A stretch of DNA of 64,000 bases from Octopus vulgaris (taxonomy: Eukaryota): positions 6,138,001-6,202,000 of the forward strand of contig OX597833.1 of assembly GCA_951406725.2 (NCBI GenBank), given 5' to 3'. The position numbers and the translations under genes were made by a program. The notes beneath the pieces are model-generated. The model made no database searches, was not told the origin of the DNA, and saw only the letters and a program-made list of their open reading frames with translations. Positions 1 through 64,000 of this stretch are shown one piece after another (position 1 is the first letter of the stretch; each line of letters starts with the position of its first letter).

Positions 1-177
1 GGTTGGATTCATTAATTAAAAATAAATTAATTAAAACGAATGAAGTTACATATAATGCGTAATGTGTAGGGGATAGATATTTTAATCTACCAACTATATT
101 AAGCTTTGCTTCGCTTCACATTAATACAGAACTTAACCTTTTCTCAAGAATTTATATAAATATTTCAACCTTAACAG

Positions 178-266
178 ACGGGACAAGTCCCCATTCTGCG
201 AGGAACGCTGTTGAGGAGAAGCTACTGAAGGAGACAAATGGTGAAATCATTGACAATGAGAATACG
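178..266 (+). CDS. Gene A exon 4 (central cytoplasmic loop)
   Basis: aacag|AC GGG ACA ... AAT ACG|gtgaga. Same phases and same terminal NT codons as gene C exon 4. Confidence 0.75.
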
Positions 267-1049
267 GTGAGACAGAGAATATTTACAAGTTTGTTAACCG
301 CATAGAAACAAAGACATTCATATGCTCCAACGTAAAATGCTTAGACTTAGCAATAAGTATTTCAATACAAAACCACATCAATTATTTATGCACCTACGTA
401 CAGACACGCACAACAATAAATATAACTACACGAATAATGGATGAATGAAGCACTCCGTCGGTTACGAGGACGAGGGTTCCGGTTGATCCGAATCAACGGA
501 ACAGCCTGCTCGTGAAATTAACGTGTAAGTGGCTGAGCACTCCACAGACACGTGTACCCTTAACGTAGTTCTCGGGTATATTCAGCGTGACACAGAGAGT
601 GAAATACAGGTACAACAGAAACAGGAAGTAAGAGTGAGAGAAAGTTGTGGTAAAAGAGTACAGCAGGGATCACCACCATCCCCTGCCGGAGCCTCGTGGA
701 GCTTTAGGTGTTTTCGCTCAATAAACACTTACAACGCCCGGTCTGGGAATCGAAACCGCGATCCTATGACCGCGAGTCCGCTGCCCTAACCACTGGGTCA
801 TTGCGCCTCCACACACGAATAATACCAGGATAAGCGCATATATCAATGTGGAAACATATGTAGAAATCTAGATACACAAATATCAATGCAGACCTGTTGA
901 TAATATAATAAACACATTATTACCAGTACAGATACATAGAGAAGATTACATTGTTTTACACCATTTTATTCGTTTAGAATAATACCAATGATATCTTCGA
1001 AACATGTGTCGGAAGTAAAAGAATTTGAATAACACCTGCGTTTAACTCC

Positions 1050-1101
<52 letters not shown>

Positions 1102-1411
1102 ATAATAAAATAGGGTAATAATAATAAATTATTATTACCAGTGGCCTAGCACAAAAGACGAATTAGTCATTAGACTATATATTATTCATATAGAAATACA
1201 ATAAGAGGCTTCCAAATAAGGAAGCGTTGTGCTAGAACACAAAAAGGGATAAATTCATGAAAGGAATGAAGATTAAAAACATTTACCATCTCAGCTATAT
1301 CCCAGACCGACGGTTTCTAACTATTTTCAGCAAACAAACAAAATATATTTCATGAATTTATCCTTTTTTGTGTTCTAGCACAACACTTCCTTATTTGGAA
1401 GGCTCTTATTG

Positions 1412-1463
<52 letters not shown>

Positions 1464-2519
1464 TAGTCTCTTGAGGTCCAAGAAAAACGGTTCTGCTATT
1501 AACATTAACATAACGGATAGACATTAACATAAATGGATTGTTATATATAAAATAATATATATTTCAATATTTATCGAAGATTAAGGCAGTGAGTTGGTAG
1601 AAACGTTGCGTACTGGGGTCGATGTAATCGACTGGGCCCCTCCCCCAAAAACTTCGGGCCTTGAACCTAGAGAAGAAAAGAATATTCATCGAAGATTAAG
1701 ACGGCGAGCTGGCAGAAACGTTAGTACGCCGGGCGAAATGCTTAGCTGTATTTTGTCTGCCGTTATGTTCTGAGTTCAAATTCCGTCGAGGTCAACTTTG
1801 CCTTTCATCCTTTCGGGGTCGATAAATTAAGTACCACTTACGCACTGGGGTCAGTATAATTGACTTAACCCGTTTGTCTGTCCTTGTTTGTCCTCTCTGT
1901 GTTTAGCCCCATGTGGGTAGTAAAGAAATAGGTATTTCGTCTGCCGTTACGTTCTGACTTCAAATTCCGCTGAGGTCAACTTTGCCTTTCATCTTTTCGG
2001 GGTCGATTAAATAAGTACCAGTTACGCATTGGGGTCGATGTAATCAACTTAATCCCTTTGTCTGTCCTTGTTTGTCCCCTCTATGTTTAGCCCCTTGTGG
2101 GCAATAAAGAAGTAAGAAACGTTAGCACACCGGGCGAAATGCTTAGTGGTATTTCCTCTGGCTTTACGTTCTGAGTTCACAACCCACCAAAGTCCGCTTT
2201 GCCTTTCATCATTTCGGGGTCCATAAATTAAGTACCAGTTGCGTACTGGAATCGATGTAATGGATTGGCCCCACCCCCAAAATTTTGGGCCTTGTACCTA
2301 AAGTAGAAAAGAATATTTATCGATGATCTCTGTTTCAAATTTCAGAAAAGTCTTTTGGCAGCTGAAGAAAATGGTATGAAGAACGAATTAATTCCAGAGA
2401 AACAGAAAATCGACGGAAGTTTAATCCTGAAGCGATGTTTTGAAATAATTGGCGTGGAACTTTTTAAAAATGCTAACTTTATGTTGCTGGTTACATGCTA
2501 CGTTCTCTTTGCGTGTGAG

Positions 2520-2570
<51 letters not shown>

Positions 2571-2573
2571 CGT

Positions 2574-2657
<84 letters not shown>

Positions 2658-2856
2658 TACTACTTCCCAAAAATTGCTGTTATGACTACTACTGCACATA
2701 CCCACACATCCCACACAGCCGCGTATATTTGATTCTATGTGTGTGCGATATTTATGTGTGTGTGTGTATGTATGTATATTTGTGTGTGTGTAAGAGATAA
2801 TGTACATAGACACACACACACTTATATATATATGTATATATATATGTGTATATGTA

Positions 2857-2910
<54 letters not shown>

Positions 2911-4563
2911 TTCCTTTATTCTTTTATTTGTTTCGGTCATTTGACTGCGGCCATGCTGGAGCACCGCATTTAGTCGAACAAATCGACCCCAACACTTATT
3001 CTTTGTAAGACTAGTACTTATTCTATCAGTCTCTTGGGCCGAGCCGCTAAGTTACGGGAACATAGACATGCCACCATCTGTTGCCGTCACTACAGAGCCT
3101 GCGTAGACGGAGGAATTGGGAATAGGGGATGGAAAGCTTGGTGTGTTTAGGGTGGGAGGAAGAGAAGCTGAGGTGTGAGTGTGAGTCTGTGTGTTTGTAG
3201 TGGATGGAGGTGGTAAGAGTGGAATGATAAATGCTGACCGAAATGTCAAGATATGAGACAGGAGTGTCAGAGATAGTGCAGGAGAAGTGGAGGGCAAGAT
3301 GGAAAAATTTGACAAAAGAGAGGAAGGAGTCTTGATGTTCGCGGGTGAGGGAGGTTGCACCAATACAGTTGTCAATATATCGTCCATATAGTTCGGTAGT
3401 GAGACCACTGAAACTTGAGAATATTTTAGCCTCAACGTAGCCAACGAGCAGGTTCGCATAGTTGGGGCCCATTCTCCTTCCCATGGCCACTCCCGAGACT
3501 TGCTTGTAGAAATCACCCGCGAACAAGAAGCAGTTGAGTGAGAGGACAAGTTCGGCCAGACGAACGAGTGTGGATGTGTCAGGTTGGGGATTGGGTCGAA
3601 GGTGAAGGAAATGTTGGAGTGCACGCAGCCCCTCATATGTATATATATATATATTATTCATATAAAATACCGTGTACATTAAAATACATTAAAAGGCTTC
3701 CATCATAGGAATGCCTAGCGAAAGAAAGAACAGTTAAAGTTCAAGCCACTAATTAGGGATAAATTCTCGAAGTCAGAAACCATTGTCCGGGAATTGAATT
3801 AGATGGTAAATGTTTTTATTTTTCATTCCCTTCGAGAATTTATCCCTAATTAGTGGCCTGAACTTTAACTGTTCTTTCTAGCGCAAGGCATTCCTATGAT
3901 GGAAGCCTCTTTATGTGTTTTAATGTACACTGTATTTTATATGAATAATATATAGTCTATTGGCTAAATTTCTTTGTGCTAGACCACTGGTAATAAAAAA
4001 ATTTCTATAATTTATTGTCACCCTGATATTATATATATGTAGATATATGTTTCTTCTATTTCAGATACGGTAATAATGATGACTTATATACCCCCGATGT
4101 GTGTTTGGTCGTTTGGAATGAGCCAAAGGAAGTCAGCAATTTTGGTTACGCTTCATGGATTATTCGCAATAGTTGGGGAACTGTCATTCGGTGTTTTCAT
4201 GGATCTGCTTCATTTTACAAGCGCCAAAATTTTCATCTTCGCTCTGTTGTTACTCTCCTCCAGTGCCTTTTTGATGCCGCACTGCGATCAATTTGAATAC
4301 ATCGCTCCTCTGGTTTGCATGGTTGGATTATCAATTGGTAAGTTTTTCTTTTTAAATCTGTTTTCATTATTTGTTCGAGAAGACGCTCCAAAGCTATATC
4401 CCAGTATAACCACAGTCCAATGACTGCAACAAATAAATGATGAAAGGCAAAAGATTATAATGTGATGGTGATGGAAACGGCTGTAGAGAATAACAAATGA
4501 TTAAAAAAATCACAAAGACGCATACATACATATATGCATACATATATACATATACATATATAC

Positions 4564-4635
<72 letters not shown>

Positions 4636-4999
4636 AAAAGGAATTACAACCTTGTCTGATTTTCACGTTTTATTTACAATCTTATAATGATATATTATAA
4701 GATAATATATTATAATTGAATAAAATAAAATGAAATGGTAGAATGTTAAATGTTCATTCTGATTGAACTAGTACTTTCATGCATTGAATTCTGCAATCTT
4801 CGGGTTCATGTAGTAGTGTTGACAGTCATGCTTCACAATTTTTGACTGTAGCAAGATGATTGATTCTGTGCTATAAATACAGCTGGGTAGGCTATATATA
4901 TATATATATATATATATAATACAAAATGGGACAAGAACGCAAAACATACGGAGTTAGGTGATACAAAAACGGGATAACAATAGACGATACAAAGAAAAC

Positions 5000-5066
<67 letters not shown>

Positions 5067-5107
5067 CATACATACATACATACATACATAGACAGATAGA
5101 TAGATAA

Positions 5108-5198
<91 letters not shown>

Positions 5199-8088
5199 TA
5201 TTACGAGCTTCCTTCAGTTTCCGTCTACCAAATTCACTCGTAAAACTTTGGCCGGCCTGGGGTTATAGTAGAAGACGCTTACTCAATGTACCACGCAGCG
5301 AGACTGAAACCAGAACCATGTGGTTTGGAATGGCAATTTTCTTACCAAAAAGCCACGCCTGAGCCAACGTATTCTGAGAAAAGATGTTAATCTGCCGTAC
5401 ATTATATTGGGTTCGGTTTTCTCAACCAGATAAGTAATTAGGTTCATGAGAGAGGAAAGTATTTTCAGGGGATAAATGTTAATCTGACGTACGTTATGCA
5501 GAGTTCCTTTTAAGGAATAAAATATTGGGTTTTGAATGACATGTTTTTTTTTTACTATTTTATTTTCTCTTCAGGGCTTATCGTATCCCTCCGACTCATC
5601 CTCACCACAGAAATAGCGAGTAAAGAACACGCGACAAAAGCTTACAGCATTCTGAGTTTCATCAGTGGAATTTCATATTTTACTTCTTCTCCTCTCATTG
5701 GTAAGTTTATTGATATTATTGAATTCATTTTGGTAAATTAAGAAGTAATATAACCGAACCGACAAAATATGGGCCTTCAATAACGGTCATGTCTTCTGAT
5801 TCGTGTGAATAAGGAATATTTTCTTCTACACTGAGCACAAGGCCCGGAATTTTTGGAGTGGGGGCAAGTCGATTATCTCGACCCCAGTACGTAACTGGTA
5901 TTTAATTTATCGACCCCGAAAGGAGGAAAGACAAAGTCGACCACGGCGGAATTTGAACTCAGAACATAAAGACAGACGAAATACCTATTTCTTTACTACC
6001 CACAAGGGGGTAAACACAGAGCGGACAAATAAGGACAGACAAAGGGATTAAGTCGATTACATCGACTCCAGTGCGTAACTGGTACTTATTTAATCGACCC
6101 CGAAAGGATGAAAGGCAAAGTCGACCTCGGTGAAATTTGAACTCAGAACATAAAGACAGACGAAATTCTGCTAAGCATTTCGCCCGGCGTGCTAACGGTT
6201 CTGCCAGCTCGCTGCCTTATGAATGAGGGATATTCGTATACGTTAACCCCACGTTTCTCTCTTTCAGAAAAATAATTTATAAATTAAGCCGAAACATCGG
6301 TGTCTAATAATCTCTCAATTTCAATGGAACCTGATATATTTCTACACAAATTCTATAGGGAAATGTTGTTCGAAAAGAACATCCTACAAAGAATGCCTTT
6401 CATGTTAAAAATAAATGTTAAAAATAAATGGGCAACTATTAATAATAAATATGCTTTTCGTCTTGGAACTCATGCTTGTCCAATTCTTAAGACAAAAAAT
6501 ATTTGTCATTTATTGATATTTCTGGAGTGATCAACTTAACCTTTCTTCTCTTCAGATCGATAAAATAAAAACCCAATGGAGCACTGGGACCAATCTAATC
6601 AAACGAAGATGATTGATATAGTAAACCTGCTGTTCAATAGACACTAGAGTCAATAGTATGTGTTAAAAATTCTCGACTAGCAAGCATTATATCAAATAAT
6701 AACAAGGCAGCGAGCTGGCAGAATCGTTAGCACGCCGGGCGAAATGCTTAGCAGTATTTCATCTGCCGCTACGTTCTGAGATCAAATTCTGAGGTCGACT
6801 TTGCCTTTCATCCTTTCGGGGTCGATTAAATAAATACCAGTTACGCACTGGGGTCTATGTAATCGACTTAATCCCTTTGTCTGTCCTTGTTTGTCCCCTC
6901 TGTGTTTAGCCCCTTGTGGGTAGTAAAGAAATAGGTATTTCGTCTGTCTTTACGTTCTGAGTTCAAATTCCGCCGAGGTCGACTTTGCCTTTCATCCTTT
7001 CGGGGTCTATTAAATAAATACCAGTTACGCACTGGGGTCGATCTAATCGACTACCCCCTTCCCCCATATTTCAGGCCTTATGTCTCTAGTAGCAAGCATT
7101 ATATCAAGTAATAACAATATTTGTCTGGAGTTGAAGTCAATTCAAAGAATGGACTGATACATTTTATCTACAGCGCATGACGGCGCATGGCTTAGTGATT
7201 AGGGTAGTCGTGTGTTCGATTCCTGATGGTACGTTGCAAAACACTTTATTACACCTTACTCCAATCCACTCAGCTGGCAAAAATGAGTTGTACCTGGATT
7301 TCAAAGGGACAGCTTTGTCACATTCTGTGTCACACTGAATCTCCCTGAGAACTACGTTAATGGTACATGTGTCTGTGGAGTACTCAGCCACTTGCATGTT
7401 AATTTCACGAGCAGGTTGTTCCGTTGATCGGATCAACTAGAATATCCGTCGTCGAAACCGACGGAATGCTAGTTTAATTTATTTAGGTGAGAAATGTTTT
7501 TTTAATTGAAATAATTAATCATTTACCTGAATCATTTATCAATGTATGGTCTGTAAAATACCAGTTATATACTAAGGTCTGTACCATTGTAATTGACTTT
7601 ATCAAGTTTCCTTTTCATGAAAAGAGCTTTTTTTATAATTAATATTCGAAAGATTTAATAACGTGGAATAAAATCAATTTATGCAAACGAAATATGAAGT
7701 TTGTTACAATTTAATGTTTTAATTAGAATTATATTTCATTGGTTGTAATTAACAAAAAATATATATACATTTTAATTAAAGAATTAATGAGCTTATGATT
7801 AGTATTTGACTGAATATTAACAATCAATTAATATCTGAAAGAACTAATGCGGTTGAGTAGCATCAATTTTTGTAAACGAAGTATTAATTTATTTGCAGTT
7901 TAATAAATGAATTGCTTTTCATTTCAGGATCGATTTTCGATACCACGAAATCGTTTTTGATTGTTTTCTACGGAGGTGGAGTCTGCGCACTGATTGCAAT
8001 AATATTATTTCTGTTCATTACCTACCGTGATAGATGTTGCAAAAAATGTCTACAAAAAAAGTCTACAGGAATAAACTCTAGTCCCTAA
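178..8088 (+). CDS. SLC16/MCT-like MFS transporter paralog A, 3' part (exons 4-8; exons 1-3 upstream of window)
   Basis: Exons 178-266, 2346-2514, 4065-4337, 5575-5700 and 7928-8088 all have canonical AG/GT boundaries and compatible phases. The 273 and 126 bp exons match paralogs B and C. Ends ...[13 protein letters not shown]. Confidence 0.88.
439..812 (-). mobile_element. tRNA-derived SINE family 1 (Deu/Nin-like domain)
   Basis: tRNA-like head GGAGGCGCAATG..GGTTTCGATTCCC, TTAATTTCACGAGCAGGCTG motif and 11-bp TSD ACACGAATAAT. Confidence 0.88.
1105..1422 (-). mobile_element. Non-coding PLE/retrozyme-like 3' end with inverted duplication
   Basis: 75-bp inverted arms at 1188-1262 / 1348-1422. 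The spacer holds a hammerhead 3' half (GAAACCGTCGGTC). The tail is homologous to 3930-4030. Flanked by (TA)n. Confidence 0.65.
1582..2316 (+). mobile_element. SINE family 2, nested/multimeric
   Basis: GGCGAGCTGGCAGAAACGTTAG head and repeated GCCTTTCATCCTTTCGGGGTCGATAAATTAAGTACC core. Confidence 0.85.
2346..2514 (+). CDS. Gene A exon 5
   Basis: ttcag|AAA AGT ... [24 protein letters not shown]|gtgagt. Confidence 0.85.
2520..2663. repeat. (TAC)n microsatellite
   Basis: Starts directly after the gene A exon 5 donor. Confidence 0.97.
3085..3636 (-). mobile_element. Penelope-like element reverse transcriptase fragment
   Basis: [23 protein letters not shown] (decayed YIDD), [34 protein letters not shown] are PLE RT motifs. 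Confidence 0.88.
3648..4030 (+). mobile_element. Non-coding PLE/retrozyme-like 3' end with inverted duplication
   Basis: 125-bp inverted arms at 3648-3772 / 3830-3954. The spacer starts GAAACCATTGTC. Tail ...CTAGACCACTGGT...ACCCTGATATT. Flanked by (TA)n. Confidence 0.65.
4065..4337 (+). CDS. Gene A exon 6 (TM7-TM10)
   Basis: tttcag|AT ... [20 protein letters not shown] ... GLSI G|gtaagt; 273 bp. Confidence 0.9.
5575..5700 (+). CDS. Gene A exon 7
   Basis: ttcag|[26 protein letters not shown] ... SPLI G|gtaagt; 126 bp. Confidence 0.9.
5815..6220 (-). mobile_element. SINE family 2 dimer
   Basis: Same consensus on the reverse strand. Confidence 0.85.
6704..7110 (+). mobile_element. SINE family 2 dimer
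   Basis: Same consensus. Confidence 0.85.
7928..8088 (+). CDS. Gene A exon 8 (last; TM12)
   Basis: tttcag|[19 protein letters not shown] ...; TAA at 8086-8088. Not in the ORF track. Confidence 0.87.
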
Positions 8089-8649
8089 CGTTTTGTTACT
8101 GCTGTGTTAATTCATAACATTCCTGTTACAACTTACGATTTATAAAAGAATGATGGGACGTTTAAAGAATCTCGTTTGGTGTAGCAGAAGGCACCAAACA
8201 CAATTCGATTTATGTTGGTTTCACAACAGAACAATTAAACAAAAGAATCGAACAGAATAACAATGGTTTGACAGAACTTGCCTAACATTTAACATCTAAA
8301 GGCTTTAATTTTGAGGAACACCTGAAAGTCCAGAATCTCAGAAAATATTCTTGCTCTAATACACTTTGTCCCCGAAACACAAGAAGATAAATATACATGT
8401 GAATGTCTAACATTACGCGTTCGAGGAATGAATAAAATGACGGGTAAATTTCATCGCATTTACACAAAACTATTTGATAATATGGTTGTATACTGTCAAT
8501 CTAACACGAACGTGACGGTAGGGGGGTACACCACCGCTGTATAGCCCTAGGAAGCATCGATGCCTCCTGATGGCTTTGACACATTTTTCCCTGTGTCCTT
8601 ATATACATTTACGAAGGGGAGACAAACACCCCCGGCCGCCGAAGCTGCA

Positions 8650-8694
8650 TCTAGGGACACGTGTTTCAGGATCATTGTCCTTCATCGGCCTAGA
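8650..8694 (-). ncRNA. Type I hammerhead ribozyme motif, CCGAUGA core variant
   Basis: TCTAGG-CCGATGA-AGGA caatga TCCT-GAAA-CACGTG-TC-CCTAGA. Confidence 0.75.
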
Positions 8695-9099
8695 GTAGCA
8701 GACACCGGTCGGCTGGCGATATTTGTCTCGACTTCGTATTGTATATATCTATAATTCAGTGAAGTCTATTCACTGAGAAATTTAGTATTTCTTATTTGAT
8801 AATGTGTTCTGTTTTGTTTCCTTTTTTTTCTTTCTTTTTCTTTTGTTATCAGTTATGAAAAAGTGAAAAATGATGACGACATTTTGTCTGAAAAAAAAAA
8901 TAATATAAACATAATATTCCTGTTCGTATTTTGAATTTTTGTATTCCTACGTTCTTTTCATTTTACATTTTGAACCCGAGGAAGACAGATACTTTGTCGA
9001 AGCAAAGCTCACTTCGTTTCATTCAATAAACAGAGTCAATCTCAATTCATTACAAATCGCATCGCGATCGTCTTATTATTATTATTATTATTCAGTAGT

Positions 9100-9372
9100 T
9101 TTATTTTTTATAGCGTGCTTTCACTTCACTACCGAGCGCAGCTCTGTGTGCCTTGGGTATGTGCTGTGATTTGTTGTGATGCTCTGATGGTTACTGTATG
9201 GAAAGTGTTCTGCGTAGGATTGTGTGCAGTGCCTAGTAGTGCAATTTTCTGTATGTTATATGTGTTTGTAAGTCCTGGTGTTTTTGTTATGTATTTGTCT
9301 GAATATTTTTTTATTATGCCTAATGCACCTACTATGATAGGAATTGTTTCTGTTTTTAGATTCCACATTCTG
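9100..9372 (-). mobile_element. R4/Dong-like non-LTR retrotransposon 3' end
   Basis: MWNLKTETIPIIVGALG...IQKIALLGTAH is typical of the RLE C-terminus. Embedded in (ATT)n arrays. Confidence 0.75.
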
Positions 9373-9431
<59 letters not shown>

Positions 9432-9960
9432 GGTAGCGAGATGGAAGAATCATTAGCGCGCTGAACGAAATACTTAGCGGTATTTCGACCGTCGCTACTT
9501 TCTGAGTTCAAATTCAGCCGAGGACCACTTTACTTTTCATCTTCTCGGGGTCGATAAATGAAGTACCAGTGAAACACTGGGGTCGATGTATCTCTCCCCT
9601 CAAATTCCAGGCTTTGTGCTTTTAGTAGAAAGGATTATTTGCCGCCGGGCACTGGAGCAGCATCAAATGAAAGTGCTTTGCTCGAGCACAATGCAATGCA
9701 CCGTCCTGGAATCGAAACCACGATCGAGCGGTCGTCAGTGCCTCTTTACCTCCCCCTCCTTCTCAAACTTTTTCTTCTTTCTTCTCCCTTGCTTGGAAAA
9801 CCCCACAATATTTTTTCTATATATAAAAAAGCCAAGAAATCTCACTTTAAACCACTTTTTGATAAATTCGATAACGGAAGAAAGCGCTAAAAGTGTAACT
9901 AAAATGTAAATAAAAATATATATAATCATCCAACATTCTGACTACTTTATAATTCTAAAT

Positions 9961-10021
<61 letters not shown>

Positions 10022-10181
10022 AAACTATGTATGTACTTTATATACCATGGAGAATTTCGTTAATATGGATTGAATGAATGAATATATACATCGGCCTTTG
10101 AATTTGGGTTCTCCTCTCCTTAATGTTATATATATATACACACACATATAGCCTATTGTGTGTGTATATATATAGACACAA

Positions 10182-10212
<31 letters not shown>

Positions 10213-10655
10213 GATAGATAGATATTATTATTTGATAACGAAAGTTAAATAAGGAAAACAAAAAAATTTTTATGCAATGTACTTTTTCGGGAATTCAATA
10301 AAGTCGGCGGATCGAATGAAGTGAGGCCGATGGCCGTAGTTTGCCAAATTCTGTTCTAAATTGTTCGAAATTGCTGATTGCGGAGGTACCCACATTTAAG
10401 GATACAACCCTTGATTCTTTAGTGGTATATTGGTGGTTTTACAAGTTAGTTTGTATAACTATGTTAAAGGTTAATATTGATAAGTAATATTCGTCGCCAC
10501 TTCAACATGGCTGTCCGTTCGAACGGACTCTGCTGCGATATTTTAACCCTAAGAGGACATCTCCTCTAGCTGGTTATTGAAACACTGCTGCATTCGATAA
10601 ATTTGCAAGCAGGGGAGCTAACTCCTACCTCTTTCTAGCGACGGGATAAACTTAC

Positions 10656-10781
10656 CCAAAAGTGGAGGGGAAGTAAGACCGGAAATTCCAGTACCGACAG
10701 ATGAGATGCAGTAAGCCTTAGGGGTTTGTTCTCGACCAACTATTTCAGAAGGGAGCACTGACCTGAGGGACACAACAAAGC
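10656..10781 (-). pseudogene. Orphan copy of SLC16 exon 7 (pseudo-exon)
   Basis: 126 bp open frame GFVVSLRSVLPSEIVGREQTPKAYCISSVGTGISGLTSPPLLG with an intact G|gtaagt donor, but the acceptor reads tttcgg instead of tttcag. No sister exons found nearby. Confidence 0.8.
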
Positions 10782-10816
10782 CCGAAATTAACGAATAATA
10801 GAAACACAAAGCATAC

Positions 10817-10822
10817 GTGTGT

Positions 10823-10889
<67 letters not shown>

Positions 10890-10892
10890 TGT

Positions 10893-10935
<43 letters not shown>

Positions 10936-10960
10936 TGTGTGTGAGTGTGTGTGTATGTCT

Positions 10961-11005
<45 letters not shown>

Positions 11006-11013
11006 TGTGTGTG

Positions 11014-11080
<67 letters not shown>

Positions 11081-11195
11081 TGTGTGTGTGTGTGTGAGTG
11101 TGTGTGTGAGTGAGTGTGTTTGTAAGTGTGTTTGTGTGTGTATGTGTGAGTGTGCGTGTGTGAGTGTGTGTGTGTGTGAGTGCGTGTGTGAGTGT

Positions 11196-11234
<39 letters not shown>

Positions 11235-11420
11235 TGAGTGTGTTTGTGTGAGTGTGTGTGTGAGTGTGTGTGTGTGTGAGTGCGTGTGTGAGTGTGTGTG
11301 AGTGTGTGTGTGAGTGTGTGTGTGTGTGTGTTTGTGAGTGTATTTGTGTGTGTGTTTGTGTGTGTGTGAGTGCGTGTGTGTGAGTGTGTGTGTGAGTGTG
11401 TGTGTGCGTGTGTGTGTATG
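10817..11420. repeat. Compound (GT)n/(GTGA) microsatellite
   Basis: Direct inspection. Confidence 0.97.
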
Positions 11421-11960
11421 CGGGTGTTGTAACTACACAAATAACACGAGTAAAATTTGAGACAAAGAAGAAAGAAACGAAAATGAAGAAGAAAAGGTAT
11501 CGGGTGGGGGGTGATGCATGCCTTGTGCACACACAAGAATAAAATATAATTTAATTTAATAAATGAATTCTCAGATGAATTCGTATTTCAACAAAATAAC
11601 ATCAGGAATTATTTCCCCTGCTTATCGTTTGTAAACAAAGACAAAAAATTCATTTTGGTTCACCCGTCTTCTAGTTTTGAAGCTAAACAAATCAAACTTT
11701 AATGAGTTCGAGCCACTCACCCAATGAGTATTTCCACTCACTTTACAAACACACAGAGAAAGACGAGCGACTACAACAACCTGCGTTCACTTAGGCGCGC
11801 AAAGGGGGAAAAAACGAAGCGCTGTCAGAAAAGTGAAAGCACGTGCCTGAAAAGCGTGGAAAACATAAAGCGGGAAAGCAAAAAACGAATAAGCGTACAA
11901 CAAAAGCATATAGAGACGTGTTTACAGAGGTATACGTATCTATCTCTATATAGATAGAGA

Positions 11961-12373
11961 TAGGCGCAGGAGTGGCTGTGTGGTAAGTAGCTGGCTAACC
12001 AACCACATGGTTCCGGGTTCAGTCCCACTGCGTGGCATCTTGGGCAAGTGTCTTCTGCTATAGCCCCGGGCCGACCAATGCCTTGTGAGTGGATTTGGTA
12101 GACGGAAACTGAAAGAAGCCTGTCGTATATGTGTATATATATATATATATATGTGCGTGTGTGTGTTTGTGTGTCTGTGTTTGTCCCCCTAGCATTGCTT
12201 GACAACCGATGCTGGTGTGTTTACTACGTCCCCGGCAAAAGAGACCGATAGAATAAGTACTGGGCTTACAAAAGAATAAGTCCCGGGGTCGATTTGCTCG
12301 ACTAAAGGCGGTGCTCCAGCATGGCCGCAGTCAAATGACTGAAGCAAGTAAAAGAGTAAAAGAGAGTAAAGAG
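11961..12373 (+). mobile_element. tRNA-derived SINE family 3 (CORE-like, internal microsatellite)
   Basis: AGGCGCAGGAGTGGCTGTGTGGTAAG head, CTTGGGCAAGTGTCTT, and tail CAGCATGGCCGCAGTCAAATGACTGAA..(GTAAAAGA)n. Confidence 0.88.
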
Positions 12374-12754
12374 AGAATATGCATATATTTCATCCGCCGT
12401 TTAAACACTGATGCTTTCTGCCTTCCCACCATTATCTTTTCTTTTATATCATTATACCTCATTGCTTTTCTCACAGTTTACTTTTCAATTATTTCATTTC
12501 ATTTTTTTAAAATTTATTTATTTATTATTTATTTATTTTTATTTTATTTTTATTTTTTATAATGTGTCTATTTCCCTGATATATGTTTGTGAAAACGTTC
12601 TTCACTTTTCCTAGAATAAATATTTCAAGAAATAGCTTCTGGTGTTGTACCGTAGGCATCTCGGAAAGGGCTTCTCCCACCCGAAACAAAAAGGACAGGC
12701 GTGACTCTGTTGTAAAACGTTTGCATCCTTTCCAACCACATTGTTTCGAGAATG

Positions 12755-12854
<100 letters not shown>

Positions 12855-12900
12855 TGTATGTGTGTGTGTGTTTTTTTTTTTTTTTTTTTTTTAATATATA

Positions 12901-12931
<31 letters not shown>

Positions 12932-13257
12932 GTATATATATATATAGTTGGAATATAGCAGAAAACACTTTCCAAAGGTGCCACACAGTGGAACTGAACC
13001 CGTAACCATGTGCTTGGGGATCGAACTATTTACCACAATATCACGTCATACTTTAGCGATGGAGTTAATAATAAATGGATAATATGGATAATTTTTTTTT
13101 AGTCTACTTATCATATTTACAACTCACTTTATGTGTGTATCCATGTGTATACACGCATGTGACGCAAAGTATATTTATGGGACAAATCCTCTAAAAAAGA
13201 CAGTTTATAAAGAAATATATATTTGGAACGAAACAGAAGCATTTTATGAAATATAAT

Positions 13258-13379
13258 TTATTTTATACAAAATTTATTACGTAAAGTTATTAACGAAATA
13301 AACACTAGTGCAAGAACGGCACAGGCTCCAGCTCCGTAGAACACAACCAGGAACGATCCGGTGATGTCATAAAACAGAC
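13258..13379 (-). CDS. Gene B exon 8 (last)
   Basis: ttttag|GT LFYDITGSFLVVFYGAGAC ... FCIK-TAA. Confidence 0.88.
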
Positions 13380-16300
13380 CTAAAATGACAAATTAGATTG
13401 TTTAAAGAATCACAGTTCCTGAAGACATTGTATCGATTTAATCAATACACGCATGGGGTATTATTTGAAGGACAATATTGTACTTTTTCATCATTAAACT
13501 TGTAAATATTAAAGTCAATTGTTTCTAACGGGGAACTTGAAGTATATAAGGCTATATATAATGGCGTGTAGAATATTGGGTTTAAGAACCCTTTGGATGG
13601 AAAAGAATGTCGAAGGCTGCCCTTCGGACACGAACCCACACCTTCTGTAAGCATGATTGATGTTCTAACCATCATATCAAAGCAACCCTTCGAATATTCC
13701 ATTCATTTTAGAATCTATGTTCTCGTGAGAATTGTAAAATGTTTACATTATAGGTATTTAGAGACTTCAAGAGATCGTAGCAGCAGGCAGAATATTTGGC
13801 TGGAAAATCTCTTGGGTAGAAGAAAGTAGAAAACTGCCTGTGTGACTCGAAACCGTATTTTTTCGATGAAATAACAGAAGTGAAACTAGAATTCTATGGG
13901 AATAAAATTTTGTTGTTTAGCTGCCTACGAGAATTTCTGTACTACATTGCATCACATGTTCCTGTCTTTGATGCGTTGCAGCTAATGACAGTAGCAGTTG
14001 TCTTTTCCAATATTGTGTTATTAAATATTTTTTAAACTGCTTACATTTGCTTTAATATTCAGATATTTTATTAAGTATATTTAGGAAGTGTATGTATTCC
14101 AGTAGTTGAAGCTCTTCTTAGCTGTAGAAGTCGCATTGTTTTGTCCCATTTTTAAAAGATCCGAATTCTCTCCACATTATATCGAATTCTTTGCCTCTGA
14201 TTTCTTTAATTTCCAGATGTGTCTTGATAGTTTCTTGACGTTCTTCCTTCTTTTCCATATTTTCTGAGCGTAGCAGTGTGGTTATATTGTATCTTGAACT
14301 TGCCTTTTGTCTTGCCTATATACAGCTTTAGTTACTGTTAGATGTACGTCTATTGAAGCTAACCTCATCTTGGTACACAACCGCTTGTGTATCGCGGGAC
14401 ATACTTAAGAGGAGCCTGGTTTGTGCAGCTGCGTGGGGATTCGATATTGTTCGTCTAACTCTTGTTATGATGTTCTTTTCATATTCCTGGTTGATCTGTA
14501 AACGCTACGTCGCTTGAATAGTTTTCAGTATCTGTGGTTTGTAGGGAAGTGTTTATCTATTGATGCTAGAAAGTTTTTTCCTAAGCTAGACTTGACGTTA
14601 AGTGACAATGGAACTATAAACTATATAAGTGTACGTTTTCTCTTTGGGGAAAGGGTTTTCAATACTAACAGACACAAACAACATAGAGAAGTACATTGCA
14701 TCGGTTATTTTCAATATTACATTACATAAACATATTGAAGAATAACTTTGACGAGCTTACCAAAAAGAGGAGAGGAAACTAATCCTGCGATTCCACTCGT
14801 GACACATAGAACACTGTATGCCTTTGTAGAATGTTCTAGACCAACGACTTCAGTGGTTAGCACCAGTCTTAGTGATACGGTAAACCCTGGAGTAAATGAA
14901 GAACGGTACAGATTCAGAATGCTATACACAAACACACACATATATAGACAAATACACAAATATATTTGTGTGATTTTTGATAATAACTGAAAGGAACTTC
15001 TTCCCTCCAAACCTGTGTATATAATTCAAGAACGCATTTGTGTAAAATTGTGTTCTATTTGAAATGCTTGGTGATGGACTAACTTGTTAAGACAAAGATA
15101 AAATATTGTAAAATAGCAGAATACTAAAATACATCTGACTTCAGACCAATATTTGATGGAGCTTTACATCCGCACATGTCGAGGGGTTTTAGTCAACTGT
15201 TATCAAAATTATTCCTCTTTTTTTTTTTGCTTTCTTTTTGTATATTGTATAATTTTTTACTTTTTTTTTTGTCCTGCAAAATATCGAAACCCATTTTTAT
15301 GACAAATTTATATTTACGAAGCATTCTGCTCCAGTGTTTTACTTTTCTCAACATTAATATGGAGAATTTCACGGCCGAGGTTGACTTTACATTTTATCCT
15401 TTCGGAGTCGATAAATTAAGTACCAGTTGAATACTGGGGTTGATCTAATCGACTGGCCCTAGTATCAACGATTTAACAAGTCCCAAAACTGCGGCCCTTC
15501 TGCGTGTGTTGGAGTACAGAGAATCAGTGATGAGTGCTAACTGCTGGATCGTTCAGAGTAGCACAACAGAGACGGGTTGCGCAAGTCAGGAGATGATGGC
15601 GATGGTGAATATACGAACATTACAATAAAATTCTAAAATAAATTGTGTTGAAAATGTTATAAACTTACCGAGAGCAATACTGTAGATACAGACTACAGGA
15701 GCGATGTATTGGAAGGTATAGCAGTATGGCATCAATATGGTAGAAACTGAGAATACTAGCAGAGAAAAGATGTACATGTTCTTGCTACGAAAGTGAAGCA
15801 GATCAACAAACACACCAAGGAAGAGTTCCCCGATTGTTGTGAATAATCCGAGAAGCGACATCAAAATGGCGGACTTCTTCTGAGTCATGCCAAACGACCA
15901 GACACAGAGAGGTGGCAAATACATTATCAAAGTTAGATTAACTGTAATAAAAATGAAAGGGATTGAGAAAAATGGTGAGAAAAAACGAGATGATACAAAG
16001 TTAAAGGGACAAAAAGGATGTCGGGAAGGAGATGAGTGAGAATAGAAACGGGCGGAACAAAATTTGATGAAGCTAAACGTCTATGGTCGATGTATTAGTT
16101 GTTATTATTTTTGTTAGTAATGTCATTTAGTAATTTCATTTGGTTGATGTGAGACGTGTGTGAACAGAGATACACAAAACAATTCAGACATTCTTTTCTA
16201 CTCTCGGCACAAGAGCAGAAATTTTGAGGGGAGAGGGCCAGTTGATTAGATCGACCCCCAGTACGCAACTGGTACTAAATTTACCGCCCCCGAAAGGATG

Positions 16301-17070
16301 AAAGGCAAAGTCGACCTCGGTGGAGTTTGAACTCAGAACGCAGACTGACGAAATACCTATTTCTTTACTACCCTCAAGGGGCTAAACACAGAGAGGACAA
16401 ACAAGGACAGACAAACGGATTAAGTCGATTATATCGACCCCAGTGCGTAACTGGTACTTATGTAATCGACCCCAAAACGATGAAAGGCAAAGTCGACCTC
16501 GGAAGAATTTGAACTCAGAACGTAACAGCAAACTACATACCGCTAAGCATTTCGTCCGGCGTGCGAACGTTTCTGCCAGCTCGCCGCCAAGAACCTATTC
16601 TAGCTGTCCCAAATGATAGCATTTTGGAGCTGCTTTAATCTAGGGTTTATGCCTATTTCCTCTATCCATCCGAAATGCTTAGCAGTATTTCGTCTGCCGT
16701 TACGTTCTGAGTTCAAATTCCGCCGAGGTCGACTTTGCCTTTCATCTTTTCGGGGTCGATTAAATAAGTACCAGTTACGCACTGGGGTCGATATAATCGA
16801 CTTAATCCGTTTGTCTGTCCTTGTTTGTCCCCTCTATGTTTAGCCCCCTGGTGAGCAATAAAGAAATAAGGATAGGTTCTTGGCATCAAATTTACTTGTT
16901 GCAGCCTGATGATAGGAATTTTTTTCAACTGTTTAGTCTGTTGTGCATAAATGCAATAATAATCATTATAACAATAATTATATTCCTTTCTCATATAGTA
17001 TAAGGCCTGAAATGTTCGTGGGGGGATTAATTCGGTTACATAAATCCCAGTACTTCACTGATCGACCCCA

Positions 17071-17120
<50 letters not shown>

Positions 17121-17182
17121 GTACATGATAACACTTCCAATCAGTTAAGATCAGAAGCCATGAGAGCCACTGCCTGGTATTG

Positions 17183-17237
<55 letters not shown>

Positions 17238-17776
17238 GCTACTTACACACCCAAAAGACATAGGACAACATCAGTAACAGAAAGTTAACATTCTTAAAAA
17301 GTTCAACGCCAATTATATTTGTGCAGCGTTTCGCCAGTGAATTCTCATCTTTCCGGTTCCTGACAACGTATTCGCCCTTGACGCCATTTTTATCTGCTGT
17401 TGAAGGACTGTCCTAAAACAAAAAATAAAAGAATTTAGATTAATATTCAAAGAATTTTTATAAGCATTCTTTTAAGCGTTGTGATTCCTTTTTGAAAGGC
17501 AATCGACCTCGGCGGAATTTGAACTCAGAACGCAAAGACAGACGAAATAACGCTAAGCATTTCGGCCGGAGTGCTAACGTTTCTGCCAGTAATTACTCTT
17601 CTGTAACTAAAATAGGCAACGGATAAACTGCTATGTGTAATAGATGTTTCGACTTTCTGCGACTCGGGTTCGAATCACACCGGGATTAAACTTTGTCCAT
17701 AAGAAGAAAACGGGCAAATCTCTGGGCGATGGATTACGAAACAGAAACGATCTTGGCTAGGATGCTTTGGATGTGT

Positions 17777-17841
<65 letters not shown>

Positions 17842-19141
17842 TTTGTATCTGTCTTTGTCTCCCCACCACCGCTGTACAACAGCTGCTGGTGTGTTTACGT
17901 CCCAGTAACTTAACAGTTTGGTAAAGGAGATTGCAAGAATAAGTACCAGGCTTTACAAAGTACTAGGGTCGATTCATTCAACTAAAAATTGTTCAAGGCA
18001 ATGCCCCAGCATGGCCGCAGTCTAATGACTTTTGTAAGTAGAAGATGAAAGGTTCGGTTATAGCAACGGAACACTGTTGAAGAACTCTTACATATTTCGA
18101 TATACTCAGAGAAAAAAAACACATCGTTAATAATTATAAGTATTAATCAATTATCAGAATTAATTAACAAACAATAAAACAATTACTCTCTCACCACGTT
18201 CTGTGTCTCTTTTAACGTTATGAATCTCTCGTTTCGGATCCTTCTCTCTCTGGTGCTTCCTGTGTTGTGGGATTCTTCATCTTCCATCACAGAAGTTTGG
18301 TTGGTTCCGTCTGGTGAGGCAGAAATTAGATTTCTACAAAACAGTAAGCATTGCGTTCTTTTTGTGTCTACCATTGTTTCATTTTTTCTCACAAGACTAT
18401 ATACATACATACATAAATAATCAAATAGAATTAAACAACATATCTTAAAGTACATTTATTTAATTTTATTATTTCATTATTTTATAATTATTATATGTGA
18501 ACTAAAATCTAAAAGTATTAAGTGTGATTGATTTGTAAAATAGTTGTAACGTAAAATATTATAGTATAGGTAGTGAAAAGATATACTATAGTTTATTAAT
18601 GTTATTATCAAAGCTAAAATACATCTTCACAGATAAGATACGTTTTTCTATATATTTACTCTATTTTTTACCTTAGGTTTTTAACATCAAATTTAGTTAA
18701 CGGAGTTTCTTCTATAAGAAGAACCATGATTTTATATCTTTAGGAAATATTGTTTAATTCTATTTGATTATTTATTTAACTATTATTGTTACTATTGTTG
18801 ACCTGAGGAGTGACTATACTTTTAAATTGAATTGTTTTTCGATTAAATTTAAATTTAATTGTAATTCGAATTGAAGTTATAGCTATGAAACGTACGTAGT
18901 CTTTTTACTTATCATATATTGTTCATTCATTTTTTTGTACTTTTTGTGGTCTAGTTATATGTTTTATAATATATTTTATTTTTCTTTATCATTTGGTTTA
19001 TGTCTATCATTGTTTGAATTACATAATAGTGTATTTTCTCTAATTTATATATATTATATATTTATATTGTGAAATTTGATTTAATACTAAATTGAATTTT
19101 TCCCTGTAAGTTTGGAGTTATACTCCTTATAATTATTATAA

Positions 19142-19178
<37 letters not shown>

Positions 19179-19758
19179 GAGTGAGAGAGCAGTTCATGCC
19201 ATCAAAGTGACACTGGGGTAAAATATACGAAGCCCAATATACCCATCATGACTACCCGTCTGATAAAGGTACACCAGGCACATGCATCACAACCATATGT
19301 GCGCGACATGGTGATCTCATATCAAGATAAACAGCACATGACCTTGCAGGTGGGGCCCAGTTAGAATTTTCTTCAGGTTGAGTAGCCCATCCTGCTCAAA
19401 CGGTCCCTGAATAAGGGTTGTTTAAGGATGTTGAAAGAACCACCCATGTTTCCAGAGGTGAACTATTCAAACCCCAAAGAATCCCTCTCAACACATGGCT
19501 ATGATGCTCCCCCACTACTTCTGCTCGTGATCAGAGATGCACATATCGTCAGCCACTAAGGGACATGCTCAACTGGTTAAGGTCAAACAACTGACAAGTA
19601 AATCTATGGTATTGAGCAGAATATTTGCTGTAGCCCATCTTTTATACCAAGACAAAACAATGTACATGATAACACTTCCAATCATTTAAGATCAGAATCC
19701 ATGAGAGCCACTGCCTGGTACTGCATCAGGGCATTTATTATTATTATTATTATTATTA

Positions 19759-19798
<40 letters not shown>

Positions 19799-20687
19799 CA
19801 TATTTATATATATTCGCCTATGTATTTGCACATGTGTATATATTCTGTGTATTATATACATACGTAATAATATTTCAAATTGTAACGATCTTACCTTTAG
19901 ATTCTTTCTGCTCAACATTTTTGTAGGCATATTGCAGGGGTCGGCAAAGCGATCCAAAAACAACAATATTCAAAAGTGCCCCTGAAATAAGAAGCAAGGT
20001 CCCTCTCAGTCCGTAAAAGTCTATGAGGTACTCAAGTAACATGTTGGCCACTAATGTCCCCATTCCACCACCACAGTTCGATATTCCTATTGCCAGTGCA
20101 CGCTTTTTTTCAAAATAGAATCCTGCAATGATTTGCCCAGTGAAAAATGACATTCCAAGTGACACACCTGAAAAAAAAAGGTAAAATAATTCACAAAAAT
20201 TATTTTGGAAATACACAGCAATATATTACAGAGATATGAAATCGGTGGAGCTGTTTTGTGATTGACTGGTGATTTTTGAATTGTGCTTCTAAATGCCGTG
20301 TGTTTGTCCATTTAGAAGTTTCTAAAGTACTTTTACCATTTCCATAATTACTTCCATTGTTTAACTGGAAGTTAGAAACTGATTATTTAAAAGTTAGATT
20401 TGTGATGACTGGTGTTAGAATTTCTCTGTTTATATCGTGATTATGGACTGGAAAGCTTATTCGACATTAGATATTGGTGATAAAACGAGTCGTTAAGTTT
20501 CGTTGGTTGGTTGGGTTGGTCAGAAGGAGTGTTTTTCAACATGTCTGTAGGAATTCTTAGAACAACACATGCATAACGGCTGCGAAATTCTTGGGTCTCC
20601 AAAGATACGATTTATGTAAGCACTAGCAGCGCATTCACCACTTCAAAAGGGAATGTTTTGGCTATTCCTTCTCTCTCTCAACAAATA

Positions 20688-20737
<50 letters not shown>

Positions 20738-22255
20738 TGAACAGAACTTTCCGTCAGTATTCTGTTATTTATTTTTTTCTGCTCATTCATCCATTGTTCC
20801 GTCCCTCCCGTTGTTAATGAGGTAACTCATTTATTTCTTATTGTTATTTTGGCGGTCATTAATTATTATTCGTAAAGCTGTATCAAGCTAAGTAATTAGT
20901 CAAGCCATGAGAAGTACAAATAATGTCAGTCGCTCACACATTATGTAAAAGGTGAACGTATTATCTCGCCAGACGTGACAACAAACAGTCGAAATGTGTG
21001 TCATTTTGATGACATCGCAACATTATCTATTCTCCCCGCCACACACCACACACCACACACACACCACACACATACGCATACACACACAAACACATACACG
21101 CTCAAACATTGCTTCAAGTCGACTCAGTAATAAGTGAGCCCTTTGTTAACGAGCTTCAAAGCTAAGAGGATATTTTAGCCCAGCCGATGATTAGCCCAGC
21201 TTTAACCAAATTTATCTCGTAAATATTTCCGTTAAACAGAACATAGCACCGTGTCAGTTGGCGTTGTGTCTTTTTTACACTCCCGAAAGAAAGATAACAT
21301 TTTTATTACAGGGTAGCTAGACATATGTTCTTTCCGATGGTGACATTTTCTTATCAGCTTCTACCTTTCGGAAGTTAACGAAACCAGCAAAAGATAAACA
21401 TTTTCAATCATAATTTGAATATTTCGAGAAAATATTCTTATCTATGCGGTTTATTTTTCTTTGCACCTCGTTACACTTTCGCGTCTTGGGTGCAATTATT
21501 CTCAAAATCTATGGACGCATTCAGTATTTTTTTATTACATTATTGTCCGAGCTTTTAAATTACGCGTGTTCGATGCAATTCTTTCCAAAATCCACGGACA
21601 GGTTTCATATATTTTAAATCCGTATTTGTCCTCGCTCGCTTAAATTCTACATGTTTAAAATCCACGAACACATTTAATAGATATTTTCACCCCATGATGG
21701 TCCGATCCATTTCAGTTATTTCCCAACTTTCTACAATGACATTACGTTTTCTTTTTTATTTCTTTTTTTCAGACCAGACTAAAGACAGTCTTATCACTTC
21801 AACTTCGGTTTGGACAGCAGTGTTTTAGAAGAACATTGTTCTCCGTCAAACGGTTGCTCTGGAGTCCTTCAATATTCCATCATCTATACGACCCACATGA
21901 CCTGCCCAATGCGGTCTGTTTCGCTGTAAAAGATCTTTTATCTCTACAGCGTACGCTAACCTTCAAACCGCAGCATCGCTCACATAATCTCACCAAGATA
22001 TATGCAAAATTTGAAGAGAGCATTCTCGTTGGAATTATTTATATATTTAGAATACAATGTCTAAGTTCTACAAACATTTGAGAAAACAGACAAAATGCAT
22101 GTCTGGGAGTAAATATTTGGCAGTCATTCCTGCATATCTTGGAGAGCACAGGGAAGAGGTTATAACTTCCTAAATGATAGCCACGGCTCTATTTGCCATT
22201 TTGCTCGTCATGACTATCATTTGGAAAATTGCAATCTTCACTATCGTCTCAAATC

Positions 22256-22299
<44 letters not shown>

Positions 22300-22318
22300 T
22301 GTGTGTGTTCGTGCGTGC

Positions 22319-22361
<43 letters not shown>

Positions 22362-22440
22362 TGCGTGCGTGTGCGTGTGTGTTTGTGTGTGTGTGTGTGC
22401 GTGCGTGCGTGTGTGTGTGTGTGTTTGTGTGTATGTATGC

Positions 22441-22487
<47 letters not shown>

Positions 22488-22491
22488 TGTG

Positions 22492-22560
<69 letters not shown>

Positions 22561-23838
22561 TACTTGTTTCAGTCATTGGATTGCGGCCTGGCTTGAGAAG
22601 GGTGTAGTCGCACGAACCGTCGCCAGGGTGTTGAAGTCGTTTGGGGGAATAATGTGGTTGTGTCTGTTTGGTAAGTATTGTAGCACAAATAGTACCCGTT
22701 GGTACTGTTAGGGTAAGGGTTCGATGTGGCAAGAAATTATTGATGCGGCACGCTGCTCCTGCAGGCCCAGGTCAACCCTCGTTTGGAGTATTGTGGAATA
22801 TTTGTGTAGGAAGCAACTTGTGTGGGCTTTGTACAGGTTGCAATGATATAAAAAAAATACAGCTTTCTGTACTTTAAAAGGATTTGTTGTGGAATAATTT
22901 GGAATGCCTGACATTTATTCATATTTTTTAAAGATGACATATTGACGTTTGGAATATATTTGGATGGACAACGGAATCTCACCTGCGATGAGGCCATATG
23001 TAACGATCATCATATCAATACTGGTGGAAAATGCTCCCAATATGGCTCCTATGAAACCCAGAAGACCTGCTAATATGATCACTGTCCGATGGCTAAAGTA
23101 AACCAACAACATACTGGCCACTGGAGCTGGAAATAGAATGTGATAAGGATTGGTGAAGAGAATGAGGTGTCAACACCGTGGTTTAGGTTCGATCTAATTA
23201 TTGATTTTGTACTTTATATTGGAAATGAAGCTGAACTCTCTTTTTTAACTCATTTATCAGAAGAGTGAATAAAAACAGATGAATCCTTCCGGACAACTTG
23301 ATATTCGCCATTTTTTACCAGGAAACAGACGTAGTTTGATAAGTAATGGAGTCAAGATGAAATTCGGGTGAATGAGAAATATTTAATGATATTTTGATGA
23401 TAACGATACCATGTCATGATAGATATATAATAAAAACAAAAGCTTATAATGATCAATATATAATGATGGCTTTAGATCGATAATAGAAAAGCATCGTGGG
23501 AAAGATATTCAAATGGGAAATTTAATAGAGAAATATTTTGTTACCAAAATGGGTAATTGAAGAAAAAGGAAATAGGAATGTGATTTACCTGCAAGCATAC
23601 TGAGTCCACTTTGTAGTGCTCCAATTAAAGACAGCTTCGATACTGGGTCATCAAAGATTCTGGTGAGACCAATGAGGAATATTCCAGAAGAACTTGTCAG
23701 TCCGTTTACTATGAAACAGAGAGAGGCTGCAGCAAAGCAGACGACCCATCCCCAGCCGCCATCTGGTGGCACCGGTCGTTTCTCATAACTTTCCACATCT
23801 TTGAGAACCGTTTCGTGTTGAACGGAGTTAAAGGACAT
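13258..23838 (-). CDS. SLC16/MCT-like MFS transporter paralog B, complete, 8 exons, 1470 bp / 489 aa
   Basis: Exons 23838-23589, 23126-22983, 20167-19895, 18310-18195, 17412-17247, 15941-15669, 14886-14761 and 13379-13258 are all GT-AG with compatible phases. SLC16 signatures PPDGGWGWVV and YFEKKRALAIGI are present. Confidence 0.92.
14120..14660 (-). mobile_element. Decayed Penelope-like linker + GIY-YIG endonuclease
   Basis: Manual translation gives PKRKRTLI*FIVPLSLNVKSSLGKNFLASIDKHFPTNH and KLYIGKTKGKFKIQYNH..LSRHIWKLK, with stops and frameshifts. Confidence 0.75.
14761..14886 (-). CDS. Gene B exon 7
   Basis: GFTVSLRLVLTTEVVGLEHSTKAYS ...; 126 bp, AG/GT. Confidence 0.92.
15669..15941 (-). 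CDS. Gene B exon 6
   Basis: YLPPLCVWSFGMTQKKSAIL ...; 273 bp, AG/GT. Confidence 0.92.
16190..17050. mobile_element. SINE family 2 copies in opposite orientations
   Basis: 16190-16590 on -, 16670-17050 on +. Confidence 0.8.
17247..17412 (-). CDS. Gene B exon 5
   Basis: ttttag|DSPSTA ... [24 protein letters not shown]|gtaagt. Confidence 0.87.
18195..18310 (-). CDS. Gene B exon 4
   Basis: caccag|AC GTNQTSVMEDEE ... QNV|gtgaga. Confidence 0.8.
18800..18901 (+). ncRNA. Type I hammerhead motif, long AT-rich stem II
   Basis: GAC-CTGAGGA-GTGACTATA...TATAGCTAT-GAAA-CGTACG-TA-GTC. Confidence 0.7.
19179..19735. mobile_element. Non-coding interspersed element inserted in (ATT)n
   Basis: Flanked on both sides by ATT arrays. 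A terminal fragment is repeated at 17120-17185, also in (ATT)n. Confidence 0.6.
19895..20167 (-). CDS. Gene B exon 3
   Basis: YFEKKRALAIGISNCGGGMG ... GSLCRPL; 273 bp, AG/GT. Confidence 0.92.
21830..22070 (-). mobile_element. RTE-like LINE remnant
   Basis: Manual translation gives LQRNRPHWAGHVGRIDDG. Confidence 0.5.
22257..22558. repeat. (GT)n/(GTGC) microsatellite
   Basis: Direct inspection. Confidence 0.97.
22983..23126 (-). CDS. Gene B exon 2
   Basis: ttccag|CT PVASMLLVYFSHRTV ... TYGLIA G|gtgaga; 144 bp. Confidence 0.92.
23589..23838 (-). CDS. Gene B exon 1
   Basis: ATG ... PPDGGWGWVVC ... SMLA G|gtaaat; 250 bp. Confidence 0.92.
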
Positions 23839-25996
23839 ATTTCGAATAAATTTACTGAAATGATTTTAAATAAAACAAAGTAGATTTCGTATTTGCTCAG
23901 AAGTCATGAAATATTTGAATGTACTCAGCTGATGACATTGTTACTCAGATTGTGTACTCAAGTTTTTGTAAGCTCAGAGATGAAATTACCAACATATGAC
24001 AACGTGACATAGCGATAAATTAATACAAAGTTTATAAAACTCTCACCATATCTCTGCTTTCGATTGGTAAGAGAAAAGGCTGTCAAATTCCCTTCGCACT
24101 AACATAATTTTTTCAAATATATATATAAACACATTAACCTTTCATTGTAACCAGTGTGACTCATAATCCTATAATTCTGTTTAATATATAAGAAGCAAGG
24201 AATTATGTGATGTCAAGAGAATAGTAGATAATACATACACACATACATACATACATACATACATACATGCAGACATGCAGACATGCATACATACATACAT
24301 ACATACATACATACATACATACATACATACATACATACATACATACATACATACATACATACATACATACATACATACATACATACACACATACCCTGTT
24401 GTTGATGTTAAAATTGCAATGAAGGAGCCTTGGATCTAGGTTAGAAACCTATTTCTTTATTACCCACAAGGGGCTAAACACAGAGGGGACAAACAAGGAC
24501 AGACATAGGTATTAAGTCGATTACATCGACCCCAGTGCGTAACTGGTACTTAATTTATCGACCCCGAAAGGATGAAAGGCAAAGTCGACCTCGGCGGAAT
24601 TTGAACTCAGAACGTTGCGACAGACGAAATACCGCTAAGCCTTTCGCATGACGCGCTAACGTTTCTGCCAGCTCGCCGCCTAGGTTAGAGACCGGTTCTT
24701 TCTCTACTGGCAAGAAATCTTGAAATAAACTGAATAATGACATACATACATGTTCCCTATACCGATTAGTAACCACCACAAATCCCAACTAATCTACGTT
24801 CCCATATAAAGCAACCACTTGCCCAAATAATCCCTTTACACTCCTCCAATAAATTCCCTGTATAACAGAGAAACGAACTTACACGTATTAGAAGTGGAAC
24901 CCCTAAGGAACTGGAATTGTACCATAAAAATAGACAGAGCGATGAAAGATTGAAAATGCCTTACATAAACAGCGAACATCTTGTCATTAGCCGCTTAATC
25001 ATTATATAATTGTTACATGAATTGTTATATATTACAGTGTAATATTTGAGGGAAAGCAAAAATAGTATTTATGAAGAAAAAGACTTAAAATTATATTTTG
25101 TTAGTGAAGATTTAAGGAGAATATAGAAAATATGATCGAAGTCAATAGAATACAGTTTATATTGTGAACGAAGTAAATATTTTGGGGGATAAATACCCGT
25201 CGATTATATAGAAATTCTAATCAACAGAAACTTTAAGTTAAAAGATCGAACTAAACTTTCTAGAGTATTCTCCTCTTATCGTCTGCCAATTACTTTTATT
25301 TACCAATGAATTATCAAATAAACCATTTAACTAATGAGACGAGTACAAAAGTTAAAAAATGAACTTACGAAATCGCTATCACTGCTTCTTGGAGACGATA
25401 AAAGCCAAGGAAGCGGGTTATTGTTTCTTTATGTGAAACGATTCTTAGCCCAAAACATTATTCTTTACATTTTAGCCTTCTAATTCCAGTAAATTTTGGC
25501 TGATAATTTTTCTCCATCAATTAAATGATTGCATTTCCAAAAGTCTGACGATCAACAATTATACCCGTCCCACGGGTATATATATCTACGGAGACTTTAG
25601 TAATTATTAAAACTGGCTGTCGATGAGAGGAAAGTAACCTTTGTTGATTACATCAAAACTTATTACTGCGTCACGATCAGACGTTGAATAACCAGCGAAA
25701 CACTACGAAACTGTTGGATCTATATTTACAGAAATGGAAGATTGTGTGAATTGTTTCGCTTTACCTTTTGAATGAAAAGAACGGTGGAAGTTCCAGGCAG
25801 AGAGAAACGTGACGTTGTGAAGTTCATGCGGAATGAGATTCGTTAATTATTGTTGCTGTTTTTGCTGTTGTTGTTTTTGTGCTGTTTAATTGACAAAACG
25901 ATCGACTCCGTGAGATATATGCAGGCAGACAGGCATTTCTTTCAGGATATTCAGATAAGTTTTGTGGCAGAATATAGTTTAATGACTTTATCTTTG

Positions 25997-26660
<664 letters not shown>

Positions 26661-27569
26661 CTAGTATGTTACTATACTGCAATGCCTATCAACGTATGAA
26701 AGCAGAAAAACGATAGAGCTTTGTCTGTCTGTGAGTCTTATGGCTGCTGAAGTCAAACAGTATAATTGCTGCACTGATGAGGCCCAATGAGGAAGGAACG
26801 TGTGGGATAACTCTCTCTCTCTCTCTTTATCACGAACAAAACTTCACTTTTCTTTAATGGCGCATTAAGAATAATGTTTTTGTTCCTTGCCTCTAGGCTT
26901 TGTGTATTTTCACTGGAAGTGAAGGAAACTTCGATAAAGCAAGAATTTAGCTTGTCTTCGGGATATCAGTGCAGCCTGCTCCTCTTTATTTTGGTCGTAA
27001 TTTGTTGGTGGGACGAGAGCAGAAGTTTTGAAATTGTTTAGATCTGTATTTCCAGATTCTCTTGTATATTGCGTTCAGGCCATTCTGTAGATCCTCAAGG
27101 TTCCTGACCGCCTGTACTATCATCACCTGTACAGGTGGAACGAGTGGCTGACTGTCACGAGTGAGGCTAAGAATTAGAGAACCACCACCAACAGCTAGGG
27201 TCCTCTACAGTTCGGTCTACACACATATATTTCTTTACTACCCACAAGGGGCTAAACACAGAAGGGACAAACAAGGACAGACGAAGGGATTAGGTCGATT
27301 ATATCGACCCCAGTATATAACTGGTACTAAATTCATTGACCCCGAAAGGATGAAAGGCAAAGTCGACCTCGGCGGAATTTGAACTCGGAACGTAACGACA
27401 GACGAAATACGGCTACGCATTTCGCCCGGCGTGCTAACGTTTCTGCCAGCTCGCCGCCTTTACATACATGTACATACATGTACATACATAGTCGCCTGCA
27501 CACACACACACACACACACACGTACATACATACACGCATACACACACAGACACATACACACACATATGC

Positions 27570-28120
27570 TGGACTCTCCCGTCGTTAGATGACGTATCAG
27601 GGTTCGACAATTTCTTGCCGAACAACCACACAGATGATTTGTTTATAGGGATTAAATGTTTGTGTAGACATAAGCTTTTTGCGCCTACAGAATATCTCAA
27701 CGGGCATGACAGAGCAGCACAATATATTCAATGTGTAATTTTCAAAAATTTGGACCTGCCCCATGATAAAAACTGGTGTAAACACAAACCACCTCCAATG
27801 CTTGAAAATGATCACTCCTCTGGAACTTCATTCAAACTAATAGAAAGATTGATGCCAATAGGCCAGACATTCCATTGAAAGACTTCAGACAAAGAACATG
27901 CCTCCTCATTGATATGACTGTCCCAATCGATATAAACGTATCTGTCAAGACCTACCAAAAACTGAGCAAGTATAAAGATCATGAAATAGAAATTGGCAAA
28001 ATGTGGAATCTCAAGACTAAAACAATACCTTGCTGTCATAGGTACCCTAGGAATGATAGCAAAAGGGACTGATTGCTACCTAGCTCAGATATCAGGAAAC
28101 CCCAAAATGGCAAAAATTTT
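27570..28120 (+). mobile_element. R4/Dong-like RLE-domain remnant
   Basis: YLNGHD, W.KHKP..LEND, ANRPDI, CLLIDMTVPID..KLSKYKD.EIEI.KMWNLKT, frameshifted. Confidence 0.78.
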
Positions 28121-28176
28121 GCGGCTGTCCACTCAACATGCAGGAATTGAACACCTATTTCGTATATCTTAAACTA

Positions 28177-28260
28177 CCTCTGAAGAGATTCGGCTTTCAG
28201 ATAATTTTTAATTTTATTAATTAATTTTCTGAAGGTCTGGAATTGAAATAGCTGTAAAGG
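28177..28260 (+). ncRNA. Type I hammerhead motif
   Basis: CCT-CTGAAGA-GATTC GGCTTTCAGA...TCTGAAGGTC tg GAATT-GAAA-TAGCTG-TA-aAGG. Stem I is weak. Confidence 0.65.
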
Positions 28261-28443
28261 ATGTTTGTCAGTTTTTTTTAATTAATGAATAATAATTTAT
28301 TAATTACTTCTCTATTTTCTCTTCTTATTGTAATAAACAAACATATATATAAACCACGGTTTATACAGTTACCTTGCAGTTGAGTATTAACTGTAATGTT
28401 CAACATTCTTTGTATAGGTAACTAACCAGTGCTTTCATAGGAT

Positions 28444-28554
<111 letters not shown>

Positions 28555-28722
28555 ATGTATGTATGTATGTATGTATGTATGTATGTATGTATGTATGTAT
28601 GTATGTATGCACGTATGTATATATGTATATGTGTTTGTATGTATGTATGTATATGTAATGTATGAATGTATGTATGTATGTATGTATACATACACCTATT
28701 TGTGCATGTGTGTTTTGATATA

Positions 28723-29979
28723 CAGGGTCCGATGGGTAAATTGTCGCCATTTTCTAGTTTTAATTTCATGCATGTGTATTGTTTGTTTTTAATTTTGTCG
28801 ACTGCACAGTATAATAGGGTCAGTTGGGCACCGTCTGAGAGAAAAACAGCAACATGACGCAATTCACTCTGCTAGAAATTTGGAAACAACATATCGTACT
28901 GCTTGGCATTCACGCCGGAAACTCCAATACGAACATTTCAGAGTGTTTGGATGTCAATCTAAGGAGATTGCAGAAGATTCGGAAAGAGTTGGATGAGTCT
29001 AATGGTGATTACTAAGGTGCGACAGCTCGGAAATCTCACTCTGATCATTCTGATAAGAAAAGAACTCCTGAATTTGTTGGTGAGATCCAGGCTGATTGAC
29101 AAAGATCCCTCCAAGTTAGTCAGGTCCATCGCCAGGGACATGAGAGTGTCTGAGTTCCTTATGGGGTACGTAGTGCATAAAGAAATTCGGCATTCCTCAT
29201 ACAAAATGAGAAAGGGCCAATCTCTATCTCAAGCCATCAAGGACAAGGAGAAAGTCCGCCCTACGAAGCTTTTGAACAAACTCAAGCAACTCCTTCAACC
29301 GAAAATGCTTTGGCTTTTTCTTAGATGAGAAAAATTTCTGCCGGGATCAGATGGTGAACACACAAAACAACCATTGGCTTGCCGTGTCCCCAAAACATGT
29401 GCCGAGAGTGATAAAAATCAAACATCCAGTCAACATCATGGCGTTTGGAGTGATCACTAGTGATAGCAACATTATGCCTCCATTCATCTTCCCACACGAC
29501 CTCACACTCAACACAGAGGCCGACATGAAGTGCCTGGGGGAGGTAGTGCTGTCCTGGGTCAAGAGGCTGGCTGCTGGAAGACCCTATGTCTGGCAACAGG
29601 GCTCTGCACCATGCCATACAAGCAGGAGAACCCAGTCATGGCAGTCCAGTCAGACAATTTCTGCGACCACATAACCCTTAACTCCCCAGACTGCAACCCC
29701 CTTGATTATTATGTATGGGGCGCAGTTGAGTGAGGGGCTAACAAAACTCCTTGTAACACCAAAGATGAAATGAAGACAAGGTTTATGGCGGCATTCATCA
29801 ATTTAAACAAGAAGACCGTCCAGAAGAGTTGCAGGCTGTTCCGAAGTCGTCTGGAGGTCGTGGTTGAAGCCAATGGCGATATTATTGAATAAATTTACTC
29901 TTTAGTATTCCAAGATATTTTTATGAAAATTTGGTATTTTCACTTTTGCGTAATTTAGATAACAACAATTTATTCACCA

Positions 29980-29985
<6 letters not shown>
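28723..29985 (+). mobile_element. Tc1/mariner (maT-like) transposon fossil
   Basis: TA|CAGGGTCCGATGGGTAAATTGTCG start and a degenerate inverted copy at the right end. Transposase motifs DEKNF, WQQGSAPCHTS and NSPDCNPLDYYVWG, broken by frameshifts. Confidence 0.85.
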
Positions 29986-30074
<89 letters not shown>

Positions 30075-30386
30075 CTATATATATATATATATATATCAAC
30101 ACACACACATTATATATATATACATATATACATATATATTTGGCCTGCTCGCTTAGCCAGCAGGGTGGCGTCATTCGAAGGCTAAAACAATGCAAACGCA
30201 TTGTGACCAGCGATGTGTAACAACATCTGATGGTCTGGTCGGTCACGTGATCACGTGTGTGATATATGTATATATATATATATATATAAAATTGTTTACA
30301 TTCTCTGTATGTATATATTTGTATGTATGTATGTATGTACATATATATGTGTGTGTGTGTATATGCAGAGGCCATTAGCCATCGAC

Positions 30387-30437
<51 letters not shown>

Positions 30438-30917
30438 AGGTGAATGCGCTCGCACGCGTGCAAGGAATAGAAAGAGCAAGACATCTCAGGCTAGTGTTGT
30501 CTAAAATTAGGCGACCTTCCCTATAAACTCGTTTCATGCACATTTCACAGTTATTTGCAGTATGTCAATTTGTATATTTGATTCCTACCATCCTTCGAGT
30601 AACTGAAAGTGGACTGCCCCATTTGTTATAAAGGAAAGAACTGTAACCGATTGGCAGTTTGATTGGCAGTTTCTACGAATGTGTCGTAGAAACACATTCT
30701 TTTCCATCTGCGCCGTTATATTTGCAAGATGCAAGGATACAAAAATAAATGACATAATTTCGCAAACGACGGCTTAATAGCAACAAACTACCCGTGCTTA
30801 TTCAACCGTATTCGCTTTCTCATATTTCGCTTTTCTCATCATCAGGATTTTGCAATCGGTAAGTCTCTATAACTACTTCCACAATTTTTACCTTCTATAC
30901 ATGCAGTAATCAAAACC

Positions 30918-31304
30918 GGAGGCGCAATGGCCCAGTGGTTAGGGCAGCGGACTCGCGGTCGTAGGATCGCGGTTTCGATTCCCAGACCGGGCATTGTGAG
31001 TGTTTATTTAGCGAAAACACTTAAAGTTCCACGAGGCTCCGGCAGGGGGTGGTGGTGAACCCTGCTGTACTCTTTCACCACAACTTTCTCTCACTCTTAC
31101 TTCCTGTTTCTGTTGTACCTGTATTTCAAAGGGGCCGGCCTTGTCACTCTCTGTGTCACGCTGAATATCCCCGAGAACTACGTTAAGGGTACACGTGTCT
31201 GTGGAGTGCTCAGCCACTTACACGTTAATTTCACGAGCAGGCTGTTCCGTTGATCTGATCAACCGGAACCCTCGTCGTCGTAACCGACGGAGTGCTTCCA
31301 TTCC
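30918..31304 (+). mobile_element. SINE family 1
   Basis: Full length, with TSD AATCAAAACC. Confidence 0.9.
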
Positions 31305-31390
31305 AATCAAAACCAGAAGGTTTTCCAAATCAAGGGCTGTCACACACTAAATTAAGTAAATACTAAATCTACGTAAATAATTAAATGAAA

Positions 31391-31763
31391 TCGTGGCACT
31401 CCGTCGGTTACGACGACGAGGGTTCCAGTTGAACCGATCAACAGAACAGCCTGCTCGTGAAATTAACGTGTAAGTGGTTGAGCACTCCACAGTCACACGT
31501 GAATCTCGGAGAGATTCGGCGTGACACAGTGTGTGACAAGGCTGGCTCTTTGAAATACAGGTACAACAGAAACAGGAAGAAAAAGTGAGAGAAAATTGTG
31601 GTGAAAGAGTACAGCAGGGTTCACCACCACCCCCTGCCGGAACCTCGTGGAGTTTTAGGTGTTTTCGCTCAATAAACACTCACAACGCCTGGTCTAGGAA
31701 TCGAAACCGCGGTCCCACAACCACGAGTCCGCTGCCCTAACCACTGGACCATTACGCCTCCAC
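31391..31763 (-). mobile_element. SINE family 1
   Basis: Full length, with TSD AAATGAAA. Degenerate or variant copies also at ~7170-7470, 45190-45475 and 51165-51372 + 53451-53555. Confidence 0.88.
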
Positions 31764-32022
31764 AAATGAAACACTGGTAGCTGTACATTTCTATAAATGA
31801 TACAACATTATTAGTATCATACTGTGCAAGGTACTAGTTGCTCCAAGGTACTCATAAAAAAAGACTGGCGGCCGTAGGAGTGATGCGAGACGATAATGGA
31901 AAACTGGTGGAGAAAATCTCAAAAGAGGAGAATTAGGAGGGAGCTTGAAAGAAAATTAGATAAAGGGAACTACGACTAAACACTGGTAATTACACTAGAT
32001 ATATGTTTAGACATCAGTTCTG

Positions 32023-32256
32023 TGTATGTATGTATGTATGTATGTATGTATGTATGTATGTATGTATGTATGTATGTATGTATGTATGTATGTATGTATG
32101 TATGTATGTATGTATGTATGTATGTATGTATGTATGTATGTATGTATGTATGTATGTATGTATGTATGTATGTATGTATGTATGTATGTATGTATGTATG
32201 TATGTATGTATGTATGTATGTATGTATGTATGTATGTATGTATGTATGTATATATG

Positions 32257-32308
<52 letters not shown>

Positions 32309-32430
32309 CAAATATATGCATATATATATATATATATATACAAATATATGCATATATATATATATACATATATATATGTGTATATATGTATGTATATATA
32401 TATACATACACACACACACATATATATATA
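32023..32430. repeat. (TATG)n plus AT/GT microsatellite
   Basis: Direct inspection. Confidence 0.97.
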
Positions 32431-32435
32431 TTATA

Positions 32436-32868
32436 AAAATAAGCAACAAGGATATCCAGAGGTAATGGAGTACGATCGTTTCATGCGACTCCATTTAATT
32501 GAACCATGCAATCATTTCATTACTCTTTCACCACAACTTTCTCTCACTATTTCTTCCTGTTTCTTCCTGTTTCTCTTGTGTCTGTATTTCAAAGGGCTAG
32601 TATTTCATTACCTGTATTTCAAAGGGAATTACAACTATGATGTTGTTTGTAAAATATGTTCTTTATCTATCTTCTTATTCTCTTGAAGATTTTGGGTAAA
32701 ATTCTACTAATGTGTCCCTCTAATTTAATTAAATTCTATGTCTTTGTGCAGCTGAAGATTGGTCTACATTTTAAATTGATGTAATGAAATGATTGCACTG
32801 TTCAATTAAATGGAGTCGCATGAAACGATCGTACTGCATTACCTCTGGGTATCCTTGTTGCTTGTTTT
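32436..32868. repeat. 88-bp-arm inverted repeat around a hammerhead element
   Basis: Arms at 32436-32523 and 32781-32868. Confidence 0.85.
32747..32838 (+). ncRNA. Type I hammerhead motif, intact core
   Basis: TGCAG-CTGAAGA-long imperfect stem II (CATTT/AAATG, AATTGA/TCAATT, TGTAAT/ATTGCA)-GAAA-CGATCG-TA-CTGCA. Confidence 0.75.
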
Positions 32869-32951
32869 GATTTTAATCAACTTATTTTGAAATTGTATTG
32901 ATAATACCATACTAAATTCTGGTGCCTCAACTTAAGTACCATTTTTATCTG

Positions 32952-33044
<93 letters not shown>

Positions 33045-33145
33045 GTATTTCGGGAAGGTCATTTTTTTTTTGCCAAATAAACACACGCACTATATATTTG
33101 TTCTTCACTCCTCTATTACTGTTCTTATTCTAACTCATGTCCATT

Positions 33146-33190
33146 GTCCGGAAATCTTTCGTCGCACATCTGTGACCTCTTCAGCAACAC
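33146..33190 (-). ncRNA. Degenerate minimal hammerhead motif
   Basis: GTGTTG-CTGAAGA-G GTCACA ga TGTGCGAC-GAAA-GATT-TC-CGGAC. Stem I is poor. Confidence 0.45.
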
Positions 33191-33847
33191 TTTTCATCCT
33201 CGTGTGTCTTCCTGCTCTGCTTAATCCATTCCGTTCTTCTAGAGTCTGAAGTTCCTCTTCGTTAATTAATGCGGATTATTATGTCCGAAATGTCGGTTTT
33301 GTTCCTGTATTTATTACAGTTGTTTAAGTACCAATAATAGACTGGTCTATCGTGTAGCTATCAGTTTATGATAAGAATCTTACGCAAGACGCAGGCAATG
33401 GTTGTGTGGTTAAAAAGCTCGGTCTGCGACCGTAGTTTTGGGTTCGATCTCATTCCACGACACTTTGGGGAATTTTTACACGTCATTTTAATTTTTCCTT
33501 TTTATGTTTTGTTATCCCAAATTTTTAATTTACCAATGTTTTATAATTTTAAGCGTAAATTCACTGTGTTTTGTATGTAACACGGATTCTTATATATTTA
33601 TATATATTATATGATTTTTATCTATTTATATATATTATTATATTTATATTTGTCGGATTTTATATCCGTTCTGTAGATATAAATGAATATATAAATATGT
33701 GTATGTATTTGATCTTTGAGTGTGGATCTTAGTAATGTTCCTTTAGTTCCTGCTCGCGTTGCCTCCGCTCAAATTAAGAAGTGGTATATATATATATATA
33801 TATATATAAATCAATAAATGGTGGGGTTGTGTTGACCGCACGTGGAG

Positions 33848-33907
<60 letters not shown>

Positions 33908-33995
33908 CATACATATATTCATGTGTGTGTATGCAAATATAAATATAGGTATGTATATATATACATATATATATTATATACACACACACATGTAT

Positions 33996-34043
<48 letters not shown>

Positions 34044-34510
34044 CATAGACCAACGGACAGCCAGACCAACAGATCAACCTTCAGAAGATACGATACTACA
34101 TCACGTGGCTTCAATGCAAAACCTTCCCCTGTCAGACTGGTATTGCTATAAAGACAAATTTATATGTTTTCTCACGAAATAATCTAAGAAACGTTTAAGA
34201 AAACTGCCAGCTAATATAATTAGTCAATACATGTTGAGAAAAATAATGTCCATTTTGCATTTTAATACATATAGGTCAAAACAACAGGTGAATCACAAAA
34301 GACATCGCAGTTAATAAACATTTAGATAAACTATAAAACGTAGGCTTGGTTCTGTGTTTCTACAATTCCAGATTTCCTTCGACGCTTGCAGAATCGTTCT
34401 TTGCATTTCTAAGGTAATGTAAAAGTTAATATAGTTCTATATTTAAGAGATGAGGAATTACGTACATTATTTACATTTGACGGGTATTTGTCCTCATCTT
34501 GTTTGTTGTT

Positions 34511-34556
34511 AACACAACGTTTCGGCTGATATACTCTCCAGCCTTCATCAGGTGTC
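34511..34556 (-). ncRNA. Minimal type I hammerhead (Penelope-type), left arm of inverted repeat
   Basis: GACAC-CTGATGA-A-GGCTG gagagtatat CAGCC-GAAA-CG-TT-GTGTT. Confidence 0.75.
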
Positions 34557-34650
34557 TTGGGGAAATTTCGAACCTGGGTTCTCATTCCTAAGGCATTTTT
34601 CAATGTTAAAATATCTTAGGAATGAGAACTCAGATTCGAAATTTCCCCAA

Positions 34651-34696
34651 GACACCTGATGAAGGCTGGAGAGTATATCAGCCGAAACGTTGTGTT
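34651..34696 (+). ncRNA. Minimal type I hammerhead (Penelope-type), right arm of inverted repeat
   Basis: Identical to the copy at 34511-34556. Confidence 0.75.
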
Positions 34697-34952
34697 AACA
34701 ACAAACAAGATGAGGACAAATTTCCGTCAAATGTAAATAATATAAATAATGTAATGTAAAAGTTATTTATGTAATATTTATGTAAATCAGACTCTTAAGT
34801 TATTCAATATTAATTACATTCAATATTAATTACACTCTTATTCAATAGTAATTACATTCTCTTTTTTTTTTCTGTTGTATTTCGAGTGGGTCATTTTACC
34901 AATAATAACCCCCGCTTTGGTTTTATTTCACTTCTATTATTATTGCAAATTA

Positions 34953-35194
34953 TTAAGTTGGTGCATGATTACTGCGGCGTTTTTTTTTTCCAATAAATTT
35001 TATTCAAAAAAAAATTTAAACAAAACGCAATTTTAAACAAAATTCGAACTTAAACAAAATACCAAGCAGAAATTGAAGTAGATGGTGAATATGCTCCGAA
35101 ATAATCATTTAAATATGTTTTTGTTAAATGTTGTTATTGTTTTTGTTGAATGAAATTTATTGAAAAAAGCCGCAATAATTCTGCATCAACCTAA
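34953..35194. mobile_element. mariner-type MITE
   Basis: TIRs TTAAGTTGGTGCATGATTACTGCGG / CCGCAATAATTCTGCATCAACCTAA with TA flanks. Confidence 0.8.
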
Positions 35195-35199
35195 TATGT

Positions 35200-37037
35200 A
35201 AGGCGGCGAGCTGGCAGAATCGTTAGCACGCCGGGTGAAAATGCTTAGCAGTATTTTGTCTGTCTTCATCTTCTGAGTTCAAATTCCACCGAGGTCGGAT
35301 TTTCTTTTCATCGTTTGGGGATCGATGAATTGACTACCGGTGAAACACTGTGGTCGATGTAATCGATTAGTCCCCTCTCTCAAATTTTCAGGCCTAGTGC
35401 CTTTAATAGGAAGGATTATTGTTATCATAAGTTAATGTGGGGTGGGCTGGCAGAAGCGTTAACATGTTGAACAAAATACTTAGCGGTATTTCGTTGGCTG
35501 CTACGTTCTGAGTTCAAATTCCGCCGAGGTCGACTTTGCCTTTCATCCTTTCGAAGTCGATAAATTAAGGACCAGTTACGCACTGGGGTCGATGTAATCG
35601 ACTTAATCCGTTTGTATGTCCTTGTTTGTCTCCTCTGTGTTTAGCCCCTTGTGGGTAGTAAAGAAATAGGTATTTCGTCTGCTGCTACGTTCTGAGTTCA
35701 AATTCCGCCGAGGTCGACTTTGCCTTTCATCCTTTCGGGGTCGATAAATTAAGGACCAGTTACGCACTGGGGTCGATGTAATCGACTTAATCCGTTTGTC
35801 TGTCCTTGTTTGTCTCCTCTGTGTTTAGCCCCTTGTGGGTAGTAAAGAAATAGGTATTTCGTCTGCTGCTACGTTCTGAATTCAAATTCCGCCGAGGTCG
35901 ACTTTGTCTTTCATCCTTTCGGCGTTGATGAAATAAGCACCAGTTGAACATTGAGGTCGATGCAATAAAATACCCCACCACCACCACCATCAAAATTTTA
36001 GGCCTTGTTCCTATAGTCACATAATTAACCAATAACTCATCGATTGGTTGATTAATCGTTGATTCCATCAATTAATTGACCAAACAATTACTCAAACAGT
36101 CGATTAATTAATCAATGAACTAATAAAAATAAAGGAAATGCAACCAGAGCATGTGTTTTTCGTTGCCCTAATTACCCTCCCAAGATACAATATACGAATT
36201 TACATAAGAATCTTGTAAACCAATTGCAAAAACCAAAAACAAATAATAATCTTCATTTCATCAAAAAGAAAAATACCATCGAAGAAATCGATTTTACTTT
36301 TAGCTACCATTTTATTTACTCGAATATTTTACATAATATTTTAATCTATTAATACCCGATTTCAGTATTTCTTTAGAATGTGTCATAATTATTAAATGAC
36401 AATAAAGACCAGCTTTACTTGAGAAAAGGACCGAATCGTTAGAACGTGATGACAAGTAAAATGATTAGCGGCATTTCGCCAGCCATCAGGTTCTGAGTTC
36501 AAATTCCACCGAGGTTGACTTTGCCTTTCATCCTTTCGGGGTCGATAAATTAAGTACTAGTTACGCACTGGGGTCGATATAATCGACTTAAACCGTTTGT
36601 CTGTCCTCGTTTGTCCTCTCTGTGTTTAGCCCCTTGTAGGTAGTAAATAAATAGGCATTTCGACAGCCATCAGGTTCTGAGTTCAAATTCCACCGAGGTT
36701 GACTTTGCCTTGCATCCTTTCGGGGGTCGATAAAAAAAGTACCAGTCGAGGACTGGATTCGATGTAATCAACTTACCCACCGCCGCAGAAATTGCTGGCC
36801 TTGTACCAAAATCTGAAATTAATATTTCTTTAGTCTCTTAGGTAGTGTGCGTTCGTCCATAAATGGACCATTTAATTTTTTTCCTGTGTTTTTCCTTTGT
36901 TTTCTGAGTAATGTCAAACTGTAAATTTGACATGTTTACTTGACGGATTATAATTCCCCATATTCAGGTCAATGCTCTATTTTGAATAATAACTGTTTCG
37001 GCATGAGTGAATTCGTATGTGTTCGTGTGCATATATA

Positions 37038-37070
<33 letters not shown>

Positions 37071-38210
37071 TATATATATCTTTTCTTTTCTTTTTTCTTT
37101 TTACTTGTTTCAGTCATTTGACTGCGGCCATGCTGGAACACCACCTTTTAATCGAGCAACTCGACCCCGGGACTTATTCTTTTGTAAGCCCAGTACTTAT
37201 TCTATCGGTCTCTTTTGCCGAACCGCTAAGTAACGCGGACATAAACACACCAGCATCGGTTGTCAAGCAATGCTAGGGGGACAGACACAGACACACAAAC
37301 ATACACACACACACATATATATATATATACATATATACGACGGGCTTCTTTCAGTTTCCGTCTACGAAATCCACTCACAAGGCTTTGGTCGGCCCGAGGC
37401 TATAGCAGAAGACACTTGCCCAAGGTTCCACGCAGTGGGACCGAACCCGGAGCCATGTTGTTGGTAAACAAGCTACTTACCACACAGCCACTCCTGCGCC
37501 TATTAGGTTGGCTAATTAATATTTAAACAACTTTTTGTTGGAATAATAATGATTAGGCATAAACATCTGATTACCATCTATTTTAAGATGTATTAATAAG
37601 TGGCATTAATTACATGGAATAAGGTGGCGAGCTGGCAGAACCGTGAGCACGCCGGGTGAAATGCTTAGCAGTATTTCGTCTGCTGCTAAGTTCTGAGTTC
37701 AAGTTCCGCCGATGTCGACTTTGCCTTTCATCCTTTCGGGGTCGATTAAATAAGTACCAGTTCTGCACTAGGGTCGATGTAATCGACTTAATACCTTTGT
37801 CTGTCCTTGTTTGTTCCCTCTCTGTTTAGCCCCCCGTGGGCAGCAAAGAAATAGGTATTTCGTCTGCTGTTACGTTCTGAATTCAAATTCCGCCGAGGTC
37901 GACTTTGCCTTTCATCCTTTCGGGGTCGATTAAATAAGTACCAGTTCCGCACTGGGGTCGATATAGTCGACTTAATCCGTTTGTCTGTCCTTGTTTGTCC
38001 TCTCTATGTTTAGCCTTTTGTTGGTAGTAAAGAAATAGGTATTTCGTCTTTCTTTACGTTCTGAGTTCAAATGCCACCAAGGATGACTTTGCCTTCTGTC
38101 ACCCTTTCGGGGTCGACTGAATTAACTACCAGTGAAATACTAGGGTCAATATGATTGACTTACCCCTCCCCACAAATTTCAAACCTCATACCTATAGAAG
38201 AAGGGATTAA
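35200..38210 (+). mobile_element. Cluster of SINE family 2 multimers
   Basis: 35200-36015, 36435-36825 and 37621-38210, with an internal period of ~184 bp. Confidence 0.82.
37095..37502 (-). mobile_element. SINE family 3
   Basis: Full-length reverse copy. Confidence 0.88.
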
Positions 38211-39112
38211 TTACATGGAGCCTAAATATTAGAAATAATTATATTCGCTGGTAATGATATTTGCTCTCAACATCACAAAGAAATAGTCATGTGTGGCTTA
38301 GATTTATTTAACGATAATTAGTCAAAGAGATTCTCCTGCTCCAAAAGCACTCAATAACGAGACACTCTAAGCTGTAGAGAAAATTAACTTTAATTGGTGT
38401 ACATGCTATATTATGTCTCAACACACAGCAATCATGTTCAAACTTCGTTAACATGGAACAATTAGCAAAACATAGACTTTATTATGTTTCATAGACATTT
38501 GTCAGATACAAGACAGACTGAACATTTTGCTAGTTAGATGGAATATAAGTATTACTAATGATTATATGTACTGGAAATGATGGTCCATTTTCATGCCGAA
38601 TTCTACTTGGTGAAATTATTGATTACTTCTTAATTAATTAATTAATTTTACTCTTTGTTATTATATATATATATCAATATATACATACATACATACATAC
38701 ATATACACATGCAAATATATATGTATACCTGTAAAAATACTTATATATACATATATACACACATATAAATACACACATATATATACATGCATATACAGAC
38801 ATGTATATACATATACAAACATATATATATATATACACACACACACACATATACATATATACATACATATATACATATATATATACACACATATTTATTT
38901 ATTTTTTTTTTTTTTTATTTTATCTAGTTTCAGCTCACGAGCTGTGGCCATGCTGGGGCACCGCCATCTGGTGTTGCTACAAGGTTTTACTTCACGAATG
39001 CTTTTTAGCAACTGCCATTTGGTGCTTGAGAGAGTTCGATGCAGCTGCCCCCATCTGCACCTAAAATATATATATTTTATTGGCTAAACTGGCAAAATAA
39101 CCATTCCGAAAT

Positions 39113-39158
<46 letters not shown>

Positions 39159-39164
<6 letters not shown>

Positions 39165-39896
39165 CAATAATTTTAAGGAATGGCCTTAATAGGCCATTCA
39201 ACTCACTAAAACGAGCAGCTAAACTCAAACCGGTTTGAGTTTAGCTGCCCGTTTTAGTGAGTTGAATGGCCTATTAAGGCCATTCCTTAATATTATTGTT
39301 GAATGTACATTATATAGTCTCTTGACTATTTTTTCTTTCTCACTAGACCGCTGGTGGCGAAAAAAATTTCTATTGAATTTTTTGCTACCCTGATATTGAT
39401 TAATTAATGATTTTTTGGCTAATTCTGAAATTAAATCAGCAGTTTATATTTGCTGCTGATAAGTTGGCGCGATGACGGTAGATTTTGAAAATTTAGAGAA
39501 TATATCCCCAAGGCATCGATGCTGTTGTTACCTCGTGGAATATATATTCCCCCTGGCTTCTTTGCCGATGAGACGGGCCAGTGGTAAATTGACTTGATTA
39601 AATTTAATTTAATTAAGCTGGTTTGCCAAAAAGTACGTCGAAACTATGCATAGTCCAAAGATGATAAGGGGAAATGTTTTTAATTTTCCTTTGATTTCTG
39701 AATTACTACTATTTAACGGTTTGAGTTTGGCTGCTCGTTTTAGTGAGTTGAATGGCCTATTAAGGCCATTCCTTAATATTATTGTTGAATGTATATTATG
39801 TAGTCTGTTGACTATTTTTTCTTTCTCACTAGACCGCTGGTGGCGAAAAAATTTCTATTGAATTTTTTGCTACCCTGATATTGATTAATTAATGAT
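39159..39896 (+). mobile_element. Hammerhead-containing ~486-bp-unit retrozyme / mini-PLE with pseudo-LTR structure
   Basis: Direct repeats at 39231-39411 and 39717-39896, a 73-bp inverted stub at 39159-39231, an internal hammerhead and (TA)n flanks. Confidence 0.72.
39559..39661 (+). ncRNA. Type I hammerhead, CCGAUGA core, extended stem II
   Basis: TCTTTG-CCGATGA-GACG..TGGTAAATT..CTTGATTAAAT/ATTTAATTAAG..GGTTTGCCA..CGTC-GAAA-CTATGCATAG-TC-CAAAGA. Confidence 0.82.
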
Positions 39897-40909
39897 ATAT
39901 ATATAAAACTGAGAATGTGTGTCTGTCTGTGTGTTTCCCTAAAACTTGAGAACTACACAACCAATTTCATTCAAATTTTGCACATGCCTTACTTAGGGTC
40001 CATGTAGGTTCATGGGCAAAAACAAATGTTCAACTTCTTGCCTAGAGCGAGCCCATAGCAATATCATATCTTCTCCACTATTTCAGTATTACGTGTTAAA
40101 AGTGAAACAAAAATATTTCTCTATTTTATGTCAGATGCTTTCACTTTAACAATAAAAATAATAATAACAATTGAATTATATGTAGTAAGTAATAATTAAA
40201 ATCAAACTAAAGTATAATATAAGTAAAAATAGCAATTGGTATAAAATTGCATCAATGATTTGAACTTGAATAAGTGGTTTCAAATGAATGGGAATTAAAT
40301 TAAAAATAAAATTAGCGTGCAGAAATGGAATAGTCCAGATGGATAATAAAAAATTAAATTAAAGAAAAGACTATTGTCTATAAAGTATACAATGTAGAGA
40401 AAAAAGATTTGAACACATGGAGGAAAGCACCTCCGAAAAGTGTCTTGGTGCGACTATAAAAGGTATCTAATCAGAGGCAGTAAATTCCCCACAATAGAAG
40501 CAAGGTTCGAGTCAACGGAGCGTGCAAGGGAGTACTCGACTCGAACTTGCAAAGTGGAAATATTTTATTTTTACCTTTATATCTGGGACGTAGGACGTCC
40601 CGGAAAATATTTTAAATGCTTCCCCCACCCCCCAGAAGTAGAGGTAGGCTGGATTGTAGCCACACTTCTATACAAGAGGGAGGACAAGATACAATTGATC
40701 GAAATTACAAGAGACGGGCTAACAATTCCAGTCTGTTATATATTTTGAGTATTGTTATCACTAGCGATATCAAGATATACCTTTGTATTTTGTATTTTAT
40801 GTGTAGATGTATATATATATATAGATGTACATGTAATATGTACACATATATACACACATATATACATGCATAGCAATATGACCCGGCAACGACGGGTCTT
40901 TAATGCTAG
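39897..40909 (+). mobile_element. Non-autonomous Helitron
   Basis: 5' TATATATAAAA..TGTGTGTCTGTCTG, 3' hairpin GACCCG-gcaacga-CGGGTC followed by CTAG|T. Confidence 0.62.
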
Positions 40910-41027
40910 TATATATATATATATATGTGTGTGTTTGTGTATATACATATATGTATATATATATGTGTGTGTGTGCGTATGTATATATGTATAGAAAAAT
41001 AGATATGGATCTCTCTCTTTCCCTGCA

Positions 41028-41281
<254 letters not shown>

Positions 41282-41790
41282 CTCGCACATGGTCCAACAT
41301 TCTGCTACAACTAATCTAAAACCTTTGCGAGAAAGCAATCTAGAAATTATCGCTCAGCGACATTTTTTCGTCACTCAATAAGAGTTAAAAAAACCTGATA
41401 CGTGAGTGGCATCTCGCTCTATAATCCAGAAGAGAAGATTAATAGTCACGCACACCATCAGATCCAAATGGTAATTACTTTTAACTGTATTTTATGCAAT
41501 ATTTTAAAACATTTTCGAAACATGTTGAGGAGTTGCTTAATAAAGAAGTTTATGTAAAATATTTACGTTACCTCATTGTCTCCATATTTCCGCTTTTGTT
41601 GTATCTTTCCGCTTGAGATTTGCTTAATATACACACAAACACACACACATATGTGTGTGTGTGTGTATGTGTGGGTATGTATGTATGTATGCGTATATAT
41701 ACACGTGTATATACAAAGACAATGTGTTCCACTTTCGACGGAAATGTATATTATTAGTTTCACTACAATTATATATGTTTTCAAATTAAC

Positions 41791-41839
<49 letters not shown>

Positions 41840-42689
41840 CAATTAGATCCGTCTTGCGCAGCTGCTAGCGAGTAATTCAGTATTGCCTGTCGCATGACCG
41901 AGTCGGCGGCGGCTAAACCGGCAACCACGCCAAACTTGATGGGTGAGGGAGAGGATTTTTGGACAACTTGAGGAATAGCAAACAAGACGTATCAAAGTTG
42001 CGGAAGAACTCCGGACGACCAGTGGCCATCCAATACAGTCAAGAGAAGACGGTACTCACCAGTCGCAATCTGGTAGAAGGAAACCGTTCCGCAAGAAATT
42101 GCGAAAATCTGACACTATTTTGCACAGAAAAACTGAGCTGAAGATGTTGTCATTTTGTCTATAGATATCTAATAAATAAATAAAGAAAAGAAGAAGAAGA
42201 AGAAGAAGAAGAAGAAGAAGAAGAAGAAGAAGAAGAAGAAGAAGAATCTAGGATTTCCCAGTCCAAACGGATCAGGTGCTAAAACATAACAGACCGGATC
42301 TAGTGGTGGTCACAAGAGGCACCATATGTGCCATATAGTTGTTGTTGCGTTCTCCTTTGACCCACGAATGGTCAAGAAGGAAGGCGAAAAGATAGATAGA
42401 TACAACCCTCTTAAGTACACCACAGCAACTAAGCTAAAACTGTTTTGGATTCTCTGTTTTTTTCTTCTATCGCTACTGTAACATTCTCCACAATTTTTCA
42501 CACCTGAGACACAAGAACTACGTTTCAACATTCAAAACCATGCACCTTCTCATTGAGAAAGTTTAATCTTAGTCCACTGACATCTGTTTTATTACTTTTA
42601 AGCAAATATTCTGACTCTCAGATAAAACATTAAAGCACAAAATATATATTGTTTCTTTTCAAAATATTTTCAGCAAATTCATTCTTGAA

Positions 42690-60128
<17,439 letters not shown>

Positions 60129-60933
60129 ACTCTAGTTTCCAAAGTGTTTTTATTACTATTGATTCGTGTTTGTATTTCGTAAATTAATTACGGAAGATCG
60201 AGGGCCAAATAACGTCAAAACGTCGGTGTCTGGTGATCCGCCGACGTCATTCTAAACAAACTCTGTTCGTTTTAAGGCGTTAGTTTCTAAGAGAACTTTC
60301 TCTGAGACAAAATATTATAGCTTAATGTCGTTATACGTTTGTATATACGTTATAGATACTATTCGTTCGTTATTTTAATGATATAAGCAAGAAAAAGGTT
60401 TGATACAACGAGAGCGTTTCAGTGTGTTCATTACACATGCTAGAAATAGCTAACAAACATTCCTCAAAAAAGATTTTCAGTTTTATGGCATGAAAAAATG
60501 TTTTAAAACATCACCATTGCTTTTGTATAATCACCGTCCCTTCCACAAATATTTAATGTCAGTTTGGGGGTCATCCGATAGCGCAGACATAAACGAATTT
60601 TTCTATCAATAGATACTAAACATACAAAATATGGAATCCGCTACAAAAAAGGTTTTCTACATTCCAACGTGAAATATCAAGAGTAAATCCCGTTCCTTTA
60701 GACATTGTCGGTTCTTCCCGTTTGTATTGGTTGGTTACTTATTGTATGGTTCCCGAAATAAATACAAAAAAGAATCAGTTCTACTGTGTCAGCAGCGCTT
60801 CTTACATAATTCTGCTACGGTTATTTCTATATACATTCTACAGAACTTAGAGCCAGCACTGATTTTTGCTACAACATTTCGTATCGAAATGTCAGATGTA
60901 AACAAACAAGGAGATCGGAGAAATAAGTGGATA

Positions 60934-60985
60934 ATGAGTGCATATGCCATATTTCGGAGGTTATTGACCTTTCATCAGCACTCAT
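60934..60985 (-). ncRNA. Type I hammerhead motif with non-cleavable G17
   Basis: ATGAGTG-CTGATGA-aAGGT caata ACCTcc-GAAA-TATGGCATA-TG-CACTCAT; 7-bp stem I. Confidence 0.65.
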
Positions 60986-61284
60986 CTAACCCGTCCATAG
61001 TTTCTACAGAATATCTGAAGAAACAAACTTAGAAATACGAAAAAAGAATATTTGGGTTTTGGTATTGTGAGAAAGAGAGGCTTTCGCTACTGTGAGTCCT
61101 CATCAACCTACTCTGTGGTGGTCAGGATGTGCGTGTCTGTGTATATATATATGATCATGTGATCACGTGACCGACCAGACCATCAGATGTAGTTACACAT
61201 CGCTGGTCACAATGCGTTCGCATTGTTTTCGCCTTCGAATGACGCCACCCCGCTGGCTAAGCGAGCAGGCCAATATACATATAT

Positions 61285-61371
<87 letters not shown>

Positions 61372-61476
61372 CATACACACATATACATACAAGCATGCAT
61401 ATATGTACATACATGCTCATAGATATATACGTATAGATACAAATATATGTATATACATGAATATATATAATATATT

Positions 61477-61529
<53 letters not shown>

Positions 61530-61640
61530 ATATATATGATTATATATAATTATCATTATAATTTTTTTTAAATATATAACTTATAACTAGATCTCAAAAA
61601 GTATAAAATGAATGATAAATATATAATATAATAAGTAAAA

Positions 61641-61742
61641 ACACTACGTACGTTTCATGGCTATAATTAAATTGGAATTACAATTAAGTTTAAATTCAAT
61701 TGAAATAAATTCGAATTAAAATTATAGTCAATCTTCAGGTTG
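61641..61742 (-). ncRNA. Type I hammerhead motif, same family as 18800
   Basis: AC-CTGAAGA-tTGACTATAATT...AATTATAGCCAt-GAAA-CGTACG-TA-GT. Confidence 0.65.
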
Positions 61743-62027
61743 ATGAAAATAGTTAAATAAATAAGCAAATAGAGTTAAACAATATTTATTTAAGAAATAA
61801 ATAATATAATAATTTTTCTTATAGAAAAAACCTCCATTAACTAAATTAGAAACTTAAAACATTAGGATTATTTCCAACAACACATTTATTATGTTAAATA
61901 TTTATTTTTAAGGAAAAAAAAATTAGATAGAAATAGGTATTTATTTTTGAAGATATAATTTGGCTTTAAAAAACATAATAAACTCTCGAATATCTTTAAC
62001 CCAGTTATACTTCAATATTTAATTACC

Positions 62028-62086
<59 letters not shown>

Positions 62087-62177
62087 GTTAATCCAACAAG
62101 AAAGCACAAAAAAAAACACAACAACGCGAGGGCGTGGAACAAATAGAGTATTATTGGACGCTCAGGAAAGAAGGAGG

Positions 62178-62212
62178 GTTTAACGTTTCGAGCGGAGCTC
62201 TTCGTCGGAAAC
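62178..62212 (-). ncRNA. Minimal Penelope-type hammerhead, CCGACGA core
   Basis: GTTT-CCGACGA-A-GAGC tcc GCTC-GAAA-CG-TT-AAAC. Confidence 0.65.
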
Positions 62213-62761
62213 ATAGGAGAAGGAAAGATCCAGAGGAGGGAAGACAGAGGGAAAAAAATCACCAACGGTACACACGAGGTCAGATATTTGTGACGTTATT
62301 AGGGATTTCAGCGCCCGGGATCAAGCATACTTTCTTTGGTGCCCTGCCCCTTAAATGAAGCGCATGAAATGTCATGCTCTTTCAAGCCTGTGCCAAGAAG
62401 TGACTGTCACCAACTCCGACCCCTTCTTGCAGCGCATTTATTAGATATTCATTTATATTTGTAAAAGTGATAGAATCGTTAGCACAGTCGGACAAAATGC
62501 TTAGCGGTGTTTCTTCCGGTTGTTCTTTACGTTTTAATTTCAAATTGCTCTGTGTTCGACTTTGCTTTTCATTCCTTCAGGGTCGCTAACGTAAAGTACT
62601 GAATGAGCGCTGTGGTCGATATAAACGACTTTCCCGCTCCGCTAAAATTCCTGGCTGTGTGTCCATATCTGAAACTGTTATTTCACTTTATATTCTTCAG
62701 TTGCATATAACCGTTTTATGCATAGCGCATTAAAAAGACAAAAATCCGTGCAGCACGGATT

Positions 62762-62812
62762 TTTGTCAGTGAACAGGTCGCGGTCTTAAAGCGACGAAAA
62801 TATTTTGACAAA
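62762..62812 (+). ncRNA. Hammerhead motif with G3-C8 covariant core
   Basis: TTTGTCA-GTGAACA-G-GTCGC ggtcttaaa GCGAC-GAAA-ATAT-TT-TGACAAA. Confidence 0.65.
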
Positions 62813-63384
62813 TTAAACTTAAATGTTGAAGTGAATCGAACGGCTTTTGTGTGTTTCTTAAATGGATTACAAACACCTTCAAAGCTGCAATTGTTTTCGT
62901 TCCAGCACACGATCTCAGATCAAATCACTTGCTATGCAAGTACATCTCCGTAATTCCGAAAGCTTGAGCCAGGCTACCAAAACTCTGAGGACAGCCGTTA
63001 CTTGTTGCTTGAGAAGAATAACAGCTAAGCAACAGCTTCATTTCATTAGACACTGCATCTCATTAAAAAGAATTAAAATGAAAAGAAAGGGGGGCATCGG
63101 AGGGGTGATGCATATCCTGCGCGCACACAAGATTAAAATAAAATTTAATTTGATAAATGTATTCTCAGACGAATTCTTATTTCAACAAAATGACATCAAG
63201 AGTTATTTCCCTTGCTTATCGTTTATGAATATCTAACAAAAAAAACATTTCAATTCAGCCGTTAATGAGTTCTAGCCACTCAGCCAATGAGTATTTCTGC
63301 CAAATTTGGTGAAAATCCATTCAGCCGTTTCCCATTAATTTTGCGAACACACAGACAAATAGAGTAAGACAAGCAATACCCTGC

Positions 63385-63630
63385 TTTCGCCTACAAAGTC
63401 AGAAAACAGCACAACTCCCATGACTTTCGGAAACATTTTTTCACGCTCAGAGTTGCTGAAGCATGGAATAAACTGCCTGCGTCAGTTGTTGACTGCCATG
63501 ACACTGCATCCTTTAAGGCCCTCATGCTTTCCGAAATCCGCCGAAACTACACCTGATTATATATACACTTTAGATGAGTTGTAGTGCACCTGAGCACTGT
63601 ACACAATTATTATTATTATCATTATTATTA
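63385..63630 (+). mobile_element. CR1-like LINE 3' end
   Basis: RKHFFTLRVAEAWNKLPASVVDCHDTASFK followed by a short UTR and an (ATT)n tail. Confidence 0.75.
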
Positions 63631-63654
63631 TACGCGCGCAGGGTAATAACCCCT

Positions 63655-64000
63655 ACCTATTTCTTTACTACCCACAAGGGGCTAAACACAGAGGGGACAA
63701 ACAAGGACAGACATAGGTATTAAGTCGATTACATCGACCCCAGTGCGTAACTGCTACTTAATTAATCGACCCCGAAAGGATGAAAGGCAAAGTTGACCTC
63801 GGCGGAATTTGAACTCAGAACGTAGCGGCAGACGAAATACCTATTTCTTTACTACCCACAAGGGGCTAAACACAGAGAGGACAAACAAGGACGGACAAAC
63901 GGATTAAGTCGATTATATCGATCCAGTGCGTAACTGGTACTTATTTAATCGATCCCGAAAGGATGAAAGGCAAAGTCGACCTCGGCGGAATTTGAACTCA
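63655..64000 (-). mobile_element. SINE family 2 multimer, runs off window
   Basis: Two tandem body units. Confidence 0.85.

Follow-up and report, generated by a model that had tools for sequence, protein, structure and literature searches.

Non-LTR retrozymes are described as tandem repeats without ORFs that carry type I hammerheads, with circles in coral, mussel and axolotl (PMC7229834), and a preprint derives them from the pseudo-LTRs (pLTRs) of Penelope-like elements (PLEs), treats monomers as likely dead offspring and reserves the term "active" for copies with two hammerhead units (bioRxiv 10.64898/2026.07.22.740005). PLEs insert as a partial tandem accompanied by an inverted 5′ stub, Chlamydomonas has non-autonomous PLEs that form pLTRs, and pLTR introns are known for Penelope and Chlamys-3 (PMC8557442). 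Ribozyme-bearing non-autonomous repeats tied to PLEs are already published from corals, mussels, insects and vertebrates.

In the window, by which we mean the whole 64,000-nucleotide stretch of Octopus vulgaris DNA that was analyzed, positions 39159 to 39896 are probably a 5′-truncated insertion of a non-autonomous PLE, whose ~490-nt ORF-less unit derives from a PLE pLTR; units of this class are termed non-LTR retrozymes when in tandem. The features of the element and of its two relatives in the window are as follows.

39119..39160, no strand: (TA)n target run on the 5′ side (TRF: (AT)21, 21 copies, 100% matches)
39159..39231, minus strand: inverted 5′ stub, 73 bp (71/73 identical to 39232–39304)
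39231..39411, plus strand: 5′-truncated upstream unit (pseudo-LTR), 181 bp, without hammerhead (175/181 identical to 39717–39896)
39412..39896, plus strand: one full ORF-less unit, 485 bp (from repeat comparison, contig joints and ORF list)
39559..39661, plus strand: predicted type I hammerhead with U4C core and palindromic stem III, predicted cleavage after C39655
39670..39832, plus strand: candidate retained spliceosomal intron, 163 nt (from motifs; donor GG here, GT in the family)
39839..39874, plus strand: subterminal hairpin (same place in E1 and E2, sequence changed)
39897..39904, no strand: short TA run at the 3′ junction, within the first letters of an unrelated repeat of very high copy number
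3648..4030, plus strand: relative E2, an inverted stub and a copy truncated inside the hammerhead, in (TA)n (73% identical to the element over aligned bases)
1099..1430, minus strand: relative E1, an inverted stub and a copy truncated inside the hammerhead, in (TA)n (65% identical over aligned bases)

An earlier note on this DNA had claimed a spacerless 73 + 73 bp palindrome, a repeated segment of about 180 bp, TA flanks and the lack of an ORF, and each of these was borne out on recomputation. The palindrome is centered at 39231/39232 with no spacer, has two mismatches per 73-bp arm (arm positions 18 and 60) and breaks at position 74, and every one of 14 neighboring centers tested fails at the first base. 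The direct repeat (39231–39411 vs. 39717–39896) is identical at 175 of 181 positions with one gap and an offset of 486 bp, forming the partial tandem of a pseudo-LTR. The longest ATG ORF in the element encodes 71 aa and overlaps both the hammerhead and the candidate intron. TA runs flank the element, E1 and E2, consistent with a microsatellite target (no target-site duplication is discernible), and in all three an inverted 5′-truncated copy lies beside the 5′ end. The note's reading of the partial tandem and inverted stub as PLE pseudo-LTR anatomy is therefore supported and fits the published insertion pattern (PMC8557442).

Over 73 sites, each of the three sequences (stub, copy 1, copy 2) has a single site at which it departs from the others, and the divergence of the direct repeat (6/181) does not differ from that of the stub (2/73); this equal divergence fits identity of all three at the time of insertion. 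It is feasible to propose a local duplication or an assembly artefact at a microsatellite, as the region is AT-rich and repeat-dense and none of the listed contigs spans the whole locus, but we consider this very improbable: the repeats are mutually diverged at those 6 and 2 sites, the same anatomy recurs in two diverged relatives and the unit junction recurs in other copies.

Compared with non-LTR retrozymes (PMC7229834; bioRxiv 10.64898/2026.07.22.740005), the locus shares an ORF-less low-GC unit, a type I hammerhead, a head-to-tail junction, a highly self-paired monomer and coexistence with PLEs. It differs in comprising 1.37 units with one hammerhead, in its U4C core and very long stem II, in its inverted 5′ stub and candidate retained intron, and in the circle, which is hypothetical here; its unit is longer than the 170–400 nt circles of PMC7229834 and lies inside the 51–972 bp consensus range of the preprint. 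The pseudo-LTRs of EN+ Neptune/Nematis elements (PMC4209133; PMC8557442) resemble it in their partial tandem, inverted 5′-truncated copy, microsatellite target, hammerhead with palindromic stem III and pLTR intron (a candidate in the present element), whereas the unit here is without an RT-EN ORF and we identified no 30–40-bp tail extension. Non-autonomous Chlamys PLEs such as MRC1 are likewise ORF-less, with pLTRs and head-to-tail insertions; however, they are from green algae, most are without canonical hammerheads, and they insert at (CA)n and (C)n (PMC8557442).

E1 and E2 are 82% identical to each other, and both have the 3′ ~240 nt of the element in common with it, starting inside the 3′ half of the hammerhead with the GUC included. 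A profile built from the three copies found no further copy in the 64-kb window, and a fourth match to the donor motif (55662–55678) proved not to be a relative. The subterminal hairpin is present in all three copies (weak in E2), all three end in TA, and the spacers of their inverted stubs measure about 85, 57, and 0 nt. The outer end of the element's stub falls at a TA-rich patch near 39304/39790, shortly before the acceptor in the unit, and the stubs of E1 and E2 stop at the homologous patch. This common end point, resting on three copies, is a testable mechanistic lead.

All three copies also have a donor-like motif ~15 nt after the GUC, followed 141–177 nt after that motif by a branch-point, a pyrimidine tract and a TAG acceptor. 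At 39671 the family has T (9093 of 9104 depth in run X4), giving a GT donor, whereas the present copy has GG. From these motifs we infer that 39670–39832 would be a retained pLTR intron.

To place the locus within its family we drew on a search of sequencing runs, in which 24 runs were listed under four organism labels and 20 contained part of the stretch, none of the latter on record as RNA. Contigs were placed on the element from four of the 24, their numbers for single runs being 1889, 2941, 1306, and 405 with 29–30 of 30 bins covered; X2, X4, and X7 are DNA runs and X10 is RNA by our guess, and the tallies below rest on the 32 of 6569 pieces, 40 of 115 variant sites and 24 of 456 loose ends that were listed. 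Three of these 32 pieces span the tail-to-head junction at 39411/39412 (two from X2, one from X4), four bridge the ORF-less middle at 39530 (one each from X10 and X2, two from X7) and two bridge the join of hammerhead and repeat at 39716/39717 (one each from X2 and X7). Each bridging piece has at least 31 letters on either side and differs from the locus at 7–20 letters, so these pieces come from other copies. A joint returning from 39897 to 39409, with four letters between, was found in all three DNA runs, and some family copies have eight more letters at the unit junction, between two GAT.

Together, the bridged junction and middle indicate that in the family the unit closes on itself with no ORF needed. 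The ~486-nt unit proposed in the earlier note accordingly has its counterpart in other copies as a closed, ORF-less unit of ~490 nt (the joint in all three DNA runs). That note had also named a case against itself, that copies might always be contiguous with a PLE ORF, and this is contradicted by the four diverged contigs, from three of the four runs, that cross the ORF-less middle. Judged from these contigs, a multicopy ~490-nt non-autonomous unit exists and is not only a 3′ UTR. Short contigs cannot separate a partial tandem from a long array, and none of the listed pieces (at most 215 nt) has two hammerheads.

Summed depth drops ~20-fold in mid-unit (in X4, 516 at 39512–39538 vs. 8,000–22,000 on both sides), with a trough at 39485–39565 in all four runs, which indicates that the middle is different in most of the family; in some members an ORF may follow, so as to constitute an ORF-bearing branch. 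The trough is what would be expected if the family were mostly the pseudo-LTR of an autonomous Neptune-type PLE, with 39412–39480 the leader before the ORF, 39550–39896 the 3′ end and our locus part of a small internally deleted side branch. E1 and E2, as plain 5′-truncated ends, agree with such a family, and an intron and a hammerhead are normal in a pLTR (PMC4209133; PMC8557442). We nevertheless regard this explanation as unlikely. The trough is crossed by the same four contigs, none of which has an ORF there; in X10, loose ends at 39463 look like the unit's own middle in diverged form; and the fraction of placed records that run on unlike the stretch is only 0.01. Moreover, if a deletion branch had been amplified, that branch would count as a non-autonomous element in its own right.

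No joint skipping the candidate intron (39670–39832) was among those listed for X10, the run guessed to be RNA. Its depth profile correlates with that of DNA run X4 (r 0.89), and the ratio for the unit is 0.052, vs. 0.076 for the downstream repeat, these depths being no measure of expression. Depth ratios give a rough copy range of 37–875, where summed contig depth is not copy number. A 22-nt pattern had no matches in viral contigs; its single match in metagenome contigs was rejected as chance, the contig being GC-rich and coding and showing no similarity beyond the match.

The hammerhead, which the earlier note had called well formed, has three stems around a conserved core and an NUH site: a 6-bp stem I, a long stem II (39572–39639), GAAA at 39640–43, a 12-nt palindrome at 39643–54 and the GUC at 39653–55. 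The stems, palindrome and cleavage triplet were confirmed, but the core is a weakened variant, reading CCGAUGA (U4C) rather than CUGAUGA; the published metazoan consensus is CUGANGA (PMC4209133; PMC8557442). U4C is a described natural variant with lowered activity in vitro that still allows viroid infectivity (PMC3088659). Our hammerhead descriptor had two matches in the window, and at least one match in 1 of 100 first-order Markov resamples. An Rfam search did not detect the hammerhead at the gathering score or among 23 matches at E ≤ 10. A second type I hammerhead, unrelated to this one, lies at 8694–8650 on the minus strand; as it too has CCGAUGA and a stem III that is palindromic, U4C would seem characteristic of these elements and not a sign of decay. 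The flank of this second hammerhead has a 13-nt near-palindromic word in common with 39511–39523 (E 0.019), which may be chance.

Variation in the family bears on the same structure. The stem III pair 39645/39652 is T-A in this copy and A-T in a subfamily present in all four runs, with equal depth at the two positions in X4 (3049/3049) and X10 (115/115) and depths of 7389/6816 in X2 and 677/619 in X7, and a loose end in X4 (two contigs) has C-G at this pair with a GUA triplet and an unchanged 3′ strand of stem I. The variant sites listed, 40 of 115, include none at C4 (39566). On this pattern of substitutions, the hammerhead is under constraint and stem III covaries.

Forcing the fold to hammerhead geometry costs 0.6 kcal/mol (−26.1 vs. 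a minimum of −26.7). The probability of stem I is 0.65 in a 126-nt context and 0.0–0.01 in all five longer contexts tested, and the hammerhead fold is thus predicted to be blocked in the monomer. We considered whether removal of the candidate intron would free the hammerhead and ruled this out in silico (stem I still 0.0). The letters at 39506, 39551, and 39671 are nearly private to this copy; they strengthen the predicted pairing around the hammerhead and at the same time abolish the GT donor, which reflects either chance or a small subfamily.

Because the repeated part does not include the hammerhead, this copy has a single one, and excision of a circle from it is impossible. The claim of more than one monomer thus stands as to length (1.37 units) and falls short as to ribozymes, since the locus lacks the two or more consecutive units with complete hammerheads of an active non-LTR retrozyme. 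A true circRNA retrozyme, a sub-case of the non-autonomous PLE that we favor, would have self-cleaving masters of at least two units, perhaps cleaving as dimers via the palindromic stem III, and an abundant ~490-nt circle as insertion template. Such a cycle would agree with family sequence that is scarless across the 3′ end of the insertion, with the three window copies that cross the GUC, with a monomer that is stable when folded as a circle (z −5.8 vs. 40 shuffles) and with the precedents in coral, mussel and axolotl (PMC7229834). The stem III palindrome is also predicted to pair with itself (12 bp, −15.9 kcal/mol), which agrees with the dimer model of PMC4209133. However, the single hammerhead at the locus, its U4C core, a size of 490 nt where 170–400 nt is reported (PMC7229834), the cleavage in vitro of only 1 of 9 Xenopus dimers (bioRxiv 10.64898/2026.07.22.740005) and the fact that the DNA pattern would be no different after linear read-through of a partial tandem leave us doubtful of this sub-case.

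For the insertion of the non-autonomous PLE itself we envisage the following course. The element would be moved in trans by an autonomous Neptune/Nematis-type PLE with an RT and a GIY-YIG endonuclease, the endonuclease nicking the (TA)n run and the nick priming at the AT-rich patch behind the subterminal hairpin, within an RNA that continues past that point. That RNA would be a hammerhead-to-hammerhead circle or an uncleaved multimer: family sequence continues past the 3′ end and three copies cross the cleavage site, which argues against an RNA ending at the hammerhead, and the circle is one of two templates that fit. The RT would copy 1.37 units, through the intact GUC site and the unspliced intron, after which the cDNA end would fold back, copy 73 nt of itself and join the second target end at the internal TA-rich patch by TA microhomology. 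At 39729, the diverged family members among the listed loose ends read G, like copy 2, and this one site suggests copy 1 as the template of the stub. Having a single hammerhead and a donor that is mutated, the present copy is probably a dead end.

Enzymes of the type that such a cycle calls for are represented in the window by an open 183-codon PLE RT fragment of Neptune/Nematis type at 3086–3634 on the minus strand, which adjoins E2 across a TA run. The fragment has 57% identity to a protein that combines RT, a CX4CxxC linker and GIY-YIG; its match P0065 carries this linker, a Neptune/Nematis trait (PMC8557442). No relatives of the fragment were found in viral contigs. By its similarity, the fragment shows that such enzymes were in the genome, which falls short of linking them to the element family.

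The element is ~2.8 kb upstream of an exon (42693–42944) on the same strand that is 95% identical to a monocarboxylate transporter of Octopus sinensis and 90% to that of O. bimaculoides; 14 of 15 matches of the exon are from Octopus. Several monocarboxylate-transporter (MFS) genes are clustered on both strands at 4043–55138, and a tRNA-like gene is at 47054–47135 (plus strand, 60.5 bits). The right flank (39897–40150, also 55501–55531) is a very high-copy repeat with summed depth of 0.4–1.4 million in X4/X2, the start of which is reminiscent of non-autonomous Helitron-type repeats. A 184-bp unit in 1.9–2.7 tandem copies occurs at 1748–2111, 35485–35966, 37671–38162, and 63654–64000, and resembles a common octopus SINE-like repeat, itself in partial tandems.

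Our literature searches on hammerhead ribozymes with octopus and on retrozymes with cephalopods returned none described in a cephalopod, although supplements may list some, and the word "ribozyme" has no occurrences in a 2026 O. vulgaris repeat paper; a further search, on the mechanism, gave no papers from 2021 onward. The locus adds a new host group for this kind of element, which is of modest value, and its small size suits it to tests of the model in which PLEs transpose through a circular intermediate (PMC4209133). A bolder scheme would place a family of such circles in octopus genomes: ~490-nt ribozyme circles that keep the intron, with a U4C hammerhead gated by dimerization, would be copied by a PLE RT from a fixed internal priming site, the TA patch being the fixed point at which the second target end is captured. 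We consider this scheme, taken as a whole, improbable; if true, it would make the family a compact model of the PLE cycle, covering the role of the hammerhead, the retention of the intron and the formation of inverted ends.
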